Shown here: one piece after another, positions 1-64,000 of the stretch
How the letters are laid out: every line of letters begins with the position of its first letter
Numbering within the stretch: position 1 is the first letter of the stretch
Assembly (NCBI GenBank): GCA_019057385.1
Contig: JAHQJS010000005.1
Location: 320,799 to 384,798, forward strand
Source: Candidatus Borrarchaeum weybense
GTDB lineage: Archaea > Asgardarchaeota > Sifarchaeia > Borrarchaeales > Borrarchaeaceae
DNA length: 64,000 bases
Direction of reading: 5' to 3'
Made by a program: the position numbers and the translations under genes
Notes under the pieces: generated by a model
What the model saw: only the letters and a program-made list of their open reading frames with translations
Database searches by the model: none
Told to the model about the DNA's origin: nothing

Positions 1-2
1 TT

Positions 3-137
3 TTCTTTGGTGGAGGAATATTTGACCGGAGTGATAAGTTCGCGCTTAAGATTTATGGAGATGGAGATATTGACAGACGCTTAGTTGTAGGGGCTGTTGT
101 GGCAATCGACAATATGTTTCATGATGAGACAGACTAA
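3..137 (+). CDS. 3' end of a gene cut by the window edge, possibly LURP-one/scramblase-like
   Basis: Frame 3 reads FFGGGIFDRSDKFALKIYGDGDIDRRLVVGAVVAIDNMFHDETD*; the C-terminal hydrophobic helix ending AID resembles LURP-one-related proteins. Confidence 0.45.
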   Translation, partial: FFGGGIFDRSDKFALKIYGDGDIDRRLVVGAVVAIDNMFHDETD

Positions 138-314
138 GACAAGGCTTGAGATCTACTTTTTTTAACTTTTTTTCGAGATTTTTTCCTCTTCCACTACTTT
201 TTAATGTTATCAGATAGAACATTTCTGTAAATTGATATTGCTCATTATCATCATTTCACATGAAATATACAATATTTGCTACTGAACAAACTTAGCGATT
301 AGGAGGAATTATGA

Positions 315-1277
315 TTGAGAACTATAGGAGTGGCTACTTGTGGCGGGGACGCTCCAGGTATGAATGCCGCTATTCGAGCTATTACCCGCATTGCTTGTAC
401 TAAAAATCTGAAGGTTTTAGGTTTCGAGAATGGATGGAATGGTCTAATAACAAACGCATTCAGGCATCTACTTCCTCACTCAGTTATGGGAATTTTACAT
501 ACAGGCGGTACAATCCTTCGAACGTCTCGCTCACTGGAATTTCGAACAGAAGAGGGAATTAAAAAAGCCGCTGAAACCTTGGCGAACAATAATGTTGATG
601 GACTTGTGGTCATCGGTGGCAATGGCTCCTTTAATGGAGCATTGGCATTAAGCAAAGAAACTGATACAAAAATCATAGGAATACCTGCAACAATTGACAA
701 TGATGTTTTTGGAACCAATGAGACTATCGGTTTCGATACTGCTGTAGATACTGCCGTTGTTGCGGTAGATAAAATTCGGGATACAATGGTTTCATTTAAG
801 CGCGTATTTGTTATAGAAGTAATGGGGCGAGAAAGAGGTTTCATTGCAGCAACGGTAGGACTCGCGGTTGGGGCCGAAATAGTCTTAGTTCCTGAAATTC
901 AATTTGATAAGAACCAAGTTTTTAAAAGTATTAAAGAAAAGCGTGCTAAAGGAAAAAGGTCTGGTATAATCGTGGCTGCCGAGGGAATAGGCGACTGTCA
1001 AAAACTTGCACAAGAAATAGAGGAAAATACTGGAGCAGAGACACGAAGAAGTGTATTAGGTTATATTCAACGAGGAGGCAATCCTTCTGCGAGAAGTAGG
1101 CTTCTAGCAAGTCTATTTGCGAATAAGGCGATTGAATTATTACTAAATGAACAAGGAAACAGAGTTGTTGGGCTACAAGATGGCACTATAACAAGCATAG
1201 ACCTTGAAACGTCATGTAAAACGGAAAAGCCTTTAGAATTAGACTTGGTTAATTTGGCAAGCATACTTACTAGGTGA
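315..1277 (+). CDS. pfkA: ATP-dependent 6-phosphofructokinase (bacterial PfkA type)
   Basis: GGDAPGMNAAIRA, GGTIL, IGGNGS, PATIDND, EVMGR and LGYIQRGG motifs; AGGAGG before the TTG start. Confidence 0.95.
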   Translation: MRTIGVATCGGDAPGMNAAIRAITRIACTKNLKVLGFENGWNGLITNAFRHLLPHSVMGILHTGGTILRTSRSLEFRTEEGIKKAAETLANNNVDGLVVIGGNGSFNGALALSKETDTKIIGIPATIDNDVFGTNETIGFDTAVDTAVVAVDKIRDTMVSFKRVFVIEVMGRERGFIAATVGLAVGAEIVLVPEIQFDKNQVFKSIKEKRAKGKRSGIIVAAEGIGDCQKLAQEIEENTGAETRRSVLGYIQRGGNPSARSRLLASLFANKAIELLLNEQGNRVVGLQDGTITSIDLETSCKTEKPLELDLVNLASILTR

Positions 1278-1365
1278 ATTTCTTAAATACATTGAATCTT
1301 ATTGTCAGAAAAAACGTATGAAAAATGTTCTATGATATTTTCAGAAATCCGATTGTGGTGATAAA

Positions 1366-2193
1366 ATGCCTAGAATAGCAATCATTGGAGGCTCTGGCTT
1401 ATATGAGCTTTTACAAAATCCAACGCATACTTTTGTAGACACACCTTTTGGAAAGACTCCTCGAATTGAAATCGGCAAAATAAATGATTTTGAGGTCGCA
1501 TTTCTTCCTAGACATTCACGACCAGGGAGTGAAACGGTTTCGCATGCAATTCCTCCACATAAGGTAAATTACCGCGCAAATATCTACGGTTTGATGCAAC
1601 TCGGCGTGGAAAGAATTCTCGTATCAAATGCCGTTGGAACTCTTGACCCAAATCTCCCTCCAGGGAATATGTGTGTCGTTGACCAGTTTTTAGACATGAC
1701 AAAAGAGGAACCTTACACGTTTTATGATGGTGATACAACAATTGAACTCAAGGATGGCCGAAAAGTTTCGGGCACAGTTCATATCGATGTGAGTCAGCCT
1801 TTTTGCCCTGAATTACGAAGTGTACTCTTAGAGAGTGCTAGCAAAACTGGAGTTCCCGTAAGAGACGGAGGTGTCTATGTAAGAACTTCTGGTCCTCGCT
1901 TCGAGACTCCCGCAGAAATCAATGCTTTTCGCATCTTAGGTGCGACAGTTGTTGGTATGACTGCGGCACCTGAAGCTGTTTTAGCGCGTGAACTTGAACT
2001 GTGCTATGCAAGTATTTCCATGAGTACAAATTTCGCAGCTGGGATGCAGCAAAAAATTTCACATGAAGAAGTAGGTGTGATCTTCGGACAGAACATTGAA
2101 AATGTGAAAAAAATTCTAAGAGAAGCTGTGCATCTAATTCCAAAGGAAAAATCGTGCCCTTGTCCCTTGGCGCTAGCAGGTGCAACTGCGTAA
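1366..2193 (+). CDS. mtnP: 5'-methylthioadenosine/purine nucleoside phosphorylase (MTAP family)
   Basis: IIGGSG, FLPRH, PPHKVNYRAN, GPRFETPAE and VGMT motifs. Confidence 0.9.
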   Translation: MPRIAIIGGSGLYELLQNPTHTFVDTPFGKTPRIEIGKINDFEVAFLPRHSRPGSETVSHAIPPHKVNYRANIYGLMQLGVERILVSNAVGTLDPNLPPGNMCVVDQFLDMTKEEPYTFYDGDTTIELKDGRKVSGTVHIDVSQPFCPELRSVLLESASKTGVPVRDGGVYVRTSGPRFETPAEINAFRILGATVVGMTAAPEAVLARELELCYASISMSTNFAAGMQQKISHEEVGVIFGQNIENVKKILREAVHLIPKEKSCPCPLALAGATA

Positions 2194-2435
2194 GATCTCT
2201 TTATTTTTTCCTTTTAATCCCAGGAAAACTGTTTGACAATTTTTTTTTAAGACATACACTAATCATCTCGGCATGCCAATATCGTCGGAAGAGTAAAAGT
2301 GAAGTAAACCAGAAGGAGTCCTTTTAATACGTTATGTCGGCGAAATATGATTGTGTTTTGAACACGATTCTTTTAAATTAAATTGAGAATATATTATTGC
2401 ACATCTGATAGAACAGTTTATCATACTTTCAGGAA

Positions 2436-3179
2436 ATGAAAACTATGAAGTTAAGACCCCGACTTACTGCATACAAATTGCATATCTCCGATTTATATGC
2501 TGGTTCGTATGTTCGAAAAGAAACAGGATCCTTCTTAGATACCTCGATTGGTCCTGTCACAAGAGTGAGGCTTTTATGTACAATAGTGCAGAGATATGAC
2601 AATGTAGAAAAAAAATACACTTCATTCACGCTAGATGATGCAACTGATACTATTAGACTAAAAGCCTGGCGGGAAGACATTGAAGCACTTGCTGATTATA
2701 AGGTTGGGGATATTGTAGACGTTATTGGAAAAATACGTCAACAAGAAGATGGAGAATTATTCATAATTCCTGAAAACGTCATTAAGGTAGAAGATGTTAA
2801 TGTTGAGCTGCTACGTCAGCTAGAAATTATTGAGTTACACAACCTGATGGGTGGTAAAACCGTAACTAAAACACAACCTGAGAAAGAACCAAAAAAAGAA
2901 CCAAAAAAAGAACCAAAAAAAGAACCAAAAAAAGAACCAAAAAAAACTGAACATACTGAAGAAATTGAAAAGCAGCTTCCACAAGAAAGTGAAGTCGACA
3001 CAAGACAAGAAGTAATGAACCTTATAAGAACATTGGACGCAGGGAAAGGTGCATCTTATAAAGAAATCGTAGAAAATTCTTCAGAAGACGATGAGGATGC
3101 TGTAGAAACAATTATCTTAGATTTATTAAACGAAGGAGTCATATATGAACCAGAACCAGGTCGTTATAAAGAATTATAA
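2436..3179 (+). CDS. Replication protein A small subunit (RPA32-like; OB fold plus C-terminal winged helix)
   Basis: OB-fold signature FTLDDATDTIRLKAW and VDVIGKIR; C-terminal LLNEGVIYEPEPGRY; (KKEP)n linker. Confidence 0.8.
   Translation: MKTMKLRPRLTAYKLHISDLYAGSYVRKETGSFLDTSIGPVTRVRLLCTIVQRYDNVEKKYTSFTLDDATDTIRLKAWREDIEALADYKVGDIVDVIGKIRQQEDGELFIIPENVIKVEDVNVELLRQLEIIELHNLMGGKTVTKTQPEKEPKKEPKKEPKKEPKKEPKKTEHTEEIEKQLPQESEVDTRQEVMNLIRTLDAGKGASYKEIVENSSEDDEDAVETIILDLLNEGVIYEPEPGRYKEL
2883..2946 (+). repeat. 12-bp tandem repeat (AAAGAACCAAAA) x5 encoding the KEPK linker
   Basis: Directly visible and in frame within the RPA32-like gene. Confidence 0.9.
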
Positions 3180-3195
3180 AACGAGGTGATAAATT

Positions 3196-3618
3196 ATGGA
3201 TGCTGATTTCTTTGATTATGGTGAACTGCTGAAAAAAGCAAAAGAACAAGTCCCCCCAGACATTTACCATCATAAACGATTCGAAATACCTAATGTAGAC
3301 CTTTTCATAGAAGGTAACAGGACTGTGGTACAGAATTGGAAAGATATTACTAGCAAATTAAATAGAGACCCCGCACATATTTTGAAATTCTTGACTAGAG
3401 AATTAGCGACTGCAGGCACCATGGATGGACCACGAGCTATATTTCAAGGAAAATTTTCAAAGAACTTCCTTAACGGGTTAATAGAACGCTACGCCAAACG
3501 CTATCTCATTTGTCCAGCATGCGCATCTCCCGATACTGTCCTAGTGAAAGAAGGAACGTTTCATTTTCTTAAATGTGAGGCATGCGGTGCAAAAGAAGCA
3601 GTTACAAAACTGAAATAA
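3196..3618 (+). CDS. eif2b: Translation initiation factor aIF2 beta subunit
   Basis: RFEIP, LNRDP.H..KFL.RELAT.G, and CPACxSPDT/CEACGA zinc ribbon. Confidence 0.95.
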   Translation: MDADFFDYGELLKKAKEQVPPDIYHHKRFEIPNVDLFIEGNRTVVQNWKDITSKLNRDPAHILKFLTRELATAGTMDGPRAIFQGKFSKNFLNGLIERYAKRYLICPACASPDTVLVKEGTFHFLKCEACGAKEAVTKLK

Positions 3619-3660
3619 GAATGAAGATCAAAGCATAAGATATTCCTTGGTGGAATTCCA

Positions 3661-3960
3661 ATGACAAAAGTATATTTTCGAGTCTTTAAAACAGAAAAGG
3701 ATATTATGGTAGCAGTGTGCGATGCTGATATACTCGGAAAAAAATTCTCTGATGGTAAAAGTAAACTGAATATCGAAGAGAATTTCTATAAAGGAACCTT
3801 GGGTACATTAGAAGACGGTATTCAAGCCATGAATGGTGCTACCATCATAAATGTCCTTGGGGAAAACATCATCTCAAAAATGATCGATGATGGCATAATC
3901 AGTGAACATAGTGTGATTTGTATTTGTGGCGTTCCTCACGCGCAAATAATTTGCATGTAG
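3661..3960 (+). CDS. DUF424 family protein
   Basis: VAVCDADILGKKF, FYKG, ATIINVLG and GVPHAQ; usual neighbour of aIF2-beta and NMD3. Confidence 0.85.
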   Translation: MTKVYFRVFKTEKDIMVAVCDADILGKKFSDGKSKLNIEENFYKGTLGTLEDGIQAMNGATIINVLGENIISKMIDDGIISEHSVICICGVPHAQIICM

Positions 3961-4037
3961 TCATCATGTAAATCTATGCTGTTCTCCCTTTTCATTTATC
4001 TTATGCTGTCGTAAAAATTTAAAAAGGGGCGACTTTT

Positions 4038-5141
4038 ATACCTTCACCTACACGTTTTTGTATCAAATGCGGAAAATTAGAGCCTGAAGTGTCTCTCATT
4101 GGCACTCTTTGTCCTAAATGTTATAAAGAGGAAATACCGGCTATCACTTTCAAAAAACCCATGTCTGTTCTTATATGTCCTCATTGCATGGCGACTAAAA
4201 GTGGTAACAGATGGCATTACCCTTCTTCTGACAATCTAACTCAATTTATTGAATCTTTTGTCATAAAAAAGGTGAAAGAAAGTATAAATCTACAAAACTC
4301 CGATGAACTCATTTCAATTGAACCCGAGTTTTCGTTGGATGAGGCTCCAAAAGAAATAGACGTAACAGTTACTATCAAACGTAGCCAAATTGCAACAGAA
4401 CCCTACAGTGAGATAAGCAAAATCTCAATTCCTTTTGAATATCAACTTTGTCCAAGATGTTCCCGAGTTAAAAGCGGGTCTTACGAAGCCATACTTCAGG
4501 TACGCGGAGCGAAAGGAACTCTTTCTCCAGAAGAACGTGAAAAAATTCTATCGTTGATTGAAAATACTATCACAAATCGATTTAAAGAACCTCCTCAATC
4601 TATTGTATCAAAGATTGTTCAAAAAAATGAAGGCATGGATTTGTACTTCGTTTCGTCTAATTCAGCTATTACACTTGCCTCTACCATTCGAGATTCAGTT
4701 GCGGCATTAATGAAAACAACCTCAAAACTCGTCGGATTAGATAAATCCACAAATAAAAGACGATATCGGGTTTATATATCTATTAGAATCCCTCATTTTC
4801 AAGTTGGAGATTTTATTAAACTGGATGATTCCTTTTATGAGATTCATGCTATTGGAGGAGGTAAAATTTCACTTCATGACCTCAAAACCAAAACACATCG
4901 CTCCCTTTTAGCAAAAAACCTATGGACACACATTTCTAATCGACAATTAGAGGTTCTTCCAAAAGAAGAGTATTTGCATTCATATCTCGTAATCGCTGAA
5001 ACCCCTGATTCTCTCCAAATCATGAATATGAAAACCTATGAGACTTATGAAGTCCAAAAAGGAATTAACAAAAGCATTGTAAGTGGAGATACAATTCAAG
5101 GTTTTCAGGTAAATGATAACGTCTTTCTTTTAGAGAATTAA
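4038..5141 (+). CDS. nmd3: NMD3 family ribosome biogenesis protein (probable non-canonical start upstream of GTG 4089)
   Basis: FCIKCG...LCPKC, CPHC, CPRC and GSYEAILQVRG; the first CxxC lies upstream of the first canonical start. Confidence 0.85.
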   Translation: MPSPTRFCIKCGKLEPEVSLIGTLCPKCYKEEIPAITFKKPMSVLICPHCMATKSGNRWHYPSSDNLTQFIESFVIKKVKESINLQNSDELISIEPEFSLDEAPKEIDVTVTIKRSQIATEPYSEISKISIPFEYQLCPRCSRVKSGSYEAILQVRGAKGTLSPEEREKILSLIENTITNRFKEPPQSIVSKIVQKNEGMDLYFVSSNSAITLASTIRDSVAALMKTTSKLVGLDKSTNKRRYRVYISIRIPHFQVGDFIKLDDSFYEIHAIGGGKISLHDLKTKTHRSLLAKNLWTHISNRQLEVLPKEEYLHSYLVIAETPDSLQIMNMKTYETYEVQKGINKSIVSGDTIQGFQVNDNVFLLEN

Positions 5142-5518
5142 GAACTTACAGTTTGCTTAAGAATCTAATTTATGTTTCTCTCAATTGATGTCTTCATTTT
5201 GCAGTGCTAGACAACGCTTCATTCAATTTACATAGATTTCACAGAGCATACGATTTTCTACGAATGTGCGAATAAAGGATGCATAGAAAACAAACTTTTT
5301 GAACTCAGAAGATAAAAATTAATGCCGAAAGATTAGGATCACGGTAAAATTTGTGTTTTTATCATCACACAAAAGTGGTTTTTCTCGCGCGGTAATTATA
5401 TAAAACTTAACTGATGAAATTGTCATAATTCATTATTTCATTGCAGTTTATCAATCTGAATAGATCAACTCACTGAGATAACATGTAATCACAAAAATGT
5501 TGTTTGTGGAGGAATTGT

Positions 5519-5869
<351 letters not shown>

Positions 5870-5887
5870 TTATAGGTGGGTGGAATT

Positions 5888-6673
5888 GTGCCAGAGCGCG
5901 TCGCCCACGATGAAGTTGATCGTTTAGAAAAGGACAAGATTGATAAACGGAGGATCAAAGATAAAGATTCTGATGACTTAAAGGTTGTTGAATCTGTATT
6001 TGATAAAGCGACTGTTCTTACTCTTGATAAACTAATTCGGAAGGGCGTCCTTAAGCGATTTGTGGGAATAGTCTCGACAGGAAAAGAAGCTAACGTTTAT
6101 TATGTGAAGGGCCCAGAGGACTCAGATCTTGCCGTCAAGATTTTTCGGACTCATTCTGAATTCAGAAAATATGCCATGCCATATATTGTAGGCGATCATC
6201 GTTTTAAATTGAAACGAAAGGATGCTCGATCTATTACCTTCGTCTGGACTTTAAAAGAGTTTAAGAATTTAAAACTCGCAGAATCATGTGGTGTTAGAGT
6301 GCCTTCCCCCATTGAAGTCAGAAACAACGTCCTGGTAATGGAATTTATCGGTATTGATGGAATACCTGCACCCCGAATGAAAGATATTCCACCAGAAAAC
6401 CCTGAAGAAATATTTTATCTAATACTTGAAGATATTTCCCGCTTATATCATAAGGCAAAACTGGTTCATGCAGATTTAAGCGAATATAATATCCTGATGC
6501 ACCAAAATGAGCCTGTTTTGATTGATATCTCCCAAGGTGTTCTTCTTCACCATCCTCATGCAAAGGATTTCCTCTATCGAGATATCAACACAATTGTTAC
6601 CTTCTTCAATAAACTAGATGTTTCAACACCTCTCCCAAAGGAGATTTTTGATGAAATTATTAAAGAAAAATGA
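5888..6673 (+). CDS. rio1: RIO1 serine/threonine kinase
   Basis: STGKEANVY, AVKIFR, LVHADLSEYNIL and IDISQ. Confidence 0.95.
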   Translation: MPERVAHDEVDRLEKDKIDKRRIKDKDSDDLKVVESVFDKATVLTLDKLIRKGVLKRFVGIVSTGKEANVYYVKGPEDSDLAVKIFRTHSEFRKYAMPYIVGDHRFKLKRKDARSITFVWTLKEFKNLKLAESCGVRVPSPIEVRNNVLVMEFIGIDGIPAPRMKDIPPENPEEIFYLILEDISRLYHKAKLVHADLSEYNILMHQNEPVLIDISQGVLLHHPHAKDFLYRDINTIVTFFNKLDVSTPLPKEIFDEIIKEK

Positions 6674-6686
6674 AGTTACTCTTTAG

Positions 6687-7277
6687 GTGATCGAAATGGC
6701 TATCTATGGGACTATGCGGACAAAAATACCACGCGAAAGAATTGCTGTTTGCATTGGAACGAATGGTGAAACAAAAAAACATGTAGAAGATGTTACTCAC
6801 ACGAAAATCACAATCGATAGTGAAGATGGAGCCGTCCTTGTTGAATCTACTCCGCAAACAGAGGATCCACTTGCTGTATGGTGTGCTCGAGATATTGTCC
6901 TTGCAATTGGGCGTGGCTTTTCTCCTAAACGTGCTTTTAAACTCTTTGATGAGGAGACGATCCTAGAAATTATCTTTTTAGACCAATCGGCCAATACACT
7001 AAAAGCACTTAAACGTATCCGAGGACGCCTTATTGGCGAACGTGGCAAAACACGAAGAATTATAGAAGAATTTACTGGGACATCTCTCAGTATCTACGGT
7101 CATTCAGTAAGTATCATCGGTACTCTTGAGCGAGTCAAAATCGCTAAAGATGCTGTTCAAATGCTCCTTAAAGGAATGCCTCATAAATCGGTGTATTCCT
7201 TCTTAGACCGTAAACAAAGGGAATTGAAAAAGGCGGAACTGTCTCTTTGGAAACCTGCATCTGATTTTAACCTCTAA
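6687..7277 (+). CDS. KH-domain rRNA-processing protein (Dim2/Pno1/KRR1 family)
   Basis: IGTNGETK, AIGRGFSP and RGRLIGERGKTRRIIE; follows aIF1A-RIO1 as is common in archaea. Confidence 0.9.
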   Translation: MIEMAIYGTMRTKIPRERIAVCIGTNGETKKHVEDVTHTKITIDSEDGAVLVESTPQTEDPLAVWCARDIVLAIGRGFSPKRAFKLFDEETILEIIFLDQSANTLKALKRIRGRLIGERGKTRRIIEEFTGTSLSIYGHSVSIIGTLERVKIAKDAVQMLLKGMPHKSVYSFLDRKQRELKKAELSLWKPASDFNL

Positions 7278-7279
7278 AA

Positions 7280-8245
7280 TCAACCGAACATCTCTTGTAG
7301 CCAGCGAATGTACATTCTAATCCCGTCTTCTAATTTCACTTCTGATTTCCAGCCTAATGTTTCTAGTTTCGTGATGTCCAATAGCATCTTATGTACATCT
7401 CCTTTCCATCCTTTTTGACCACCAGTATAGGAAAATTGCACATCGTCTAACTTAAGTTCGTTGGCAATAATATCTGCTATCTTTTTCACTTCAATTTGAT
7501 TACTGACACCTACATTAAATGCATCATAATTCATTTGACTGTTAAGAATATATTCAGTAATCATCATGCTCGCCGTAATGCAGTCTGAGATATACATATA
7601 GCTTTTATTCTGCTTGCCATCACCAAGAATCTCCAATTCGCTAGGATTTTTCTTTAGCTTCCAGAAAAAATCATGCATGACTCCATGTATCGATCTAGGT
7701 CCATATATATTAGCGTATCTAAGTGAAACACCTTTCATGTTATAACACTCGCTATAGGCTGAGATGTACATCTCGCATGTTGCTTTTGATGCACCATATA
7801 CACTTATTGGCTTCATTATATGACTTTCCGGAGTTGGATAGACCTCAACGTCTCCGTAAATCGTCCCCCCAGATGATGCAAACACTATCAGTCCTACGTC
7901 ATTTAATCTCATTGCTTCAAGAAGGTTCATTGTCCCAATGACATTTATCGAAAAATCTATGTAAGGCTCGTTTACGCTCAATTTGACATCAGGATTTGCT
8001 GCAAAATGAAATACCGCATCTTTGTCAGCACAATTCTCCTGTAACACTTTTTTTCCTCGTATATCTCCTCTTACGAATTTAAAATCTTCGTTATTCATGT
8101 GTCCTTCAATATATTCCATGGTTGAGGCAGAAAGATCATCAACAACCGTAACTTCATTCTCTAATTCTATTAAACGGTCTACTAAATGACTTCCTATAAA
8201 TCCACAGCCGCCTGTTACTAATACTCTCTTATTTTTTAATAACAA
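7280..8245 (-). CDS. NAD-dependent epimerase/dehydratase (GalE-like)
   Basis: VTGGCGFIGSHL, YGASK and LRYANIYGPR. Confidence 0.9.
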   Translation of the reverse strand: MLLKNKRVLVTGGCGFIGSHLVDRLIELENEVTVVDDLSASTMEYIEGHMNNEDFKFVRGDIRGKKVLQENCADKDAVFHFAANPDVKLSVNEPYIDFSINVIGTMNLLEAMRLNDVGLIVFASSGGTIYGDVEVYPTPESHIMKPISVYGASKATCEMYISAYSECYNMKGVSLRYANIYGPRSIHGVMHDFFWKLKKNPSELEILGDGKQNKSYMYISDCITASMMITEYILNSQMNYDAFNVGVSNQIEVKKIADIIANELKLDDVQFSYTGGQKGWKGDVHKMLLDITKLETLGWKSEVKLEDGIRMYIRWLQEMFG

Positions 8246-8367
8246 AAGTATTTCACTTCTTAGGAGTCTATATTACCTTTGAGGGAAAATTCACATAAAA
8301 TTCTTTCGTAATCTGTAGCAACATTCTAAAGTTCGATTGGACTAATAGATTTCGTGCAAAAAGAGTA

Positions 8368-8460
8368 TGGCGCCGCCGGAAGGACTCGAACCTTCGACCA
8401 GCGGGTAACTGCCAAGGGTATGTTAACAGCCCGTCACTCTACCAACTGAGCTACGGCGGC
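8368..8460 (-). tRNA. tRNA-Asn(GTT) with a 17-nt canonical 37/38 intron
   Basis: Reverse complement GCCGCCG...ACGGG-CT-GTT-A[ACATACCCTTGGCAGTT]A-CCCGC...TTCGAGT...CGGCGGC-G-CCA. Confidence 0.92.
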
Positions 8461-8785
8461 ACTTTAACGACGACATTATGTTTTTTCAAGTATTTTATAA
8501 ATCTTCTCATTTTGAGCTAAGAACGCCTCATTTCCTTTCGTTTTTCTGTATATCTACACATCTTACTTCCCATTGCATAACAGATCTCAGTAAATACTCG
8601 CACTTCGGATAATAGGTGTTTTCTTCTGTACATCAGTACTTCTCTTTTTATACCGACTTTCTTATCGGCTTCAAAACATTTAACTCTTAAGCTGACGGGT
8701 ATTAATATTAGAGAACCAAATCTTCAAATCTGTTTTGCAAAGAGCCTCAGAATATTCAACCAGCAGCCTTTAAAGAGGGAATCCA

Positions 8786-9604
8786 ATGATTCAAAACGTA
8801 TGGATCGTAGAAAAAGATCGAGGACGACGTTTGTTTCATAAACGGTACGGCACTATTGATATAGATCCTGATCTCTTTTCTGCTTTCCTTTCTGGTCTTT
8901 ATGGTTTTGTAGAAGTGGAACTTGGCGAAGCAGGAATCGACAGTATATCGATGGGCGATTTGAAGTGGGTTTATATTTACTCTCGTAACCTTTTGTTTAT
9001 TATAGCCGGCGATAAAGAAGATTATGTCCCTCACTTAAAAGCCAAATTAAACGTTATCAAAAACGAGTTCTTCGTAAAATTTCCCATCTTTAATAAAGAT
9101 TGGCAGGAAGCCTTCAAGCATACGGCATTCAAAAGCCTTCAAGAACAGTTTTATCCTATAGTCGATGAATTAGTTGTCGATTGGATTCAGCTCGCAAAAG
9201 TCACAGATGCTGCAAATTATATGGATATATGTGAAGTATGTCAGCATTTTATAGCCATCATTCGTAAAATAATTGCATCATGTGGCGAAGAAAGAAAGAA
9301 AGCCCTCCTAGATATCCTGAAAATGCAAATTTTAGATCTTATAAAGGGAGACAATGAATTGTCGAAGATCATAACCGAAGATGGCTTTATTGACTTCTTG
9401 CGCGTCAATGTTTTTATGATGACAGAAGATGCCGGGGATATCCTAAAAAAAATTTTAATAAGATGTTTTAACACCCTACGGAATGAATTAGGGTTTACGA
9501 ATTTCCAAGCTATGTTCCGCAAAAAACTTATTCCATATCTTAAAACAGATTGGAAGCGCATACGTTCACTTGATCTTGATATGCTCCTTATCTATCTCTT
9601 GTAA
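8786..9604 (+). CDS. Hypothetical protein with an N-terminal longin-like domain
   Basis: VWIV...G..LF...YG..DIDPDLFSAFLSGL..F......IDSI.MG.....Y....LLFII pattern resembles Asgard longin-like domains. Confidence 0.6.
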   Translation: MIQNVWIVEKDRGRRLFHKRYGTIDIDPDLFSAFLSGLYGFVEVELGEAGIDSISMGDLKWVYIYSRNLLFIIAGDKEDYVPHLKAKLNVIKNEFFVKFPIFNKDWQEAFKHTAFKSLQEQFYPIVDELVVDWIQLAKVTDAANYMDICEVCQHFIAIIRKIIASCGEERKKALLDILKMQILDLIKGDNELSKIITEDGFIDFLRVNVFMMTEDAGDILKKILIRCFNTLRNELGFTNFQAMFRKKLIPYLKTDWKRIRSLDLDMLLIYLL

Positions 9605-9780
9605 ACTCTACCTCTACCATCTTTCTCACAAAACGAGTTTTAAGCCTCTGTTCAACATCAAGTTTAGACGCCCTTTGTTGGAAGTTCCCTGGAATCTTTG
9701 GGGTGCAGTTTGCGTCTCATCATCGCCAAGAGAGAAAGGCATTTAAAACCCTATCACCGTTCTCACATCATTAATGGTTT

Positions 9781-9858
9781 GCTCCGGTGGTGTAGTCCGG
9801 CCAAGCATAAGGGGCTTTCGACCCCTTGACTCGGGTTCGAATCCCGGCCGGAGCACCA
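9781..9858 (+). tRNA. tRNA-Glu(TTC), intronless
   Basis: GCTCCGG acceptor, AGGGG-CT-TTC-GA-CCCCT, TTCGAAT and encoded CCA. Confidence 0.95.
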
Positions 9859-9883
9859 TATCACCCCTTAATATATTTGCTGT

Positions 9884-10060
9884 GCGGGGGTTGCCGAGCC
9901 AGGTCAAAGGCGATGGGCTTAGGATCACAACGTTTATGCCTGTTTTAAGACACCCATTGACGTAGGGAATCACTAGACCACCTAGGGTTCGCAGAAGTCT
10001 GCGTGGGTTCGAAAAATCGATGAGAGCACCTCAACTTCGAAATTCCCATCCCCCGCACCA
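9884..10060 (+). tRNA. tRNA-Leu(TAG) with three introns: 9924-9951 (37/38), 9966-9996 (variable arm), 10014-10043 (T loop 59/60)
   Basis: Removing the three inserts gives GCGGGGG...ATGGG-CT-TAG-GA-CCCAT-TGACGTAGGTCT-GCGTGGGTTCGAATCCCAT-CCCCCGC-A-CCA. Confidence 0.9.
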
Positions 10061-10165
10061 CTCTTGGCGTTAGTTATTCCAAAAAGTTTTTATCCAAAAA
10101 ACTTTTACCTTCACTACGAACGTAGAAAATTTCACACTCTATTGTAGATGGCTGGGAGATAGTAT

Positions 10166-10270
10166 GGCCGGGGTGAATGATTCGAGTTTCGAACTCTTTC
10201 ATCCCCCTGGGTAGTGGTATCCTAAGGGATTGTGGCTCCCTCGATCCGGGTTCGATTCCCGGTCCCGGCC
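10166..10270 (+). tRNA. tRNA-His(GTG) with encoded G-1 and a 33-nt intron at 9/10 (10176-10208)
   Basis: Strict BHB (GGGG/CCCC helix, bulges TG|A and CT|G, inner ATGA/TCAT); AGGGA-TT-GTG-GC-TCCCT anticodon arm. Confidence 0.9.
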
Positions 10271-10313
10271 CTCATTTACAGCATTGCATCGGCTGTCTCA
10301 TCGTTCTATCTGT

Positions 10314-10446
10314 GGGCCCGTAGCTCAGTTGGAAGTATTCCGGTGCACTTACGCATCCATTTCAAAAGCGCCTGGTTTGCAGCCAGGAGGCCGCGGGAAG
10401 TTTTCAGACTCCTGGAAACTCGCGATTTCAAATCCCGCCGGGTCCA
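10314..10446 (+). tRNA. tRNA-Ala(TGC) with two introns: 10336-10366 (D arm) and 10398-10426 (53/54)
   Basis: BHB helices TGGA/TTCA and CGCG/CGCG; the spliced product is a standard GGGCCCG...TGC...CGGGTCC-A cloverleaf. Confidence 0.9.
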
Positions 10447-10464
10447 TTCTGTTCTGTGTGGTGA

Positions 10465-10854
10465 ATAGCCACCGGGCCCTCCCACTACTTCTTTCATCAG
10501 TATTCCGAAGCTACAAAAATCGCAAAAGAACCCATTAAGATCGGGAGAGGGCATTCATGGGTCGCCGATATCGGGCAAAGAAGAGTCCTCTTAAATAGCC
10601 AAGGACATTTCCTCATACGGGGAATTGATTATCAGGAATTCGTCAGGATTGGATCTGATATTGACCTCATTTATACGTCACAAGACGTTCAACACGCTTT
10701 GGAATTGATACAAGCATATCCCATCTCATATATTTACGTTGGACCTGATGAACTGCAACAATATGGCGATGGCGTGGACAAATTCGAAAACCAACACTAT
10801 TTCGAACGCGTCTATTTCAATGACGTGGTGAAAATTTACCGATTGAAATCGTAA
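10465..10854 (+). pseudogene. Fragment resembling the C-terminus of DUF2298/YYY-type membrane proteins
   Basis: Open frame ...PISYIYVGPDELQQYGDGVDKF...FERVYFNDVVKIYRL* with no canonical start near its 5' end and no membrane part. Confidence 0.45.
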
Positions 10855-11745
10855 CCGCTTTCAATAAAACAAGGTGTTAACTCTCTCATTACCAATTGTT
10901 GACATAAAATTGCTTGTTTTTCTCGTCATTTATAGATGATCTTGCTACATTCATGTTGTTCTCGAAATCGTCTTACACAGACATCGTTTCTAATGCTAGC
11001 TACGGTATCTTTTTTGGTAAATCACGCGCGTAATTTCAAAAAAAAACAGTTGATTATAGCTCTATTGACATCTATTTATCATCGTTCGCAAAAATAAACA
11101 TCTGCGCTCCTTATTACAGTGACCTGACAACACTTTTTTACAGGATATGAGCGCTCTTGCCTTGAAACCTTCATTGCGCGACGGTAAAAAAGATACATAT
11201 AAAAGTGCTAAATGCGTAATATTTATATTGCTTCGCTGTATCACATAATTCCCCTCTATCTGAAATATCAATTTCGGATTTACTTAACTATGAGGGGACT
11301 TTTACCAATTGGATGCAACATACAGACCATAGTGCGTCTGTAGGTGAAGTAATTGGTTGTGAGTTCAACGATGAGCTTAAGGGACTGCGGATCTCAAGTC
11401 TCCTAATGACAAAGACTTGCCGATAGAATTTGGTAGTCTTTGTGAAGGCGGATACTGTGGTTCGCAGCGCGGGTTCGCGCACCAGCACCCCCGTCCACTG
11501 CCTTATGAACTCTGGCAGTAGCTGCGGCGCCTCAACGGACTCGGGCTGAACCTTGAGTGATTAGATCCAACTTCCACAAACTTATAGTTATTACTTTTAC
11601 GTATATCAAAGTAATTACCGCGATATACTTGCCTTCATCCCTCTTGTGGAGGAAGAGGGAACTGCTTTTCATGAGAATGTGGTCGTAGAAGGACTTAGTG
11701 GTTATGGTGAACACATTATCATAACTCGATTGAGTCTCGTTAAAT

Positions 11746-11764
11746 GAGCAGGCTCGCTTGTGGC
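11746..11764 (+). other. 16S processing stem, 5' strand (pairs with ~14459-14478)
   Basis: GAGCAGGCTCGCTTGTGGC is complementary, with bulges, to GCCAAGCTTGAGTCTGCTC after the 16S 3' end. Confidence 0.75.
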
Positions 11765-12035
11765 TCCGATACCGGTTGATCCTGCCGGACCCGACCGCTA
11801 TTGGGATGGGATTAAGCCATGCAAGTTGTGCGCTCCTAGTTATGAAGGAGAGCGGCAAAAAGCTCTGTAACGTGTAGTTAACCTCTCCTCAGGACGGGCA
11901 TACCCTCGGGAAACTGAGGTCAATTCCCGATAGTTGATTAGGCCTGGAATGGTTTTTCTTCCAAAGGTATCTTCTCATGCGAGGATACTACCTGAGGATG
12001 GGACTGCATCTGATTAGGTAGATGGTGGGGTAACG

Positions 12036-12074
12036 TGACCTTTAGTACACTCTTACACACTATCGGTCTTATAC
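12036..12074 (+). other. 16S intron 1 (39 nt, ~E. coli 265/266)
   Basis: BHB GTAA/TTAT, bulges CG|T and AC|G, inner GACC/GGTC; removal restores GGGGTAACGGCCCACC. Confidence 0.9.
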
Positions 12075-12158
12075 GCCCACCATGCCGATAATCAGTACGG
12101 GCTGTGAGAGCAGTAGCCCGGAGATGGAGACTGAGACAACGCTCCAGGGCCTACGGGC

Positions 12159-12195
<37 letters not shown>

Positions 12196-12280
12196 TGACG
12201 GGGCCATCCCAAGTGCCATCCGATAAGGGTGGCTTTTTCTCAGTGTAAAAAGCTGGGCGAATAAGGGGAGGGCAAGGCTG

Positions 12281-12406
12281 ACTGGATTGAGGCAAATCAC
12301 TAACACTATATTCTCGATGAACTATACTTCCCTAAAACGCGGCGCTTATAGTTCATCAAAAACTCTTATGCTTATCAAACTTACAAAACGCCTCATCCAG
12401 GCCTAT
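12281..12406 (+). other. 16S intron 2 (126 nt, ~514/515)
   Basis: BHB AGGC/GCCT, inner CTGGA/TCCAG; restores GGCAAGGCTGGTGCCAGCC. Confidence 0.92.
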
Positions 12407-12614
12407 GTGCCAGCCGCCGCGGTAAAACCAGCTCCTCGAGTAGTCGGGAGTATTACTGGGCCTAAAGCGTCCGTAGCCGGCTTTGTAAGTTCCTGGTCAA
12501 ACCCAGCGGCTTAACCGTTGGCTTGCTGGGGATACTGCAAAGCTTGGGAATCAGAGAGGCCAAGGGTACTAACAGGGTAGGGGTGAAATCCTGTAATCCT
12601 GTTGGGACCACCGG

Positions 12615-12645
12615 ACAGCAGAGAGACACTCTCCTGCTGGGTGAG
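12615..12645 (+). other. 16S intron 3 (31 nt, ~722/723)
   Basis: BHB CACC/GGTG, inner CAGCAG/CTGCTG; restores GACCACCGGTGGCGAAGG. Confidence 0.92.
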
Positions 12646-12716
12646 TGGCGAAGGCGCTTGGCTGGAAGATGTCCGACGGTGAGGGACGAAAGCCAGGGGA
12701 GCGAACCGGATTAGAT

Positions 12717-12747
12717 ACTTGGTGCTAATTATTGTATCATGCTAAAA
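12717..12747 (+). other. 16S intron 4 (31 nt, ~793/794)
   Basis: BHB TTAG/CTAA; restores GGATTAGATACCCGGGTAGTCC. Confidence 0.9.
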
Positions 12748-12872
12748 ACCCGGGTAGTCCTGGCTGTAAACGATGCGAGCTAGGTGTTTGCGTGGCTACG
12801 GGCTATGCAAGTGCCGTAGAGAAGTCGTTAAGCTCGCCGCCTGGGGAGTACGGCCGCAAGGCTGAAACTTAA

Positions 12873-12934
<62 letters not shown>

Positions 12935-13040
12935 AAGCCTGCGGTTTAATTGGACTCAACGCCGGGAAGCTTACCGGGGGCGACAGCTGGATGAAAGCCA
13001 GGCTGATGACCTTGCTGGACTAGCTGAGAGGAGGTGCATG

Positions 13041-13919
13041 AGGTAGTCAGGTCGTTAGCAAAACTTTTCGTCGCTTTCCTTTTCCTCTCAATAACAAAAG
13101 TCTAGATTCTTCCTGATGTCCTTTTTAATTAAAAGGGATAAGTCAGGTTGAATTCAAATGACTATTGGCGACAAAGGAAAGTTTGTTTTACTTAAAACGA
13201 AAAGTCTCATCAATCGCATACGTCAACAGCATAATGAAACAGTTCGTGGTATTTACGAGCATGTCGCAGATCTTGTTAAATGGAATACATTTCGAGACTG
13301 GGCTTATAGAGGCTGGTCACGAATGCCTTTAGAAGTATTTAGGCGACTAAAAAGTAAATACAAACTCAAAGAATCACCAAAAACGGTTACAGAAAAACAA
13401 TGGTATACACTAACTCGAACGAGAGCCGCTGAAATAATGCATAAATGCCACCCTCATAAAGAGTGGCTATCAGAAGCCGCAAAAAAAGGCGGCGAGGCTG
13501 TAAAAGAAAAATATGGTGTTAAATATCTAACAAACCTTTCTGCAAAGGCGATTCACTCGTCATCTAGTTATAGGTATGAAGACGATGATGGAAACAAATA
13601 TCGCAGCCGCTTAGAATTATCCATCGCTAAACTACTCCGAACGCATAATTTGAAGTTTATATATGAACCAGAGATTGAGGGATATGTTCCAGATTTCAAG
13701 ATTAATAATCCCCTCATCGAAGTGTGCGGTTATTTCCGTGATAAAGATTATCTTACTCGACTTAAAGTCAAACTAACTGATTTAGTCAATAAAGGCTGGC
13801 AAATAATTCTAATATGCGAGCCTAGCAAAAAAGCAGTTCTCACTGAAGCAGTTAAAGGTATATCCATAAATGCGATTAAGACAACAGATGAGTTTCGACG
13901 ATTTCTGACTACCGGCAAA
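13041..13919 (+). mobile_element. 16S intron 6 (879 nt, ~1057/1058) carrying a nuclease ORF
   Basis: Inner stem GGTAGTCAG/CTGACTACC with BHB-like bulges; restores GGTGCATGGCCGTCGCCAG. Confidence 0.92.
13158..13919 (+). CDS. Intron-encoded PD-(D/E)xK-like endonuclease (linear reading runs to 13955; circular form ends ...TTGKR*)
   Basis: YRS.LE..IAKLL....KF.YEP.....PDF.....LIEV.G nuclease core; N-terminal HTH-like segment and KGG motif. Confidence 0.75.
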
Positions 13920-14233
13920 GCCGTCGCCAGTTCGTGCCGTGAGGTGTCCTGTTAAGTCAGGCAACGAACGAGACCCCTGCGCCTAGTTGCCAGCGGATCT
14001 CTGCGGAGATGCCGGGCACACTATGCGGACCGCAGCCGATAAGGCTGAGGAAGGAGGGGGCCACGGCAGGTCAGTATGCCCCGAATCCCCCGGGCTACAC
14101 GCGGGCTGCAATGACGGGTACAATAGGTTTCGACTCCGAGAGGAGGAGGCAATCCTCAAAACCCGTCGCAGTTGGGATCGAGCGCTGCAACTCGCGCTCG
14201 TGAACATGGAATCCCTAGTAATCGCGTGTCATC

Positions 14234-14284
<51 letters not shown>

Positions 14285-14318
14285 TCCGAGTGAGCTTTAG
14301 GCGAGGCGCGTTCCGTAG

Positions 14319-14351
14319 GCAGTATAGGACAACTGTCACATACTGACGGAA
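14319..14351 (+). other. 16S intron 7 (33 nt, tip of helix 44)
   Basis: BHB CCGT/ACGG, bulges AG|G and AA|G, inner CAGTA/TACTG; the host region is variable, so less certain. Confidence 0.75.
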
Positions 14352-14380
14352 GATCGTGTCGAACCTGGGGTTCGCAAGGA

Positions 14381-14435
<55 letters not shown>

Positions 14436-15257
14436 CGTAATTAATTTATCCTTTAAGGGCCAAGCTTGAGTCTGCTCATGCGAAAAGACTGCAATCGGGA
14501 ACAATATGATGTGAACCATAAATCACCAGGTTATACATGAAATGCCATATTTTTAGCCGCTTACATAGGTGCGAATGGAACCAGGGGCTCATTAGTGTCT
14601 GGATACATACGCCATCTGGTGGATGACTTGGTTTGGGCACTGAGGAAGGTCGTGGCAAGCTGCGATAAGCCTGGGGTAGGTGCATGCTGCCTTCGAACCC
14701 AGGATTGCCGAATAGGACTTCCAATTAAGGATTAATAACCCTTAATGATCCGTAAGGATCGGGAACCCCGTGAACGGAAACATCTTAGTAACGGGAGGAA
14801 AAGAAACCAATAGGGATTCCCTTAGTAAGGGCGACTGAACGGGGAAGAGAGCAAACTGAACCCCTTAAGGATGACTTAGGGGGGATGTGGTGTGGTAGGC
14901 CTGGTTTCGGCCTACTCAATGAAGTTGAAATGGTCTGGAACGTCCCGCCGTAGAGGGTGAAAGCCCCGTAAACGTAAATTGAGAGGTCTTATGACCAGTG
15001 TCCTTGAGTACTGTGGGCTGGATACCTCGCAGGAATCTGAGAGACACTCACTCTCAACTCTAAATATGTCCCAAATCCGATAGTGCACTAGTACCTTGAG
15101 GGAAAGTTGCAAAGTACCGCGAAAGCGGGGTTAAAAGAGCCTGAAACCAGATGGTAACAGACGTGCGCGGCCCGAAAGGGTAGAGTCTCTTTGAAGGAAC
15201 CCGGAGTAATCCGGCAGTACGAAGAGAGAGGACCAGGGTTGCGCAATCCGTCTTGAA

Positions 15258-15287
15258 ATCAGACGAGATATCCTCGTCTAACAAGAA
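15258..15287 (+). other. 23S intron A (30 nt)
   Basis: BHB CTTG/CAAG, inner AGACGAG/CTCGTCT; restores GTCTTGAAACACGGGCC. Confidence 0.9.
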
Positions 15288-15641
15288 ACACGGGCCGGGG
15301 AGTTTATGGTCGTGGCGAGTTTAAGTGGATCATCCACGTAGGCGAAGGGAAACCGACAGCACGCATCTAGGCGTACCAGCTCACCAACAGTTGGGCTGTG
15401 GTCTATACCGAACCTCATTTGTCCTAATTCTTTCAATGGCTTCGGCCAACGAGAGAGGCAGGGCGCCGAGTGGACGTATGGTCTTCATCTCGACTCAGTA
15501 GTGGGTATGGGCAACTAGTCAGGTGCGAGGTCTTAATCGGCCTGGAGTCACGATTGTAAGACCCGAAAGCGAGTGATCTAGCCCTGGGCAAGATGAAGCC
15601 AGGGGAAACTCTGGTGGAGGTCTGCAGGGGTGTTGACGTAC

Positions 15642-15676
15642 AAGGAAATGAGAGATCATACTCTCGTTCTGCGTAA
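15642..15676 (+). other. 23S intron B (35 nt, helix 35 region)
   Basis: BHB ACGT/GCGT; restores GTTGACGTACAATTCAC. Confidence 0.88.
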
Positions 15677-15716
15677 AATTCACTCCCATGACCTGGGGTT
15701 AGTGGCAAAAGACCAA

Positions 15717-16719
15717 TCGCATTAACAAATGAGCCAATAACTAGCGTTCTCTAATTCCATTAAAAGCAGCCTTTTAATACTAAATTTGATATTATCTGTG
15801 AATAGTTGAATTCGGAGAATCATTGATGACTCAAAGAAAAAAATGGACTGCATATCGCATTAACAAAGATTTTGTTCGCAACAACAAAAAACGAGAACTA
15901 GCAAAATTAGCAGCATTTTTACTTACAGACGGGGGTTTATCCAGAGATAAAAGAACATATGTCATTTATTTCACAAACAAGTCTGAAGTATTACACGAAG
16001 TGTTTGAATCTCTTATAAGAGATCTTGTCCCTCAAGCTAATATGCGAAGCTCAATGTACAAAGGTGTTAAAAGAACTTACTTTAACAGTCTAGAACTTGC
16101 TGAATTGCTTTTTGAACTATCAGATTCTTATCGAACGGCACCATGCGAATCGTATCCAGTTTGCGCTAAGATTCGCGATAAACCCGAAATGATTCCTTGT
16201 ATCAAGTGCAATCAAATACGTGGATATCCCAATGCTACGTATCCTGAGATCAGCGACTTGGAATTGCTGGAAGAAATCTTGCAAATAATTGCGGATACTG
16301 AAGGTGGACCCGTTCTTTTTATTCATAGATATCCTAAATATATCTCTATAAGAAGAAGAATTGAGATAGGATGTTCGCATCCGATTCTTAAGAAACAAAT
16401 TAAACAAATGCTGGAAAAATTAGCTATTCCTAGCAAAATCGCAAAGGATACAATTAGAATTGAAGGTAAAGGAATTAGGATCTTTCGTGACAAAATAGGC
16501 TTTCGAAAGAACGTCAAAATGAGTACTGGTAACTTCGAAGGCTATAATAAGAACAGTGTATTAGAAATTATGATTATCACTAACGAATTGATAACTAAGA
16601 AAAAGTTCTTTCCAAGTAAAGTTGATAACTTGAATGCAATGTTAATGAAGGCTGTAGAACTTTTTGATAATACTTTTTCGCGAGAACGCGTTGTTGAGTT
16701 TTTAGTTAATGGGGGTTAG
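15717..16719 (+). mobile_element. 23S intron C (1003 nt, ~789/790) encoding a LAGLIDADG homing endonuclease
   Basis: BHB GACC/GGTT, bulges AA|T and AG|A, inner CGCATTAAC/GTTAATGGG; the ORF stop TAG is the last 3 nt of the intron. Confidence 0.88.
15823..16719 (+). CDS. Two-motif LAGLIDADG homing endonuclease
   Basis: LAAFLLTDGGL...IYFTNKS..L...F and LQIIADTEGG; Cys cluster between the two domains. Confidence 0.85.
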   Translation: MMTQRKKWTAYRINKDFVRNNKKRELAKLAAFLLTDGGLSRDKRTYVIYFTNKSEVLHEVFESLIRDLVPQANMRSSMYKGVKRTYFNSLELAELLFELSDSYRTAPCESYPVCAKIRDKPEMIPCIKCNQIRGYPNATYPEISDLELLEEILQIIADTEGGPVLFIHRYPKYISIRRRIEIGCSHPILKKQIKQMLEKLAIPSKIAKDTIRIEGKGIRIFRDKIGFRKNVKMSTGNFEGYNKNSVLEIMIITNELITKKKFFPSKVDNLNAMLMKAVELFDNTFSRERVVEFLVNGG

Positions 16720-16750
16720 ATAAGGAAGGGTGTGTCCCTCCTTAGGTAAA
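16720..16750 (+). other. 23S intron D (31 nt), directly abutting intron C at the same exon site
   Basis: After C is removed: GACC/GGTA helix, bulges AA|A and AA|T, inner TAAGG/CCTTA; final product GACCAATCTAACTCGC. Confidence 0.8.
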
Positions 16751-17054
16751 TCTAACTCGCTTATAGCTGGTTCCCCCCGAAGTGCATCTCAGTGCAGTCT
16801 GATCCGAGGTAGCTGGTGGGGTAGAGCACTGATTGTGGAAAGGTGGAGGAGAAATCCTTGCCGCCGCTCTCAAACTCCGAATCTGCCAGCGCCGTAGACG
16901 GTTGGAAACGGGCGGCCGGGCGTAAGGTCCGGCGCCGAGAGAGGAACAACTCTGACTGCGGTTAAGGTCCCTAAGTGCTAGCTAAGTGTGATCATGAAGG
17001 CTGTGGGCAGTCTTAGACAGTGGGGAGGTAGGCTTAGAAGCAGCCATCCTCTAA

Positions 17055-17075
17055 ACTGCTAAAAAGCAGAGAGAA
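17055..17075 (+). other. 23S intron E (21 nt, GTPase-associated region ~1085)
   Basis: BHB CTCT/AGAG, inner CTGCT/AGCAG. Confidence 0.88.
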
Positions 17076-17675
17076 TGAACGCGTAACAGCGCACCCATTG
17101 AGACTGTCCGCGCCGAAAATGGACGGGGCTTAAGCTAGCCACCGATACCGCGGAGCTGACGAAAACTTAGCATGAATCGTCATCTCATTTTCGAATGATT
17201 TGATTTACTCATGTTAATTGAGTACTCAGTTGGTAGGGGGGCGAGCCGGTTGGGCGGAAGCTGGGCTGTGAAGTCCAGTGGACCGACCGGTTTCGCAGAT
17301 CCCGGTGGTAGTAACAGCGTAGTCGGGTGAAAATCCCGATCGCCGGAAGGGCAAGGGTTCCTCGGCAATGCGTCGTCAGCCGAGGGTTAGTCGGTCCTAA
17401 GTCTGGGCGTAAGTCGCGTAAGGCGAAAGGGTAAACGGTTTATATTCCGTTACTACGAGGATACACGCGGTAACGCAAGCCAAGATTCTGACGCTTTCGG
17501 ATAGGCCGATTAGAGCTATCGCTCTAATTAAATGTAGAAACCTCAGGAGTACCGTAATGGTGAGAATGAGGTGAATGCATGAATAGCTTTCCGTAATAGG
17601 TGAGTTCGGTCAACTCCAGGAGCCATTGAAAAAGGACTTGGAAGGATTCTTCGTATCCGTACCCAGAACTGACAC

Positions 17676-17726
17676 TTAGATCGTACAGGAACGTGACAAT
17701 CTAGTCATGCGGACGATTTAGTCAAA
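17676..17726 (+). other. 23S intron F (51 nt, ~1617/1618)
   Basis: BHB TGAC/GTCA, inner TAGATCGT/ACGATTTA; restores CTGACACAGGTG. Confidence 0.92.
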
Positions 17727-18384
17727 AGGTGCCCCTAGGTGAGCAGCCTAAGGCGTTTCGGGTGAACTCTGGGCTAGGGAAATCGGCAAATTGGCCCCGT
17801 ACCTTCGGAAGAAGGGGTGCCTACGGTCTTGGGTCGCAAACTTGGGACCGTAGGTCGCAGTGACCAGGAAGTGCTATCTGTTTAATAAAAACATAGCTAA
17901 CTGCTAGCGCGAAAGCGTGTGTACAGTTAGTGAGTCCTGGCCAGTGGCGGTAAGTTAAACCTGAGTTCAATCGGGCGAAGCTCCGCTAAACGCCGGGAGT
18001 AACTATAACTCTCTTAAGGTAGCCAAATGCCTTGCCGGATAAGTACCGGCGTGCATGAAGGGAGCAATGAGCGCTTTACTGTCCCAGCCTGGAACCCGGT
18101 GAACCCACTACCTGGCGAACAGTCCAGGGAGTCCTTGCGGGAAGAGAAGACCCCGTGGAGCTTTACTGCAGCCTGTGCCTGTGCTACGATCGTTGATGCA
18201 GAGCGTAGTCGGGAGCCGTTAATCCCAGCCTCTTCGGGGGTTGGAGTAGGCAACCTTGGAACACCGACCTTCTTTGATTGTATCGCTAACCGGAACGAAC
18301 GTTCTGGAACAAGTGCAGGTGGGCAGTTTCGCTGGGGCGGCAGACCCTTGAAAATGTATCAAGGGTGCCCAAAGGTCAGCTCAG

Positions 18385-18416
18385 AATGCAATTACGTAAG
18401 TGAGTTGCATGAGTAA
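18385..18416 (+). other. 23S intron G (32 nt)
   Basis: BHB GCTC/GAGT, inner ATGCAATT/AGTTGCAT. Confidence 0.9.
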
Positions 18417-18427
18417 GTGGGTCAGAA

Positions 18428-18470
18428 TCAACGGATGAGATTCTGGCTATGACCTTATCAGTTGCTGAAT
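18428..18470 (+). other. 23S intron H (43 nt)
   Basis: BHB TCAG/CTGA, inner CAAC/GTTG; restores GGTGGGTCAGAAATCCACC. Confidence 0.9.
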
Positions 18471-18488
18471 ATCCACCGTAGAGCGTAA

Positions 18489-18519
18489 AGGTGAAGGTGA
18501 CCACCACCTTGCCATGTAG
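18489..18519 (+). other. 23S intron I (31 nt)
   Basis: BHB GCGT/ATGT, inner AAGGTG/CACCTT; restores GAGCGTAAAGGTAAAAGC. Confidence 0.88.
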
Positions 18520-18642
18520 AGGTAAAAGCTGGCTTGACTGTATTCTGACCAGTAAAGAATGCAGGAACGAAAGTTGGGCTTAGCGATCCTCAATACCTTA
18601 TCAGTGGGGGTTTGAGGTGACAGAAAAGTTACCCCGGGGATA

Positions 18643-18756
18643 AATGCGTCAGTTTTGTGAATATAGAAAGTGTGTAGACAAAGCTTAGTAAAGTTGTATG
18701 GGTAATTTAGCTTTGACGATTGTACAACTTTATGAGCGTCTGCGGCGCATTCCCAA
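18643..18756 (+). other. 23S intron J (114 nt, A2450/A2451, peptidyl-transferase centre)
   Basis: BHB GGGA/TCCC, inner ATGCGTC/GGCGCAT; restores GGGGATAACAG. Confidence 0.92.
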
Positions 18757-18872
18757 ACAGAGTCGTCGCGGGCAAGAGCCCATATCGACCCCGCGGCTTG
18801 CTACCTCGATGTCGGCTCTTCCTATCCTCGATGTGCAGCAGCGTCGAAGGGTGGGGTTGTTCGCCCATTAAA

Positions 18873-18904
18873 AAGGAGGCGAAAAATACCTCTCTCCTTA
18901 ATAG
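18873..18904 (+). other. 23S intron K (32 nt, ~2566)
   Basis: BHB ATTA/TAAT, inner AGGAG/CTCCT. Confidence 0.9.
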
Positions 18905-19059
<155 letters not shown>

Positions 19060-19502
19060 ACAGGTTGGATTCTATCTGCAAGGACTGCCGGTGGTCTGAG
19101 GGTAGGGTGTTCTTAGTACGAGAGGAACGGAACGTCGGAGCCTCTAGTGTACCAGTTGTCCGAAAGGGCAGAGCTGGGCAGCCACGCTCTAACCGATAAG
19201 AGCTGAAAGCATCTAAGCTCGAAGCGGGTCCCGAAAAGAGACCACCAATCACCAACAGAGGAGTTAGGGTGACCGTCCGTAACTGTTGGGGACGAGGACT
19301 CCAGGAAAACACTGGTTTGATAGAGCTGAGGTGTAAGTGTCGAGGGTACAGAGATGGTACTCTTAGTATTGTACACTCGCCTAAATCCCTCCAACCTCTT
19401 GGTCATGTACATAACCGTCTCTTCGGAGATAGTTGTGTCGTGATTAATGTTGTTGGGCCGAGGCACTCAGCCTGCAGCCACTAAACGTCCGAGTGTTCAG
19501 AC

Positions 19503-19524
19503 AGAACCCCGGTCCATGCAAAAC
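19503..19524 (+). repeat. 22-bp direct repeat, copy 1 (23S 3' processing-stem strand)
   Basis: AGAACCCCGGTCCATGCAAAAC, identical at 21656-21677. Confidence 0.9.
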
Positions 19525-19588
19525 TTATGTAGCGTAATGGCGGAAGTGTGGTGTTTCATGTTATGTATGAGTCCTTCTACGATACGAC

Positions 19589-19613
19589 AGGGAGTTTACT
19601 CCCTATTTTTTTT
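19589..19613 (+). terminator. Probable rRNA operon terminator
   Basis: AGGGAGT/ACTCCCT hairpin followed by T8. Confidence 0.55.
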
Positions 19614-19758
19614 GGGTGTATCGTATGACGATGTCATAAAAATTACTATAAAAACATATATTCCTAAGTTTATCAGCATAATTGATCCAAACTTGGATCT
19701 GTTATCCGTCACAAAAGCCTTTTCTATCTTCTCTCCCCATCCGACATTATCATCTTTA

Positions 19759-20631
19759 CTAAGATAGCATCTTAATCCGATTTAGATAAGAATTATAATC
19801 TATGTCATCCATTCGAAAAAGTTCCCATAGTATATCATTGGCGACTTGTTTACATTCCTCTGCTTCATCTGAAGTAGGTCTATACTCAGAATGTATAATT
19901 CGATTACGAATCATTCTGAGGTTATCATATCTTTTGAACTCCTCTGTTGGGATAATTCCTTCATTTTTTAAATATCGCATTTTTTTATGAACAGTCCATT
20001 CTCTATTGAGTTTCTCTATTAAGTCCTGAAATACGCCTTTTTTAATAAAATATTCTTCTAATTTTATTGAAAAGAAAATCTCAAGCGTTATCCAGCCAAG
20101 CAAGAAACAATTAGTATATTTCTGTTTACCCCATTCGGAATAGCACTCATAGAACGTGAATATTGGAATTTTAAATTTAGAATGAAAGATTCTTTCTGCA
20201 AAATCAAGTATTACTTTCAATTCATCTATTGTAAGAATTTCTTTATAACCTTCTCTCATATCTGGTGAGACATGTAGCCATCCGCGATCTATAAATGGAG
20301 TTACTTCGAGATTCTTCAGTTTTTTTGTTATTGGGTCGAAATTTACTTCTGCAAGCTCTTTTGGATATGTATTTCTGACTCTATACTTAAGCAAAGTTGT
20401 CGATAGAAAAATTGAGTTTAGAACTTGAGCAGAATAATCCCTATCATCTTTATCTGTACTTAGAAAGCCACTTTGATGAATGAAAATCTTGTCGTTGTTA
20501 AAGAGAAACTCGTAAAAAGTTTTTCCAACAAGTAAAGTGTTTCTTACGTCATATATGTCTATTTCTTTTTCAAAGAAAAGTGGAGGAAAAAAATACGTGC
20601 CAAAACCCTTTATAGACTCTGCCATAAGCAA
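19759..20631 (-). CDS. Hypothetical protein with a C-terminal HEPN-like domain
   Basis: Helical C-terminus with W..LE and RNRIIH (RxxxxH) motif. Confidence 0.6.
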   Translation of the reverse strand: MLMAESIKGFGTYFFPPLFFEKEIDIYDVRNTLLVGKTFYEFLFNNDKIFIHQSGFLSTDKDDRDYSAQVLNSIFLSTTLLKYRVRNTYPKELAEVNFDPITKKLKNLEVTPFIDRGWLHVSPDMREGYKEILTIDELKVILDFAERIFHSKFKIPIFTFYECYSEWGKQKYTNCFLLGWITLEIFFSIKLEEYFIKKGVFQDLIEKLNREWTVHKKMRYLKNEGIIPTEEFKRYDNLRMIRNRIIHSEYRPTSDEAEECKQVANDILWELFRMDDIDYNSYLNRIKMLS

Positions 20632-20789
20632 TCAACTATTTCTGATTCTGATAGCTATTCTTAAGATATTATTGATTATCTTTTTTTGAACATTAACTTT
20701 TTGTGATCCTTATATACTCGTTTTAATCATTATTACTGCCTAAGTTCACCAAGAAACAAAAATATTACAATTTATCGCAGGAGAATTAT

Positions 20790-21380
20790 ATGGACGTTAC
20801 TGAAACCATTTCTGCAGAGTTAGCATATTTGGCGGGCGCTGCTGAAGATGCCTACCTAGGAACAAATAGAGAGAAAGGGTACGAATTTGACATGGAATCA
20901 AAGTCTAAACAATGGCTCGAATGTGCTATAGCCCCAAGACTTATAAGATTAATAAAAAAACCGGTGAGAGTTCGAAAAAGGACTACAAGACCGTATTATC
21001 GCCTTAGAATATGGAATAAAGCATTGGTCACAACTCTAGCATCCATTAGAGAAATGCCTTTACAAGTTCTAAATTGGTCCGAAGAGTTTCAACTATTATG
21101 GGTACGCGGATTCATAGACGCAGAAGGCTCTGTAACACAATCAGGAGATAATCAACCAATGCTATCCGTTTACAACAAAAATCTCCAAAAACTACAAATC
21201 ATTGAAAAAATACTATCCCCTTACAAAATCAAAGCCCGCTACTATAAGCCACCTAAAAGGGATGTATGGCAACAGTATTTTACAGGAAGAAGCAATCTAA
21301 GTAAACTTTCTGAAATGGTAAAAATAGAACACCCTGAAAAAAGTAATAACTTACGATTATATCTCAAACAACCGCTTTAA
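20790..21380 (+). CDS. Free-standing two-motif LAGLIDADG endonuclease
   Basis: ELAYLAGAAEDA and WVRGFIDAEGSV...YNKN motifs; not flanked by exon or extein sequence. Confidence 0.85.
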   Translation: MDVTETISAELAYLAGAAEDAYLGTNREKGYEFDMESKSKQWLECAIAPRLIRLIKKPVRVRKRTTRPYYRLRIWNKALVTTLASIREMPLQVLNWSEEFQLLWVRGFIDAEGSVTQSGDNQPMLSVYNKNLQKLQIIEKILSPYKIKARYYKPPKRDVWQQYFTGRSNLSKLSEMVKIEHPEKSNNLRLYLKQPL

Positions 21381-21655
21381 TTCTTTAAAAAAAGTCCATA
21401 TCAGTCACTATCCTCTTCAGCAGCCTTTTTCGCCATTGTTTTTTCGTCTTTAAAACCATTCATCAAGTTTTTTTTTTGATCCTTTTTTACTTGGGAAAAT
21501 CTCACAAGTTCCTGTACATTCATTTCTAACAACGAGCCTATTTCCTTCATAGTGCAAAGAATGTGGAGACGTCACATTCTGGGAGATAGGGGGTTTCGCT
21601 AACTAAATCTGCTTTCTGTATTCAAATTTCTTAAAATGACTTGAAGGAAATATAA

Positions 21656-21677
21656 AGAACCCCGGTCCATGCAAAAC
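21656..21677 (+). repeat. 22-bp direct repeat, copy 2 (duplicated 23S trailer)
   Basis: Identical to 19503-19524; continues with related sequence ending TATGTATGA. Confidence 0.9.
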
Positions 21678-21734
21678 CTGTATAGCAAACGCGTAAGACC
21701 TATGTATGACCTTACTTCTCAAATTTTTGAAAAA

Positions 21735-22433
21735 CTAATATTTGACTTTCTGCAACAGATGCTCGTTTTTCGGATGAACAAACACGTATACTCCTGAGTG
21801 TAGAACAGGATTGCCCGTATCGAAATCACGATCGCTGCGACATAACGCATATTTTGTGACAGCTTCTGTCATGAAATGCGGATAATCAAAGAGTTCTGGT
21901 GTAGCAGTTGCCCCATAGAGTTTATGTTCGCCAATGTACACCAGATAACGGACGGATGAACATTCCAATACATTTTGCAATGGAAAATGCTGTGGAGCCC
22001 AACAGGAAAGCACCACATCAGAATGGCATTTTTTAATCGAATTGAAAACATCCATTTTCTCAACTGGGAAGTGTTTGCCCTGAGTTAACATTTCCCATGA
22101 GTAATCATCGGTGGCTGTTATCGAAAGATAATCCGAAAGATAGTATGAAAGTAATCCATCGCCTGCGTGTATTTCCAGCAGATTCTTGGGATTGAGAATT
22201 GCGAGTAGGTTGATCAGGTCTGCGATGAACTCCTGTGAATAGATCTGATATATTCCATGTTCTGCACAATACCACGGTCTGCCAAGTTCAGTTTGCTCTA
22301 CATACTTGATGAAATTCACGACTGAAGAATATGAACGAAGTGGATAGTTAATATTCGTCTGTAGGTATCTCATTAACTTACGTAATTGACTTTTTGTACC
22401 CAATCTTGAACTTATGCGATCATATGAGCTCAT
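21735..22433 (-). CDS. Putative SAM-dependent methyltransferase-like protein
   Basis: LEIHAGDGLL motif I-like, ATDD and VLSCW. Confidence 0.5.
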   Translation of the reverse strand: MSSYDRISSRLGTKSQLRKLMRYLQTNINYPLRSYSSVVNFIKYVEQTELGRPWYCAEHGIYQIYSQEFIADLINLLAILNPKNLLEIHAGDGLLSYYLSDYLSITATDDYSWEMLTQGKHFPVEKMDVFNSIKKCHSDVVLSCWAPQHFPLQNVLECSSVRYLVYIGEHKLYGATATPELFDYPHFMTEAVTKYALCRSDRDFDTGNPVLHSGVYVFVHPKNEHLLQKVKY

Positions 22434-22490
22434 TTTGTTAGCCTTTAAGATAGCATGATAATCAAATATTCTGTTGACTATCCCGTCTTA

Positions 22491-22736
22491 TCATACTTCG
22501 TTGATCCATCCCAACTTTTTCCATTGTTCTTGTCGCTCATTTCGGTTTCGTAAAATAAGTTCTTTGATTTCCTCGGTAGATAGTTTCTCGGTAACGGATT
22601 CAATTTCGGTAAGTGAATTGCCATGGCCTATTCCTAAGGCTCGAAGAAAGGTAATTACTGTTTGGACATCTAATTCTCGAAATAAGACATCAAGTCCTTT
22701 ATTCAAGGCCCTATATTCTTCTTCACTTAATGTCAT
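22491..22736 (-). CDS. Putative antitoxin partner of the PIN protein
   Basis: Small helical ORF overlapping the PIN gene stop. Confidence 0.55.
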   Translation of the reverse strand: MTLSEEEYRALNKGLDVLFRELDVQTVITFLRALGIGHGNSLTEIESVTEKLSTEEIKELILRNRNERQEQWKKLGWINEV

Positions 22737-23208
22737 TCAGGTTAACCTCTTGAAGAAAGTCTACAGGATTTCTTATGTATATAGTGTATTCTTTTTTCTT
22801 CAAAACTCTTTCGAGCGAGTCAACTTTTCGTGTGAGTTCATCATCACAAGTTATGAAATAGTCGGCATGTAAGAGCACAGCTGATGCTATGTGATAACAA
22901 TCAAATAGATCGGAAATGCTACATTTCTGAGAAATGTACAAACCTAGTTGCTCAACTGTCTGATTAAAGGGTATGAATGCCTTTACATAGGGTTCAATAG
23001 AATTCAATACCGTATCTTTTTTCTGATCGTTGGCTATGCCACAGAGTTCAGCATCTAAGGTTTCTGAATACAGTAAATCAAATTTCGCTTCTCGTACCAT
23101 TTTCAATAGAGTAAGTGCTGCGGTCGCTTCAATCCGTATTCGCGCTTGTCGTAAATCATCGTAGGGTCTACACATCACGTTTGTGTTGAACATGACTCGC
23201 AAGGGCAT
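22723..23208 (-). CDS. PIN-domain (VapC-like) protein
   Basis: FNTNVMCRPYDD..Q.RI..E, D..HIA.A....ADYFITCD and NPVDF. Confidence 0.85.
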   Translation of the reverse strand: MPLRVMFNTNVMCRPYDDLRQARIRIEATAALTLLKMVREAKFDLLYSETLDAELCGIANDQKKDTVLNSIEPYVKAFIPFNQTVEQLGLYISQKCSISDLFDCYHIASAVLLHADYFITCDDELTRKVDSLERVLKKKEYTIYIRNPVDFLQEVNLNDIK

Positions 23209-23331
23209 ATTTCTCCACTAAATAACATGTGCTATATAATGTATATATGTACCACGTTCTTTGATAAGATACTAGAAGAGAGCAAAGAAATCTTAAATTA
23301 GTCAAAAATGGTATGGTTATCAGTGATTTGA

Positions 23332-23517
23332 ATGAGTAATGAATTATTAGAAAAGATCACCAATATTGAGAAGTTGCTGATGGAAATAGACGCTAAAATA
23401 GACCATTTTTTAGGATTTGAGGAATTAAGTGAAGAGGAAAAAGAAGAGGTAAGAAAATTACGTGAGGAAGTAGGAAAAGGCGAGTATGCAAGCTATAACG
23501 AGATTTTTAGTGATTAA
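23332..23517 (+). CDS. Small antitoxin-like protein
   Basis: Acidic EELSEEEKEE....R.E...GEY.S..EIF pattern typical of archaeal antitoxins. Confidence 0.55.
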   Translation: MSNELLEKITNIEKLLMEIDAKIDHFLGFEELSEEEKEEVRKLREEVGKGEYASYNEIFSD

Positions 23518-23518
23518 T

Positions 23519-23815
23519 ATGACTATAATAACAATCAATCCGCAAAGAATAATTAACAAGATTGAAGAACTATTTAAGATCGCTTTGCCTGACACAATAT
23601 TCGATTTAAGGTATGATAATGCTTCTGATGTCCTTGGTATTCGATTCCGAGAGTATTTAGATAGTATAAGTGATGCGATTGATGATGAAGGAATGGTTAT
23701 TAGTATATACGATCCGAAAACAAATGAAATCGTAGGGTTAGAAATTTTAGGCCTCAGAGATCATCTTAAGGAATGGAAAATTGATAAAGTAATTCCTTCT
23801 AGCAAAAAAAGTTGA
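23519..23815 (+). CDS. DUF2283-like protein
   Basis: YD...DVL.IRF ... IVGLEIL. Confidence 0.65.
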   Translation: MTIITINPQRIINKIEELFKIALPDTIFDLRYDNASDVLGIRFREYLDSISDAIDDEGMVISIYDPKTNEIVGLEILGLRDHLKEWKIDKVIPSSKKS

Positions 23816-24030
23816 TAAGTTCATTTTTTCTGACGAATTCTTGAAAGAAGACCCCCATTGACAAGGTTTCTCTAATAAATTAGTGATTTTACCCTACACT
23901 TTTGTGGGGGTCATATATATGACAATGTCAAAACTACACAAAACTGTAGTTGGTTTTATTAGGAAGGAATTCGGTTTTTTCATAAAGAAATACTGCAAAA
24001 TGTACACCGTACTAGTGTCTGGAACAGGAG

Positions 24031-24522
24031 GTGGCACATATAAGGGGTGACAGAACAGGAGGCATAACTCTTGCAGGGATTCTGCAATTAATTAGTGGGC
24101 TTGATACTCTCTTTATTGGTTTACTAGGCTTATCCTATTTATTAGGAATCTTCGTAATGGGCTTCTTCTTGGATTATGCGACGGTATTAACGGCTTTGAC
24201 CTATTTGGTAGTTCTTTATACTAACATGCTCACCATTGGAGGTGTCTCAATGGTGACGGTAATGGGTATTGTGGCAATAATTTGGGGTGTTTTGGGTCTA
24301 ATCGCGACTGCCGGAATTTTAAGACTCTCACGCTGGGCTCTTTGGGTGGCGAGTATATTCAACATAGTTCTTATCATTGATATGATACTTTTATTGTATA
24401 ATTCAGTTACTATGGGTATGATCGCCACAACTACGTTTGCGTATTTGTTCTATTTGTTGCTGATAGTGTTTCCGATAGTTGTTGAAATAATTTTAATCGC
24501 AAAGAGGACAGAATTTATCTAA
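24031..24522 (+). CDS. Integral membrane protein (about 4 TM segments)
   Basis: Hydrophobic segments; AGGAG before GTG. Confidence 0.7.
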   Translation: MAHIRGDRTGGITLAGILQLISGLDTLFIGLLGLSYLLGIFVMGFFLDYATVLTALTYLVVLYTNMLTIGGVSMVTVMGIVAIIWGVLGLIATAGILRLSRWALWVASIFNIVLIIDMILLLYNSVTMGMIATTTFAYLFYLLLIVFPIVVEIILIAKRTEFI

Positions 24523-24720
24523 TGCCTGCCATTGCACTTTTTCTATTTTTCTTAATCAAGTCACTTAGTGTGCTAGGTGATTCAGCCAAGAATTCTAATT
24601 AATAGGGAAGATGCCCAGATTCATTATCATTATTTTAAAAAAAGTGTGGTGCATTATAGGGCAAAAGTGCTGGTTTTAGAGGACAAACTCCAAAAAACAA
24701 AGTTATAATCTTAGGTTAAA

Positions 24721-25191
24721 TTATTGAGAATTTTTTCCATTAAAGCCATTTTGGAGGTGTTTCATTAAATTTTGAGAGAGTTCTAAAGATGCAAAATCGC
24801 ATGCTTTTTCAAGAGTCTTTTTTGCCTTCTTAGTAATGTCTTGAACGAATCGCGAGAACACAAACTCCCAATATTTAACATGAATTTCGAGATCAGAGAG
24901 ACACGTGGTAACTGATGGTGTCTCTTCTTTTTCTGTTCGCCTAAACAATCCCATCATAGCACCCTCAATTTCTCTTGGTATGCAAACAGGTAACCATTCT
25001 TTATATTACATAGTTAAACTATTGGAACTATCATAACTTCTTGTATAAATTTTGTTAATAAGGCACACCGTTCCCATCTTTTTATGAGTATAGGTTCTGG
25101 CAGCTAACATGGTTGCCGATAATCTATAGCTCGTTGGTAGTGGTATTCCAGACGTTTCACAGAAGTACTTTTTATCATACATTTTTTTCAT
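24721..25191 (-). pseudogene. Possible interrupted hypothetical gene (two in-frame ORFs split by one TAA)
   Basis: ORFs 25006-25191 and 24721-24957 share a frame with an open 48-nt linker. Confidence 0.3.
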
Positions 25192-25349
25192 AGTTCACCG
25201 AATTTAACTACGATAAGATCGGAGAAAAGGTTCTAGTTTTGCATTTTAAAGGCAGACATTAGTTGAAATCATTTTTCAAAAATGTGGACTTTATATACAT
25301 TTTTTTACACAAAAGATTGCTTTAAAAAATCACATATGATGAGACAAAG

Positions 25350-25853
25350 ATGATAATCCAACTTCCACACATAAAGAAGATGATCTATGAGGCGTATCCA
25401 GCTCTTAATGGTATAGTCAAGGCTCATGTAGAGGGCTTAGAAAATGTAGTAACTCTCTATACTAATACAGTAGAAGATTTCATTCGACGTCATTGTGAAC
25501 AAATCTATTTACATCTTGAACCTGAACCCAACAACGAGCGGCAGAAACTAGTAAAACAACGAATTCTTGAGATATGTAAGGAAATTGCATCGAAAGAAAC
25601 TCTGGAAGAACCACCAATAGATATTTTAACAGAAGATGAGATAACTAAGCTTCTGGAGAACTTCGAGAAAGAAACCTTTCACAAGTACAAAAATGGTGAG
25701 AAACTCACAATTGACGATTATGTACAGTTCGCCAGTAAATACGGCTACTCAATAGGAAAAGTGTTGATAGCTTCGGCTTGGCTTGATGAACATCTCACTA
25801 ACAAAGCGATAGACGCAAAAAAAGAAGCCTATGAAGAGGCTACACTTGCCTAG
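25350..25853 (+). CDS. Hypothetical protein
   Basis: 167-aa ORF with normal composition. Confidence 0.65.
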   Translation: MIIQLPHIKKMIYEAYPALNGIVKAHVEGLENVVTLYTNTVEDFIRRHCEQIYLHLEPEPNNERQKLVKQRILEICKEIASKETLEEPPIDILTEDEITKLLENFEKETFHKYKNGEKLTIDDYVQFASKYGYSIGKVLIASAWLDEHLTNKAIDAKKEAYEEATLA

Positions 25854-26009
25854 TCGACTGAATATAATCCCGAATTTTGAAATCATATCTCCTTACTGCT
25901 TTTAAAAAAAGCAAGCTATCTTTTGGCATATGTTTGTTTTCAAGAACGTAATAAACTTGAGAAATATTCTTAAAAGTCTGTAAACTCGCCTAAAATTCTA
26001 TTTTAAAGG

Positions 26010-26264
26010 CTATCCTTCATTTTCATCAAGTATTTGCTGTAAGTCATCTATAACAAAATATCCGTCTTCAAATGATTTGACTGCAATTTCAAGTATTTCA
26101 GTTTTTGCAATAATCTCATCGTTAATATCTTGCTTATCTTCTACACCGTTCCAAAAAACAGAGAAAAAATCCTTAATAGTTGAAAGAGAGGCCTTACCTT
26201 TGATAAATTCTCTTAATCCTGTGCAAAGATCCGAGAATTGAATTGCTTGATGTAGTTCTTGCAT
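26010..26264 (-). CDS. Hypothetical protein
   Basis: ORF with GAGG before ATG 26264. Confidence 0.5.
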   Translation of the reverse strand: MQELHQAIQFSDLCTGLREFIKGKASLSTIKDFFSVFWNGVEDKQDINDEIIAKTEILEIAVKSFEDGYFVIDDLQQILDENEG

Positions 26265-26563
26265 GTTCTTTCCTCTTATGATTACCCTCAAAGCTTTGCA
26301 ATAAAGATTTCGGTGTCAAAAAGTAGTGATATATGACTTTCAGATACCATGTGACCTTAGAGAAGATAGTGGCAGAGAACTAGGCTTATAAACTTCAATT
26401 AATGACATAAAAACAGACAACATGCATGTTAATCAAACAAATGCCCTCTTAAGGACGGGATTTCCGTATCAACACCGTTTTCTGCTTTTTGTGGAAGATT
26501 TCACCTGAAGTTAAAAAAAGCACAGATGTGAATGATATTATACGAAAAAGGCAGGGGATCATT

Positions 26564-26773
26564 ATGGAATCTTTTAAGACCCATGTTATTTCGGAACGTA
26601 AATTCGTTCGCTTGTATGAAGATGAAGGCAAGTATTTTGTTGAATTGACTGCTAATGGATATGCTGTCAAGGCAGTAGCAGGAACAACTCTCAAAATGGC
26701 CGAAACATATTATCTTGAAATTATCAACAAGTTAAGAGATGGAATGAGTATGCTAGAAGCATTGCATTCCTAG
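26564..26773 (+). CDS. Hypothetical protein
   Basis: GGGGA before ATG 26564. Confidence 0.5.
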   Translation: MESFKTHVISERKFVRLYEDEGKYFVELTANGYAVKAVAGTTLKMAETYYLEIINKLRDGMSMLEALHS

Positions 26774-26779
26774 GCCATT

Positions 26780-27568
26780 TTATATTACTCCTTTTTTCTC
26801 TAACTGTTTTTTAAATCCTTTTTCTGTGTTTGGATAGTGCGAGATGAATTCTCCGTTTAAAAGGATACAAAATGTTCCAATTGGATGAATAGTCTGTGCT
26901 TCTTTCGCATCTTTGATATCCTCAAATCTTACCGGGATTCCTAAGTCTTTACCAACCTTTTTCATAATGGGGATAAAATCCGTTATGTATGGACATTGAA
27001 CTGACTTGAAGAGTGTAAATCCTTCTGGATATTTTTTCCAGATTTCTTCTGCTGCAGAATAATTAAATTTTGGAAGTGGAGCATCATCTGAGATGCGTTT
27101 TACATATAATTCAAAGCCATTTGGAGCCTCATCAACTTTTTCAAATTCGTTCTTAACATAGATCTTTCTTCCTGCTAAGAAATTGCCTTCAGTTGCAGCA
27201 ACTGCCACGCCATGCATTCCTTGGTCTTTTGCATCCTTTAAACAAAGTTCTAGTAGTTTAGTAGCATATCCTTTCTTTTTATGCTTTCCAACGACCCATA
27301 AGCAGTGAATAACCATGTATCCAGGCGCATTAATGCCTCGCCAAGCGTATTCGCCAGGAATATATTCAATAAATCCTCTTGAAGTCCAGCCAGGTTTTGT
27401 TTCCTTCACGAGAAGGAGTTTTAATTTTAAGTCTTCTTTAAAACGCTCCTTGATCCATTTAACTTTGTTGCTGTAAGGTTCACCTTGTTTTTTTGATTTG
27501 TGACAGAACAGATCGTATTCATCTAGATTTGATTCGTTCACATCAACAATTTTGTAATCTTTTGACAT
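26780..27568 (-). CDS. GNAT acetyltransferase with YoaP-like C-terminal domain
   Basis: GFIEYIPGE.AWR, IHCLWV.G..K.KGYA..LL and QCPY. Confidence 0.85.
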   Translation of the reverse strand: MSKDYKIVDVNESNLDEYDLFCHKSKKQGEPYSNKVKWIKERFKEDLKLKLLLVKETKPGWTSRGFIEYIPGEYAWRGINAPGYMVIHCLWVVGKHKKKGYATKLLELCLKDAKDQGMHGVAVAATEGNFLAGRKIYVKNEFEKVDEAPNGFELYVKRISDDAPLPKFNYSAAEEIWKKYPEGFTLFKSVQCPYITDFIPIMKKVGKDLGIPVRFEDIKDAKEAQTIHPIGTFCILLNGEFISHYPNTEKGFKKQLEKKGVI

Positions 27569-27619
27569 ATTTTTCCCTCGATTCTTTTGCTTGATAAACA
27601 AATTCGGTATCGCCCAAAG

Positions 27620-27958
27620 TTAAGTCTCCTGAATTAGTTTTAGAAGTTTAACAATTTGTTTTTCATCTATTTCATTTAATGACGCAATCTGGATATGCCT
27701 CGTGGTTTTTCCTGTGCCTTGAAATAATGCGATTTTTTCTTTTGTTAAACCTTTGATAGAAAAACCAAGGTTAACATGAGTCTTAAGCGCAACGAAATAG
27801 TATTTACCATTACCGTAAGCTGGGACTCCCCATTTCATTTCCTCTTTGATGTCTGGGAAAGTATTGAAAATGATTTGTCTCAATTTTTTGCAAATCTCTC
27901 TTTGAGGAGATTGTTGTTTTTCTATGTATTCATCAATTTTGTCATCCATGACTACCAA
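27620..27958 (-). CDS. DUF1801 (YdhG-like) protein
   Basis: LRQII....P...E..KWGVP.Y, HVNLGF and GTGKT.RHI. Confidence 0.85.
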   Translation of the reverse strand: MVVMDDKIDEYIEKQQSPQREICKKLRQIIFNTFPDIKEEMKWGVPAYGNGKYYFVALKTHVNLGFSIKGLTKEKIALFQGTGKTTRHIQIASLNEIDEKQIVKLLKLIQET

Positions 27959-28018
27959 TTCCTCGATTTTTGCTTCTTATCATCCCTGTGACTTGTAATT
28001 GGAATGTAACTCCGTATA

Positions 28019-28909
28019 TTAAAAACGCCACTGTCTCACCCTTTTTTCAAAATTGTTATGTGGTTTAAAAGGAGTAACAAGTGTTTCAGGCTTTTCTCCA
28101 AGAATTTCAACTTCATCCTTAGGATATAACGCACCGAATTCCGTTTCATCTTTTTCTCTCAGCAGCGTTAAATACCCAATATCATCAACATTGAATCCCA
28201 TTAAATAAGCTGCTAGAGAATCCGCAGCAAAAGCATCAAAGGATGCTATTGCCCAGCCTGCTTTTATTGCAGTTCCCATAGCTGGTCCATTCCCTTCCAT
28301 TCCAATGGCTCCATCAATAATTGCCAAATCGGGGAACGCATACTCCGCTATTGTAGCCAAATTATGATGGATATATTTACCTCTATGAAATTTCTTTCGC
28401 ATGTTGACCTTTTGTATCATTCCAACTAAGACATTCTTGATGCTCAGTGTAATTCCGGCCGAACTATGAGTTTTTGGGCGGACAATTGATACTAAAAATG
28501 GAGCCTCTACCATAGTTTTGCTAAGAGGCAAAGTCAACTCTCCTTCTGGATATTTCAATTTCTTAAGCAAGGTTTCGTCCTCTTTTAGATCCAAAAGTTC
28601 AATTTGAGAGTTTTCTTTAGCCAATTCTGCAAAACCATATTGTTGAAAGCCTTCTTGTGTATTCCCCCATGAAGCTTTCTCTGCTACGATGATCTTTCCT
28701 GTGTAAAATGGCAAAATAAAGTCGATAAAGCTTTTCACAGCTTGGATTGGAGTTGTAGATAACTCTGTTTTGACAACGACCAAATTAATCTTTATTATTA
28801 GTGATGAGATCTTAGATAAAGCGTTCTCGATCTCCTCTTTTATAAGTTTTAATGCCGCCTTCACACCTTTATGATCTTCAATTTTAACAAGCGATACTTT
28901 TGACCGCAA
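28019..28909 (-). CDS. DUF362 domain protein
   Basis: IKINLV, PKTH...TLSIKN and IIDG..GMEGNGP. Confidence 0.85.
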   Translation of the reverse strand: MRSKVSLVKIEDHKGVKAALKLIKEEIENALSKISSLIIKINLVVVKTELSTTPIQAVKSFIDFILPFYTGKIIVAEKASWGNTQEGFQQYGFAELAKENSQIELLDLKEDETLLKKLKYPEGELTLPLSKTMVEAPFLVSIVRPKTHSSAGITLSIKNVLVGMIQKVNMRKKFHRGKYIHHNLATIAEYAFPDLAIIDGAIGMEGNGPAMGTAIKAGWAIASFDAFAADSLAAYLMGFNVDDIGYLTLLREKDETEFGALYPKDEVEILGEKPETLVTPFKPHNNFEKRVRQWRF

Positions 28910-29192
28910 ACAGCAACCTTCTTTTCAGATTTAGTTAAAAAAGAAAAGATCCACTATGTTCCTACTAATTTCTTGTGGTCTTTATATATTCATTTGAGTT
29001 GGGGCATTGCTCATTCCATCAAGAGACGATTCAAGATGAGAAAAGGGGATACATCTCTAGGGGATAATATCCAAAACTGAATCGCCTCCTATATATCCCA
29101 ATCTCTCATTTTCCCCCCTCTCCCCCTCCCCTTTCCCCTTTCTCTTGAATTCCAATTCAATGAAGAATTCTGCGTTGATAGTTTAGTTTTCT

Positions 29193-30272
29193 CTAGAACC
29201 TTTTCCAATATTTTGAAAGTATGCCTCTTAGCATGTTTACACGCTTTAAAGCTTCATTGTCTGTATTAATTTCCTCAAGGGGGAACTCATCGTCTGAAAA
29301 TTCAATTTTATGATCAAGAAGCGTCTGGATGACGATTTCGACAAACTTTGGGAGTCCAAGCAAATTATAGCCGCCTTCTAACACAAAAACTAATTTTCCT
29401 TCACAAATGTCCTCAGCCAATTTTTTTAACTGGTGAGTAATGGTTGCATAAAGGCTTGAAGTAAGTCTAAGATTTCCAATAGGATCTGCGTAGTGGGTAT
29501 CAAATCCCATAGCTATAATGATAAGTTCTGGATTGAATTCTTTTGCTACATGGGGCACAATTTTTTGAAAAGATTTCAAGTAGGTACGGTTCAACGTAAG
29601 AAATGGCAAAGGAATGTTTACATTGTAGCCCTCACCTTCTCCAAAGCCGATTTCAAAAATTCCTCCCTTTTCGCTTTCATTGAAATACTCGTGCATCGAG
29701 ATGTACATTACAGAAGGGTCAGAATAGAAGAATTCAGCGATTCCATCTCCATGATGGGAGTCTAGGTCAAGGCACAGCGCTCGATCGAGTTTTTTTTTCC
29801 TTTTCAAAGTTAGTAAAGCCGCAGCACAATTATTAAAAATGCAGAGCCCTTCAGTTTTGGAGTAGCCTGCATGATGTCCAGGAGGACGAATCAAGGCAAA
29901 TGATTGTGTTACGTTCCCTTTAAGCACTTCTTCACAGGCGAGAATGGTGCCACCAACGGCCAGTTTTGCGACATCAAAAGCATCCCGTGAGGCATAAGAA
30001 TGTGCGCCTATTTCGCCTTCCCCAATCTTAGACAGCGATTTCACGGAATCCACAAGATAAGGCGCATGAATTTTATACAAATCCTTCTCTTTGATAGGTT
30101 TAGCTAAGATGGGTTCGATACCAGGTAGATCAAAGATTTCTTTTTGTTGAAGATAAGTATATACCGCTGCTAGGCGTTCAGGCGTTTCAAAGGACTCAAA
30201 ATGAGGGCGAGGAAAATTAGTATCATGTTTCAAGAAGTCAGGATGGTGAATTATGCCAATCAATATTTGCAC
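29193..30272 (-). CDS. Histone deacetylase family (AcuC/AphA-like) protein
   Basis: RPPGHHA, DLDSHHGDG, GFDTH..DP and LEGGY. Confidence 0.93.
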   Translation of the reverse strand: MQILIGIIHHPDFLKHDTNFPRPHFESFETPERLAAVYTYLQQKEIFDLPGIEPILAKPIKEKDLYKIHAPYLVDSVKSLSKIGEGEIGAHSYASRDAFDVAKLAVGGTILACEEVLKGNVTQSFALIRPPGHHAGYSKTEGLCIFNNCAAALLTLKRKKKLDRALCLDLDSHHGDGIAEFFYSDPSVMYISMHEYFNESEKGGIFEIGFGEGEGYNVNIPLPFLTLNRTYLKSFQKIVPHVAKEFNPELIIIAMGFDTHYADPIGNLRLTSSLYATITHQLKKLAEDICEGKLVFVLEGGYNLLGLPKFVEIVIQTLLDHKIEFSDDEFPLEEINTDNEALKRVNMLRGILSKYWKRF

Positions 30273-30341
30273 CTCAGAAAAGATCTCATATAATGTAATT
30301 GTGGCATAACCTTATAATCAGTATTGACTACAAATATGAGA

Positions 30342-30729
30342 GGCAGTGAGTCGAAGGGCGGCTGACGGGCGAATTCGTCTGAGGAAATTCCACTCACCAT
30401 GCAGGTACTCTGGCACCTAAGGTGCCTGTCGAGAGGCAGGGCTCTGGAGCAGAAACGACACGTCCACTTGCCAGATGACGAGGATGCGGCTGAAGAACAC
30501 ACGAGAGTTTGTGTTCTGAGAAGACTTCGGTAACGAAGGTCGAGTTAACCCGCTGAGAAGACAAGTGGGATCGATGAAACGGCCATCCCAGAGGGTGCAA
30601 GTCTAAATAGGCTACCCATGAATTGCCTGTAGGAGGTAGCGGGTAAGACGCATAGTTGAATGCCGCAAGAGACGTGTAGTAGTAACTACACCTTTCTAAC
30701 AGAAAGTGGATTACTCTCGACACACTGCC
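30342..30729 (+). ncRNA. rnpB: RNase P RNA (archaeal)
   Basis: P1 GGCAGTG/CACTGCC, GAGGAAATTCCAC, GAAACG, GGTGCAAG and AACAGAAAGTGGATTA. Confidence 0.93.
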
Positions 30730-30872
30730 ATCTCATTTCTAACGTTGTAGGAAAAGAAATCATTCCATTCCTTGTTTATATTGCAAAGAAACAAGAAATA
30801 TTATTTCGCGCTTTTCAGAAGAGATTTGAAATACATTCGACAAAATTCTTGATTTGGAGGGGACTTAGCAAA

Positions 30873-31022
30873 TTGGACGTTTTCAAAAAAGTAAGAAGAG
30901 CAAAAGTTATGGAAATGTATAAAGAAGCACAAAATTTGGAAACGACTAGCGATAAGGTTGATAAACTTACGGAATTAGTAGATTATCTTATATCAGAACT
31001 ACAAAAGAACGGTTTAATCTAG
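30873..31022 (+). CDS. Small hypothetical protein (3' part of ORF 30660-31022)
   Basis: GGAGG before TTG 30873; amphipathic helical sequence. Confidence 0.45.
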   Translation: MDVFKKVRRAKVMEMYKEAQNLETTSDKVDKLTELVDYLISELQKNGLI

Positions 31023-31071
31023 TAGAAAGGACAAGATCTTATATATGTATAATCTTGTTCGTTTCTAGGAA

Positions 31072-31641
31072 TTATAATTCTTGAAGAACCTGTATTGATA
31101 GTTCGAGCATCTGGTCACTCGTTTCTGCTTTGATGTAAAGTTGAAGGAGTTCTTGGTTAACTGTAAGAAAATTGAGTCCCCAACTAAATTTAGAGAGAAT
31201 GTTTTTAGCTTGCTCCTCAAAGCCCAATATAAAAAGAGCAGCAGATAAGGCTTCAACTGTGCTTAACCTAATTGGTTTTCCGTAATTTGTCGGATTTGCA
31301 GCAACAAGAAAAGGTAAGGCCCTCTTTATACCACGTATTTTTTCAAAAGAGTCTGCTGTGAATTTAGCCCATGAGGCATCTATTGCTAAGATTCCATTAT
31401 GGGATGCAATTTCCAGATCCTGCTTTGAGAGGATAACCTCTGAAAAAGGGTCTAGTAGGATAGCTCGTTTAGGTATTTGAGAGAGTTTTCGAAGGTCAGT
31501 TGCAAGTCTATTTCGAGTTAATTTTTGCCCTGTACATTTCTTGGGGTCACATTGCTTAACGTGATAGACATAAAGAGGTATCAGCTTGGCGTTTCCTCCT
31601 TGATTATTCATATGGTTTTTGTAAAGCCCCATTATGTTCAC
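31072..31641 (-). CDS. tsr3: rRNA aminocarboxypropyltransferase Tsr3 (DUF367)
   Basis: QCDPKKCTG.KL, D.SW and R.LP.LVAANP.NYG.P..LST.EA. Confidence 0.95.
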   Translation of the reverse strand: MNIMGLYKNHMNNQGGNAKLIPLYVYHVKQCDPKKCTGQKLTRNRLATDLRKLSQIPKRAILLDPFSEVILSKQDLEIASHNGILAIDASWAKFTADSFEKIRGIKRALPFLVAANPTNYGKPIRLSTVEALSAALFILGFEEQAKNILSKFSWGLNFLTVNQELLQLYIKAETSDQMLELSIQVLQEL

Positions 31642-31841
31642 ATATGTAAAGAAAAATGATTTCTATTACAAGGGCTAGAACATTAGCTGAAAGATAGAAA
31701 GACTTCGCGATATTTCGCAGTATCTTCTAATTAAATTAATCAAAGATAACTTTTTCTGAAGAGAAACAAACAAATACTAGAAACAACAAATAAATGAAAG
31801 ATTTAACATCAAAAGTCTTCCTTGTTTGGATGTGATATATA

Positions 31842-32084
31842 ATGCCTATGGCTTTTATTTTAATAAACTCTGAGATCGGCGCTGAAGAAGCCGTATTAAA
31901 TGCGTTACATGATTTAGAACCGGGCGTTGATGAAGCCTATATTGTCTATGGTGTGTACGATATCATCGCAAAAATACGAGAGGAAACGATGGAGAAGTTA
32001 AAAGAACTTATTACTTGGAAGATAAGACGCTTGGACAAAGTCCGCAGTACCTTGACCATGATTATCGTCGAAAAGGTCGAATAA
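31842..32084 (+). CDS. Stand-alone Lrp/AsnC ligand-binding (RAM) domain protein
   Basis: AFILIN...G.E, VYGVYDIIAKI and IR....VRSTLTMI. Confidence 0.9.
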   Translation: MPMAFILINSEIGAEEAVLNALHDLEPGVDEAYIVYGVYDIIAKIREETMEKLKELITWKIRRLDKVRSTLTMIIVEKVE

Positions 32085-32117
32085 ACTTCCCTCAATCTAT
32101 CTTTTTCTTAATTTTCG

Positions 32118-32441
32118 CTATTTACTCTCTTCTTTTCGTCTCGATCTTATATGCCATAGTTCCTTTAATTCTTCAAAGGTAAAATTTTTTGGTGGTAGAA
32201 TCACGTCTGCTGATTGCAATCCTCTGATCTTAACGGTTTTACCATTTCTAGCAATAAAATTGATAAGCTCGTCATACATCTGAAAAGATTCTTCCTCGCA
32301 GCCACCGTTGTTAGTAGCAAAGAAAAAGGCGAGGCTTTCTTCAAATTCGTTGATTTTCTTAATGACTCTTTTTTCTCGACTCTTGTCAATAAAAATAAGG
32401 TATTCTCCTGCAATCTTAATAATCACTTTAGATGACCTCAA
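32118..32441 (-). CDS. Hypothetical protein
   Basis: 107-aa ORF. Confidence 0.5.
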   Translation of the reverse strand: MRSSKVIIKIAGEYLIFIDKSREKRVIKKINEFEESLAFFFATNNGGCEEESFQMYDELINFIARNGKTVKIRGLQSADVILPPKNFTFEELKELWHIRSRRKEESK

Positions 32442-32624
32442 ATATATAGAACCTTTTTATAGGATCTCATGAGGATAAAAGCAAGCCTTAAAATAGTTTT
32501 TATATAGGACAAATAGTTAGCATCGCTATATTTAAATATTCACTATCTAAATGAAAATAAGAGCTTAAGAATTAAGCGCCTTTTAATAATCTCCTGAGAT
32601 TTGGATTTCCCTCCTTGATTTTGT

Positions 32625-32731
32625 AGCGGGGTGGGGTAGACAGGAGATCCCGCGGGGCTCATAACCCCGAGATCGGTGGTTCAAATCTATGGGATAACGC
32701 CTATAGAGGATAAATCCATCCCCCGCTACCA
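32625..32731 (+). tRNA. Initiator tRNA-Met(CAT) with a 29-nt T-loop intron (32685-32713, 58/59)
   Basis: A1-T72, GGG/CCC anticodon stem, CAT anticodon; BHB GTTC/GGAT. Confidence 0.92.
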
Positions 32732-32756
32732 TTTTTACATTCTTTCTTTAGGGTTT

Positions 32757-34694
32757 TTAAATAGCGCAATACTGTCTCTTTTCAAGGTAATCTTGAAGTA
32801 CAACATCTAACAGATTCTTTTCATTTTTGAGGAAATGAGCAGAACCTTCTCCTGCGCGAGCCAGTTTCTTTGAAAACTCAATATCTACGTCTCCACCTCT
32901 TAGAATACATATAACAGAGCAACTGATTTTATTTGCTCGACAAATTTTGACTTGACGAAGTGCGGCGAGTTTGGCACGTGTCTTCTCATCTATAGTGTCT
33001 TGTTGTTTGGTAGATTTGTGGAAGTTATGCGTAGTTGGGACGCCGTCCGTGATTACGATAATGTGCTTTTCAGCATTTCTTGAGGCTGATAATAAGATTT
33101 CTCGTGCATTTTTAATACCGTCCTCTAGGTTTGTATACCCTGCTGGTCTTACTTCAGTGATCTTCTCTAATATAGGCTGAACATTATATGTGAGTTTATT
33201 GAGTTTTGTTGCAGTATTAGCGAAAATAACAACACTACTCCGATCACCATTCTTGAAGGCTGCTAATGCCAGTCCTATTGCTGCTTTACGTGCATATTGA
33301 AACTTATTATGCTCAATCATGGATGAACTTCTGTCTAAGGCTAATACAACGTCCATACAACCAAGAGGTCGTCGTTCTTTTATTCGAATATCTTCTCTTT
33401 GAATTTTTTCTGGATGTCTTCGTTTCGTTATCACTTCTCTCATGGTTCTTCGCAGTGAGATATCGCGAAATCTGTCTTCACATTCATATTTTCTTATATC
33501 GACGATATCTTCTCCATCTATCGATTTTCCAGAACGGGTCTTATGTTTACCTTTCATAAGAGCACATTCTACCTCTGACAGGATATCTTCGTAAAGTATG
33601 GCGTATCCTTTATCTGTTATCCTAATTTTAGAGTGTTCTTCCTCAATAAGCTCTTGCTCAGTCAAATTTTTGAGGATATTAATGAGCGCGTCATAAGCGG
33701 CATACTTATGATCATCTCTTTGTAAATCGATAGCAACTCCAAGGTTCTCTCGCAATAATTCTTTAAGATAATCCAGAAGAGACGCATCCGCATGTTTAAG
33801 CAGATTTTGAAACGAAGCTCCTCTTGAAGAAGCGTCCTGTGCATTTTGGATTGACCTAAGCGCGTCCTTAATCATGTTCCTTGAGATTTGTTTTGAGGTT
33901 GATCCTTGAGAACTCCCTTTTTTTGATGGAATGGTTTGGCTGTGTGATACTGATTTCTTTGTTTTAGAGCCTCGCATTAAATCTTCGGCTTTGTCTGTAA
34001 ACTCGAATTCTGTTCCTAATTCTGGCTTGTGTTTTTGAATTGGTTGACCTTTCAACAGTTCTTCTTTTTCTAAATAGTTAGGTATGCTGTATAAGAGTCG
34101 TAACATTTCCATAGTAGGATTTTGTGTCGTCTTATCGACTTGTCTTTTCATTCGCCTAAAGAAATCTGAAAGTGCAGGGAATTGTTTTTTGAGGTCTTCT
34201 GGATCGATGTTCATTAGATTGGACAAATCTTGCTGTGTTAATTTATCTTTAAATCCAACGGATTTCTTATGGTCTAATTGGCGGTAAAATTCCTCCTTAC
34301 GCCTGGTAAACTCCTGTAATTCTTTCATAATATTTCCCATTTGCCCTTCGTTAAGCGGTAGTGTTGGAGTGCAGATTGAAGGGCTTTTTATATGGTTCTT
34401 TGCCGTTTCCTTACTAAAAAGTGCCTCGATTATTTCTACAATTAGTTCATCAGGCGTTCTCAAGGATTTCATTTGAATTCGATGCGCTAGAGTAATTAAC
34501 GCAGCCTCTATTATGTGTTCTTTGGTCATTTCCTGCCTTAAAATAGCATAACTCCTCAAAACGTCAAGAAAAGCTAAAACGCCCCTACTTGAAGGTCCTT
34601 TTGCGACTTCAGGATGAGTTCGAATCCCCTCAGCGATTTTAGCGAGTAATCCCGGTAAGTCATGGCTGAAGGTAAGGGCGTGTGTCGTCATCAC
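32757..34694 (-). CDS. VWA-domain protein with N-terminal AAA lid (chelatase ChlD-like partner)
   Basis: GPSSRG...LAHRI lid; MIDAS DRSSS, GYTN and ITDG. Confidence 0.85.
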   Translation of the reverse strand: MMTTHALTFSHDLPGLLAKIAEGIRTHPEVAKGPSSRGVLAFLDVLRSYAILRQEMTKEHIIEAALITLAHRIQMKSLRTPDELIVEIIEALFSKETAKNHIKSPSICTPTLPLNEGQMGNIMKELQEFTRRKEEFYRQLDHKKSVGFKDKLTQQDLSNLMNIDPEDLKKQFPALSDFFRRMKRQVDKTTQNPTMEMLRLLYSIPNYLEKEELLKGQPIQKHKPELGTEFEFTDKAEDLMRGSKTKKSVSHSQTIPSKKGSSQGSTSKQISRNMIKDALRSIQNAQDASSRGASFQNLLKHADASLLDYLKELLRENLGVAIDLQRDDHKYAAYDALINILKNLTEQELIEEEHSKIRITDKGYAILYEDILSEVECALMKGKHKTRSGKSIDGEDIVDIRKYECEDRFRDISLRRTMREVITKRRHPEKIQREDIRIKERRPLGCMDVVLALDRSSSMIEHNKFQYARKAAIGLALAAFKNGDRSSVVIFANTATKLNKLTYNVQPILEKITEVRPAGYTNLEDGIKNAREILLSASRNAEKHIIVITDGVPTTHNFHKSTKQQDTIDEKTRAKLAALRQVKICRANKISCSVICILRGGDVDIEFSKKLARAGEGSAHFLKNEKNLLDVVLQDYLEKRQYCAI

Positions 34695-34702
34695 ATTTCC
34701 TT

Positions 34703-35710
34703 CTAATTATTATTAAGAACGCTGTCAACTAAGGAATGGATGTATTCAACAGGATGTTCAAAATAAGGGCTCTCAGGAGCTAATGCAACGCGTCCGCGCA
34801 AAGCAACACGTGCGGCTTTTCTTATATCATCTACAGAAACTGTTGAATCCTTACGTAATGTAGTAAAACTTTGGCTTAAGTTCCACGTGGAGAGAGTAGC
34901 TCGAACACTGGCTGCATTTTCAATGTCTTTGTCAGTACGAGTCCTTTGGATGATTTCCACAATCTCTTGTGCTAATTTAAGCGGGATTTCTTTGTCAGTT
35001 TTAACTCCATATCGCTGAACAATTTCCAATTCTTCTTCAGCAGTTGGATAGGTGATTTTTACTCTTTCAAGTCTGTCCTTTAAGGCTTCCGAAATCCGTT
35101 CTACACCAGTGTATTCTGCAGGATTCATTGTAGCAATCAAAATAGTATCAATATCAAATTCAACATCAAAGTTACCAATTGTTATCACATGTTCCTGAAG
35201 GACTTGTAAGAGTGTATTTTGTAAGCGTTCAGAAAGACGGTTTATTTCGTCAATAAAAAGAATTTTCCGGTTAGCTTTGATAATTTTACCTGGTTTAAAG
35301 GCTCTAGGGTCGAAAGGCCCAAATTTAAAGGCCACTACGGGATCAATATCTCCAATTAAGTCCTCAGCAGTGAGTTCAGGTGATCCTTGAACTCTAACAA
35401 ATCTTTTGGAACCTGGTATAGTAATAATAGGGGCATCTTTCTGAGCAGTTTTACATTGGGGGCACTCTGGGCTATCAGGAAGACAGTTAAAACCGCAATC
35501 ACGGACTTTCATATCTGGTAATCTGCTAGCAAGTTCTTTTGCAATAAGAGTTTTTCCAGAACCAACAGGTCCCTCAAGAAGTAAATGTCGTCCGGAATGA
35601 AGAACCGCTAATATCTGCTCCTTTATATCCTCCGGACCTATCCATGCGTCAATAAGTTTTGTTCCTTTCTGCTCAATTAGCTCTTTTAGTTCATTTCTCA
35701 AAGAATTCAT
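34703..35710 (-). CDS. MoxR/ChlI-like AAA+ ATPase
   Basis: GPVGSGKT, LFIDEINR, ATMNP and ALKDRL. Confidence 0.9.
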   Translation of the reverse strand: MNSLRNELKELIEQKGTKLIDAWIGPEDIKEQILAVLHSGRHLLLEGPVGSGKTLIAKELASRLPDMKVRDCGFNCLPDSPECPQCKTAQKDAPIITIPGSKRFVRVQGSPELTAEDLIGDIDPVVAFKFGPFDPRAFKPGKIIKANRKILFIDEINRLSERLQNTLLQVLQEHVITIGNFDVEFDIDTILIATMNPAEYTGVERISEALKDRLERVKITYPTAEEELEIVQRYGVKTDKEIPLKLAQEIVEIIQRTRTDKDIENAASVRATLSTWNLSQSFTTLRKDSTVSVDDIRKAARVALRGRVALAPESPYFEHPVEYIHSLVDSVLNNN

Positions 35711-35901
35711 GGCTTTCCATCCACTTTTTAACTTCTATTCTCCTAATCACGTTATCTGGGCATGTCCAACTTTAATAACATTTTCGAAGATGCAATAAGG
35801 TAGCAGAATTTAGTCAGAATTCATATCGAAGATATAATTTATAGTAACCATAATCTTTATCATCACCTAAAACGACCAAATCATTTTGTTTATCACTCAT
35901 T

Positions 35902-36384
35902 GTGGTGAAGAACATGGATCTAGATCAAATTAGAGAACGCACCCAATCGGCCTATGATTTCGTGTCCTCTCTTGAACTATTCAAGTACGTTTACGACAAT
36001 TACCAACTAAACCAAGAGGTTATAACTGAACTTAAAAAATACGTTAATGATTATACTGTAGTTTTATTTGCTGCAAGTTGGTGTCGAGATAGTAGGGCTG
36101 GTGTTCCTGTATTTGCCCTTTTGGAAACTGAGATAGGACTAGAAGTTAGAGTTTTTGGAGGAATGGAGACGGCACCATTTGACCAAGATCATACGTGGAC
36201 AATTCCGCCGTCACCCCCTGAAGCAGAAGAGTGGGGGGTCACTGCAATTCCGTGGATAGTGGTTTTCTTGAGAGATAATTCTAAAAACGGACAAGAAGTT
36301 GGAAAAATCGTCGAAAGGCCGCAATGGGGGATGACGATGGAAGAAGAACTTCTAGAAATTATCAAAAATGCGCAGGCTGGATAA
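35902..36384 (+). CDS. Thioredoxin-like protein (CxxS)
   Basis: WCRDS...VP, V.AIP and G.IVERP. Confidence 0.75.
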   Translation: MVKNMDLDQIRERTQSAYDFVSSLELFKYVYDNYQLNQEVITELKKYVNDYTVVLFAASWCRDSRAGVPVFALLETEIGLEVRVFGGMETAPFDQDHTWTIPPSPPEAEEWGVTAIPWIVVFLRDNSKNGQEVGKIVERPQWGMTMEEELLEIIKNAQAG

Positions 36385-36398
36385 ATCTTTAACTTTTT

Positions 36399-37373
36399 TT
36401 ACATTGTCTCTTCAAAAAGTTGTGAACCTTCAACCATATTCGCTAATACATTTTCTGCTTTTTCAGGAGAAATAACCTTAAGACCGCAGTCTGGATGAAT
36501 GAATTTTATATTATCGAGTCCTATTTTTTCTACTGCAGCTTCGATATGTGCTTTTACAGTTTTAGGATCGCTTAAAACAGCATTAGCGCCAGAGATACAT
36601 CCCAATCCCAGCTTCTTACCGTGATCTTCAAAGACTTTTCGTGAAATGATGTTAATATTGTCCTTTTCTATATCCCCGTCAAAGGCAAAACTTAGGGTTT
36701 CTATATTCTCAAATTTAACGAGGATGTCCTCAAAAAGGCTTTTTGTTAATCTCCCGCATACATGCATGATTGTGTTTTCTGATTTCAGTTCTGGGGTCAA
36801 GTATTCATTTATCCATTGAATAATCTCGTTACCGAATTTTCTATAGTTGATGTAGCCTGCACCAAAACCAGGTTCATCAATTTGTACGAGGACATCTCTC
36901 TTCTGGAGTTCCTCAGCTATAGGTTTCAAAGCCCTTGATACGTCTGCATAAAGCTCTACATCTATTATACTTGAATATGGGCCTAAATTACCTTTTCCAT
37001 ACGAGACCGAGGTGGTTGCACATGTGAAGCCAAAAGTGATTGGACCTGTTATCGTAATCTTAATCTTGTTGTTTGTTTCTTCTTTCTGTCTCAGATAATT
37101 CTTAACTAGTTCTAAATCGTGAAATTTAGAAAATGCGCTGAGTTCTATAGGAGGTTTGATTTCTCCAGTGATACATGATCGATTATCTTTATGTTGTAAT
37201 CCAGGAAGTACTTCACTAAAATATGCTATCATATCATACCGTTGCTCTCCTGGAGAAATGACATCAATTCCATATTTAAGTTGTAAGTCAATAATTTTCA
37301 ATATTGAACTCTCTATGTCATTTTTATCAAAATTTGGAAAACTACCAACAACGGCATGTGTTAATCGTTTCAT
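36399..37373 (-). CDS. Cobalamin-independent methionine synthase, catalytic-domain-only type, paralog 2
   Basis: VVGSFP, GEQR.DM, TGP.T, QIDEP, HVC and PDCG. Confidence 0.85.
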   Translation of the reverse strand: MKRLTHAVVGSFPNFDKNDIESSILKIIDLQLKYGIDVISPGEQRYDMIAYFSEVLPGLQHKDNRSCITGEIKPPIELSAFSKFHDLELVKNYLRQKEETNNKIKITITGPITFGFTCATTSVSYGKGNLGPYSSIIDVELYADVSRALKPIAEELQKRDVLVQIDEPGFGAGYINYRKFGNEIIQWINEYLTPELKSENTIMHVCGRLTKSLFEDILVKFENIETLSFAFDGDIEKDNINIISRKVFEDHGKKLGLGCISGANAVLSDPKTVKAHIEAAVEKIGLDNIKFIHPDCGLKVISPEKAENVLANMVEGSQLFEETM

Positions 37374-37453
37374 TAAGAATCCCTTCTTTTATTTTCTGTT
37401 AACCTGTGTATGCAGTTTAAAAAAGATTGCGGGGCTATTTTTTATTTAATTGC

Positions 37454-38407
37454 TTAATTGATGCCCTCAAAAAGTTTTGCTCCTTCAGTCATGTTCGATA
37501 ATACCATCTCTGCTTTTTCAGGAGAAAGGGCTTTAAGCCCACAATCTGGATGAATGAATTTTATATTATCAAGTCCTATTTTTTCGACCGCAGTGCCGAT
37601 GTTTGCTTTTACAGTTTCAGGATCGCTTAAAACAGCATTAGCACCCGATATACACCCCAATCCCAGCTTCTTACCGTGATCCTCCAAGACTTTGCGAGAA
37701 ATGATGTTAATATTGTCCTTTTCAATAGAGGCGTCAAAAGCAAAACTTAGGGTTCCGATATTCTCAAACTTAACAAGAATATCTTCAAAAAGGCGTTTAG
37801 GTAAGCGACCACAGACATGCATCACCGTGTTCTCTGGCTGTAGTTCTGAGGTTATCTCATTTATCCATTGAAAAAGTTCTTTTGAGAAATCTTTCCAATT
37901 GATATAACCAGCTGAAAGACCTGGCTCATCAATTTGTACTAATGCCCCAATCTTTTGAAATTCATCGGCAATAGCTTTCAAAGCGGTTGAAACGTCCGCG
38001 TAAAGTTGCAAATCTTTTACAGTTGAATATGGGCTGCCTTCTAAACCATTTAATCCACATGAGAAGCCTAAAGTGACAGGACCAGTGATTGTCAGTTTGA
38101 TTTTATTCGTTTTCCTATTTTGTTCGAAATAATTTTTAACAAATATAAAGTCCTTAATCTTCGAGAATGTGGTGAGCTCTTTCGGGGATTTGATTTTTCC
38201 AGTGACATATGAGTTGGTGCCTTCATGTTTTAATCCAGGAAGCACTTCACTAAAATATGCGATCATATCATACCGTTGTTCTCCTGGAGAAATGACATCA
38301 ATCCCATATTTAAGTTGTAAGTCAATAATTTTCAATATTGAACTCTCTATGTCGTTTTCATCAAAATTTGGAAAACTTCCAACAACGGCGTGTGTTAATC
38401 GTTTCAT
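37454..38407 (-). CDS. Cobalamin-independent methionine synthase, catalytic-domain-only type, paralog 1
   Basis: Same motifs; tandem duplicate. Confidence 0.85.
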   Translation of the reverse strand: MKRLTHAVVGSFPNFDENDIESSILKIIDLQLKYGIDVISPGEQRYDMIAYFSEVLPGLKHEGTNSYVTGKIKSPKELTTFSKIKDFIFVKNYFEQNRKTNKIKLTITGPVTLGFSCGLNGLEGSPYSTVKDLQLYADVSTALKAIADEFQKIGALVQIDEPGLSAGYINWKDFSKELFQWINEITSELQPENTVMHVCGRLPKRLFEDILVKFENIGTLSFAFDASIEKDNINIISRKVLEDHGKKLGLGCISGANAVLSDPETVKANIGTAVEKIGLDNIKFIHPDCGLKALSPEKAEMVLSNMTEGAKLFEGIN

Positions 38408-38626
38408 TAAGAATGCCTCATCCTTTGGTTATTTGTTAATTGTTTTTATATGTCGTGTAATATCACTATCAGATATAAAAATATTTATGTTTATAACCTT
38501 TGCTCATAATCAAATATTTTGGAGGCCGTACTTAAAAAAAGGCGAGAAAAAGCAGAGGAATTGGCTATAATGTTATGCCAAGTAATAAATTTATTAAGAA
38601 ATAAATAAAGAATGGATGAAACTATC

Positions 38627-38911
38627 TTATCTTTTCTTCTTGCTCTTTTTGGATTCTTCTTCTTCTACCTCATCAATGTATGAAAGAAAGTCTGAAGTCA
38701 CCTTTTCTATAAGAGCTATAGTACTATCTCCCTCAGTCTCTTTTGCGTTCTCTGTTTTTTCGTAATTAGAAAGAAACCCTTTGCTCCAATCTTCGTAATC
38801 GTCTCTACGATCTAAGTTAGAATACTCTGGAGTGTCATATCGATTGAAAACATTTTTTGACCAGCGCTTTAAAAATCTGTGAAAATCGTCATCATCACTC
38901 ATATTGCTCAC
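38627..38911 (-). CDS. Hypothetical acidic protein
   Basis: 94-aa ORF. Confidence 0.55.
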   Translation of the reverse strand: MSNMSDDDDFHRFLKRWSKNVFNRYDTPEYSNLDRRDDYEDWSKGFLSNYEKTENAKETEGDSTIALIEKVTSDFLSYIDEVEEEESKKSKKKR

Positions 38912-39067
38912 GTTTTAAATGATCAGATATTCTTTCTCATTTTCGCCTCAAATACCTTTCTTATATACTACTTCACCACAATTCTCATTACATTTATGCG
39001 ATAAAAGATTATTCTCTTTATGTTTGCAATACTCTATAATATAATTTTGAACGCAGGGTGAACTTGA

Positions 39068-39616
39068 ATGACAGAGTTATTGGAGAAAATTCCACCTGAG
39101 AAGCGTTGGGCAATAACTGCTAAGTTTCTTATTGGATTTTCCATTTTAAGAGGGTCGAAAACCGTCTTACCTCTTATGGGTAAGGAGGAAGGAATTATAG
39201 CGCCTGTTTTGGGGTTTGAAAAGTTTGAAGAGATACTTGCAAAGGTATTCTATGAAGGTGGCAGACGTATCTATCTCAATACTAAACAAATGCTCAACAT
39301 ACCTGTAAACGATGCTGCGGAAGCGGCTAAATTAGGCGCAGTCGTTGAAAATTTGATAAGCGGCCCCGAATGGAAGCGAGAATACATTGAGAAATCCCCA
39401 CAAAGAGTTGTATGCAGAATAACTAAGTGTCCGTGGTGGGAGAGATATAAGGAGCTTGAGGTAGATCCTGAACTTAGACCTTGCGACGGAGCACATGAAA
39501 TTCAGAATAGAGAAGGTCTTAAGGCAGTTAATCCCAAGATTACGTTTAAGTTCACGAAAGCAATGCCGAGAGGCGATTCTTATTGTGAGGAAGTCTTCGA
39601 ATTCAATAAAGAATAG
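39068..39616 (+). CDS. V4R/ATC-hydrolase-like domain protein (long subfamily)
   Basis: TKCPWW, C..AH and KAMPRGDSYCE. Confidence 0.8.
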   Translation: MTELLEKIPPEKRWAITAKFLIGFSILRGSKTVLPLMGKEEGIIAPVLGFEKFEEILAKVFYEGGRRIYLNTKQMLNIPVNDAAEAAKLGAVVENLISGPEWKREYIEKSPQRVVCRITKCPWWERYKELEVDPELRPCDGAHEIQNREGLKAVNPKITFKFTKAMPRGDSYCEEVFEFNKE

Positions 39617-39899
39617 ACGATTTGATAAATAGGAGTATTTCTAAGATAACTGTTCTGTGTTGAGTGTCAATCGTTAAAATTCTCAACTCAATTAAAATGC
39701 TTAGAGGATTGATAAGCATTAAAAATATTTTATTAAACTAAATATAATCGTAACTTCTTCTCCTTTTTGTTTCTTAAAACGCAATTTACTTCGATCATTT
39801 TGTTTTCTTTATTCTTTGCGTAGTTTTCCTCTATACTTGTCTTTTGTAAAGGATAACTATATATATAACTTGTCATATAGTACACAATGCATTGTCATA

Positions 39900-39939
39900 C
39901 AATGATGAATATCTTTGCTTAAATAGATATTCATCATTG
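39900..39939. repeat. Perfect 15-bp inverted repeat
   Basis: CAATGATGAATATCT-N10-AGATATTCATCATTG. Confidence 0.85.
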
Positions 39940-39963
39940 AAATCATTGACATATGACAAGGCA

Positions 39964-40070
39964 TGAGGCGAGTTCACGCCAAGTGTAAGGGTGTCATTAT
40001 CTGAAGAGCTATTTGAATGGTTCTCAAAGAATTGTGGCCCCAACGCCTCAAGCGCCGAGGAGGGGCGCTC
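39964..40070 (+). ncRNA. Candidate structured 5' leader RNA, copy A
   Basis: Multi-stem fold covarying with copy B (59705-59810, minus strand), ending in the GAGGAGG-loop hairpin. Confidence 0.6.
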
Positions 40071-40096
40071 AATAAGTACCCAGGTTAAGGAAAGGA

Positions 40097-40627
40097 GTGA
40101 ACATGATAAAAGATGAGTCTAAAGAACTATTAGAGAAAACCCCAGAAAAAACGCGTTGGGAAATAGCTACAAAAACTTACACTGGATCGGTTGCAGGCTA
40201 TGATATATTTGTTGGGCAAGCTATGGGTAAGGAAAAGTGGATAGAGCTACATGATAATCTTTGGGGTGAAGGCGGTAAGATGACGTATCCACAAATTAAA
40301 GAGGCCTTCAACATCGAAGTAAAAGATGCTCCAAGTGCAGGTACCTTGGTTGGTTTAGTTGCATTACTAGGACAGGGACCTGAATATGAATGGGAAATTA
40401 CCGAGTCAACGCCAGAAAGACAAGTCTTAAGGATAACTAAATGTCCGTGGTTCAACAGATACACAGAATTTGGCTTGAAGCCCGAGGACATGATTTGTGC
40501 TGGTGGCCATATAGCATTCGTGGGAGAGGGAATCAAGGCTGTAAATCCCAAAATAAAACACACACTTACAAAAGCAATGCCATGGGGAGATTCATACTGC
40601 GAAGGGGTCTTCGAGTTAGAAGAATAG
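40097..40627 (+). CDS. V4R/ATC-hydrolase-like domain protein (short subfamily)
   Basis: TKCPWF, C.GGH and KAMPWGDSYCE. Confidence 0.8.
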   Translation: MNMIKDESKELLEKTPEKTRWEIATKTYTGSVAGYDIFVGQAMGKEKWIELHDNLWGEGGKMTYPQIKEAFNIEVKDAPSAGTLVGLVALLGQGPEYEWEITESTPERQVLRITKCPWFNRYTEFGLKPEDMICAGGHIAFVGEGIKAVNPKIKHTLTKAMPWGDSYCEGVFELEE

Positions 40628-40692
40628 TAAGCAGTTAAATCCTGTGTGATTTTGAACCTTATATCTTCTCCATTTTTTTTTGGAAATTTCAA

Positions 40693-40712
40693 AGCGCCGA
40701 GGAGGGGCGCTC
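40693..40712 (+). promoter_or_regulatory. Conserved leader hairpin GCGCC-GAGGAGG-GGCGC
   Basis: Recurs before each cassette gene, just after a poly-T tract. Confidence 0.75.
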
Positions 40713-40745
40713 AATAAGTTCCCAACTTAAAGGAAGGATGAAAAA

Positions 40746-41267
40746 ATGTCTAAAATGTCGAAAGAGGAATTGGAAAAGATTCCAGCTGAGCAGCGATGGG
40801 CAATAGCAGGTGCAAACTTCGTTGGAGCGTATACCGCTCTAGGAATGTTTGTTCAACCTCTCTTGGGTAAAGAAAAGATGCAAGAGATAGACAACAATCT
40901 ATGGGGTGAAGGTGGTAAAATGTCATATCCGATGATCAAAGAGGCCCTCAACATACCCGTGGAGGATGCAATAGGGGGCTATAAAGTAGTCGCGGCTGTA
41001 GCAGCTATACAAGCTGGAGGCACATTCGAGGATGAAATGATTGAGGTAACACCTGAAAGAGTTGTATGGAATACAGTCAAATGTCCGTGGTGGGACACAG
41101 CTAAACAATTCGGAGAAAAACCTGAAAACATGACGTGCCCTGGTGGTCATCAAGCAATTTGTGAAGCTGGACTTAAAGCGCTTAATCCCAATTTTACCTT
41201 TAAACTCACAAAAGCAATGCCAAATGGAGATCCCGTCTGCCAAAATGTCATCGAGTTCAAAAAATAA
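40746..41267 (+). CDS. V4R/ATC-hydrolase-like domain protein (short subfamily)
   Basis: KCPWW, CPGGH and KAMPNGDPVC. Confidence 0.8.
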   Translation: MSKMSKEELEKIPAEQRWAIAGANFVGAYTALGMFVQPLLGKEKMQEIDNNLWGEGGKMSYPMIKEALNIPVEDAIGGYKVVAAVAAIQAGGTFEDEMIEVTPERVVWNTVKCPWWDTAKQFGEKPENMTCPGGHQAICEAGLKALNPNFTFKLTKAMPNGDPVCQNVIEFKK

Positions 41268-41336
41268 GCGTAAACAGCAAGTTCTTGTGCGGTCTTGAAT
41301 CTCATACTCTCAATATTTTTTTTGGAAAATGTCTAC

Positions 41337-41355
41337 GCGCCGAGGAGGGGCGCTC
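41337..41355 (+). promoter_or_regulatory. Conserved leader hairpin
   Basis: GCGCCGAGGAGGGGCGCTC. Confidence 0.75.
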
Positions 41356-41388
41356 TACAAATACCCAGGGTAAGGAGAGGAGGAAAAA

Positions 41389-41895
41389 ATGGCTGAAGAG
41401 ATTTTGAAGAAGATACCAGCGGAGAAACAATGGGCAATAGCGTCTAAAACCTTTACCACAACAGCAACAGCTATGAGCATGATGTATGGGGATGTCGTGG
41501 GCCCTGAAAAGAACAAAGAGATTTTAATTGCGTTATGGGGTGGAGGCGGTAAAAGTTCGTATCCACGAATGAAGGAAGCCTTCAACATACCAGTAGATGA
41601 TGCAATTGGAGTGGCTACTTTAGGCAGTGTTACTTCAAAAGTAAGCATGGGACCTGAACTAGAGTCCGAGTTAGTCGAGGCGGCCCCAGAAAGAGCTGTA
41701 GTTAGAGTGACGAAGTGTCCGTGGTGGGAAAGATATAAGGAGTTTGGTATAACTGAGGGAGCAATTTGTGATGCAAGTCATACAGCAAATGCTACAGAAG
41801 GGGTCAAAGCAGTTAATCCTAAGATAACGTTCAAGATGACGAAGGCATTACCAAGAGGAGATCCATACTGCGAACTGGTGTACGAGTCTAAGTAA
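41389..41895 (+). CDS. V4R/ATC-hydrolase-like domain protein (short subfamily)
   Basis: TKCPWW, CDASH and KALPRGDPYCE. Confidence 0.8.
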   Translation: MAEEILKKIPAEKQWAIASKTFTTTATAMSMMYGDVVGPEKNKEILIALWGGGGKSSYPRMKEAFNIPVDDAIGVATLGSVTSKVSMGPELESELVEAAPERAVVRVTKCPWWERYKEFGITEGAICDASHTANATEGVKAVNPKITFKMTKALPRGDPYCELVYESK

Positions 41896-41968
41896 GCTTA
41901 AACCGTAGGCTTTTGTGTGGAAAATACAAATCCCATACAGTCTCCACATTTTTTTTTGGAAATGTTTA

Positions 41969-41988
41969 AGCGCCGAGGAGGGGCGCTC
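41969..41988 (+). promoter_or_regulatory. Conserved leader hairpin
   Basis: AGCGCCGAGGAGGGGCGCTC. Confidence 0.75.
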
Positions 41989-42021
41989 TACAAATACCCA
42001 GGGTAAGGAGAGGAGGAAAAA

Positions 42022-42534
42022 ATGGCTGAAGAGATTTTAAAGAAGATATCACCTGAAGAGAAATGGGCCTGGACTGCTAATACTCATACCGCAACCCTAG
42101 TGATAAGAGGAGAAAATACCCTTGCGCCTCTTATAGGGGCTGAAAAGTACAAAGAGATAAATACCAAGATATATGGTGAAGGTGGTAAGATCCTGTTTCC
42201 AATGGTTAAAGAAGCTTACAATATTCCTGTTGAGGATGCCATAGGTGCATCTATATTAGCTACTGTTGTTGGTGAGTTAACTGTAGGGCCTGGATTCGAA
42301 GGTGAAACGGTGGAAGAGACCCCAAAGCGAGTTGTTGCTCGAACAACGAAGTGTCCATGGATGGAGAAGTACAAAGAGTATAATGTAAAACCCAAGTATA
42401 TCCCTTGTGTCGAAGGTCATGAAGCTTGGGGGGACTTAGGAGTCAAGGCAGTAAATCCCAGGCTATCTTTCAAGATGCTGAAGGCAATGCCAAAAGGCGA
42501 TCCCTACTGTGAATATGTCTTTGAGTTTGAGTGA
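42022..42534 (+). CDS. V4R/ATC-hydrolase-like domain protein (short subfamily)
   Basis: TKCPWM, CVEGH and KAMPKGDPYCE. Confidence 0.8.
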   Translation: MAEEILKKISPEEKWAWTANTHTATLVIRGENTLAPLIGAEKYKEINTKIYGEGGKILFPMVKEAYNIPVEDAIGASILATVVGELTVGPGFEGETVEETPKRVVARTTKCPWMEKYKEYNVKPKYIPCVEGHEAWGDLGVKAVNPRLSFKMLKAMPKGDPYCEYVFEFE

Positions 42535-42601
42535 GCCCATTAAACTGGCTCTAGTGCAGTCTTGACCCTTATATCTTCTCCACTTTTTTTGGAAATGTCT
42601 A

Positions 42602-42621
42602 AATGCCGAGGAGGGGCGTTC
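42602..42621 (+). promoter_or_regulatory. Conserved leader hairpin, compensatory variant
   Basis: AATGCC-GAGGAGG-GGCGTT keeps the pairing (A-U, U-G). Confidence 0.75.
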
Positions 42622-42653
42622 TACAAATACCCAACTTAAGGGAGGTGAAAGAG

Positions 42654-43028
42654 ATGGTAGTAAAGATAATCTATACTTGTAATTTCTTACCAGGCAAACA
42701 GCAGGAGTACCTTGAGTGGGCTCAGAAAGCGGTGCCGATTTTTTTGGCCCCCGAAGAACTGAAGAAAATGAGTGCTTATCAGAATTGGTTAGGTCACTCG
42801 ACCCCAATGCGATGGGTAGAGTTTGAGTTTGAGGATATGAAAGCTTATCAAAAGTATTGGGCACGAGAAGAGATTATAAAGGTAAGTGACGAGTGGGCCA
42901 GCATAACAACAAACCAAGAAGCTAAGATATTATTGCTAGTTTATCAGAACTCGCGAGAAGACCCCTCTACTTGTTGGGGGGATGAATCGTGTTACGTGTT
43001 CACTTTCACAGTGGTCCCCAACACTTAA
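42654..43028 (+). CDS. Dimeric alpha/beta-barrel-like protein; C-terminus altered by an insertion (native end ...LVYEKAK* at 43210)
   Basis: GGAGGTG before ATG 42654; PGKQQEYLEW...EFEDMKAY..YW pattern. Confidence 0.65.
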   Translation: MVVKIIYTCNFLPGKQQEYLEWAQKAVPIFLAPEELKKMSAYQNWLGHSTPMRWVEFEFEDMKAYQKYWAREEIIKVSDEWASITTNQEAKILLLVYQNSREDPSTCWGDESCYVFTFTVVPNT

Positions 43029-43195
43029 ATAAGGTGTGGTACCTCTGGTAGTTAGAATTGAGCTGAGGTCACACTCGCCACTTCTCATATTAACCATGCA
43101 TTCAGGGCAGGAACTGCCCGTAGAGCCTGTTTGACATGTCCCGGTGGGGAATGAATGATTCAGGAAGCCAGCCTACTTGTAGGGTGGTAGTTCAC
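42945..43195 (+). mobile_element. Non-autonomous IS200/IS605 derivative with an omegaRNA-like right end
   Basis: Follows TTTAT; left-end hairpin CCCCTC..TACTTG..GGGGGGATGAA; right end CAGGAAGCC..CTACTTGTAGGGTGGTAGTTCAC; excision restores the host reading frame. Confidence 0.8.
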
Positions 43196-43517
43196 GAAAA
43201 GGCGAAATAACAACATGTTCATAAAGAGTGGTTGTTTTTCAACCAATTTTCCTTTTTTTCAAAAAAACAGTAAGTTTGTATGTTTACATTTGTCAAATTA
43301 TTAGTTTATGTAAACGCAAATTCTTTTAAAGATTAGTCTCAATTAAGAGAAAGAATTTTGATATAACCTGCTGTCGAGTTTTGGTTTTTAATACCTTTAC
43401 GAAGGTAAAGATTTGCTTTACGTAAACGGATAAACTTATAAGTCATAAGTTGTAGATGAACCAAGAAAAGAGATCTTTTAATTTAATAATGTCTCAATAA
43501 TTTTTACATTTGTAAAC

Positions 43518-44972
43518 ATGACTTTAAAAGAAATGCTATCTATTGGATTGATTGTGATGGATGATCTCATAGTGAATACACAAAACTCAGCAGCGCTTCT
43601 GAAAGAGAAGATAGCAGCAAATTTACAGCTTTTCAGAAAAGAGAATTACGATCTTCAAAATGTAACTAGACCCCAACTTTTTGAGGATATCTTTCCTTAT
43701 GATCAGTTTCCACGAATAATTTTTGATAATGTCCATTGCCCGATAAATTTACCGGAAAAAATCTATATTACTGATACAACGTTTCGTGATGGGCAGCAGG
43801 CGCGTCCTCCATTTACGGTTGAACAGATCCTAACCTTATATGATTTCTTACACGAATTGAGCGGTCCAAAGGGAGCAATTCGGATGAGTGAATTTTTTGT
43901 GTACTCCCAAAAAGACCAATTGGCAGTTAAGAAGTGTATTGATCGTGATTATGAATATCCAAAAGTAACTGGATGGATTCGTGCGACTAGAAGTGACCTT
44001 CAACTTATTAAAGAAATGAAAATTGAGGAAACAGGAATCTTAACGTCTGCATCAGATTATCATATCTTTTTCAAGTTAAACATGACGAGACAAAAAGCTA
44101 TGGATAAATATCTAAGTATTGTAACATCTGCAATCGAAAGCGGTATAATTCCCCGCTGCCATCTTGAGGATATTACAAGAGCAGATCTCTATGGCTTTGT
44201 CCTTCCCTTTGTGCAAGAACTAATGAAACTTGCTGAAAAATATGACATCCCCGTTAAAATCAGAGCATGTGATACTCTGGGGATCGGACTGCCGTTTTCC
44301 GAGGTTACACTCCCAAGAAGTGTGCCAAAGATCATTTACAGCCTACAGTGTGAAGGTGGCGTTCCCTCAGAATGGTTAGAATGGCATGGCCATAATGACT
44401 TCCATAAGGTTCATAGCAACTCTTTTGCTGCGTGGCTATATGGCGCAGCTAATGTAAATGGGACATTGTTAGGCATAGGGGAACGGACTGGTAATAGTCC
44501 AATAGAAGGATTAGTGGCCGAGTTGGCATCGCTCTATCCGAATCACGGCATCAACACAGTAATACTTACTGAGATCGGAGAGTACATGAAATCTATAGGC
44601 GTGGACTTTCCTGAAAACTATCCTCTTCTCGGAGATGACATCACAAAAACGCGTGCTGGCGTCCATGCAGATGGAGTAATGAAAAATGAACGTGTATATT
44701 CGGCATTTGACCCACAGAAATTACTAAACAGGCCATTTGAAGTTGCTGTAACTGACAAATCAGGCCTTGCAGGTGTTGCGTGTTGGGTTCAATTATATTT
44801 CAGAAGTTGCAATATACATTCTGTAGTTGACAAGACCCATCCTGGAGTTAAAAAGATGCACCAATGGGTTACAATGCAATACGAATCAGGTCGAACAACT
44901 GCTATTTCTGATCGTGAAATGATAGAGCTAGGCGTTCAATATTTGCCTGACTATTTTTCATCAAATCTCTAA
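43518..44972 (+). CDS. Re-citrate synthase-like DRE-TIM metallolyase (isopropylmalate/homocitrate synthase family)
   Basis: ITDTTFRDGQQ.RPP, SEFF.Y, RCHLEDITRAD, EWHGHNDF and GIGERTGN; directly upstream of icd. Confidence 0.8.
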   Translation: MTLKEMLSIGLIVMDDLIVNTQNSAALLKEKIAANLQLFRKENYDLQNVTRPQLFEDIFPYDQFPRIIFDNVHCPINLPEKIYITDTTFRDGQQARPPFTVEQILTLYDFLHELSGPKGAIRMSEFFVYSQKDQLAVKKCIDRDYEYPKVTGWIRATRSDLQLIKEMKIEETGILTSASDYHIFFKLNMTRQKAMDKYLSIVTSAIESGIIPRCHLEDITRADLYGFVLPFVQELMKLAEKYDIPVKIRACDTLGIGLPFSEVTLPRSVPKIIYSLQCEGGVPSEWLEWHGHNDFHKVHSNSFAAWLYGAANVNGTLLGIGERTGNSPIEGLVAELASLYPNHGINTVILTEIGEYMKSIGVDFPENYPLLGDDITKTRAGVHADGVMKNERVYSAFDPQKLLNRPFEVAVTDKSGLAGVACWVQLYFRSCNIHSVVDKTHPGVKKMHQWVTMQYESGRTTAISDREMIELGVQYLPDYFSSNL

Positions 44973-45045
44973 AGGAAAATTAAATAATAATTGAAATAAA
45001 TGGAGATTGACTCTCTCCATTCTGTTTTTATTGGAGTTGGCAAAT

Positions 45046-46293
45046 GTGGTTGAATTTGACAAACTTGAGTTACCTAAGGAAGGTACTCGCATAACGATCG
45101 AAAATGGTGAATTACTCGTACCACACGACCCTATTATTCCATTTATCGAAGGTGACGGGATAGGACGCGAAGTAATCAATATAGCGAGACATATCTTAGA
45201 CGAAGGAGTAAAAAAGGCATATGGTGGAACTCATCAAATAGTTTGGCTGGAAACATATGCTGGTGGAAAAGCTAAAGAACTATATGGCAAACTACTCCCT
45301 GATGATACTATTACAGCAATTGCTCATTTCTTTGTAGGTCTAAAAGGTCCAGTAAGGACTCCAGTCAGTGGTGGATATAGAAGCGTTAACGTACAATTAC
45401 GACAATCTCTTGATCTTTATGCAAACATTCGACCAATTTTTCATATCGAGGGAGTTCCTACTCCAATCGTTCATCCAGAAACAGTTGATCTCGTCATTTT
45501 TCGTGAAAATACGGAGGATTTGTACGGAGGTCTTGAATGGCCTGCCAAAAGCGAACCAGCAAAACAAATTGGCAATTTCTTGTTTCAGCAATTGAAAGTG
45601 GAAACTAGAATTGATGCAAGTCTAGGACTTAAAGTAATTAGTGAATATGGTACAAAGCGCATAATGAGGAAAGCCATCCAATATGCCCTCATACACGACA
45701 GAAAACGTATTACGCTTGTACATAAGGGCAATATAATGAAATTTACCGAAGGGGCATTTAGAGAGTGGGGATATGAGGTTGCGAAAGAAGAGTTTGGTGA
45801 CATAACACTTACCGAAAAAGAACTAGAAGAAAAATATAATGGAACGCTTCCTGCTGGAAAGATCGTAGTCAATGACCGGATTACCGATGCTATGTTCCAA
45901 GAAATTCTGCTTAGGCCAAAAAACTACGATATTTTGGTTGCACCCAATCTTACTGGTGATTACATGTCTGATGCTGCAGCAGCTCTCATTGGTGGGCTTG
46001 GAGTTGCCCCTGGAGTCAACATGGGTGATCATATTGCTGTTTTTGAAGCAATACATGGAACGGCTCCAGACATTGCAGGAAAAAATATCGCAAATCCTAG
46101 CTCTGCGATCCTCTCTGGAATACTGATGTTGGAATATTTAGGTTGGCAAAAAGCAGCTAGCACAGTCTTTCAAGCAGTGCGAAAAACTATACAAAATGGA
46201 AAAGTAACAGCTGATCTGGCGAGGCTTCTTAAAGGAATCACATCCGTGAGCACAACAGAATTCGCGGATCGTGTTATTGCCAATATGAACTAA
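45046..46293 (+). CDS. icd: Isocitrate dehydrogenase
   Basis: IPFIEGDGIG, TPV.GG.RS.NV, RENTEDLY, VHKGNIMKFTEGAF and FEA.HGTAP. Confidence 0.95.
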   Translation: MVEFDKLELPKEGTRITIENGELLVPHDPIIPFIEGDGIGREVINIARHILDEGVKKAYGGTHQIVWLETYAGGKAKELYGKLLPDDTITAIAHFFVGLKGPVRTPVSGGYRSVNVQLRQSLDLYANIRPIFHIEGVPTPIVHPETVDLVIFRENTEDLYGGLEWPAKSEPAKQIGNFLFQQLKVETRIDASLGLKVISEYGTKRIMRKAIQYALIHDRKRITLVHKGNIMKFTEGAFREWGYEVAKEEFGDITLTEKELEEKYNGTLPAGKIVVNDRITDAMFQEILLRPKNYDILVAPNLTGDYMSDAAAALIGGLGVAPGVNMGDHIAVFEAIHGTAPDIAGKNIANPSSAILSGILMLEYLGWQKAASTVFQAVRKTIQNGKVTADLARLLKGITSVSTTEFADRVIANMN

Positions 46294-46432
46294 TAGTTCT
46301 ATTATTTATTCTTGAATTTTACATTTTAATTTGCCCAGATCTCCTTTTTAATGCTATTTCTTGAAACTAAGTTATTTATACCCGTAATGCTATATGCTGA
46401 ATTTGCTATTCAACTCAAAAGGTGAGCAGAAA

Positions 46433-46993
46433 ATGGGGGAGACATCAAAAGACTTATTGAAGAGGTTTCCTGCTGAGAAATGCTGGGCACTGACAACCAA
46501 AATACTACAAGGTCTATTAGTATTAAGCGGTTCAAAGAACTTACCGGCTATTTTAGGTACGGAGGATGGTTTCATCTCGCCTGTCCGGGGTTGGGAAAAG
46601 CATGAGGAAGTAACCCCTAAGATATATGGTGAAATCGCCAGGAAATTTTTTCCATGGGTCGAAAAAATGTTTAGCATACCGGTAGAAGATATAATAGGAG
46701 TTACAAAACTATATATTGTTGCTACAACATTTCTTATGGGTCCTGAGTTTACGACTGAAATAATCGAGACAACCAAAGAAAAAATCAAAATCCGAGTTCC
46801 TACGTGTGGATGGACGGAACGGTTTAACGAACATAAGGTACCTATTGAGTTTAGGATTTGCTATCCTGCCCATAACTCATGGGCTGAAGAAGGGTTGAAG
46901 GCAATTAATCCTAAGATAATTCACAAGTTCACTAAATCAATGGGAAAAGGAGACCCATTTTGTGAAATAATAATCCAGTTTAAAGAAGAGTAA
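46433..46993 (+). CDS. V4R/ATC-hydrolase-like domain protein (long subfamily)
   Basis: TCGW, CYPAH and KSMGKGDPFCE. Confidence 0.8.
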   Translation: MGETSKDLLKRFPAEKCWALTTKILQGLLVLSGSKNLPAILGTEDGFISPVRGWEKHEEVTPKIYGEIARKFFPWVEKMFSIPVEDIIGVTKLYIVATTFLMGPEFTTEIIETTKEKIKIRVPTCGWTERFNEHKVPIEFRICYPAHNSWAEEGLKAINPKIIHKFTKSMGKGDPFCEIIIQFKEE

Positions 46994-47036
46994 ACAATAA
47001 AACAACTAGAAGGAGAATGAAAAATGGGGGGGGTTA

Positions 47037-47573
47037 TTGGATAAGATTCAATGTGAAAAGTGTTGGGAATTAACCGCTAAAACGCTCATCAGATTTATAG
47101 TATTACAAGGCGATAAACTCATTGCTCCTCTTTTAGGAAGAGGTGAAGGTGTCATTGCCCCTGTTATGGGCAAGGAAAAATGGTTAGAGATAAACGAGAA
47201 GGTATTTGGCGAAGGTGGTAAGCAACTTTATCCATGGATTAAAGAAGCCTTTAATATTCCAGTCGAAGATGTAATCGGAGCAGTTAACTTAGTCATAGTC
47301 GGTGAAACACTAATGGGTGGAGGTTTGATCAAGCATAAATTAGTCGCGACAACCCCAGAAAGGGCCGTACTCAAAATAACAAAGTGTCCGTGGTGGGAGG
47401 GTTATGAAGAATTTGAAGTAGACCCTGAGCTTAGAGCTTGCGACCCTGGTCATCCAATTATGATTGAAGAGGCGTTCAAGATAATTAATCCTAAGATATC
47501 TTACACGCTCACAAAGGCATTACCCCGAGGGGATCCTTACTGTGAGGAAGTCTTCGAGTTTAAGGAAGAGTAG
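47037..47573 (+). CDS. V4R/ATC-hydrolase-like domain protein (long subfamily)
   Basis: TKCPWW, CDPGH and KALPRGDPYCE. Confidence 0.8.
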   Translation: MDKIQCEKCWELTAKTLIRFIVLQGDKLIAPLLGRGEGVIAPVMGKEKWLEINEKVFGEGGKQLYPWIKEAFNIPVEDVIGAVNLVIVGETLMGGGLIKHKLVATTPERAVLKITKCPWWEGYEEFEVDPELRACDPGHPIMIEEAFKIINPKISYTLTKALPRGDPYCEEVFEFKEE

Positions 47574-47599
47574 ACTTAAAATTAAGAAGGTGAACCCGT

Positions 47600-48172
47600 A
47601 TGGCTGAGTTAAAGAAGAAGTTCACAACTAAGGCATTATTAGAGCAAATTCCAGCTGAAAAGGGTTGGGAAATAACCGCTCAAGCACTCACTAGATTAGT
47701 AGTTTTGAGAATACATACGGCCAGACCCGTTCTGGGGGTTGGTGAGGGGATCATTTCACCTATTTGGGGTTTGGAAAAGTATCTAGAGATAAACACAAAG
47801 ATTTTTGGCGAAGGTGGTAAGAAATTGTTTCGAATGGCTAAAGAGATGTTTGACATAAAAGTAAATGATTCTATAGACGCTGCTAATTTAAGCATCGTTG
47901 CTGCACAATTACTATGCGGTCCTGAGCAGAAAACTGAAATAGTAGAGGCAACTCCAGAAAAAACTGTAGTCAGATGGAGTAAATGTGCTTTTTTCGAGAG
48001 GTACAAAGAGCACGAGATAAATCTTGAGCTTACAGGTTGCCGTTATGGTTGCCCAAAGTGGGCTGAAGAGGGACTCAAGGCAACGAATCCTATGATAACT
48101 TGCAAGCCTAGGAGGCAAATGCCAACAGGTGACCCTTACTGCGAATATATCTACGAGTTTAAGGAAGAATAA
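47600..48172 (+). CDS. V4R/ATC-hydrolase-like domain protein (long subfamily)
   Basis: SKCAFF, CRYGC and MPTGDPYCE. Confidence 0.8.
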   Translation: MAELKKKFTTKALLEQIPAEKGWEITAQALTRLVVLRIHTARPVLGVGEGIISPIWGLEKYLEINTKIFGEGGKKLFRMAKEMFDIKVNDSIDAANLSIVAAQLLCGPEQKTEIVEATPEKTVVRWSKCAFFERYKEHEINLELTGCRYGCPKWAEEGLKATNPMITCKPRRQMPTGDPYCEYIYEFKEE

Positions 48173-48186
48173 GTTTTTGGAAATAG

Positions 48187-49116
48187 TCATCCAGCACTCA
48201 GAATCGCATCGATTTTTTCACTAACGTCTTTGGTTTTATCAGTTAATGGTTTTAATTGAATATCCTGTACAGATCTCACGCCATCTATTCCAAGTTTTAC
48301 TGCCCACGCAATTTGTTCTTGCTCAAAGATTTTACCTTGGGAAACTTCAGGTGTTGTCCCGTATGATCGTAATAATGCCACACCAACCGCGTCAATAGCT
48401 ATACGATCTGTTCCTGCTATTAAAAGCCCTGGTTGTATTAACTCGCCTATCTCTGGTCCTTGATTCTTAAAACCTGAAATCGCATCAAGAAGCACTAAAG
48501 CAGGTGTATACGCTTCGTTAATTTCGGCTATCAATATCCTCTGTGCTTTTACCATCCTCTGCACTTTTGAGTGATGTAACTCCGCCATATAATCATACCT
48601 ATCCCATGGATTCCTCTTAGCAATCATACCGACGGAATTTTTGAGAGATAACGTAAAATGCCCACCAAATCGATGAGTTTTCAAATTACATGTCTGAATG
48701 ATTTTATCTGCTTCTTTGAAGACGTTGGCAATGAGAAATCCTCGCTTCCAGGAGCTTTTTTTGTCTTCTTTTTGAATTTTTGTAAATTTTTCGTAAGAGA
48801 GCATATCCAAATTGACCAACCGAAACCCGAGTTCATCAGCTAAATCTTCCACTCCCATCTTCATAAGCACGGACCATGTCACTCCCATCCCAGAGCGTGC
48901 TCCTAGATTAATTTCTTTTGCACCTTCTTTTTGTAAACGTGTGACAAGAGTTCTCAGCGTGTCGATATGGGTTGATGCAGGATACGGATCTGCACTGTTA
49001 TAATTTGCTTTTAACGCGATATTCTTATCCCTTATCTCTAAGGAATATTGATCAAGAAGTGCATTAATCCCTTCTACTCTATCCTCTGTTTTGATCAAAA
49101 ATACGTCTGTTTTCAC
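48187..49116 (-). CDS. DUF362 domain protein
   Basis: KANYNSADP.P.STH, LKTH.FGGHFTLSLKN and D.IAIDA. Confidence 0.85.
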   Translation of the reverse strand: MKTDVFLIKTEDRVEGINALLDQYSLEIRDKNIALKANYNSADPYPASTHIDTLRTLVTRLQKEGAKEINLGARSGMGVTWSVLMKMGVEDLADELGFRLVNLDMLSYEKFTKIQKEDKKSSWKRGFLIANVFKEADKIIQTCNLKTHRFGGHFTLSLKNSVGMIAKRNPWDRYDYMAELHHSKVQRMVKAQRILIAEINEAYTPALVLLDAISGFKNQGPEIGELIQPGLLIAGTDRIAIDAVGVALLRSYGTTPEVSQGKIFEQEQIAWAVKLGIDGVRSVQDIQLKPLTDKTKDVSEKIDAILSAG

Positions 49117-49223
49117 ATTTATTCTCTCCTATCTAGATGTTTTATTGAAGAGTTCAACAATTATAAGTATCGAATTAGGTAATAGCAGTCTATTATGAAA
49201 GGAACGGTAGGACTTTTGTCTCT

Positions 49224-50015
49224 TTAAAGTATTCCTTTGTAGAACCCACCATCGACTTGAATAGCAGTTCCTGTAATATTACTCGCTTTTTCGGAGGCAA
49301 GGAATACAACAAGATTCGCAAATTCTTCTGGAGTCCCTAAACGTCCTAAAGGAATTGCATCAGTCCAACCACGTTTTGCATCTTCCTCTGATATGCCTTC
49401 TCTTTCAACACGTGCCTTTACTAAATTTTCTAAACGTTCTGTGGCAGTAGCTCCTGGGCAGACCGCATTAACAAGGATATTGTCAGGTCCTAATTCGTTG
49501 GCTAGTGTTTTTGATAAACCTATAACCCCTGCTCGCAATGAGTTTGATAATACCAGGTTTTCCAACGGCTGTTTAACAGAAATAGAGGTCGAATGAATAA
49601 TCCGTCCGCCTCCCTGCCTCTGCATATACGGAATCACTTCTTTGCACAACCTCACAACGCTCAGCAAATTTAATTCAAATGCATTTTTCCAATCTTCATC
49701 ATTAAACTCCATAAACTGGCCTGGTGGGGGGCCACCAGCATTAGTGAAGAGGATATCAATGCGTGCAAATTTTGTTATCGTGTCTTTGACTAGGTTTTTG
49801 ATGTCTTCAGCCTTAGTTAAGTCAGTAACAACAGAAAGGACTTCTGTGCCAGTAGCATTCCGTATTTCTTCAGCAGTTTTCTCAAGAGTGTTTTTATCTC
49901 TGGCACATATGACCACTTTCGCTCCTTCTCTTGCTAATTCAAAAGCAACTGCCTTTCCGAGACCTTTACTTGATGCTGTAACTAGTGCAACCTTATTTTT
50001 CAATTCTAAATCCAT
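49224..50015 (-). CDS. Short-chain dehydrogenase/reductase
   Basis: VTASSKGLG, NAGGP, IPLGRLG.PEE and VDGG. Confidence 0.92.
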   Translation of the reverse strand: MDLELKNKVALVTASSKGLGKAVAFELAREGAKVVICARDKNTLEKTAEEIRNATGTEVLSVVTDLTKAEDIKNLVKDTITKFARIDILFTNAGGPPPGQFMEFNDEDWKNAFELNLLSVVRLCKEVIPYMQRQGGGRIIHSTSISVKQPLENLVLSNSLRAGVIGLSKTLANELGPDNILVNAVCPGATATERLENLVKARVEREGISEEDAKRGWTDAIPLGRLGTPEEFANLVVFLASEKASNITGTAIQVDGGFYKGIL

Positions 50016-50154
50016 AAAAAGTCACCCTTCGTTAAATAGTTCAAAAATATGTGTGACATAAGTTAAAAAGATGAAGTATTGAGGTAATTGCATTATCCCA
50101 CCAAAGGAAACTTCTTCACTTCAGTGGTACATTTTTAACTATTATGAAAAGTTC

Positions 50155-51060
50155 TTAGTCATTCTCAGTTTCTTCTGTTTCTTTTGCTTCTTCAATTCTT
50201 CTATCTTTCATCAAACTAACGTTAGCAATAGCTTGTGCCCGTCCAGCAGGATGGTCAAGTAGTTCTGGATGTTCTTCAAGATATTCGTCAACTTCTTCTG
50301 ACGTTACCACACTAACCGATGTTCTACGCTCTTGTTCTTCTGTCACAAACTGTTCCTTTGCTACTTCAGTGATGGCATGTTCTCCAAGAATAATAAAATC
50401 GTTTATCTCGTCTATTTGAGAAAAATTAACCAGTTCTTCAAAATCACAATGAAAAGCAAGTTGTCCATCATAAAGCAAGACGAGGAAGTATTTATGCAAA
50501 GGAGAGTTACAATGCCCGTCACAAGTGCGAATACTGACAACTGGGGAGCCATATATTCTCTCACTCGAACGAAAAGCGTTTAATAGTTGTTCGTTAGAGA
50601 ATATTTCGGAAGAAATTTGGCTGATTTCCCAGCCTAGAAGTGCATTTCCCTCTTTTTCATCTTGAAGCATCGCGAATTCTCCAAGTTGGGGAAAATCTTT
50701 TCTTTCTATCTGAGAGAACGCTTGAAGTTCATCATAACTGCAATGAAAAAAACATTCACCGTCAAAAAATTCAACGAGAAATTCCTGATGCATAGGAGAG
50801 TCGCAAACTTCCTCATCACATGGCCCAATCATAACAAAGGGCGTGCCCCAAGCCCATCCAGGCTTTGTACCTGTTTGCTCATCAAGAAGTTCTTTTGAAA
50901 TTTCGCAAATCGCGCGCCCAAGATCTCTAAGCATTCGTTGCATTTCTCTTTCTTTCTGTCGTCTTTCTCTCTCTATACGTTGTTTTTTACTTTCTCTTCG
51001 TCTAGTATGTTTCTTTTTTTTGGTTTTGGGCTTTCTTTTTTTCTTGGGTTTTGTCACCAT
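50155..51060 (-). CDS. Hypothetical protein with a basic N-terminus and two tandem Cys/His domains
   Basis: Repeated G.P.V.I..CD...C.SP.H..FLV...DG...FHC...EL..FSQI. Confidence 0.75.
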   Translation of the reverse strand: MVTKPKKKRKPKTKKKKHTRRRESKKQRIERERRQKEREMQRMLRDLGRAICEISKELLDEQTGTKPGWAWGTPFVMIGPCDEEVCDSPMHQEFLVEFFDGECFFHCSYDELQAFSQIERKDFPQLGEFAMLQDEKEGNALLGWEISQISSEIFSNEQLLNAFRSSERIYGSPVVSIRTCDGHCNSPLHKYFLVLLYDGQLAFHCDFEELVNFSQIDEINDFIILGEHAITEVAKEQFVTEEQERRTSVSVVTSEEVDEYLEEHPELLDHPAGRAQAIANVSLMKDRRIEEAKETEETEND

Positions 51061-51161
51061 AATCACCTCAAGAAAATAAAACCAACGCAATTAATTCTGA
51101 TTCAATTATATTTGGTACAAAAAATATAATAAATGCCACATATCCATCTTCCAACAAGAAG

Positions 51162-52472
51162 GTGATTTTCTTGCAGAGGATTGATAAAGAGAGTTCTCAA
51201 GCAATTTTTGATCTCGCCGACAAAAATAAACAAAAAATTGTGAATCTATTAGTAGACTTAATTCGAATCCAAACCCCCGTACCCCCTGGACTCAATTATG
51301 AAAAGGCAATTGAGTTCTTATCCCCACAATTTGAATCATTTGGATTCACTTGTACAAAACATGTTATGCCAGAGAATACTTTTTTGGAGAAACAAAAATC
51401 CACTAATCAATTACTTGATGGTCCTCGCATTAATCTTCAAGCTGAAAAAAAATCCGGAAAGAAACCTGGTCTTGTTCTTTATGCACATGTTGATGTTGTT
51501 CCCGTACAGGAAGAGAGTTGGACAGTTCCTCCGTGGGAGGGTGTGATCAAAGACGGAAAAATGTATGGTAGAGGAACGTCAGACTGTAAATCGTCGATAG
51601 CTGCAATCCTTGGTGCATTGGAAACAATTTCAGCGTTAAAGCTTGATCTAGCCTTTGATTTAAACATCCTAATTACCACCGATGAAGAAGTAGGACCATA
51701 TTCTGGTTTATGCTGGCTTGCAGACATGGATGTGGTCTGGGGAGATTATTTCTTCTGTCTGGATGGAAGTTCAGATACATTAGGGATTGGTGCCAATGGA
51801 ATGCTCGAATGGATGGTTGAGGTCCATGGAAAATCGGTGCATAGCGGCATTAGTTTTCTTGGACAAAACGCGATCGAACAAACAAACCTCATCATTAGCG
51901 GATTTTTAGAACTTAAAAATGAAATAGAAAAAAGAAGATCGGTTATGCCCAGTTCTCCTGAGATACAGAATCAAACAGGAGGCAAACGAGCAAATATTAG
52001 TCCAGTACTAAACGTAACAATGATTAATAGCGGGGTAAAAGTCAATATCGTTCCAGATAAGTGTGTAATTAAAGGAGACAGGCGATATATCCCGGAGGAA
52101 AATATAGATGACGTAATAAAAGAACTGGAGGATAAACTCGCTGAAATAAAGAATGCACATCCCGAACTTAGTTATGAACTTAAAACTCGTAAGATTTACG
52201 GGGGGTATTCTACCGAACCGACACATTCATGGGTTTCATTTGTAAAAAACATTATCAGCTATATTAAAGATGAAGAGCCTCCAATAGCTGGAGCGCAGGG
52301 TAGTATTGATGTTGGATGTGTCATGGAAAAACGCAAGATACCCCAATGTGCGTTTGGCGCCGGGACTACGCTTGAATCGAGAATTCATGGACATGATGAA
52401 AATATTCTTGTGAGCGATCTGTTAGATTTGACGAAGGTAATCGCTCTTGTTATCACAAATCCTCTGGATTAG
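51162..52472 (+). CDS. M20 family metallopeptidase/deacylase (ArgE/DapE-like)
   Basis: AHVDVVP, YGRG.SDCK, DEE.G and HG.DE. Confidence 0.9.
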   Translation: MIFLQRIDKESSQAIFDLADKNKQKIVNLLVDLIRIQTPVPPGLNYEKAIEFLSPQFESFGFTCTKHVMPENTFLEKQKSTNQLLDGPRINLQAEKKSGKKPGLVLYAHVDVVPVQEESWTVPPWEGVIKDGKMYGRGTSDCKSSIAAILGALETISALKLDLAFDLNILITTDEEVGPYSGLCWLADMDVVWGDYFFCLDGSSDTLGIGANGMLEWMVEVHGKSVHSGISFLGQNAIEQTNLIISGFLELKNEIEKRRSVMPSSPEIQNQTGGKRANISPVLNVTMINSGVKVNIVPDKCVIKGDRRYIPEENIDDVIKELEDKLAEIKNAHPELSYELKTRKIYGGYSTEPTHSWVSFVKNIISYIKDEEPPIAGAQGSIDVGCVMEKRKIPQCAFGAGTTLESRIHGHDENILVSDLLDLTKVIALVITNPLD

Positions 52473-52477
52473 ATCGT

Positions 52478-53740
52478 CTATGGGAAGAAACCTCTCAATT
52501 GAATTGCTTTTGCCAGGCGTTCTACAGCTTTACAGTAGGCGGCGCTCCTCATTGTGATTTCATCCGTTGTCGCGAGTTTCAAAACTTCATTATATGCTTT
52601 TAATATAACAGCTTCAAGTTCCTTATTTACTTGCGCTTCTGGCCATAAATATGCTTGCGTATCTTGCACCCACTCAAAGTAAGATGCAATAACTCCACCA
52701 GCATTTGCGAGTACATCAGGTACAACGAAGATACCCTTCTCAGCGCAGATCTTATCTGCATTTGGCGTTGTAGGACCGTTGGCTGCCTCAACAACCACCT
52801 TCGCGTTTATTGAGTCTGCGTTTCTCTCTGTTATTTGATCCTCAAGTGCAGCTGGCACTAAGATGTCTACTTCTGATTCAAATAATGCTTTATTTGCTTC
52901 ACTTGCATCTTCAATAAAATCTGTACCTTTGAATTCAGACCAAGGCTGTTCATCATAAAAGTGCTGAAAGAGTTGTGGAATATTTAATCCGTTCTTATCG
53001 AAATGTCCTCCATCGACTGATGTCACACCTACTATCTTATACCCCATCTCGTAAAGAAATTTGGCAAGCCAAGATCCCACGTTTCCAAATCCCTGGATAA
53101 CTACAGATGGATGATTTCGGATTCCTAAGTGTTCCATAGTTTTTTGAGTTACAGTTGCTACACCCTTGCCTGTCGCATATTTTCTACCTAATGATCCTCC
53201 AAGCTCTACGGGTTTCCCAGTCACAATTTCAGGAACTGCATATCCTTTGAAAGTGCTATAGGTATCCATTATCCAAGCCATCACTTTTTCATCAGTGTTT
53301 ACATCTGGAGCGGGAATATCTTTCTCAGGGCCTATCAAGGGAAGAATCATGTAGATGTATCTGCGAGTCAGTCGTTCAATTTCTGTCCGTGACATTTTTG
53401 TTGGATCACACCTGACACCGCCCTTTGCGCCACCATAAGGAATGTCGACTACGGCACATTTTATCGTCATCCAACCCGCGAGTGCTGTTGTTTCGTTTAA
53501 ACTAACTGAAGGATGATATCGAAGACCTCCCTTACAGGGTCCCCTAATATCATTGTAATGTACACGATAGCCATCATAGAGCTGGTAGTCACCGTTGTCA
53601 TGCACAACACCTACCGCTACAGAAAGGGTTCTCATGGGGCGTCTGAGGAAGCTGTGAATATTGGAGTCTAAATTCAATAATTCAGCGGCGTTATCTAAAG
53701 TCTCCAAAAAGTTTTCGAATGGATCCTCTTTGTTACTCAT
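52478..53740 (-). CDS. gdhA: Glutamate dehydrogenase (Glu/Leu/Phe/Val family)
   Basis: GPCKGGLRY, PYGGAKGG, DIPAPD, QGFGNVG and NAGGV..SYFEW. Confidence 0.93.
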   Translation of the reverse strand: MSNKEDPFENFLETLDNAAELLNLDSNIHSFLRRPMRTLSVAVGVVHDNGDYQLYDGYRVHYNDIRGPCKGGLRYHPSVSLNETTALAGWMTIKCAVVDIPYGGAKGGVRCDPTKMSRTEIERLTRRYIYMILPLIGPEKDIPAPDVNTDEKVMAWIMDTYSTFKGYAVPEIVTGKPVELGGSLGRKYATGKGVATVTQKTMEHLGIRNHPSVVIQGFGNVGSWLAKFLYEMGYKIVGVTSVDGGHFDKNGLNIPQLFQHFYDEQPWSEFKGTDFIEDASEANKALFESEVDILVPAALEDQITERNADSINAKVVVEAANGPTTPNADKICAEKGIFVVPDVLANAGGVIASYFEWVQDTQAYLWPEAQVNKELEAVILKAYNEVLKLATTDEITMRSAAYCKAVERLAKAIQLRGFFP

Positions 53741-53800
53741 AAAAAAATCCTTCATTACTTTCATTCAATTTGATGTTTAAATTTCTTAACACTCTTCTAA

Positions 53801-54289
53801 TTATTTCTTTGCTAGGTATTCTTTCGCTTTTTTGAGTGTTGATTTACTAACAATTCCATGGCTTCTTACCAGAGCAGAAAAGTAACACAGGCATCCGGGA
53901 TCTTCAGGGGAGCCGATATAGTTTAAAATAGCGTTATATTTATCTACATCTAAACAAAGTGAGTGTATGGGACAGGAATAGCCTTTGTTGGTTAAAAAAA
54001 GCCCCATACAGGGAGGGCTTCTAGAAACGGGTTTGTCTAGCCCTTCTATAATGAAAGAACACATTTCATCAGAGATTCTTTGGAAATCTTCCTTAGAAAG
54101 GTTTACATCCTCTTTATGATATTCTATGAGTCCTCTAACTATGGATTGAATGGCTAAGTCGATTGCTTCTTTAATAGTCTTTTCAGTCCTAAATTTTTGG
54201 ATCATTCTGTGGAACATACATTCATTACTACGTTCTCTATAGAAAAGACACGGCATACGAATAAGAGATGTGATAACGGTTTGGGTCAT
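53801..54289 (-). CDS. Hypothetical Cys-rich protein
   Basis: 162-aa ORF with several Cys/His clusters. Confidence 0.6.
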   Translation of the reverse strand: MTQTVITSLIRMPCLFYRERSNECMFHRMIQKFRTEKTIKEAIDLAIQSIVRGLIEYHKEDVNLSKEDFQRISDEMCSFIIEGLDKPVSRSPPCMGLFLTNKGYSCPIHSLCLDVDKYNAILNYIGSPEDPGCLCYFSALVRSHGIVSKSTLKKAKEYLAKK

Positions 54290-54524
54290 TGGCAGAACTA
54301 TCCCAAGAAGTGAGTCTTTTATAAAATAGGGGCGAATACCATAGTATTAAATATCTCGATCGATTCTCCAGTCAATGATATTTTAAAGACTATACTATAT
54401 TTACTTTCCCTTTTTTGATTCAGTAGTTTGGAAGGTCTTAAAGAGCCATCAAAAAACTAAGTACCAAAAGAGTTAATTATCTTTCCTTAAGTTTTATCGT
54501 GATTGACCTAAAGGAGTTTTGCTC

Positions 54525-55346
54525 ATGAAATTATTGTTAGCTTACTTTTCTGCAACAGGAAACACCGCACAAATAGCAAATACTGTAAAAGAACAACTAA
54601 CTGAGTTAAATGTAGAAATTGACGAATTTAATATGACTTCATATTCTGATAGACAAAAAAATATTAATTTAGATCCTTATGATGCAGTAATTTTCGGATT
54701 TCCTGTTTATGACAATAGAGCACCACGATTGGCAAGAGAATGGTTGCAGACATTGAATGGTAAGGGTAAGAAATGTGCTACCTTTTTTACTTATGGCGGG
54801 ATTCGTGTGCATCCATCCCATTATTCTACTCGTCAGATATTGGAAAAACAGAATTTCGAAGTTGTTTCATCTGCTGAGTTCTTAGGTGCGCATACATTTA
54901 ATTTAGCTGGATGGGAGGCAATGGAAAACAGACCCGCCCCCTCAGATTTTGATGTCGCTAGAGAATATGCGTTAAAAACCTATAAGAAATTCATTAATAA
55001 GGATTCTAGACGCTTAGGTGAACTAGAAAAAGGCATGCTTAATGAAGAACAATTGGATGAATTGGAGAATTCTAAGTTTAAGATAATCAAACAATTTCCT
55101 ACCAGAGACGGCAAAGAATGCAGCATGTGCCGAACCTGTGAAGAGCAATGTCCTACGCAGGCCATGAATGCTGAAGAAGGGTCTGCAAACAAGGATGATT
55201 GTATCGTCTGCCTTAGATGTGTCGCTAATTGTCCTGATAAGGTATTGAAAATAAATGATCTAAGTAAAATCTTCAAGATGCTACTACAAAGAGATAATAC
55301 AACAAAGGAACTTTTGGCGAAAAAAACAAGTAAAATCTATTTGTAG
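54525..55346 (+). CDS. Flavodoxin-ferredoxin fusion (EFR1-like)
   Basis: YFSATGNT, FGFPVY and two CxxCxxCxxxCP motifs. Confidence 0.9.
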   Translation: MKLLLAYFSATGNTAQIANTVKEQLTELNVEIDEFNMTSYSDRQKNINLDPYDAVIFGFPVYDNRAPRLAREWLQTLNGKGKKCATFFTYGGIRVHPSHYSTRQILEKQNFEVVSSAEFLGAHTFNLAGWEAMENRPAPSDFDVAREYALKTYKKFINKDSRRLGELEKGMLNEEQLDELENSKFKIIKQFPTRDGKECSMCRTCEEQCPTQAMNAEEGSANKDDCIVCLRCVANCPDKVLKINDLSKIFKMLLQRDNTTKELLAKKTSKIYL

Positions 55347-55433
55347 GTATTATTTGTCATTTCTAAACGAATTAGTTCTGCTCTCTTTAATTTTATTATC
55401 GCGAGAAGACCTCCCCCGAAAGGGTGGGGTAGT

Positions 55434-56417
55434 TCACTTGTAAAACCTCTTGAATACTCGACAGACCGCCAATCCCATCCATAAAAGCAAATCTTTATCT
55501 CTACCCTTGGTCAATTTCAGATTCCATGTCCCGTTCTCTTCTTGATTGTTAGTAAACCAATCAAGAGCTTCCTTGATTTGTGGATTATCAACAGAAAATC
55601 CAAGATAAGACAGCGAATCAAGTGATGACAATAAGTCGGTAAACCAAAAAGGAAATGTAAATCTAGTCCAATAATTGACTGCTTGTCGATCAGAGTAGCG
55701 ATCCCGTTTGAAAAAACGAGATGCCAAGAATTCTCCAGCATCTTTAGCTTCTTTTGTTTTTCGAAATTCAGGATGCGCCGCAAATGCTCTTAATACACAT
55801 CCTGTCACCAACCAAGCAGATGGCATCAAAAGATCAGGCATCAAAATTTCAGAATGCAACATTTCTCTATCTAATTTCTTGCCAACTGTTCTAAATGGAA
55901 TTGCCCAGCCGCCATCACTTTGGCGAATAGAAAGAAGCCATTTAAATCCTTTTTCAATCCTAGGATCATTATCATAGCCTGCTTTAATGAGAATTTCCAT
56001 GGTCATTGCAGTATAGGTTGGAGCGTACTGAGTTCCATAAATTCCTCTGAAATCACCTTCTTCTGTCTGAAAACTGAATAAGAACTCAGCTGCCTTTTGC
56101 ATTGCAGGGTGTTTTTTGTTAATTCCATATTTTTCAACCAATTCTCCAATGATTCTATACGTCTCAAGTTGATTATAGTTCTCTCTTGAACGAATGGACG
56201 TGTCGCCACCGGGATATTTCCAAAAACCATCCTCTTGCTGTTTTCGAATGAGTTTTTTAACTTGGGATAACTGCCACAATGTTTCAATAGACTCCATTTC
56301 CTTTTTACCAAGTAAATCACGTTGGGTAAAAAACAAAATTGCCTCATTTCTTGATGTTAGCAATGGGGGTAAAGGGTCAAAGTTAAGTTGTTTTCTCCAT
56401 CTCTCTACCATCGTCAT
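55434..56417 (-). CDS. Prenyltransferase/squalene-oxidase-repeat (alpha/alpha toroid) protein
   Basis: Repeated Q..DG.W motifs (QQEDGFW, QTEEGDF, RQSDGGW, QEENGTW). Confidence 0.75.
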   Translation of the reverse strand: MTMVERWRKQLNFDPLPPLLTSRNEAILFFTQRDLLGKKEMESIETLWQLSQVKKLIRKQQEDGFWKYPGGDTSIRSRENYNQLETYRIIGELVEKYGINKKHPAMQKAAEFLFSFQTEEGDFRGIYGTQYAPTYTAMTMEILIKAGYDNDPRIEKGFKWLLSIRQSDGGWAIPFRTVGKKLDREMLHSEILMPDLLMPSAWLVTGCVLRAFAAHPEFRKTKEAKDAGEFLASRFFKRDRYSDRQAVNYWTRFTFPFWFTDLLSSLDSLSYLGFSVDNPQIKEALDWFTNNQEENGTWNLKLTKGRDKDLLLWMGLAVCRVFKRFYK

Positions 56418-56491
56418 TCACCATTAATTTAAAACAAAAACATCTTTAAAGTGAATTTGTATCATTCAGATTAAAAAACTAAGGTGGCAGG

Positions 56492-57106
56492 ATGTATATT
56501 TGGTTTTTTTTCTGTATAATTGGTGTAATCGCAATAATACCACTTCATTTTTTATCCGTAGAGCACTTGAAACTCCAAGAAAAGTACGGTAAAGAGAAGG
56601 GGATCAAACGAGGTGAGATTTATGGACTCATTTCAGGATGGTTTTTTTTCATCTTTTGGATGGGGCTCTGGTTTTCACCACAATCAAGATTTACTGTTCC
56701 AATTCTTCAGAATGTATCCGTCATCATTCCAATTATTAATTTTTCAATTCCTGTGTTTCACCTGATAATTTGTACGCCTTTCCTCGCTCTGGGTGCCTGG
56801 TTAGGGATTAAGGGTGTACAGGAAACTACCCTAAAAGTAGCAGAAACACATAGACCGGAAAAAATTATTACAGGAGGAGTTTATTCCGCTGTCAGGCATC
56901 CACAATACTTTGGTGGATTACTTGCTCACGTGGGAATTTCTTTTCTCTTATCAGCAATTTATTCCTTGTTTTTTACTCCTCTGATGATTTTACTAGTCTA
57001 TCTCATATCATGGAAAGAAGAAAAGGAGTTAGTCAGAGAATTTGGCAAAGAATATGAAGATTATAAAAAGAAGGTGCCAATGCTACTGCCAAAGATTAGA
57101 AAATGA
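56492..57106 (+). CDS. Isoprenylcysteine carboxyl methyltransferase/PEMT family membrane protein
   Basis: GVYS.VRHPQY.G and EE..L...FG..Y..Y...VP. Confidence 0.88.
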   Translation: MYIWFFFCIIGVIAIIPLHFLSVEHLKLQEKYGKEKGIKRGEIYGLISGWFFFIFWMGLWFSPQSRFTVPILQNVSVIIPIINFSIPVFHLIICTPFLALGAWLGIKGVQETTLKVAETHRPEKIITGGVYSAVRHPQYFGGLLAHVGISFLLSAIYSLFFTPLMILLVYLISWKEEKELVREFGKEYEDYKKKVPMLLPKIRK

Positions 57107-57204
57107 TTTCAGTTGTGTTCGCTATTTAATCCATTCTTAAGGGTTCCTGATCTCTTTGGTTACAAAAAGACGTTTAATGCTCTCTTCTAACTTATTAAGC
57201 GACC

Positions 57205-57375
57205 TTAACCTTTAATAAATGCAAAAAACTCTTTTTCTTGTGATTCTACAAATTTAACGAATTCTTCGATAAGTTTCATCTTGCTGACCTTTAATTTTTG
57301 GTTTAGAAGCAATTTCGCTTGCAATTCGTCAATCTTATTTTTCACTTCAGTCGCAACGCGTATTGTAGTAACCAA
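57205..57375 (-). CDS. Small ribbon-helix-helix/VapB-like protein (below the ORF-track cutoff)
   Basis: GGGGAG then TTG; MVTTIRVATEVKNKIDELQAKLLL...; no adjacent toxin seen. Confidence 0.55.
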   Translation of the reverse strand: MVTTIRVATEVKNKIDELQAKLLLNQKLKVSKMKLIEEFVKFVESQEKEFFAFIKG

Positions 57376-57820
57376 ACAACTCCCCCTGAGTTTGTATAAT
57401 TTTATACTTTTTCTTAACTTATAGTTAATTCGACAGATAAAATCTCAAAATTAACATATAGTAGACTTTCATACATATATACTTTTATACTGAATATTTG
57501 CTGTTCTCTAGGGAACTATTTCAGCCAAAATATTTCTAAATTTTCGCAAGAATACATAAAAATCTACAAGTCTTCTTTGTATCCCTTTAAGATTTTCCTC
57601 ATTCTTTGATACTACTTTTGACAAGCTAAGACTAGCACTTTTTCCAAAAGAAATATAAATGATTGTAATGCGCTTCTCTTACCTATTTCACAAAACTATA
57701 GTAACGAACATGAGAGAGAGTTATAACATAGCTTTCAACTCGAAAAGGCTCTGAAACTAAATAACTGGAAATTAAACGGAAGGGTGAACTGCGATGGCGA
57801 AAGAAATGGAGGTGAACTTG

Positions 57821-58045
57821 ATGACAGAGAAGGAACCGATAAGGAAATATCGAACAGTAGATGGTACATTTCAGATCTTGTGTTATAAAGCACATGAGCA
57901 ATGTGGTAAGGATTGCCCACAAATGAAACTGTGGCGGGAAGTAGCTGCATTTCAGAAATTAGGCTTTAAGTGTTTTATTAGAAACGGTGGCGATATATGG
58001 GAAACTAAATTCGAATATGATCCTTTAGGGATGATGTTTTCGTGA
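57821..58045 (+). CDS. Small hypothetical protein
   Basis: GGAGGTG before the start; C..H..C...C cluster. Confidence 0.5.
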   Translation: MTEKEPIRKYRTVDGTFQILCYKAHEQCGKDCPQMKLWREVAAFQKLGFKCFIRNGGDIWETKFEYDPLGMMFS

Positions 58046-58523
58046 GATATGTGCAAAAAAGGGCAAATTGTTATACATAGCCTTTTTTTGTCGATAATAA
58101 ATATGGAAACGATTCTTTCTTCATTTTTTTCAATTTAGCAGAGCAGAAATGAATGTTCGGGTGTTTTCAGAAATATTCTCTTTATGAATAAGTGGTTAAA
58201 CGTCTGTTTTTCAGCAAAAATACCGTTTTTGTGAAATAGATATTTGTGAGTAATACTCACCATCTTTTTAGATGCTCTAAGATAGAAAAGAAATCGCAAG
58301 AAAACAGAGTTAAAATATATATTGGGCGTTCTCCTTAGAGTTTTCATATTTTATAAAAAGCCATTTTCACTTACGTGAAATTTTTATTTCAGGCAATTCA
58401 CTGAGACAGAACAAGAAAAATGAATAATATGGTGCTAAAAATAGCTGATATACTCTGGAAAAAGGATAATTAGAAAGAATGACTTTCTAATCATCTTGTA
58501 ACTATTCTTATGAGACTAATTCA

Positions 58524-58658
58524 TTAAGGGAGTAGATTTCCTAACGCAGGTCCTAAGACTGGAACGGAAAATACTTGAAAGTATTCTAAGGCAAATACCA
58601 CAGCTACTACTATTACAATTAACGCTATGATACCTCCAACGACTTTTCCTTTACCCAT
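58524..58658 (-). CDS. Small single-TM membrane protein
   Basis: GGTGA before ATG; MGKGKVVGGIIALIVIVVAVVFAL... Confidence 0.6.
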   Translation of the reverse strand: MGKGKVVGGIIALIVIVVAVVFALEYFQVFSVPVLGPALGNLLP

Positions 58659-59162
58659 TTTTTCTTCACCAACCTTGATACTTAATCGAATTTTGCATGT
58701 TTTGATTTTAGACAAAAGCAAACAGCACTACTTCCAATATTAGTATTCAATACTCCGATAAAAATTCTCTGCAAAAAAAATAAATATATATTTGCGAATA
58801 TTTTAAGGGTAGTTGCAAAATATAGTACTTTACATTTTCACAGGATTAAATTTCTCAAAAAACAGTCATTCACTCTTCTTCTTTCTTAATAGACTTTAGA
58901 TTTTGTAATCTCTGGATTCTACACATTTACAAAAAAATTGGAGGGGGATATACGTCCAATATTCCTAAAAGGATATCGAGAGGTATAATGCCCGAAAAAG
59001 AATGGCTTCGGATGTGTCTCCCCCATTGGTATATTTTCTTCCTTTTAGAATTTGCATCTTAGAAGTTTTTGTCCACAAAATCGTCAATCGAGTTCGTTAA
59101 GGAAGTTTATAAAAAAAAAATGGGTGGTGTAAGATTCTAAAAGCAACAAGGCTAACCGTTTA

Positions 59163-59672
59163 CTATTTCTTGAACTTGTAGAGAAATTCGCAGTACTCAT
59201 CTCCCCACTCTGGGCATTTTGTTAACTTAAAGTCTATTTTAGGATTAACTGCCTTGAATCCTTCTTTCACAAATGTGGCACAAGGTTCGCCGCAAACTTT
59301 AAAGGCATCAAGAACATTATATTCTTTAGCCCTCTCCCAGAGCGCACATTTATATGTTCTCCTCACAGCTCTTTCTGGTGTTGACTCAACAATTTCAGAT
59401 GTGTATTCAGGACCGAGGGCAACTTTGCCAACGACAAGGGATAATCTAGCAGCCCCTGCTGCATCTTCTACTGGTATGTTGTATTTTTGCTGAATCATTG
59501 GATGAAGCGCCGCACCGCCTCCACCCCACATTCCATTTAAAATCTCTATGACTTTTTCTTTACCCAAGGCACCCACAAGTTGCGCCATTAAACCCATTGC
59601 TGATCCACTGAAAACATTAGTGGCGAATGCCCATTTATCTTCAACTGGGACTTTATCAGCTATCTCAGCCAT
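59163..59672 (-). CDS. V4R/ATC-hydrolase-like domain protein (short subfamily)
   Basis: YKCALW, CGEPC and KCPEWGDEYCE. Confidence 0.8.
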   Translation of the reverse strand: MAEIADKVPVEDKWAFATNVFSGSAMGLMAQLVGALGKEKVIEILNGMWGGGGAALHPMIQQKYNIPVEDAAGAARLSLVVGKVALGPEYTSEIVESTPERAVRRTYKCALWERAKEYNVLDAFKVCGEPCATFVKEGFKAVNPKIDFKLTKCPEWGDEYCEFLYKFKK

Positions 59673-59704
59673 TTTCCATCCTCTCCTCAATTTGGGTACT
59701 TATA

Positions 59705-59810
59705 GTGCGCCCCTCCTCGGCGCTTAGGGTGTAAAGAGTCACTTTAATGAGAGTCCTTCAAGTTCACTCTTTCAATAGTGACTCCTGTTCATTTGACTGA
59801 ACTTACCCTA
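59705..59810 (-). ncRNA. Candidate structured 5' leader RNA, copy B
   Basis: TAGGGT/ACCCTA, GTTCA/TGAAC, AGGAGTCACT/AGTGACTCTT and AGAGT/ACTCT stems, then GCGCC-GAGGAGG-GGCGC. Confidence 0.6.
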
Positions 59811-59814
59811 GGAC

Positions 59815-59828
59815 TTGTCATATGACAA
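59815..59828. promoter_or_regulatory. Palindrome TTGTCATATGACAA (candidate operator)
   Basis: Perfect 14-bp palindrome; near-identical TTGACATATGACAA at 39946-39959 in the same position relative to leader A. Confidence 0.6.
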
Positions 59829-60023
59829 TTAAAAAATTAAAATTGCCATTAAATGACAAGTCAAAAATATATTTATAGCAAGTTCTATATATAGTTTTTG
59901 CAAATTAATACTTTACAAATATCTAGTTTATGCTACATATAAGTAACGGCGTGAAAGACTTTCATAACTACAAGGAAAATCGAAATTGTCTCCCTCCATC
60001 ACCCCCTAAAATAGGATTTATTT

Positions 60024-61004
60024 TCATTCTTCTAATTTTACGACGCATTCACAATAGGGATCTCCAGCACACATACAAGTAATCATTTCCCATGTAGCGT
60101 TTGGATTTATGGTACTACCAATGACATGATCGAAGCGATTGCACCAATCACTGATATCCTTATATTCTGTTTGAAACGGACACTTAATAATTCTCCATCT
60201 GTTGATTGTTTTCGATCGCTCAAGTATATTGGTATCCTGACCTGCGAGTTCATGCCAGATGTCCCAGCACTTCCCAATTGTTTCGCAATCATTGCCTTCT
60301 AGTTTGAAGATGGTTCGAATTGTATTGGCAATATTCTTGATTCTATCACCCATTTCGTTGAACGTTTCATACATTCTAATTGCTTCTAACGCACCATATT
60401 TCTCGCGTAGCGCATATAACCAACTTTTATGGTTAGATGTCCAACCTTTCATAGCAAAATTGTATTTTAGTTCCCATGGTATCTTCATTTTCTTAACCGT
60501 AGTCTTCACAGTTACCTCATTCGATGTTTTCTCTTGTAACCTCCAAACGTATTCGCAATAGGGATCTCCGGCACACATTCCTTTAGGGCGTTCGAGGATA
60601 ACCTTTGAATTAACAATCTTTCCCATAATATCGAAGAAGGATAAGGACCAGTCGCTGATATCTTCGTATCCTGTTTCAAGTGGACACTTGGTGACCTTTC
60701 TTCTATTGATTATTTTGGATCGCTTAAGCAAACCAGCTTCAGTCCCAGTTAGCTCATCCCAGATGTCAAGTATTTCTCCAATCGTTTCGCAATCGTTGCC
60801 TTTAAGGTTGAAGATGGTTAGAATAGCATTTGCAAAATTCTTTACTCTTTCATCAATTTTTTGAGCCCTCTCAAAAAGATCAAGAGCTGCTGCTGGACCA
60901 TATTTCTTCCGGTTAGCATATAAGTATCCTCGATGGCTGGATGCCCAACCTCTCATTGCCCAGTCATGTTTTAGTTCCCAGGGTATCGCTAGTTTCTTAG
61001 CCAA
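60024..61004 (-). CDS. Tandem two-domain V4R/ATC-hydrolase-like protein
   Basis: Two internal repeats, each with KCP and MCAGDPYCE. Confidence 0.8.
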   Translation of the reverse strand: MAKKLAIPWELKHDWAMRGWASSHRGYLYANRKKYGPAAALDLFERAQKIDERVKNFANAILTIFNLKGNDCETIGEILDIWDELTGTEAGLLKRSKIINRRKVTKCPLETGYEDISDWSLSFFDIMGKIVNSKVILERPKGMCAGDPYCEYVWRLQEKTSNEVTVKTTVKKMKIPWELKYNFAMKGWTSNHKSWLYALREKYGALEAIRMYETFNEMGDRIKNIANTIRTIFKLEGNDCETIGKCWDIWHELAGQDTNILERSKTINRWRIIKCPFQTEYKDISDWCNRFDHVIGSTINPNATWEMITCMCAGDPYCECVVKLEE

Positions 61005-61296
61005 ACTCTCACACGCTCCCCAAAGCAGATTTCATTTTAAGAACTTCACTCAAGGCTTAAATAATGATGAACTCAAAAAATACGTTTATTATACAGAGTT
61101 CTCCCCAATTCCTCGTTACAATAACGCACTTCAGGTCACAGGATTTCATATGAATTATTCTTTTGATAAAAATATGTATGTGTCATTCGTACATTTATAT
61201 TTTAAGATTTGTATTATTTTATGATTTAAAAAAAGTCAACGATAAGTCTACTTCAATGAGTAAATAAAGGGAATACGAAACGGAATTTCAAAAAAT

Positions 61297-61845
61297 TTAG
61301 ACTTCCTTAAACTCAATGATTGCTTCGCAGTATGGGTCTCCCCATGTCAATGTCTTCACGAGCTTATAAGTTAACTTAGGATTAACTGCCCTTAGTCCCT
61401 CTTCGCACCATGCTTGATGCCCTGCAGGACAAACCCAAAGTTCTGGATCTATATGACGCTCATTATATCTTTCCGACCATGGACACTTTGTCCTTCTTAG
61501 TACAGCTCTTTTTGGGTTTGCCTCGACTAGTTCAAACTTGTACTCGGGTCCACCCATTAAGGTTACAGCAACGATGAGCAATTTAACCGCACCTATAGCA
61601 TCATCAGCAGGTATGTTGAATCTTTCCTTAACCATTGGAAAAACTCTCTGTGCTCCTCTACCCATTATCTTTGCTTGAATCTCATTATATTTTTCATAAC
61701 CCATAACAGGCGAGATGATACCTTCCCCTTCTCCCAAAAGAGGTGCTGTAGTTTTCGATCCTCTCAACATTGTGAATCCAGTAAGAGTTTTTGCCGTTAT
61801 TTCCCAACATTTCTGAGTCGGGATCTTCTTCAGTAGTTCTGCCAT
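61297..61845 (-). CDS. V4R/ATC-hydrolase-like domain protein (long subfamily)
   Basis: TKCPWS, CPAGH and WGDPYCE. Confidence 0.8.
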   Translation of the reverse strand: MAELLKKIPTQKCWEITAKTLTGFTMLRGSKTTAPLLGEGEGIISPVMGYEKYNEIQAKIMGRGAQRVFPMVKERFNIPADDAIGAVKLLIVAVTLMGGPEYKFELVEANPKRAVLRRTKCPWSERYNERHIDPELWVCPAGHQAWCEEGLRAVNPKLTYKLVKTLTWGDPYCEAIIEFKEV

Positions 61846-62125
61846 CCCCTATCACTTTTTTAGAAACTATGATTTGTTATATATTCTGATATCAAATATA
61901 TAATGTCTCTTCTATTCACTCTATTGGCACGGCCTAAAGAAAAATGCCATGTCGAATAGGTTGTTATATAAATGTGGAGGTTCTAGGCTCACTGAGGCAA
62001 TAGAAATCGAAACCAAATACGGCTAGAACAACTTAACCAAAAATTTAAAAATTCTAACAAAATGGATACTCTTAAATCTTGCTTGTACCTCAATGCAAAG
62101 ATGTGTACAAAAAATACTAAAAAAT

Positions 62126-62300
62126 GGGCCCGTGGCTCAATCTTCGTAACATTCTATGTGTACGAAGAGGCGAAGCTTGGTTAGAGCGCACGGCTGATAA
62201 CCGTGAGATCATGTCCCCATAATGCGGGATGTTAGCGGATGTCGTGGGTTCGAATGATAGAAGTCCGGTGCTTCATCCGAAATTCCCACCGGGCCCACCA
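62126..62300 (+). tRNA. tRNA-Ile(GAT) with three introns: 62140-62174 (14/15), ~62207-62240 (variable region), 62255-62283 (59/60)
   Basis: GGGCCCG/CGGGCCC-A-CCA and CACGG-CT-GAT-AA-CCGTG; each insert is a hairpin with BHB-like junctions. Confidence 0.9.
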
Positions 62301-62329
62301 CTTATTTTCAAGAGATTTATGATTATTAT

Positions 62330-62854
62330 CTATTTTCCTTTCATCTTAAAAAAAAGCCAATTCACATCTCTTTTTTCGCCTTTTCTTGGCTTCAGTTTGA
62401 TAAGAACATATCCACCTCTAAGCTTGTCTCCACTAATATTAACTTCTATCTTTGTATCAGTTTTTTTAATTAACTTAAAACTCCCCCTATCCCATATCTC
62501 AACGCTACCCGCTCCATATTCGCCTTCGGGGATGATTCCACTAAAAGTCGCATACTCTATTGGATGATCCTCAGTTTGAACAGCGAGTCGTTTAACCCCT
62601 GTGTTCAGAGGTGGTTCTTTTGGGATTGCCCAGCTTTTTAATACACCGTCAAATTCCAAACGGAAATCGTAATGTAAATGGCTTGCATCATGCTTTTGAA
62701 TTACATAAATTGGCTCATCGTTTTCCCTTTTTTCAACAGGTTTAGGCGGTGGCTCTGAAGTCTTCTTAAAATCTCTTTTCTCTAGATATTTATCCAATGG
62801 TTTGGTGGTCTTTTTTTTGAACCCTTCTTCTTCTAGATATTTATCCAGTGTCAT
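62330..62854 (-). CDS. Stand-alone DNA 3'-phosphoesterase (LigD PE domain)
   Basis: [33 protein letters not shown] and YGAG.V.IWD.G. Confidence 0.92.
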
Positions 62855-62891
62855 TCCTATCCCCTAATCCCTGCAAGTACGTCCCTATAAA

Positions 62892-63539
62892 CTAAATATT
62901 TGCGGAGGGACATAGTTCTCGCACAACACACTTATTATGTTCTGGCTTTTTTGCATGACAAATCTTTCTCCCGTGATCTATAATCATATATGTAAATTGA
63001 AACCACTCTTTTTTTGGAATAATTGCCATTAAATCTTGCTCTATCTTGTCGGGGTTTTTGTTTTTCGTCAGCCCCAACCTTTGCGAAAGTCTCTTTACAT
63101 GTGTATCGACTGCAATCCCTTCAATTTTTCCAAAAGCATTTGAAATCACTATATTAGCAGTTTTCCGAGCCACACCTGGTAAAGATATTAGCCCCTCCAT
63201 AGTATCAGGAACGTTTCCATCAAACTTTTCTATTATGAGTTTACATGCCTCTTGAAGATATTTTGCCTTATTGCGATAGAATCCGGTCGGACGTATATCG
63301 TTTTCAAGCTCGGTTCGATCCGCCTCAGCATAATCACGTGCTGTTTTATATTTTTTAAATAAATCTTTTGTAACTTCATTCACTTTAACATCTGTAGCTT
63401 GGGTGGAGAGAATCGTTGCGATTAACATTTCTAGAGGATTTGAGAAGTTTAGAGCGACAGTTGGCTTGGGATATTCTTTCTTCAATAATTTTAGGATTTC
63501 CTTAATCCTTTCGTTCTCATCCATGTCCTTCATCTTCAT
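62892..63539 (-). CDS. nth: Endonuclease III
   Basis: LIATILS.Q.TD..VN, LPGVARKTAN and VDTHV.R. Confidence 0.95.
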   Translation of the reverse strand: MKMKDMDENERIKEILKLLKKEYPKPTVALNFSNPLEMLIATILSTQATDVKVNEVTKDLFKKYKTARDYAEADRTELENDIRPTGFYRNKAKYLQEACKLIIEKFDGNVPDTMEGLISLPGVARKTANIVISNAFGKIEGIAVDTHVKRLSQRLGLTKNKNPDKIEQDLMAIIPKKEWFQFTYMIIDHGRKICHAKKPEHNKCVVRELCPSANI

Positions 63540-63685
63540 CTCCTCTTTAAATATGAAGTAAAAACAACTATTTAGGTCGGATTATATCAGCTAAATAGGA
63601 TAAAATCATTGTGTAATGTATATAGAGAGTACTATTGTATAAGCCAAAAATAATGATGTGAATAAAATATTTTTGAAAAAAATTG

Positions 63686-63838
63686 CTATTTTTTGTGTTT
63701 TTCCTCGAAAGTATCTGCACAACTTGCACAGCAAAATACGTATTCTTCTCCATCGATTACTCTCTTTTCATTAGCAAACACGCACTTTTCATCATCCATC
63801 TCGACTCCACAATCTCCGCATCGAATAAATTTCACCAT
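63686..63838 (-). CDS. Small TRASH/YHS-like metal-binding protein (50 aa)
   Basis: MVKFIRCGDCG...IDGEEYVFCCASC; GGAGG upstream. Confidence 0.7.
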   Translation of the reverse strand: MVKFIRCGDCGVEMDDEKCVFANEKRVIDGEEYVFCCASCADTFEEKHKK

Positions 63839-64000
63839 TAAAAAGCCTCCAATCTTCTTGATTCCTAGGTTTATTTATCGCTCTATACTGTTTTCGCATT
63901 TTTATTTGTAAAGTTATAGGCATAAAAAATTAAAACTCATCATTCAATAGCAGATTTGTTGCTTAATTAGCTCATCTTTTCAGCGATTGTTAGTCAAAGA

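Follow-up and report, generated by a model that had tools for sequence, protein, structure and literature searches.

Archaeal rRNA introns that are bounded by a BHB motif, carry an endonuclease gene and circularise follow the paradigm of I-DmoI, and circularisation of the intron by the archaeal ligase is established biology. The C-terminus of I-DmoI is said to depend on whether a linear or a circular template is read, and Dalgaard et al. reportedly found in 1993 that the precursor is not the source of the enzyme, which is made from the excised intron in its linear and circular forms.

The title of a 1994 paper names 'two forms of I-DmoI'. LAGLIDADG enzymes are the only endonucleases of archaeal rRNA introns in the reviews and the Thermoproteales catalogue consulted, which assign the PD-(D/E)xK enzyme I-Ssp6803I and the EDxHD enzyme I-Bth0305I to group I introns of bacteria and phages. 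The 13 16S intron loci that were catalogued in 2015 for Thermoproteales, Desulfurococcales and Aigarchaeota do not include the site described here (about E. coli position 1057). Among the Asgard archaea, introns have been reported in 92-95% of the tRNA genes of Atabeyarchaeia and Freyarchaeia; rRNA introns and homing endonucleases are mentioned neither in the paper on these tRNA introns nor in a 2026 preprint on Asgard tRNA introns.

Here we analyse a 64,000-nucleotide stretch of a Candidatus Borrarchaeum weybense contig (the window), which contains an rRNA operon. We consider it fairly probable that this operon carries a mobile-type BHB intron in 16S helix 34, with a homing-endonuclease-like gene of a class that is undescribed for such introns. 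The 16S gene spans 11769-14434 in a covariance-model scan, which is 2666 nt compared with the 1478 positions of the archaeal SSU model, and the 23S gene spans 14595-19398, or 4804 nt compared with 2987 model positions. Both genes are thus heavily interrupted, because their lengths far exceed those of the models. The genome also encodes RtcB and two EndA-family proteins, the splicing enzymes of BHB introns. The elements that define the 16S intron are as follows.

13041-13919, plus strand: BHB intron of 879 nt in 16S helix 34, placed by the SSU model, the relaxed BHB and circle joints in RNA
13035-13038, plus strand: 5′ exon strand UGCA of the central 4-bp BHB helix, pairing with GGCA at 13914-13917
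13039-13041, plus strand: 5′ bulge UG/A, cut after 13040, two bases into the bulge, as placed by the exon consensus and the circle joint
13042-13050, plus strand: 5′ strand GGTAGTCAG of the 9-bp intron helix, complementary to 13905-13913 and holding a TAG at 13044-13046
13048-13100, plus strand: intron leader, conserved at the nucleotide level in all three clades as invariant blocks
13905-13913, plus strand: 3′ strand CTGACTACC of the intron helix, which is also coding (L-T-T)
13914-13920, plus strand: GGCA intron strand (13914-13917) followed by the 3′ bulge AA/G (13918-13920), cut after 13919

The intron is inserted between RF01959 positions 996 and 997, which by our own count we take to lie after about G1057 in E. 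coli numbering. Covariance alignment and direct reading both place the end of the 5′ exon, ...GGTGCATG, at 13040 and the start of the 3′ exon, GCCGTCGCCAG, at 13920. Joining the exons restores the conserved helix-34 consensus GGUGCAUGGCCG of RF01959, the same sequence that is found in the intron-less 16S gene of a related complete genome. Moving the splice register by one base in either direction breaks this consensus and does not reproduce the circle joint observed in RNA, so the in-frame register on which the preliminary description of this locus depended is upheld.

The two 3-nt bulges lie on opposite strands with a 4-bp helix between them and are cut symmetrically, which is the geometry of a BHB motif. 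The central helix of the window, UGCA/GGCA, consists of three Watson-Crick pairs and an A.G mismatch (a relaxed BHB), and appears as an internal loop in the minimum-free-energy fold. The Atabeyarchaeia relative has UGCG as the partner strand, with which all four pairs can form, and its minimum-free-energy fold shows the helix together with a 3-nt bulge. On the exon side, a predicted stem between 13020-13035 and 13920-13934 (minimum-free-energy fold) leads into the central helix. On the intron side, the helix between 13042-13050 and 13905-13913 is a perfect 9 bp, extends to about 15 bp, and covaries between the clades (GGTAGTCAG/CTGACTACC, GGATGTCAG/CTGACATCC and GGCCTTCAG/CTGTAGGTC). The leader at 13048-13100 is conserved although synonymous sites of the open reading frame (ORF) that follows it are saturated (dS >2 between clades). 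A group I intron was rejected on the grounds of the BHB geometry and of the Rfam scan, in which no intron family reached threshold in the window from 8000 to 22000 or in loci L002-L005, L007, L010, L011, L018-L021, L026, L028 and L029. The identity of the element as a BHB intron and its exact boundaries are therefore supported. By analogy with established archaeal splicing, EndA would cut two bases into each bulge, and RtcB would then join the exons and also the ends of the intron.

Most of the intron is occupied by a single ORF, P0001, and its 3′ end coincides with that of the intron. The coding features are these.

13158-13919, plus strand: ORF P0001, 762 nt and 254 codons with no internal stop, the last codon AAA (13917-13919) ending on the last intron base
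13185-13391, plus strand: predicted XRE-type helix-turn-helix (HTH), residues 10-78, a putative DNA-binding module (model pLDDT about 90-96)
13572-13919, plus strand: PD-(D/E)xK nuclease domain, residues 139-254, assigned by profile, Foldseek and structural alignment
13614-13616, plus strand: codon of nuclease residue E153
13692-13694, plus strand: codon of nuclease residue D179
13719-13721, plus strand: codon of nuclease residue E188
13725-13727, plus strand: codon of nuclease residue C190
13770-13772, plus strand: codon of nuclease residue K205
13953-13955, plus strand: exon TAA, 11 codons past the intron, which ends the ORF at 265 aa if the unspliced precursor is read

Searched on its own, P0001 has no significant match in Pfam or NCBIfam and nothing meaningful among PDB sequences, and no LAGLIDADG family of Pfam matches it at E values up to 10. 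An exhaustive search recovered 33 relatives, the distant ones aligning only over residues ~100-228. The Pfam family Phage_endo_I is matched by 9 of 30 distant homologues at E 0.01 or better, others matching DUF559, DUF790 or DUF7487; when homologues are scanned individually against the curated cut-off of PF05367 (29.1 bits), P0025 lies above it (38.5) and P0012 below it (18.2), and P0001 gives no match. A profile built from the distant homologues matches T7 endonuclease I (2pfj) with E 1.9e-9 and Bax1 with E 3e-5. In the alignment to T7 endonuclease I the RSxLE, YE, PDF and xExxG motifs coincide, corresponding in P0001 to RS..LE (149-154), YEP (169-171), PDF (178-180) and IEVCG (187-191). The nuclease assignment, the motifs and the lack of a LAGLIDADG signature that had been read from the bare sequence are thus borne out by profile and structure searches.

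The AlphaFold model of the protein has a pLDDT of 86.6, and its C-terminal domain has the core alpha-beta-beta-beta-alpha-beta topology of the PD-(D/E)xK fold when compared with known structures. The best structural match of this domain is the catalytic domain of I-Bth0305I, 3r3p (Foldseek E 1.6e-4; VIA-align Z 9.4, rmsd 2.9 A over 88 residues), after which most of the top matches are restriction enzymes and the nuclease domains of Vsr, TnsA, Can2 and Bax1. Model and profile together support assignment of the predicted C-terminal domain to the T7-endonuclease-I/Vsr-like branch of the PD-(D/E)xK fold. For the N-terminal domain, VIA-align gives Z scores of 7.0 to 3op9, 6.9 to CapH-N and 6.7 to Aca10, and Foldseek returns no row below E 0.1 for the N-terminal model, only weak rows for HipB, C-protein and SinR. 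We read this domain as an XRE-type HTH because of the Z scores of about 7 and because the weak Foldseek rows agree among themselves. In the model the whole protein looks like an HTH module at the N-terminus joined through a helical linker to the PD-(D/E)xK nuclease domain at the C-terminus.

In 40 sequences, R149, E153, D179, E188 and K205 each reach a conservation of at least 90%, and the T7 endonuclease I residues that align with E153, D179 and E188 are its acidic metal ligands E20, D55 and E65. The lysine of the (D/E)xK motif is missing from its usual place, which is taken by C190. The preliminary description had pointed to a cysteine at the site of the catalytic lysine, and C190 does align with T7 Lys67; the implied substitution is less telling than it appeared, since close relatives have C, S or A in this column, which varies across the family and holds a lysine only in P0025, the residue conserved instead being K205. 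On the most economical reading, the catalytic lysine would have been relocated to K205, in the next helix.

Of 400 genomes of the phylum, 3 hold a close homologue; they represent three families, and among the carriers are MAGs of Candidatus Hermodarchaeota (JAEOSX010000174.1) and Atabeyarchaeia-1 (CP147779.1), from which an Asgard-type host follows for the window. Protein identity from clade to clade is 60-67%. A complete genome from a sister genus, which shares its family with the Atabeyarchaeia carrier, has a 16S gene of 1498 nt that lacks the intron and keeps an intact, identical target site. The patchiness of the gene partly reflects rRNA operons that are missing from MAGs, as three of five genomes checked yielded no 16S gene. 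Sporadic presence combined with an intron-less allele in relatives, and location of the gene inside an intron at a conserved rRNA site, are both hallmarks of homing endonucleases.

Distant homologues extend this pattern to other introns. One (L005), with a clean BHB as read by eye, lies about 20 nt downstream of the window's site in another 16S intron, and two (L026 and L028/L029) lie in 23S introns that adjoin LAGLIDADG-bearing introns, which brings the rRNA sites with a homologue to at least four. A further homologue, L027, sits in a phage-like deazaguanine gene cluster. Taken with the patchy occurrence of the gene and the intact intron-less site, the homologues in other 16S and 23S introns agree with the earlier suggestion that archaeal rRNA introns harbour another class of endonuclease. 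On the basis of these sequence patterns the protein is probably a homing endonuclease in activity. It would cut the intron-less 16S site GGTGCATG/GCCGTCG and so promote or maintain the intron.

The ORF has three possible ends, according to the template that is read. The linear intron offers no stop codon at all. On the circle, where 13919 is joined to 13041, the sequence GGC AAA/AGG TAG gives a protein of 255 aa ending in ...TTGKR, as had been predicted from the stop-free frame that ends on AAA at the 3′ splice site; the TAG that closes the frame in the window clade is the one at 13044-13046 on the 5′ strand of the intron helix. On the precursor, translation runs through the splice site to give 265 aa. 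The C-terminus therefore depends on the template, being GKR at 255 aa from the circle and exon-encoded at 265 aa from the precursor. Endless translation round the 879-nt circle (3 x 293, with the ORF in frame with the first intron base) was rejected, because the leader contains in-frame TAG, TAA and TGA codons and the circle of relatives is 880 nt.

The dN/dS of the ORF is 0.06-0.25, or 0.15-0.25 in close pairs, values that clearly indicate purifying selection and imply that some RNA form must be translated. The arrangement of the stop differs between clades. In Atabeyarchaeia-type introns an internal TAG in the 3′ strand of the intron helix closes the ORF 12 nt short of the splice site. Neither helix strand holds a TAG in Hermodarchaeota-type introns, where the tail would be 27-37 aa from the circle or 11 aa from the exon. 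The chance of a stop at most two codons past a random joint is about 9% by our arithmetic (2 x 3/64), so that the junction stop taken alone is statistically unremarkable; it is raised above chance because the predicted joint exists as RNA in relatives. Judged by comparison of the clades, the junction stop is real and convenient, is confined to one clade, and is no conserved trait of the family.

The evidence for a circular RNA comes from assembled contigs, rather than raw reads, of four sequencing runs placed on positions 12900-14060 of the window. Two metatranscriptome runs from different studies each contain one 910-nt contig with the back-joint 13919 to 13041 (the contig goes back 879 positions); the two contigs are permuted differently and derive from relatives with about 94% identity to the window intron. 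The DNA run from which the window probably stems (X1) contains no back-joint, and a 1041-nt contig from it is collinear across both splice sites. The junction GGCAAA/AGGTAG that had been proposed from the sequence accordingly occurs in RNA contigs from relatives, and the DNA run lacks it. Another RNA run (X15) covers most of a relative's intron with no junction contig; contigs drop rare forms, so this run is weighed neither for nor against the circle.

Database sequences give the same picture. Two contigs from SRA runs (L001 and L031) and one from a JGI assembly (L030) are circularly permuted 880-nt units that carry the joint 13919 to 13041, with terminal repeats of 30, 30 and 123 nt for L001, L031 and L030, respectively, and about 94% identity to the window intron. 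A DNA-type contig that is 97% identical (L032) has the same intron in line within its 16S gene. A protein cluster at 90% identity has six members of the 255-aa GKR form, the representative P0002 among them, whose contigs measure 910, 959 or 1003 nt; L001, L030 and L031, the three that were sequence-checked, are all permuted 880-nt units with the joint. Three further members of this cluster are 265-aa forms that run on into the exon, and these lie on longer, linear contigs of 1.2-443 kb. In a diverged clade, L003 and L004 show the same type of joint (GGCAAA/AGGCCT), and these circle-like contigs, which come from JGI sample 3300019250, are counted as supporting evidence only. The exon-exon joint 13040 to 13920 is present in all runs, DNA included, and most likely comes from intron-less archaea; because it occurs in DNA too, it is not used as evidence of splicing in this organism. 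That the excised intron is a circular RNA is well supported for the relatives of about 94% identity, from which the circle contigs come, and is presumed for the window strain itself.

In the window clade a properly terminated protein would come from the circle as template. The case for it as the translated template rests on the missing stop of the linear intron and on the 11 exon-encoded residues that the precursor would add, and we regard the matter as about evenly balanced. A more far-reaching reading, which we hold to be possible but tentative, is that the protein belongs to an unrecognised lineage of homing endonucleases (an HTH joined to a T7-endonuclease-I-like PD-(D/E)xK domain with a relocated lysine) that inhabits BHB introns of 16S and 23S genes in Asgard archaea and also in archaea of other, AT-rich kinds. 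In this lineage the circular intron would serve as the mRNA in the window clade, because only the circle carries a stop codon.

The nuclease could instead be made from unspliced pre-rRNA, coupled to transcription, as a 265-aa protein ending at the exon TAA, with the circle a by-product of RtcB and its stop incidental. An in-frame exon stop 11 codons downstream is common to the window and Hermodarchaeota clades, and reading of the precursor would serve both clades by a single rule, since the Hermodarchaeota clade has no tidy stop on the circle. The ORF of the distant homologue L005, in its different 16S intron, likewise runs 4 codons into the exon, and a junction stop expected by chance at about 9% asks for no special explanation. 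Against this, the exon tail consists of 11 residues dictated by the rRNA sequence, and several RNA data sets yield the intron as a circular molecule of its own. The reported expression of I-DmoI from the excised intron, linear and circular, rather than from the precursor also speaks for the excised form. We think translation from the precursor rather unlikely.

Whether the product is still a nuclease is a separate question. It could have ceased to be a DNA endonuclease and have been retained as a DNA- or RNA-binding helper of splicing or ribosome assembly, or as a regulator, in a vertically inherited intron. The replacement of T7 K67 by C190, or by S or A in relatives, fits such a loss: the alignment to T7 endonuclease I 2pfj, a K67A junction-binding mutant, reads VETAG at the K67 position. 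Divergence between clades as deep as 60-67% protein identity is consistent with long residence, and purifying selection fits a role that benefits the host as well as it fits a nuclease. However, the three acidic residues, R149 and K205 are conserved at the level given above across distant homologues from different introns, occupation of at least four rRNA sites is the pattern of a mobile nuclease family, and an intron-less allele with an identical target persists in the same family. A role of this kind therefore seems improbable to us, and an active homing endonuclease remains the preferred reading.

That the junction contigs are artefacts of assembly or reverse transcription, or tandem or circular DNA copies, with no circular RNA behind them, is very improbable: the joints do rest on contigs, RNA libraries can contain DNA and L003 and L004 may come from a library of either type, but the joint coincides exactly with the two BHB cut sites that the exons predict. 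It is found again in two diverged clades and in contigs of separate runs and studies whose permutation differs, and it is absent from same-lineage DNA contigs (X1 and L032), which are collinear with exons on both sides.

If the preferred reading is correct, a second, unrelated class of nuclease resides in protein-spliced BHB introns, which would then have been colonised more than once by selfish nucleases, like group I introns. This class is present in Asgard lineages that are rich in introns and is met again at several sites of 16S and 23S genes. It would also provide a nuclease scaffold that is compact, modular and rRNA-targeting. The circle-closed frame makes a concrete case for translation of circular RNA in archaea, in which the two templates leave different C-terminal peptides; if the circle is indeed translated, this would be a natural archaeal protein whose complete reading frame exists only on circular RNA.

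The closest known elements are those of the LAGLIDADG enzymes I-DmoI, I-PorI, I-ApeI and I-PogI, in which, as here, a BHB intron at a strongly conserved rRNA position harbours the ORF. Introns of the I-DmoI type are also alike in being excised by the tRNA-splicing machinery and then circularised. The fold and catalytic motif of the I-DmoI group are entirely different from those of P0001, which combines an HTH with a PD-(D/E)xK domain and has an Asgard-type host.

Among enzymes, I-Bth0305I (EDxHD, from a phage group I intron in recA) resembles P0001 in that a DNA-binding region is tethered to a Vsr-like PD-(D/E)xK catalytic domain. The two are 17-19% identical, and the motif of P0001 is E...PD...E(x)C with K205 rather than EDxHD; I-Bth0305I is encoded in a self-splicing group I intron, whereas P0001 lies in a BHB intron of an archaeal rRNA gene. 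By sequence profile the closest protein is T7 endonuclease I (PF05367), which shares FRSxLE, YE, PDF and xExxG. This enzyme is a Holliday-junction resolvase of ~149 aa that has no HTH and has Lys67 where P0001 has Cys. I-Ssp6803I, from a cyanobacterial tRNA group I intron, is the precedent for nucleases of the restriction-enzyme fold as intron homing endonucleases; it is bacterial, belongs to a group I intron, is described as compact and multimeric, and is absent among the structural matches listed. The nuclease domain of Bax1 (DUF790) also matches the family profile (E 3e-5), and the 23S-intron homologue P0020 matches DUF790 below threshold, whereas Bax1 itself is a free-standing repair partner of the XPB helicase with other domains and is not intron-encoded. 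The type of element found here is thus known, and what differs is the class of nuclease, the insertion site and the host lineage, together with a C-terminus that in one clade is set by circularisation.

In L003, a contig of a diverged clade, positions 1-1087 run from 5' exon through intron and circle joint (the intron end joined to the intron start) and on into the beginning of the intron from a second strain variant. This stretch is chimeric, assembled from precursor and circle, and so places both species in one data set. The genome of the window's organism (G000) carries two genes with an EndA-family catalytic domain and two RtcB loci:

C4:663774-664019, EndA-family catalytic domain
C5:195898-196158, EndA-family catalytic domain
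C5:145777-147087, RtcB
C1:13917-15008, RtcB

With 19 rRNA introns in the organism, this gene complement fits a splicing endonuclease of broad specificity.

Roughly the first 60 nt of the intron, the leader (13048-13100), are near-invariant across the window's, Atabeyarchaeia-type and Hermodarchaeota-type clades (CAGGTCGT..AAAACT.TTCG..GCTT.C...CCTCTC; alignment A5). The leader barely varies even though synonymous sites are saturated in the ORFs of the same three clades, which suggests that it contains a functional RNA element, acting in splicing, translation control or protein binding.

A distant homologue of the intron-encoded nuclease P0001 occurs in a different archaeon, an AT-rich one, where L005 2840-3725 is part of the 16S gene. 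A mini-intron of about 50 nt interrupts GGTGGT|GCATGG slightly upstream of the position of the window's intron, and a second BHB intron of roughly 790 nt, located after ...ACCGTG, encodes the homologue, P0012. The P0012 ORF reads on through 4 exon codons and is closed by the same UAA, which is conserved in the exon. Upstream in the 16S genes of relatives lie other ORF-carrying introns (L002 2881-3570 and 3832-4467; L032 619-1245), with LAGLIDADG_3 ORFs among them; a 211-aa ORF in an upstream 16S intron of the Hermodarchaeota MAG was assigned to no family.

The linker of P0001 (residues about 95-135; window 13440-13560) contains a KGGxAxxxKYG motif that is present in several copies in P0012 (residues 33-87), with a sub-threshold LEA_5 match, and that has 9 matches in the 1,335-aa protein P0011. 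The motif may represent a repeat module for nucleic-acid binding.

At L027 2501-3760 the same nuclease domain is called together with a QueD/PTPS domain as a single 419-aa ORF. The surrounding 7-deazaguanine cluster is phage-like and also encodes a radical-SAM protein and GTP cyclohydrolase I. This may represent a nuclease of the homing type, either free-standing or inserted. The Atabeyarchaeia-1 genome has two more weak matches to the domain (C1:992669-992893 and C1:1242655-1242972; E 2e-5 and 5e-4), neither within any rRNA match. They lie in open reading frames 381 and 361 aa long and may be free-standing paralogues.

Follow-up and report, generated by a model that had tools for sequence, protein, structure and literature searches.

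A predicted pair of abutting BHB introns, sharing one exon strand and probably spliced in order, in the 23S rRNA gene of an Asgard archaeon

How is a 1034-nt insertion removed from a precursor 23S rRNA, and how did it come to lie there? These are the questions raised by one site in the rRNA genes of Candidatus Borrarchaeum weybense, for which the original prediction held that two introns are stacked without an exon base between them, a large one that encodes a LAGLIDADG protein and a mini-intron of 31 nt, and that their splicing would have to be ordered. When the 23S rRNA gene of the window (the whole 64,000-nt stretch of DNA that was analysed) was compared by blastn with intron-free 23S genes of same-phylum genomes, several insertions were found, one of which is positions 15717-16750, 1034 nt in total. 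The insertion point corresponds to A789|U790 of E. coli 23S rRNA, where the homologous E. coli sequence GGCCAAUC occupies 784-791, and it breaks a conserved 23S segment, GACCAAUC. Intron-free relatives read GACCAA|UCUAA across the site (as GACCAATCTA; over a longer stretch ...GGCAAAAGACCAATCTA...; as DNA GGCAAAAGACCAA|TCTAACTCGC), so the entire 1034 nt is insertion and zero exon bases lie between the two units, just as the original prediction had it. Removing both units together restores the consensus GACCAAUCUAAC, judged by the Rfam LSU alignment and the intron-free relatives. The sequence by itself leaves the outer limits of the insertion ambiguous within AATC, and 15716|15717 was chosen as the boundary because of bulge-helix-bulge (BHB) geometry.

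The region is present as a single copy in the genome, and the same 23S gene contains four other BHB introns (15258-15287, 15642-15676, 18643-18756 and 18873-18904), all with 3-nt bulges, a fully paired central helix of 4 bp and sizes of 30-35 or 114 nt. A search of four same-genus genomes (G001-G004) gave no rRNA match. The share of 23S words present was 0.26-0.31 in six wetland metatranscriptomes and 0.82 in the DNA runs X2 and X3; these shares are not used as evidence here. We think it fairly probable that the insertion comprises two abutting BHB (tRNA-type) introns which share the GACC central-helix strand and would be spliced in two steps (Table 1).

Table 1. Features of the 23S rRNA insertion and its setting, in window positions; L-numbers denote homologous sequences and cuts are predicted.
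Feature	Position	Strand	Remarks
16S rRNA	11769-14434		Rfam match; far longer than model
Archaeal 23S rRNA	14595-19398		Rfam match; far longer than model
Exon-1 strand GACC	15711..15714	+	Central 4-bp helix (H) for both BHB motifs; identical in L032, L034, L036 and L053 (relatives with 5' junction available)
BHB-1 5' bulge AA|U	15715..15717	+	Predicted cut after A15716, from canonical BHB geometry; relatives AA|A
Large intron, 1003 nt	15717..16719	+	Bounded by BHB-1; homologous 1002-nt circle (L037) with same junction type
Inner helix h'1, 5' strand CGCAUUAAC	15718..15726	+	8/9 positions pair; compensatory changes at 3, 6 and 9 (window versus L037)
LAGLIDADG homing endonuclease ORF, 298 aa	15823..16719	+	Likely start ATG 15826; motifs LLTDGG (D36) and ADTEGG (E160)
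Inner helix h'1, 3' strand GUUAAUGGG	16705..16713	+	Overlaps final ORF codons
H'1 GGUU	16714..16717	+	4/4 pairs with exon GACC; relatives GGUU (L033, L037), GGUC (L032, L036, L053), GGUA (L052)
BHB-1 3' bulge AG|A	16718..16720	+	Predicted cut after G16719; AGA in five sequences, CAA in L036; L037 circle junction AG|U
Mini-intron, 31 nt	16720..16750	+	Absent in all intron-free relatives; 31 nt in five lineages, 33 nt in L053
Hairpin, 24 nt	16721..16744	+	6 bp, bulged A, 3 bp, 5-nt loop; adjoins BHB-1 3' bulge; would be BHB-2 inner helix
H'2 GGUA	16745..16748	+	3/4 pairs with exon GACC; relatives AGUC or GUCG, 3/4 pairs in other registers
BHB-2 3' bulge AA|U	16749..16751	+	Exon 2 from U16751; predicted mature GACCAA|UCUAAC, the sequence of intron-free relatives

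All of the coordinates and pairings originally claimed for the two motifs are present in the sequence. Around the large intron, which ends in the ORF stop TAG (UAG), the exon strand and GGUU form G-U, A-U, C-G and C-G pairs, and this 4-bp central helix with 3-nt bulges on opposite strands, from which the cuts are predicted, is kept in six of seven homologous sequences; the 3' bulge is 3 nt long in all relatives. On the intron side an inner helix, which the original prediction did not describe, consists of C15718-G16713, a G.G mismatch and seven Watson-Crick pairs (15720-26 with 16705-11). Its pairs change from C-G to U-A, from U-A to G-C and from C-G to G-C between the window and L037, and relatives keep 8-11 of 13 pairs with compensatory changes. 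The outer helix is limited to a possible A15710-U16721 pair, short of the strict hBHBh' form, so BHB-1 belongs to the relaxed HBh' form; the mini-intron hairpin sits where that outer helix would be. With the 5' site held fixed, 16719 was the sole position on both strands of the 64-kb window (128 kb) to combine a complete central helix (4/4) with 8/9 or more inner pairs; when the insert was shuffled 5000 times, such a site appeared in 8 cases. This fixed-site test was used in place of an unconstrained BHB scan, which at 3369 matches was too permissive.

A homologue of the large intron was recovered as a circular Logan contig (a unitig, L037) with 58% ORF identity and one internal stop. Its first 30 bases recur at its end, as from an assembler with k=31 and an overlap of k-1, and this terminal overlap makes it a closed cycle of 1002 nt. 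Closure falls exactly at BHB-1-type cuts (...CUUCAUAAG GGUU AG|U CUUAUGAAG...), joining the 3' cut to the third base of the 5' bulge in a loop of 7 nt that caps a perfect inner helix of 9 bp, and the mini-intron is absent from the circle. Since such a junction is not expected in genomic DNA, excised circular intron RNA, from a host other than the present organism, would be the simplest source of the contig. Either that host carried the pair, which would point to two-step excision, or it carried the large intron alone, which would make the large unit independent with the same boundary; both readings would support a division of the insert into 1003 and 31 nt. The canonical, covarying BHB, together with this homologue closed at the predicted cuts, supports a large unit that would be self-contained.

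The ORF matches Pfam LAGLIDADG_3 (27.4 bits against a cut-off of 22.5), and Pfam, an AF2 model (pLDDT 94) and Foldseek together place it with monomeric two-motif LAGLIDADG proteins, with two helices (residues 23-33 and 146-160), saddle strands after each and an acidic residue ending each motif. Best Foldseek matches were I-LtrI, E-DreI and the archaeal I-Tsp061I (TM about 0.45-0.56), whilst a PDB sequence search with the ORF gave no match. Between the domains lies an insert with four cysteines (C108, C114, C126 and C129), and D36 and G161 are nearly invariant across homologues; the gene looks intact. The protein family is rare, with eight matches among 5.8 billion clusters and a few more among 50% representatives, and a search for short ORF fragments found no homologues below 163 aa. 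Close members form one clade (support 100/99) with amino acid identities to the window ORF of 86% (L033), 64% (L052), 47-48% (L032 and L036) and 44% (L053/L054), and wherever their DNA is readable (L033, L052, L032, L036 and L053/L054) the gene lies at the same 23S site with the same two units. More distant homologues with about 36% identity occur elsewhere, one beside a 16S-like stretch and one outside rRNA (P0011 and P0012), and searching at the protein level in 400 genomes of the phylum gave distant matches only, at no more than 36% identity, some of them within long ORFs as candidate inteins.

The mini-intron is built of A16720, the hairpin, GGUA and AA. It was originally proposed that, after the first ligation, a second BHB would reuse the same GACC to remove these 31 nt; the shared strand and the layout are indeed present, but the central helix has just three of four pairs, the unpaired position being a G.A at its outer end. 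The predicted BHB-2 accordingly lacks an outer helix and combines an ACC:GGU helix and the bulges AAA (A15715, A15716 and A16720) and AAU with an inner helix supplied by the hairpin. At five of the nine hairpin pairs, RNAalifold detects compensatory changes on both sides. The layout of one base, hairpin, 4 nt and 2 nt is kept in all lineages, with that of L053 (33 nt) shifted by one base, and BHB-2 in L053 fits only with this shift. Tail and exon form three pairs in three registers (GGUA, AGUC and GUCG), each of which yields the correct mature junction. As predicted structures, BHB-2 is consistently weaker than BHB-1, which is canonical and strongly conserved.

The original prediction also stated that the second BHB can form fully only after the first splice, and the geometry agrees: the four exon bases of one central helix are also those of the other, so that the two cannot coexist, and the second 5' bulge includes A16720 and so exists only after the first ligation. 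In nested archaeal tRNA BHB introns, too, the last motif is described as forming only after the others are removed (in the relevant passage of PMC3728597). Folding of the junction context gave BHB-1 as the minimum-energy structure in L032 and L036, and in the window once the transcript reaches 16720. With exon 2 included, an unconstrained fold of the window instead prefers by 1.6 kcal/mol an 8-bp helix, GGGUUAGA:UCUAACUC, which is not conserved in L032, L036 or L053, and the GACC:GGUA (ACC:GGU) conformer of the window is about 2 kcal/mol worse than BHB-1; the window conformers lie within 3.6 kcal/mol of each other, at which folding energy alone is not decisive. All of the predicted splice-1 intermediates fold with a 3-bp exon:tail helix beside the hairpin. 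Among candidate enzymes, two genes match PF01974 (EndA), at 99 and 77 bits, and two loci match PF01139 (RtcB). Two EndA paralogues suggest the broad-specificity alpha-beta type, and heterotetrameric endonucleases are reported to tolerate relaxed motifs (PMC4090602, PMC5829648).

A two-step route would then begin with precursor GACC paired to GGUU at the 3' end of the large intron, with the 9-position inner helix stacked on top. The splicing endonuclease would cut at 15716|15717 and 16719|16720, and RtcB would circularise the 1003-nt intron and join exon 1 to A16720 (GACCAA|AUAAGG). GACC would thereby be freed and a new 5' bulge, AA|A, created, such that the 31-nt hairpin unit presents the relaxed BHB-2, and a second round of cutting and ligation would give GACCAA|UCUAAC. 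In view of the motifs, their conservation and covariation, the enzymes and the circle of a relative, it is likely that the RNA of this organism is cut at these places in this sequence and that the 31 nt are removed. The second 3' cut could also be made on a nicked complex without prior ligation, and the intermediate junction would then never exist. A protein search for spurious ORFs spanning the junctions, in the minus-strand frame of exon 2 and aimed at RNA-derived contigs, found none.

Two other outcomes of splicing have to be weighed against this route. The whole 1034 nt might be removed in one step by cuts at 15716|15717 and 16750|16751, with 16719|16720 cut rarely or never, and this would proceed through a relaxed bulge-helix-loop conformer (ACC:GGU on the hairpin) or through two half-sites cut independently. 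The composite does behave as one unit at the DNA level, the ACC:GGU conformer is just about 2 kcal/mol worse than BHB-1 and cutting of relaxed motifs is reported for endonucleases of broad specificity (PMC4090602, PMC5829648). In unspliced RNA, however, that conformer would need a 5' 'bulge' of about 1006 nt, no role would be left for the conservation of BHB-1 (bulges of exactly 3 nt, covariation, and a full 4/4 central helix in six of the seven sequences), and the L037 circle closes at the internal site, not beyond a mini-intron; we regard single-step removal as unlikely, and the same applies to the relaxed or half-site route by which it would occur. Alternatively the large intron alone would be spliced and the 31-nt hairpin kept in mature 23S rRNA as a small expansion, where it may in addition act in cis by the BHB-1 3' bulge as a substitute for the missing outer helix. 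That the hairpin begins directly after this bulge, that its covariation is compatible with any structural role and that BHB-2 is weak would all suit retention, which we nevertheless consider highly improbable: every lineage preserves the layout of the mini-intron (L053 with a shift of one base), its tail holds three exon pairs in three registers with the correct mature junction each time, and the hairpin never occurs without the large intron, being missing in the 14 intron-free relatives read at the site and in a further genome, G008. Retention would also leave split the conserved segment GACCAAUC, and mini-introns of similar size in the same rRNA have perfect BHBs.

How the pair arose is a separate matter, on which the original prediction proposed that a mini-intron was already resident when a homing intron entered at its 5' junction, and that the allele carrying the mini-intron may be what the nuclease recognises. 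Other mini-introns of about this size in the same rRNA, and the zero spacing expected from insertion at an existing splice junction, fit this sequence of events. The relatives speak against it. Both units are present in all six metagenomic relatives with a readable 3' junction, and the sole empty allele near a carrier, that of G008, is without both; its 23S exons match those of L032, which carries the composite, at 98.6% identity over 574 nt and 99.9% over 971 nt. Differences in the mini-intron sequence follow the ORF groups (window/L033/L052 versus L032/L036 versus L053), from which we infer that the association of the two parts predates the diversification of the family. A scan with the pattern AAAGACCAA N{15,45} TCTAR N{5,9} RTAGCTGGTT found no allele with the mini-intron alone in JGI metagenome contigs or GTDB species genomes with those exact conserved flanks. 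It returned two matches, one in a JGI metagenome and one in a GTDB genome contig, neither of which is rRNA, and both were rejected as false positives. Prior residence of the mini-intron, with a nuclease directed at the allele bearing it, thus appears very unlikely.

In the sequences recovered the polymorphism is 'pair or nothing', and the pair is one unit at the DNA level, inherited, gained and lost together. Most simply, the pair would have homed into the intron-free site GACCAA|TCTAA or been lost so precisely as to restore it, and this site is also the likely target of the nuclease; the presence/absence difference between L032 and G008 is consistent with mobility and is no proof of it. We also entertain, as a speculation that we rate distinctly unlikely, that the hairpin is a working part of a two-step relay or that the abutment is the footprint of intron gain at the RNA level. 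As a relay, the hairpin could first replace the outer helix that the exons cannot form, making the BHB-1 3' bulge a true bulge, and could then form the inner helix of the second BHB, through which it would itself be excised. In RNA-level gain, RtcB could join a small intron RNA into a site cut by EndA, and the product could be copied back into DNA.

Archaeal rRNA introns with LAGLIDADG homing endonucleases (I-DmoI, I-PorI, I-Tsp061I and others) form stable RNA circles. The large intron resembles them in being bounded by a BHB, in its monomeric two-motif enzyme and in the circular form of its relative L037, and differs in its Asgard host, in the second intron attached at its 3' cut site and in the four-cysteine insert between the enzyme domains; site 789|790 was not found among the intron sites in the literature searched on archaeal rRNA introns. 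In organelles, twintrons are group II/III or group I introns inserted within introns, and are self-splicing ribozymes. Sequential splicing is needed there to restore the exon junction, as we propose here, whereas cutting here would be by protein enzymes and the introns lie side by side instead of nested. Closer to the present case, ordered removal of nested or multiple BHB introns is described for archaeal pre-tRNAs of the Thermoproteales (Tocchini-Valentini et al. 2009 PNAS, as cited in PMC3728597). As outlined in that citing text, those introns share with ours a BHB that would need prior removal of another intron, the use of EndA and RtcB and relaxed motifs without an outer helix; unlike them, the pair described here has a 23S rRNA host, a homing-endonuclease intron of 1 kb as one partner, exact abutment with reuse of the same four exon bases, and conservation and probable mobility as a unit. 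A functional link between an ORF-bearing archaeal rRNA intron and a nearby ORF-less intron is also reported (2003 FEBS Lett, as cited in PMC4496867). Those two are neighbours with exon sequence between them, whereas here the introns touch and share a splice-site helix. Within the Asgard archaea, the classes Atabeyarchaeia and Freyarchaeia have intron-rich tRNA genes (PMC11291895; bioRxiv 10.64898/2026.10.13.758758), with many short BHB introns at non-canonical positions in a host lineage similar to ours; those papers cover tRNA genes, unlike the present case, and 'rRNA' is absent from the text of the 2026 preprint. In the literature searched, no system was found that combines a location in rRNA, direct contact between an ORF-bearing intron and a mini-intron, one central-helix strand used by both, and conservation as a probable mobile unit.

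BHB introns are usually treated as independent, each with one motif, whereas two of them here share an exon strand and a 5' cut site. If splicing does take place in two steps, dependence of the second motif on the first splice would impose an obligatory order on 23S rRNA maturation. The pair also indicates that a homing-endonuclease intron can take a second intron along, probably as one mobile unit. Were the relay to operate, a homing intron could settle at rRNA sites unable to form a full BHB alone. Because short BHB introns are widespread in the Asgard lineage of the host, the junction of the touching introns is a natural place to test for intron gain; gain at the RNA level, if true, would provide a mechanism that spreads introns of about 31 nt through the tRNA, rRNA and mRNA genes of these Asgard archaea.

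In the window, the 3′ end of the large 1003-nt intron (16715–16722, GGGUUAGA) can base-pair fully with the first bases of exon 2 (16751–16758, UCUAACUC), and folding without constraints gives this 8-bp helix as the minimum-energy structure. Among the metagenomic relatives carrying the intron pair at the same 23S site, ~7–8 bp of this helix are, as judged by eye, retained in L033, and the helix is gone in L032, L036 and L053. The same GGGGUUAG as found at the helix is also present in exon 1 (15695–15702). At the other end of the intron, ATCGCATTAACAAA forms an exact 14-nt direct repeat, with one copy (15716–15729) covering the 5′ splice site together with the inner helix's 5′ strand, and the other (15854–15867) lying within codons 11–16 of the endonuclease ORF (AYRINK), where homologues read YRLDK. 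This second copy could also pair with 16705–16711.

The 23S gene holds further insertions. In each of the four additional bulge-helix-bulge (BHB) introns, the 4-bp central helix is perfect and the bulges are 3 nt long, most of them ending in AA; removal of each regains the consensus sequence. The three segments identified by comparison with relatives could be either introns or Asgard-type expansion segments.

Other insertions in the 23S gene
Feature	Length	Window position
BHB intron	30 nt	15258–15287
BHB intron	35 nt	15642–15676
BHB intron	114 nt	18643–18756
BHB intron	32 nt	18873–18904
Insertion relative to relatives	~140 nt	15366–15517
Insertion relative to relatives	~55 nt	17157–17230
Insertion relative to relatives	~105 nt	18385–18523

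Insertions in the 16S gene total ~1.19 kb and include a 265-aa ORF (13158–13955), for which Pfam gave no significant match. Elsewhere in the window, two tRNA matches (8371–8460 and 10209–10262), one 90 nt long and the other spanning only model positions 10–63, may reflect intron-interrupted tRNA genes.

Between its two LAGLIDADG domains, the endonuclease encoded in the large intron carries four cysteines (C108, C114, C126 and C129; residues 104–130, window ~16132–16212), C108 and C114 being almost invariant across 30 homologues, and this segment may bind zinc. In the window, in L033 and in L037, the last a circular 1002-nt contig with a homologous large intron, the large intron ends exactly with the stop codon UAG. 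In L052:647–693 the stop, UAA, corresponds to bases 2–4 of the mini-intron, the frame running across the predicted first 3′ cut. The ORF of the L037 circle is interrupted by one internal stop (SYRT*PCKS), which may mean that the endonuclease gene is undergoing decay in that population.

What the first reader, a model, noticed from the sequence alone, without database searches (positions are those of the whole stretch)
39946..40070. Covarying ~110-nt leader RNA shared by two distant loci (riboswitch-like candidate)
Seen: the region before the first cassette and the region before the 59-kb paralog (59705-59828, minus) align end to end with diverged sequence but the same stems. P1 is TGAGGCG/CGCCTCA versus TAGGGT/ACCCTA. 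P2 is CAC/GTG versus GTTCA/TGAAC. P3 is GGG(T)GTCAT/GTGGCCCC versus AGGAGTCACT/AGTGACTCTT. P4 is GAGCTATT/AATGGTTC versus AGAGT/ACTCT. The GAGGAGG hairpin follows directly. G-U pairs work on the sense strand only, which favours RNA over a DNA cruciform. Established: very few riboswitch classes are known in archaea. Inference: a new cis-regulatory RNA at the head of these transcription units.
Basis: partly seen in the sequence, partly recalled or inferred. Interest (0 to 1): 0.85.

Follow-up and report, generated by a model that had tools for sequence, protein, structure and literature searches.

The report
Structured mRNA leader in Asgard archaeon
The two look-alike stretches are real copies of a folded, roughly 90-base RNA domain in the untranslated leaders of three related gene clusters of a Borrarchaeum-type Asgard archaeon; it is an uncatalogued, probably regulatory RNA, but nothing yet shows that it senses a metabolite as a riboswitch would.

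Summary
Window 39964-40050 (+) and 59725-59810 (-) fold into the same three-way junction: closing stem P1, small hairpin P2, long arm P3/P4. The invariant GCGCC-GAGGAGG-GGCGC hairpin follows directly.

- **Copies.** A third copy lies elsewhere in the genome. Orthologues in Ca. Borrarchaeum yapensis and in metagenomes bring the total to six distinct sequences.
- **Covariation.** 85% of cells pair, against 38-51% when partners are slid. Nine pairs change on both sides. The depth is too small for a real covariation test.
- **Databases.** There is no Rfam match. A covariance model finds the full domain only in this genus.
- **Transcription start.** All copies share a conserved TATA-type promoter with TTGTCAT operator repeats about 90 nt upstream of P1. 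The predicted start is therefore upstream of P1, but no reads confirm it.
- **Downstream hairpin and tail.** These form a separate module, widespread in Asgard archaea. The scan had already noted it on neighbouring DNA of this genome.
- **Possible coupling.** The 3' strand of P1 resembles the 16S rRNA 3' end (CCUCC). If freed, it could pair with the hairpin's GGAGG loop or the ribosome-binding site.

My reading is a cis-acting leader domain that gates the ribosome-binding module. A riboswitch is possible (about 0.15) but unsupported: the junction is not conserved, no balanced alternative fold exists, and no ligand clue was found.

The parts
39852..39875 (+). Locus A: conserved BRE/TATA-like box GATAACTATATATATAAC followed by a TTGTCA operator half-site. 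This is the predicted promoter.
   Evidence: The box is conserved in copies A, A', A'', B, C and C'. A genome-wide search for it finds only the three leader loci plus one partial match.
39890..39899 (+). Locus A: CATTGTCATA half-site at the predicted transcription start (about 26 nt after the TATA centre).
   Evidence: Alignment of the upstream regions. The start site is inferred from the usual archaeal TATA-to-start spacing and is not measured.
39900..39939 (+). Locus A: 15-bp inverted repeat (P0), CAATGATGAATATCT / AGATATTCATCATTG. It is either an extra 5' hairpin of the leader or a DNA operator.
   Evidence: Whole-leader fold. It is kept in A' and A'' with one compensatory change and is absent from B.
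39946..39960 (+). Locus A: palindrome TTGACATATGACAAG, just 5' of P1. It is a probable protein operator and is invariant in sequence.
   Evidence: Related half-sites also lie upstream of the TATA box, which points to DNA-level binding.
39964..40050 (+). Locus A: leader domain, a three-way junction. P1 is 39964-39970 / 40044-40050. P2 is 39975-39977 / 39983-39985. P3 is 39989-39997 / 40034-40041. P4 is 40005-40012 / 40017-40024.
   Evidence: Minimum-free-energy fold; z -3.7 for the domain alone; covariance-model score 142.7 bits; pair counts.
40052..40068 (+). Locus A: invariant core hairpin GCGCC-GAGGAGG-GGCGC. It belongs to a separate, widespread leader module.
40072..40082 (+). Locus A: conserved tail ATAAGTACCCA of the core module.
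   Evidence: UACCCA starts at a fixed +8 from the stem in 34 copies of this type.
40087..40105 (+). Locus A: purine-rich ribosome-binding site AAGGAAAGGAG and the likely ATG start (40103) of the first V4R/ATC-hydrolase-like gene.
   Evidence: The 16S 3' end is GAUCACCUCCU.
59876..59899 (-). Locus B: the same BRE/TATA-like box, AAAAACTATATATAGAAC, plus a half-site.
59814..59828 (-). Locus B: palindrome TTGTCATATGACAAG.
59725..59810 (-). Locus B: leader domain. P1 is 59805-59810 / 59725-59730. P2, P3 and P4 are as in the fold.
   Evidence: Fold; z -3.4; covariance-model score 117.9 bits.
59693..59723 (-). Locus B: core hairpin (59707-59723) and tail ATAAGTACCCA (59693-59703). The likely ATG start is at 59672-59670.

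Best explanation
The region is a genus-specific folded domain inside a 5' untranslated leader of about 210 nt. The leader heads three paralogous transcription units (A and B in the window, C elsewhere in the genome) that encode small V4R/ATC-hydrolase-like proteins in a Borrarchaeum-type Asgard archaeon.

Order of elements. Each unit has a conserved TATA-type promoter flanked by TTGTCAT operator repeats, which give transcriptional control by a DNA-binding protein. Then come one or two palindromic hairpins, the three-way-junction domain (P1, P2, P3/P4), the Asgard-wide core module (GCGCC-GAGGAGG-GGCGC hairpin plus AUAAGUACCCA tail), the ribosome-binding site and the start codon.

Proposed role (inferred, not shown). 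The domain acts in cis on the core module and ribosome-binding site. The 3' strand of P1 ends 1-3 nt before the core hairpin. It is a CU-rich copy of the 16S rRNA 3' end (CGCCUCC, CACCUCC, CACUCC). While P1 is closed this strand is locked away, the core hairpin forms and the ribosome-binding site is free. If P1 opens, the strand can pair with the GGAGG loop, which breaks the core hairpin, or with the ribosome-binding site. The trigger could be a protein, a small molecule or the order of folding during transcription; it is unknown.
For: Shown:
- The same fold is found in three paralogues and three further orthologues.
- 85% of cells pair against 38-51% with slid partners. Nine pairs change on both sides, in P1, outer P3, the 3-bp helix between P3 and P4, and inner P4.
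- The alifold z-score is -6.5 on a MAFFT alignment not fitted to the model, though that consensus recovers P3/P4 and not P1.
- Sense-strand fold z-scores are -3.0 to -3.9 in five copies and -1.8 in C'.
- The conserved promoter and operators lie about 90 nt upstream of P1 in all copies and only at these loci.
- In whole-leader folds the domain folds as a self-contained unit next to the core hairpin.
- The 16S 3' end is GAUCACCUCCU, and the P1 3' strands resemble it.
- When the core's own 5' strand is blocked, the P1 3' strand pairs with GGAGG. The energies are -9.8, -13.2, -9.5 and -8.8 kcal/mol in four copies, against -10.1 to -13.2 for the core hairpin.
- First-gene leaders of this genus tend to carry such CU-rich flanks; copies inside cassettes do not.
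- Unrelated 'type-2' leaders of the genus also close a stem right before the core.
Against: - With the whole leader present, P1 is strongly favoured. Blocking its 5' strand costs 5.7 to 16.8 kcal/mol in four copies, so nothing predicts spontaneous switching.
- In copy B the competing pairing is weak (-4.2 kcal/mol).
- The competitor energies of most copies lie only around the 5th-10th percentile of random flanks.
- The predicted accessibility of the ribosome-binding site is the same with and without the domain.
- Only six related sequences from one genus exist, and the B orthologue is identical, so the covariation statistics are weak.
- No transcript ends or expression data cover the leader.
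Confidence: 0.45

Rival explanations
1. It is a true riboswitch. The three-way junction is an aptamer for a small molecule linked to the V4R/ATC-hydrolase-like proteins. Ligand binding stabilises P1 and keeps the CCUCC strand away from the GGAGG loop or ribosome-binding site, giving a translational ON switch like the add adenine riboswitch.
For: - The shape is a three-way junction with a closing P1.
- The gene association is consistent.
- The P1 3' strand is complementary to the loop or ribosome-binding site.
- Some unpaired letters are conserved: the UGA of the P4 loop, and GA / CA in the P3-P4 internal loop.
- There is no Rfam match, so it would be a new class.
Against: - The junction strands J2/3 and J3/1 differ in length and sequence even among the A orthologues.
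- P1 is predicted to be stable without any ligand.
- No conserved alternative fold and no terminator follow the domain.
- The domain is limited to one genus and six sequences.
- The promoter already carries protein operators.
- The function of the downstream proteins is unknown, so no ligand can be proposed.
Confidence: 0.15
2. It is a passive structural element. The domain only keeps the long leader folded, which protects the 5' part of the mRNA from nucleases. It also keeps upstream CU-rich sequence from disturbing the core hairpin and ribosome-binding site. There is no switching.
For: - P1 is strongly favoured in every copy.
- The accessibility of the ribosome-binding site is unchanged by the domain.
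- Leaders of other first genes in the genus have unrelated sequences but the same plan of a closing stem that abuts the core.
- C' has partly degraded P3 and inner P4 and scores only 88.6 bits, as expected under loose constraint.
Against: - A simple insulator would not need a CU-rich 16S-like strand at all.
- The sequences in P4 (GAAGAG...CUCUCA, loop UGA) and P2 (UUCA...UGAA) are conserved across paralogues that are 51-59% identical. This suggests specific contacts.
Confidence: 0.25
3. It is a protein-binding operator on the RNA. A regulator, perhaps one of the encoded V4R-like proteins or a general RNA-binding protein, recognises the conserved P3-P4 internal loop or the P4 loop. This would give feedback control of translation or stability, as ribosomal-protein leaders and the L7Ae leader do.
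For: - Sequence is conserved on both strands of lower P4 and in its loop.
- The three units form a small regulon.
- In other Asgard genera the adjacent core hairpin carries a full k-turn consensus, as in L7Ae-controlled archaeal leaders (PMC6298567, PMC5539422).
Against: - No k-turn or other known protein-binding motif fits the P3-P4 internal loop (read directly from the sequence).
- The k-turn signature is missing from the core in this genus.
- No RNA-binding protein gene is linked to the loci.
Confidence: 0.12
4. The RNA has no function. The likeness reflects duplication of a promoter-plus-leader block together with the genes, and the stems arise by chance or from DNA-level palindromes.
For: - The copies are paralogues that also share their promoter and operators.
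- The antisense strands of B, A' and C' fold about as well as the sense strands.
- The alignment is small, and part of it was fitted to the model.
Against: - The domains are only 51-65% identical between paralogues, yet 85% of cells pair against 38-51% with slid partners.
- P1 uses three different sequences at the same place.
- The z-score is -6.5 on an unfitted alignment.
- The stems are not palindromes of the operator type.
Confidence: 0.08

Closest known systems
Purine riboswitch, translational ON type (add adenine riboswitch, Rfam RF00167)
   Same: Both are three-way junctions closed by a P1 in a 5' leader. In both, the 3' side of P1 can pair with ribosome-binding sequence when P1 is open.
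   Different: - No Rfam match, even at E<=5.
- The junction is not conserved.
- No conserved loop-loop pairing.
- One arm is long and interrupted.
- P1 is predicted stable without a ligand.
- Ligand binding is untested.
Asgard-wide core leader module: GCGCC-GAGGAGG-GGCGC hairpin plus AUACCCA tail
   Same: It lies directly downstream and is part of the same leader. It is always present where the domain is present.
   Different: - It is a separate module. It occurs 11 times in this genome, mostly without the domain.
- It occurs in 27 of 400 genomes of the phylum, before unrelated genes.
- The 90-nt domain is confined to one genus.
L7Ae-binding k-turn stem-loops in archaeal 5' leaders (Daume 2017, PMC5539422; Huang 2019, PMC6298567)
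   Same: Both are hairpins next to the ribosome-binding site in archaeal leaders. [quoted passage not shown]
   Different: In this genus the flanks are AA and NNN-AYAAR, so the defining G:A pairs are missing. The 90-nt domain itself contains no k-turn.
Autoregulatory ribosomal-protein mRNA leaders (structured cis-regulatory leaders bound by a protein)
   Same: Both are lineage-restricted, multi-stem leader structures upstream of the ribosome-binding site of an operon.
   Different: The genes here are not ribosomal, no mimicry of an rRNA protein-binding site was identified, and no binding partner is known.

Membership tests
Riboswitch (generic definition) | A conserved aptamer fold supported by covariation across many lineages | tested here: inconclusive
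   The fold is kept in 6 distinct sequences of one genus, with 9 pairs changed on both sides. None is found in 151 genomes of the phylum outside that genus. This is too shallow for a statistical covariation test.
Riboswitch (generic definition) | Highly conserved unpaired nucleotides that form a ligand pocket | tested here: not met
   Junction strands J2/3 and J3/1 vary in length and sequence even among orthologues. Only scattered invariant unpaired letters remain, in the P4 loop and the internal loop.
Riboswitch (generic definition) | An expression platform with mutually exclusive, energetically balanced folds | tested here: inconclusive
   The P1 3' strand can pair with the GGAGG loop or the ribosome-binding site. 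The P1 state is favoured by 5.7-16.8 kcal/mol in four copies, and the competing pairing is weak in B. No terminator is present.
Riboswitch (generic definition) | Direct binding of a small molecule | not testable with these tools
   This needs in-line probing, SHAPE or calorimetry.
Riboswitch (generic definition) | Consistent association with genes of one pathway | tested here: met
   All six copies precede V4R/ATC-hydrolase-like (PF14196) gene clusters; in C a DUF3303 gene comes first. The pathway itself is unknown.
Any Rfam 15 family | A match to a curated covariance model | tested here: not met
   Nothing in the region at gathering scores. At E<=5 on eight loci that hold leaders, the only match is a chance miRNA hit outside the domain.
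k-turn / L7Ae operator | A 3-nt bulge followed by tandem G:A and A:G pairs flanking a helix | tested here: not met
   Core hairpins of this genus have AA on the 5' side and NNN-AYAAR on the 3' side (34 copies). The consensus is met only in other genera, where 26 of 31 copies have 5' GA and 29 of 31 have 3' RAUGA.
Cis-acting structured 5' leader | It lies between the transcription start and the start codon on the coding strand | tested here: inconclusive
   The only conserved promoter is about 90 nt upstream of P1. The single RNA run holds contigs of gene 2 only and says nothing about the leader.

The most novel reading that the evidence does not exclude
The three-way junction is the aptamer of a new, Asgard-specific riboswitch class. 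It senses a small molecule handled by the V4R/ATC-hydrolase-like proteins. It controls translation by holding or releasing a CCUCC copy of the 16S 3' end, which can mask the GGAGG-displaying core hairpin.
Probability: 0.15. Interest if true: 0.85.

Novelty: new member of a known kind. Interest (0 to 1): 0.45.

Why it matters
Almost nothing is known about post-transcriptional control in Asgard archaea, the closest prokaryotic relatives of eukaryotes, and very few cis-regulatory RNAs are described in archaea at all.

This leader is a concrete, compact object of about 210 nt with a defined fold. It combines three layers that can be tested at the bench:
- an operator-rich promoter;
- a genus-specific folded domain;
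- a phylum-wide leader module.

If the domain proves to gate that module, it would show how the module is used. It would also give a handle on the unknown V4R/ATC-like gene family. If it binds a metabolite, it would be a new archaeal riboswitch class.

Tried and rejected
- **Rfam.** Searches at gathering scores and at E<=5 gave no family.
- **Literature.** Searches for the hairpin sequence and for Asgard riboswitches or leaders found nothing relevant.
- **RNA evidence.** One wetland metatranscriptome, held as contigs only, covers two 150-nt pieces of cassette gene 2 and nothing of the leader. It gives no information on starts or ends.
- **Deeper alignment.** I tried the covariance model on 7 relatives and on 151 genomes of the phylum, a pattern scan of the metagenome and genome collections, and 12 contig look-ups of protein homologues. 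These yielded only three extra distinct copies (A', A'', C'). Several look-ups returned no DNA.
- **Homology with leaders of other Asgard genera.** Only the core matches (17-35 bits). A GAG...CUCUC hairpin recurs there, but homology could not be established.
- **Upstream ORF.** A 13-codon ORF in copy A is not kept in A' or B (read from the sequence).
- **k-turn in the P3-P4 internal loop.** The registers do not fit.
- **Loop-loop pairing of P2 and P4.** 4 bp in B and 3 bp in A, not conserved.
- **Pairing of the UACCC tail with GGGUR in the domain.** Present in each copy but at non-homologous places (and my reading).
- **GUUCAC pairing with GUGAAC before the start codon.** Found only in copy A.
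- **Local hairpin competing with P1.** GGCG/CGCC in A and GGGGGUG/CACCCCC in C; it decays in A'' and is absent in B.
- **Second promoter inside P0.** The TATA-like loop is not kept in A''.
- **NCBIfam naming of the downstream proteins.** No hits.

Full report
**1. What is there**

The window is part of contig C5 of a 4.18-Mb archaeal genome with 37% G+C and intron-rich rRNA genes. Leaders identical or nearly identical to those found here lie on contigs of the MAG 'Candidatus Borrarchaeum yapensis'. That organism is an Asgard archaeon of the class Borrarchaeia, so this genome belongs to that genus or close to it.

Each folds on its own into the same architecture:
- a closing stem P1;
- a small hairpin P2;
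- a long interrupted arm P3/P4;
- directly afterwards, a GC hairpin with the loop GAGGAGG.

**2. Is it more than chance?**

Stability of single copies:
- The domain alone (A 39962-40050, B 59725-59812) folds 3.4-3.7 standard deviations better than dinucleotide shuffles.

More copies:
- A third copy, C, lies on contig C4 before a DUF3303 gene and another ATC-hydrolase-like gene.
- A covariance model built from A, A', B and C scores above 110 bits only at A, B and C in this genome and at A' and B' in a sister genome. B' is identical to B.
- Pattern scans and contig look-ups add C' (88.6 bits) and A'' (125 bits) from metagenomes.
- Nothing outside the genus reaches more than about 35 bits in the loci tested, and that score comes from the hairpin and tail alone. 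No genome outside the genus matched at E<=1e-7 among 151 searched.

Covariation on the six distinct sequences:
- 85.3% of cells form standard pairs, against 38-51% when the 3' partners are slid.
- Nine pairs change on both sides, in P1, outer P3, the 3-bp helix between P3 and P4, and inner P4.
- 8 of 500 shuffles reach the observed number of such pairs, and none reaches the cell count or the covariation score.
- On a MAFFT alignment of five copies, not fitted to any structure, the consensus folding energy lies 6.6 standard deviations below column shuffles. That consensus recovers P3/P4. In place of P1 it shows a local hairpin, driven by copies C and C'.

The paralogous domains are only 51-65% identical. 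The structure is therefore maintained, but six related sequences cannot carry a formal covariation test.

- P2 is conserved in sequence (UUCA...UGAA) rather than covarying.
- The strand asymmetry holds for A and C only.

**3. Context: promoter, operators and the true 5' end**

All copies share a box GAAAACTATATATATAAC about 90 nt upstream of P1. TTGTCAT-type half-sites lie on both sides of it, and a palindrome TTGWCATATGACAAG lies just before P1.
- In the whole genome this box occurs only at the three leader loci, plus one partial match.
- With the usual archaeal spacing, transcription would start near 39890 (A) and 59860 (B). That gives a leader of about 210 nt, which also holds a 15-bp inverted repeat in A (39900-39939).
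- Half-sites lie upstream of the TATA box and do not vary. I therefore read them as DNA operators of an unknown regulator.
- The start site is inferred. The only RNA run available holds contigs of cassette gene 2 and nothing of the leader.

**4. The hairpin that follows is a separate module**

GCGCC-GAGGAGG-GGCGC plus AYAARUACCCA and a purine-rich ribosome-binding site occurs 11 times in this genome.
- It stands before each gene of the cassette, where it follows a run of 7-9 T and has no long leader.
- Allowing at most one mismatch, the 17-mer is found in 27 of 400 genomes of the phylum.
- There it precedes unrelated genes, often for secreted proteins.
- The scan had already noted this module on neighbouring DNA of the same genome.
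- In other genera its flanks (GA ... RAUGA) match the k-turn consensus described for L7Ae-controlled leaders (PMC6298567). In this genus they do not.

**5. How the domain may work**

The 16S rRNA ends in GAUCACCUCCU. The 3' strand of P1 ends 1-3 nt before the core hairpin. It reads CGCCUC, CGCCUCC, CGCCUCC, CACCUCC and CACUCC in five copies and ACCCUA in B. It therefore resembles the anti-Shine-Dalgarno end.

What the strand could do if freed:
- It can pair with the GGAGG loop and break the core hairpin. The energies are -9.8, -13.2, -9.5, -4.2, -7.8 and -8.8 kcal/mol, against -10.1 to -13.2 for the core hairpin.
- In A', and more weakly in C', it can instead pair with the ribosome-binding site. 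In C it is the 3' strand of P2 that does so.
- First-gene leaders of the genus are enriched for such flanks, and cassette-internal copies are not. Most values, however, lie only near the 5th-10th percentile of random flanks.

This gives a plausible coupling. With P1 closed, the core and ribosome-binding site are intact. With P1 open, they are masked.

Against a spontaneous switch:
- With the whole leader present, P1 wins by 5.7-16.8 kcal/mol in four copies.
- The predicted accessibility of the ribosome-binding site does not change when the domain is removed.

**6. Riboswitch or not**

In favour:
- the three-way junction;
- the consistent gene neighbourhood;
- the anti-SD-like P1 strand;
- the absence from Rfam.

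Against:
- the junction strands vary even among orthologues;
- there is no balanced alternative fold and no terminator;
- the distribution is one genus only;
- protein operators sit on the same promoter;
- the downstream proteins have no assigned function, so no ligand can be guessed.

I put the riboswitch reading at about 0.15, a gating cis-regulatory domain with an unknown trigger at about 0.45, and a passive structural role at about 0.25.

**7. Verdict**

This is a real, uncatalogued structured leader domain. It is a new member of the known kind 'cis-acting mRNA leader structures'. Its interest is moderate, because it offers a testable entry into Asgard post-transcriptional control. The riboswitch label is premature.

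Noticed in passing
L009, L010, L014, L015, L019, L033-L047, L082-L086 (other Asgard genera); compare window 40050-40082: In other genera the core hairpin is flanked by GA on the 5' side (26 of 31 copies) and RAUGA on the 3' side (29 of 31). [quoted passage not shown] In this genus the flanks are AA and NNN-AYAAR, with no G:A pairs.
   Followed up: partly
window 40628-40745, 41268-41388, 41896-42021, 42535-42620: The gaps between cassette genes share a box CYTATAYNTCTCC, a run of 7-9 T and GGAAAT about 10 nt before the core hairpin. The T run looks like an archaeal terminator. The TATA-like box at the right distance suggests that each gene may also have its own promoter, with the hairpin at the very 5' end of the mRNA.
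   Followed up: no
L033-L046 (genus g10): In this large genus, 11 of the 65 genomes searched hold the 17-mer, each once. In most of the loci fetched it stands before a secreted S15/CocE-type peptidase-like gene (...RDGVxLYTRIYLPG...TRTPYGIG...), about 105 nt after a strong TATA box.
   Followed up: partly
L036-L038 (genus g71): Here a small hairpin lies between the UACCCAAA tail and the start codon, and its 3' strand abuts or overlaps the ribosome-binding purines. It covaries (CCGUC/GAUGG versus CCGCC/GGCGG). This looks like a lineage-specific expression platform of the core module.
   Followed up: no
window 39972-39977 and 40097-40102: In copy A only, GUUCAC in the domain is complementary to GUGAAC between the ribosome-binding site and the ATG. 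With 50 nt of downstream sequence, the minimum-free-energy fold uses this long-range pairing instead of P1.
   Followed up: partly
window 59691-59899 versus L012 / L087 / L090: The promoter-to-hairpin stretch of locus B compared here (about 175 nt) is letter-for-letter identical in the Ca. Borrarchaeum yapensis MAG and in a metagenome contig; the only difference seen is one letter in the tail. Locus A is only 76% identical to its orthologue. Possible causes are recent transfer, strong constraint, or shared contigs between bins.
   Followed up: no
window 36399-38407 (-): Two tandem genes for short MetE-like proteins (Meth_synt_2 catalytic domain only) and a thioredoxin-like gene lie next to the V4R/ATC-like cluster. 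This hints at methyl-transfer or thiol chemistry.
   Followed up: no
window 11769-19398: The 16S and 23S rRNA genes are 2666 and 4804 nt long, against models of 1478 and 2987 positions. They are heavily interrupted by introns.
   Followed up: no

Follow-up and report, generated by a model that had tools for sequence, protein, structure and literature searches.

The standby model, reportedly that of de Smit and van Duin, involves an accessible element for ribosome binding beside a true ribosome-binding site that is partly structured, as in the tisB and MS2 coat leaders; standby sites known so far are tracts that lack structure and show no conserved sequence. Leaders regulated by CsrA/RsmA, such as that of Bacillus subtilis hag, carry a GGA hairpin loop upstream and a second site overlapping the SD. 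We know of no archaeal counterpart of CsrA. The hallmark of K-turns is a set of tandem sheared G.A/A.G pairs with a 3-nt bulge next to them, at the base of the C helix. Whole mRNAs of the Bacilli are stabilised by a strong SD that no start codon follows and/or by occlusion of the 5' end (PMC3997798), and such STAB-SD or 5' stabilisers have been described in the Bacillus cryIIIA, ermC and aprE leaders (Agaisse & Lereclus 1996, reviewed in PMC3997798).

Judged from sequence alone, the leader described here, which recurs in a 64,000-nt stretch of the genome of Candidatus Borrarchaeum weybense (the window), resembles the STAB-SD leaders in its SD-type 5'-UTR sequence distant from start codons and/or its putatively 5'-proximal stem-loop, in its portability to unrelated genes and in an apparent link to strongly expressed genes. 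The AGGAGG of its loop is an SD-complementary 5'-UTR sequence that goes unused for initiation of the downstream ORF, each gene having its own SD. Unlike the Bacillus leaders it is archaeal and conserved across phyla, and its SD is exposed by the loop of a fixed GC hairpin and comes together with a UACCCA box. With standby sites it shares structure adjoining the SD, here a predicted CCC/GGG helix and a hairpin, P2; unlike the known ones it is a sequence-invariant hairpin.

When the whole window was scanned with Rfam 15 at gathering thresholds only rRNA, RNase P and tRNA were matched, and at E <= 10 the region 39850-43250 gave only chance miRNA and snoRNA matches, none of them on the hairpins. 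An earlier sequence-only reading of the window, made without database searches, knew of no described archaeal element of this kind, and our literature search likewise found no description of one. Since it lacks both an Rfam match and a literature record, the leader looks like an undescribed, widely shared archaeal gene-expression signal.

The repeated leader module

The sequence-only reading had called six copies of GCGCC-GAGGAGG-GGCGC in the window, each followed after about 30-35 nt by a start codon and placed 5' of the SD belonging to that gene. All six are present, against 0.04 expected from shuffles. Exact copies begin at 40052, 40694, 41337 and 41970 on the plus strand and one occupies 59707-59723 on the minus strand; the copy at 42603 (+) has ATGCC..GGCGT arms. 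Five of the six share one and the same hairpin sequence (P1), and the sixth departs from it only in ways that preserve the base pairs. From the hairpin end to the ATG we measured 34-35 nt in every case, and each gene has a purine-rich SD 4-9 nt before its start, separate from the loop AGGAGG, which lies 39-41 nt 5' of the start codon. This loop core is complementary, as had been claimed, to the 16S 3' end (...GGATCACCTCCT), which was read directly in the window.

Four further copies, beyond the window or on another contig, bring the total for the 4.18-Mb genome to ten. A covariance model run over the whole genome returned exactly ten matches at E <= 9e-7 (the next had E = 0.38), the same copies as the pattern search. 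All are in the sense orientation, 34-36 nt 5' of a start codon and upstream of the gene's own SD, which supports a functional element tied to gene starts and not a scattered MITE or REP.

The module proved longer than first noted, about 50 nt in total. P1, a 5-bp GC stem with the 7-nt loop R-AGGAGG, is followed by an 8-nt A-rich linker (consensus AnAAR), by an invariant (U/A)CCCA box (consensus UACCCA) which always stands 8 nt past the hairpin and had been overlooked, and then by the SD. Between box and SD lie 6-10 nt, or a hairpin inserted there in some lineages; the strong SD comes 10-13 nt past the box.

Module 1 (40052..40102, +; covariance-model match E 6e-12) consists of P1 at 40052-40068, the linker at 40069-40076, TACCCA at 40077-40082 and the SD GGAAAGGAG, ahead of the ATG at 40103 of an ATC_hydrolase-like gene of 174 aa (40103..40627, +). 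Module 2 (40694..40745, +; P1 40694-40710, TTCCCA 40719-40724, SD AAGGAAGGA) leads at ATG 40746 into a second such gene of 173 aa (40746..41267, +), module 3 (41337..41388, +; P1 41337-41353, TACCCA 41362-41367, SD GGAGAGGAGG) at ATG 41389 into a third of 168 aa (41389..41895, +), and module 4 (41970..42021, +; P1 41970-41986, TACCCA 41995-42000) at ATG 42022 into a fourth of 170 aa (42022..42534, +). Module 5 (42603..42653, +), found by pattern and covariance model alike, has its variant P1, AUGCC..GGCGU, at 42603-42619, TACCCA at 42628-42633 and the SD GGGAGGUGA, and precedes at ATG 42654 a gene for a 124-aa protein (42654..43028, +). The remote module (59673..59723, -; P1 59723-59707, TACCCA 59698-59693, SD GAGGAGAGGA) stands before ATG 59672 of an ATC_hydrolase-like gene of 169 aa (59163..59672, -).

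Cassettes, trailers and possible transcript processing

The sequence-only reading regarded the array as a modular leader-ORF-terminator system whose proteins are clearly diverged and whose fifth gene, a putative alpha/beta-barrel, is unrelated. The ATC_hydrolase-like paralogues do share only 39-49% identity, in contrast to their near-uniform P1, and the cassette 5 protein has neither a Pfam family nor similarity to the paralogous cassette proteins. A sixth paralogue, missed earlier, lies at 39068-39616 and has no leader. Related trailers had been claimed for the array and the remote gene, and an alignment bears this out: trailers 1 (40628..40693, +; T9 at 40673-40681, the T-run ending 12 nt before the next P1), 2 (41268..41336, +; T8 at 41316-41323), 3 (41896..41969, +; T9 at 41949-41957) and 4 (42535..42602, +; T7 at 42584-42590) and the homologous remote trailer (59090..59162, -; T10 at 59120-59111) share TAAAC...CTTGTG...TTGAAyC..TTATAy..CTCCA, then T7-T10. 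Two proposals fare less well. Tandem duplication within this genus produced the complete leader-ORF-trailer cassette, of which the leader alone is found elsewhere, and antitermination is unlikely because the hairpin sits past the T-tract and not ahead of it.

One might then suppose that the hairpin has no function of its own, being intergenic DNA spread by tandem duplication or gene conversion, or a MITE-like repeat. In its favour, the genes of cassettes 1-4 are paralogues arranged in tandem and their trailers are homologous, and module 4 equals module 3 in sequence up to and including the first 8 codons; since this identity reaches into the coding sequence, some of the local identity reflects gene conversion and not selection. 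However, the module also precedes non-homologous genes, on two contigs here and in many phyla, it is always in sense at a fixed distance to SD and start codon, all ten significant model matches fall at gene starts, the stem is kept by compensatory changes, and 2.9 million viral contigs yielded a single match. This supposition, to which we give next to no credence, is already contradicted by these results.

Array copies of P1 stand 12-13 nt downstream of a T-tract with no clear TATA box, as had been noted for the internal copies. This would suit an endonuclease that cuts just 5' of P1 and so leaves monocistronic mRNAs starting with the hairpin ('punctuation'). One 151-nt RNA-library contig, spanning 42457-42608, runs from the last part of CDS 4 through the T-run into the opening bases of P1, the library material being a few read-length contigs that could derive from DNA. 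No TATA-like signal occurs at a fixed distance 5' of P1 in 142 instances, which places P1 inside long leaders, and ANME-1 leaders have a T-arm-like minihelix 5' of P1, at a distance of only about 8 nt in loci L058 and L085. Against this, the ANME-1 minihelices are not recognised as tRNA by Rfam, and a helix abutting P1 upstream is no commoner than in shuffled sequence. We consider such processing unlikely as a separate explanation; it overlaps the one that we prefer, since a hairpin left at the 5' end by processing would itself be stabilising.

The array has a long upstream leader (39857..40051, +) in which TATA-like CTATATATA occupies 39857-39865, some 190 nt 5' of P1, and TTGACATATGACAA, nearly palindromic, occupies 39946-39959 (+). 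The TATA-like region at 39857 is probably the promoter of the array. The remote gene has an equivalent long leader (59724..59894, -), with a TATA-like sequence at 59894-59885 and the palindrome TTGTCATATGACAA at 59828-59815 (-).

Variation, pairing and distribution

Compensatory stem changes had been claimed for the 42603 copy, and in it G1-C17 is indeed replaced by A-U on both sides and C2-G16 by U.G. The P1 variants include GUGCC/GGCAC, GCACC/GGUGC and AUGCC/GGCGU, the last as in the 42603 copy; among variants picked by hand, three of the five pairs show changes on both sides (C-G/U.G/U-A, G-C/A-U and G-C/A-U). Most single changes turn C into U, so that the sense strand keeps a G.U pair whereas the opposite strand would have A.C. 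The optional P2 hairpin, which sits past the CCCA box and ahead of the SD, also covaries, three of its pairs having compensatory change. Module variants keep sense-strand RNA pairing, and the compensatory and wobble changes support the view of the hairpin as an RNA structure. The invariance of the loop across lineages is partly by construction, because most of the retrieval patterns held the loop fixed. The consensus fold sets GGG, at the SD's edge, opposite the box's CCC, a predicted pairing that barely exceeds shuffled controls (0.73 vs 0.66).

The arms also form a perfect palindrome as DNA, GCGCC-N7-GGCGC, which might serve a dimeric transcription factor as an operator by a TATA-like linker, the mRNAs being leaderless or very short-leadered. 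An archaeal TATA box lies about 26 nt upstream of the transcription start; the linker is TATA-like in AT-rich lineages (e.g. TTTATAAATA in ANME-1), and in some copies it lies 21-25 nt from the ATG, near that spacing. In nearly all copies, however, a strong, well-spaced SD intervenes between linker and ATG. The linker is 10-13 nt before it, and transcription starting 22-26 nt downstream would lose the SD; with the SD so close, the AT-rich linker is unlikely to serve an SD-led mRNA as its TATA box. Furthermore, the distance from linker to ATG ranges from 21 to >35 nt, linkers in GC-rich Thermoplasmata are not TATA-like (GGTACAAG, GCGAGAAG), and the 7-nt spacer is conserved though asymmetric. The sense-strand bias of the C-to-U changes and the RNA covariation of P2 also speak against a DNA operator, which we regard as very unlikely.

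An exact-pattern scan located the leader at >117 loci in named MAGs from at least six archaeal phyla, near-identical in sequence and placed before unrelated genes. The carriers include Asgard archaea, Bathyarchaeia, Methanosuratincola, ANME-1, Archaeoglobi, Methanosarcinales, Methanocellales, Thermoplasmata/Methanomassiliicoccales, Hadarchaeota and Aenigmatarchaeota. The spread is patchy: 4 of 70 Asgard genera have it, and in one Methanomassiliicoccales-type order 23 of 61 genomes do, with 1-6 copies each. A total of 137 distinct downstream proteins fall into 69 unrelated clusters, and this genome alone has four unrelated families behind the leader on two contigs (ATC_hydrolase-like, DUF3303, FMN reductase and an unknown protein). 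Outside this genus, signal/TM-like N-termini were seen in 85 of 113 downstream proteins, as compared with 133 of 761 control ORFs. In this genome and in Thermoplasmata the leader precedes genes that are cytosolic and have no relation to one another. The proposal that the device controls an array of ligand-binding proteins is thus too narrow for some 70 unrelated clusters, in many phyla, of mostly secreted or membrane proteins.

The small, highly conserved core directly 5' of the ribosome-binding site, with a possible CCC-SD switch, could also recall a riboswitch for a small ligand or ion, the aptamer being P1 plus the UACCCA box. A metabolite riboswitch would serve one pathway or transport function, but here the clusters, like the four families of this genome, have no common pathway or transporter theme. 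Moreover, the structured core is a 5-bp hairpin only, pairing of loop to box is by inspection 2-3 bp at most, and no Rfam family matches. A riboswitch seems to us highly improbable.

Proposed docking or stabilisation and a possible partner

Our preferred explanation, to which we assign a probability of roughly 45%, is that of a portable 5'-leader module with a post-transcriptional role, either in ribosome docking or standby and/or in 5' protection. It would act in cis as a portable high-expression leader, its stable hairpin offering a perfect SD, distant from any start codon, to the 16S 3' tail. A 30S bound to the loop would be held beside the real ribosome-binding site, as at a standby site, and/or the hairpin might block 5'-to-3' decay in the manner of a STAB-SD-like 5' stabiliser. 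Such docking would need a putative 6-bp duplex made from a 7-nt loop within the 30S cleft, and a weak pairing may join the CCC of the box to the G's that open the true SD. The RNA-library contig that links CDS 4 to P1, and a foreign contig carrying P1 and 66 nt upstream, count for this reading as well, though both could derive from DNA. In the array the module would enable independent translation, and possibly stabilisation, of each cistron, presumably on read-through transcripts from the upstream promoter (TATA-like, 39857) or, alternatively, on transcripts starting or cut just past each T-tract.

Two points run counter to anti-SD docking. The loop is fixed as R-AGGAGG although true SDs vary freely, and the stem sequence and the AnAAR-UACCCA tract are near constant. 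This constancy of loop, stem and tract points to a sequence-specific partner, and the main rival is a dedicated RNA-binding regulator. A protein or small RNA would read P1 and AnAAR-UACCCA and switch the translation of a mostly secreted or surface regulon, much as CsrA bridges the SD and a hairpin with GGA, or as L7Ae acts on K-turns of 5' UTRs. The sequence is nearly invariant far beyond the needs of pairing, the layout is bipartite (an AGGA hairpin loop with the SD 25-30 nt away), the patchy spread fits dependence on a factor absent from some lineages, and the excess of signal/TM-like N-termini is regulon-like. Against these stand the lack of any candidate factor, the search for a conserved neighbour gene across the loci, which found none, and the cytosolic, unrelated genes here and in Thermoplasmata, which would be odd for one regulon. 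On balance we think such a regulator rather doubtful.

CsrA leaders are alike in the upstream hairpin with a GGA loop, in the SD some tens of nt away and in targets that are often surface or secreted proteins. CsrA is bacterial, however, and a search for PF02599 gave no match in this genome (completeness 100) though control genomes matched, so that a CsrA-regulated leader was rejected. We would suggest, tentatively, that the module is an ancient or horizontally shared archaeal translation and stability signal, read by a conserved partner, which is either the 30S or a CsrA-like global RNA-binding regulator. If so, a 30S partner would bind the SD displayed by the loop and make another contact at UACCCA; the regulator alternative would be a functional counterpart of CsrA controlling much of the sediment-archaeal secretome.

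A K-turn/L7Ae element was also rejected for the window copies, which lack the G.A/A.G signature: they have UAA, AAA, UAC or similar 5' of P1 and ucUAc/ucAAu 3', with no GA...nRU-GA, and such flanks are missing from all copies in this genome. The signature is present only in a class elsewhere with an 11-nt linker, in which GA directly 5' of P1 and nRU-GA 3' would favour a regulator (GA flanks on both sides in 46, 3' only in 3, 5' only in 19 and neither in 83). These flanks recall the GAU bulge with G.A/A.G pairs of the l7ae leaders, L7Ae-binding K-turns being described for the archaeal l7ae and nop5 leaders (PMC6298567). Those K-turns possess an NC helix, which GA-flanked copies of this leader do not; among 39 distinct flanks of the long class, only 18-31% are Watson-Crick or G.U paired at positions 3-6, a level taken, without a control, as chance. 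L7Ae K-turns also lack the invariant R-AGGAGG loop and UACCCA box. As in the 11-nt-linker class, some l7ae leaders have C:G at -1b:-1n and a C helix bearing the terminal loop (PMC6298567).

Hairpin leaders in the window and the genome

A 5-bp GC hairpin with a 7-nt R-AGGAGG loop (P1) was found by pattern matching six times in the window: as the exact 17-mer GCGCCGAGGAGGGGCGC at 40052, 40694, 41337 and 41970 (+) and at 59707–59723 (−), and as the variant ATGCC-GAGGAGG-GGCGT at 42603 (+). Shuffled sequence would be expected to yield 0.04 matches to the 17-mer with up to three mismatches. An ATG follows each copy after 34–35 nt, and the gene downstream has its own purine-rich SD in every case, as the sequence-only reading had described. 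The complementarity of the loop to the 16S tail, also claimed there, is evident from the 16S 3′ end encoded in the same window (...GGAUCACCUCCU), to which the loop core AGGAGG is complementary.

A relaxed genome scan, in which the loop was RAGGAGG and the 5-nt arms were free provided that four or more pairs formed, agreed with a covariance model derived from 60 diverse instances; the model returned exactly ten copies (E ≤ 9e-7; next match, E = 0.38). The four further copies lie upstream of genes for two distant ATC_hydrolase-like proteins, a DUF3303 protein and an FMN reductase-like flavoprotein. Alignment of the ten showed that the conserved unit exceeds the hairpin, its order being (U)AA, P1, an 8-nt linker nnUAnAAR, CCCA, 6–8 nt, SD and start codon. 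The CCCA is invariant and occurs mostly as UACCCA (the box); by itself AAR-TACCCA is at background level in the genome (90 versus approximately 82 expected). Because all ten copies are in sense orientation and 34–36 nt before a start codon, we reject a MITE or REP as the source of the repeat.

Trailers 1–4 of the array (40051–43210) and that of the remote ATC_hydrolase-like gene (59163..59672, −) are homologous and end in T7–T10, so that the relatedness of the trailers, proposed from sequence alone, holds for the remote gene too. The cassette proteins are likewise diverged as had been stated, the five leader-bearing ATC_hydrolase-like paralogues being 39–49% identical and the gene of the fifth cassette unrelated to them. 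A sixth paralogue directly upstream of the array (39068–39616, +) has no P1 leader; its upstream region is short, AT-rich and promoter-like, with its own SD and no hairpin. Of the modular leader-ORF-terminator system suggested previously the cassettes are real, but the whole cassette is a tandem expansion within this genus, whereas the leader is conserved across phyla.

Leaders 3 and 4 (41354–41412 and 41987–42045) share every base from P1 to the end of codon 8 while their proteins are only 49% identical, which indicates gene conversion at the cassette 5′ ends. Local identity alone is therefore weak evidence, and the argument is carried by conservation across phyla. Tandem cassettes and converted leaders are also what a functionless duplication would leave, yet given the cross-phylum conservation and the uniform sense placement of the genomic copies we hold this to be the least likely of the explanations weighed.

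Conservation of the leader across archaea

The exact 17-mer also occurs in other families of the phylum, and a census of one genome per prokaryotic species (P1, N6–18, TACCCA) gave at least 117 loci. By record names these belong to Bathyarchaeia, Methanosuratincola, Hadarchaeota, Aenigmatarchaeota, Methanophagales/ANME-1, Archaeoglobus/Archaeoglobaceae, Methanosarcinales, Methanocellales, Thermoplasmata/Methanomassiliicoccales and, among Asgard lineages, the Jord-, Frey-, Prometh-, Hod- and Borr-archaea. One leader of ‘Candidatus Borrarchaeum yapensis’ (L106) differs from leader 4 of the window by one mismatch over the compared stretch, first codons included, so the window belongs to a close relative. 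Distribution is patchy: 13 of 301 sampled Asgard genomes (4 of 70 genera) carry the motif, and in the order that includes one Methanomassiliicoccales MAG 23 of 61 genomes have it, in 1–6 copies each. Viral contigs gave just one match, and a viral origin was rejected. Three contigs among the listed loci come from MAGs labelled as bacterial (L043, L050 and L064; Aminicenantes, Spirochaetota and Dehalococcoidales). Since the leader and downstream gene of L050 closely resemble those of the Bathyarchaeia contigs L102 and L105, these may be mis-binned archaeal DNA. Two loci of another genome, G005 (L017 and L024), have the P1 17-mer without a UACCCA box, one with a loop change; they have in common approximately 40 nt of identical upstream sequence, the next ORF is approximately 90 nt away, and this form may be in different use or decayed.

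Among 151 distinct instances the linker between P1 and the box is 8 nt in 87 (the short class, including this genome, ANME-1 and Thermoplasmata) and 11 nt in 35 (the long class, of the form nRUGAnAnAAR, in Bathyarchaeia, several Asgard genera and Archaeoglobi). AnAAR-UACCCA(A/G) is common to both classes. The SD, often GGAGGUGA, follows the box by 10–13 nt, and in Thermoplasmata and some others a second hairpin (P2) is inserted between them. A possible upstream ORF is seen in the long class: RUG, invariably a start codon, stands immediately 3′ of P1 at 6 nt from the SD of the loop, and its frame varies with respect to both the box and the main ORF. The short class, this genome included, has no start codon there. 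An n-RUG-A follows P1 in, for example, L036, L038, L049, L061, L086 and L088, where with a linker of 11 nt the encoded peptide would be M-x-x-(I/V)-P-(K/N).

A leader core of approximately 30 nt is almost identical across Asgard archaea, ANME-1, Bathyarchaeia, Thermoplasmata and DPANN, in front of highly diverse genes, which implies that these have one reader in common and obey a general rule for expressing certain genes, mostly those of extracellular proteins. No Rfam 15 family matches the hairpin, whether at gathering thresholds or with E relaxed to ≤ 10. Within the literature outside subscription journals neither the 17-mer, its parts nor its complement was found, nor anything equivalent by keyword. 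To this extent the earlier remark that no comparable archaeal element is known is upheld, and we regard the module as probably undescribed. Little of post-transcriptional control in archaea has been mapped, and we know of very few archaeal cis-regulatory RNAs in Rfam.

Probable action at the RNA level and possible readers

Four lines of support favour action of the P1 module as RNA. The site of P2 is constant while its helices are many (CCCGC/GCGGG, CCUGC/GCAGG, CUCGC/GCGGG, CCCCG/CGGGG, CCGCC/GGCGG, CCAC/GUGG and CCUC/GAGG), and RNAalifold analysis of ten Thermoplasmata leaders gave three P2 pairs with compensatory change and the box CCC paired to GGG at the 5′ edge of the SD. With the stem left free in the searches, P1 itself yielded the compensatory variants GUGCC/GGCAC (three loci, two genomes), GCACC/GGUGC and, in this genome, AUGCC/GGCGU, together with the U.G intermediates GUGCC/GGCGC, GCGUC/GGCGC and GCGCC/GGCGU. 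Both sides have changed in three of the five pairs and all cells pair, the variants being hand-picked and hence an illustration, not an unbiased rate; an A.C variant (ACGCC) and a decayed copy were also found. Single changes in P1 are biased towards C-to-U on the sense strand, which favours RNA since the outcome is a wobble there, whereas the opposite strand would be mismatched. Lastly, the linker is TATA-like in AT-rich lineages but not in GC-rich genomes, and the strong SD 10–13 nt after the box argues against the AT-rich linker as the promoter of an SD-led mRNA. These observations, P2 covariation among them, make a DNA operator or promoter very unlikely.

RNA libraries X1 and X2 contained 5–6% of words and assembled into a few 151-nt contigs, from which no transcript ends were obtained; no RNA library is listed for the ANME-1 locus L068. 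One 151-nt metatranscriptome contig runs from the 3′ part of CDS 4 through the T-run into P1, and the same library holds a Bathyarchaeia-like contig with P1, 66 nt upstream and 255 nt downstream of it. These contigs may be DNA carry-over.

From the position, conservation and RNA pairing of the module, all of which are observed, we infer a mechanism. Our favoured reading, to which we give a probability of roughly 0.45, is a portable post-transcriptional leader. The very stable hairpin would present the anti-SD with a perfect SD remote from every start codon, and docking at the loop would keep the 30S subunit beside the real ribosome-binding site, as at a standby site; the first G's of the real site could pair with the box CCC or sit at the foot of P2. 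The CCC-SD pairing probability is barely above that of shuffled tails (0.73 versus 0.66). Pseudoknot potential between loop and box is 2–3 bp at most by inspection, and TGGGTA, the complement of the box, has only two sites in the rRNA of this organism, both in the LSU gene. The hairpin and its loop SD could also block 5′-to-3′ decay, like the SD-type and stem-loop 5′ stabilisers which do so in Bacilli (PMC3997798). By analogy the module would be a structured 5′-leader element akin to STAB-SD, standby-site or protein-operator leaders.

The main weakness of the portable-leader reading is the constancy of the sequence. The loop is always R-AGGAGG (most retrieval patterns fixed the loop) while true SDs vary, stem changes are rare, and AnAAR-UACCCA is fixed. 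Such constancy, and the patchy distribution, fit a dedicated RNA-binding partner that reads the module, the main rival though the less probable reading. CsrA leaders have a two-site layout as does the P1 module, but a CsrA homologue is absent from this genome. The GA 5′ and nRU-GA 3′ of P1 in the long class resemble the GAU bulge of l7ae leaders with its G.A/A.G pairs (PMC6298567), and co-occur strongly (both in 46 instances, 3′ only in 3, 5′ only in 19, neither in 83). The copies of this genome, however, lack the signature, and pairing of the flanks does not support an NC helix in the long class. The RUG positions together with the GA 5′ of P1 may also fit a K-turn core.

A further alternative is an RNA processing site just upstream of P1, in keeping with the 12–13 nt that separate T-run and P1 in the array and with the T-arm-like minihelix that precedes P1 in some ANME-1 leaders (...GGTTCGAATCC..., with a closing stem CCCTC/GAGGG). 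The minihelix lies approximately 60–80 nt before P1 in L056, L062, L071, L126 and L138 and approximately 8 nt before it in L058 and L085. It is a possible tRNase Z or RNase P substrate, cleavage of which would set the mRNA 5′ end; Rfam made no tRNA call on these minihelices, and we consider a processing site unlikely. The module is a handle on how uncultured archaea recruit ribosomes and degrade mRNA. In MAG annotation it could mark true start codons and secreted or highly expressed genes, and it may supply archaeal genetics with a portable expression part.

Downstream genes and upstream regions

The downstream proteins, 137 of them distinct, group into 69 clusters. By a crude rule for signal/TM-like N-termini, 85 of 113 downstream proteins outside this genus scored positive versus 133 of the 761 remaining ORFs at these loci; among the downstream proteins are surface proteins of very large size and small secreted proteins in tandem families. 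In this genome and in Thermoplasmata the downstream proteins are small and cytosolic (ATC_hydrolase-like, DUF3303, FMN reductase and, judging by sequence, GYD-like and SnoaL-like). No conserved neighbour gene was found across lineages among the at least 117 loci. The unrelated clusters and the want of a common neighbour exclude a pathway-specific riboswitch and argue for a general expression signal; a riboswitch of any kind is more doubtful again than a DNA operator. Control of a set of ligand-binding proteins, as envisaged in the sequence-only reading, is likewise not tenable with 69 clusters, many of secreted type, across phyla. ArsR-type winged-helix/HTH genes lie beside motif-bearing secreted-protein genes in L086, L088, L120, L128 and L140 and in L039, L113 and L139, recurring within ANME-1-like and Thermoplasmata lineages only and not across lineages.

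In 142 instances no TATA-like signal was found at a fixed distance upstream of P1, which therefore lies inside long leaders. A general upstream hairpin abutting P1 was rejected, there being no excess over shuffled upstream sequence (0.48 versus 0.44). The first cassette (39857–40051, +) and the remote gene (59724–59894, −) have long upstream leaders with TATA-like CTATATATA, approximately 190 and 165 nt upstream of the respective P1, then CTTGTCAT... and a (near-)palindrome TTG(A/T)CATATGACAA (39946–39959 and 59815–59828). This resemblance points to a putative common long leader or operator. Directly upstream of the remote leader, 60024–61004 (−) encodes a 326-aa protein with two tandem repeats of the type ‘IPWELK...KCP...CAGDPYCE’, distantly ATC_hydrolase-like and without a Pfam match.

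Elsewhere in the window, the SSU rRNA gene (11769–14434) spans 2666 nt against a model of 1478 positions and the LSU rRNA gene (14595–19398) 4804 nt against 2987, which implies that both probably carry large insertions or introns.
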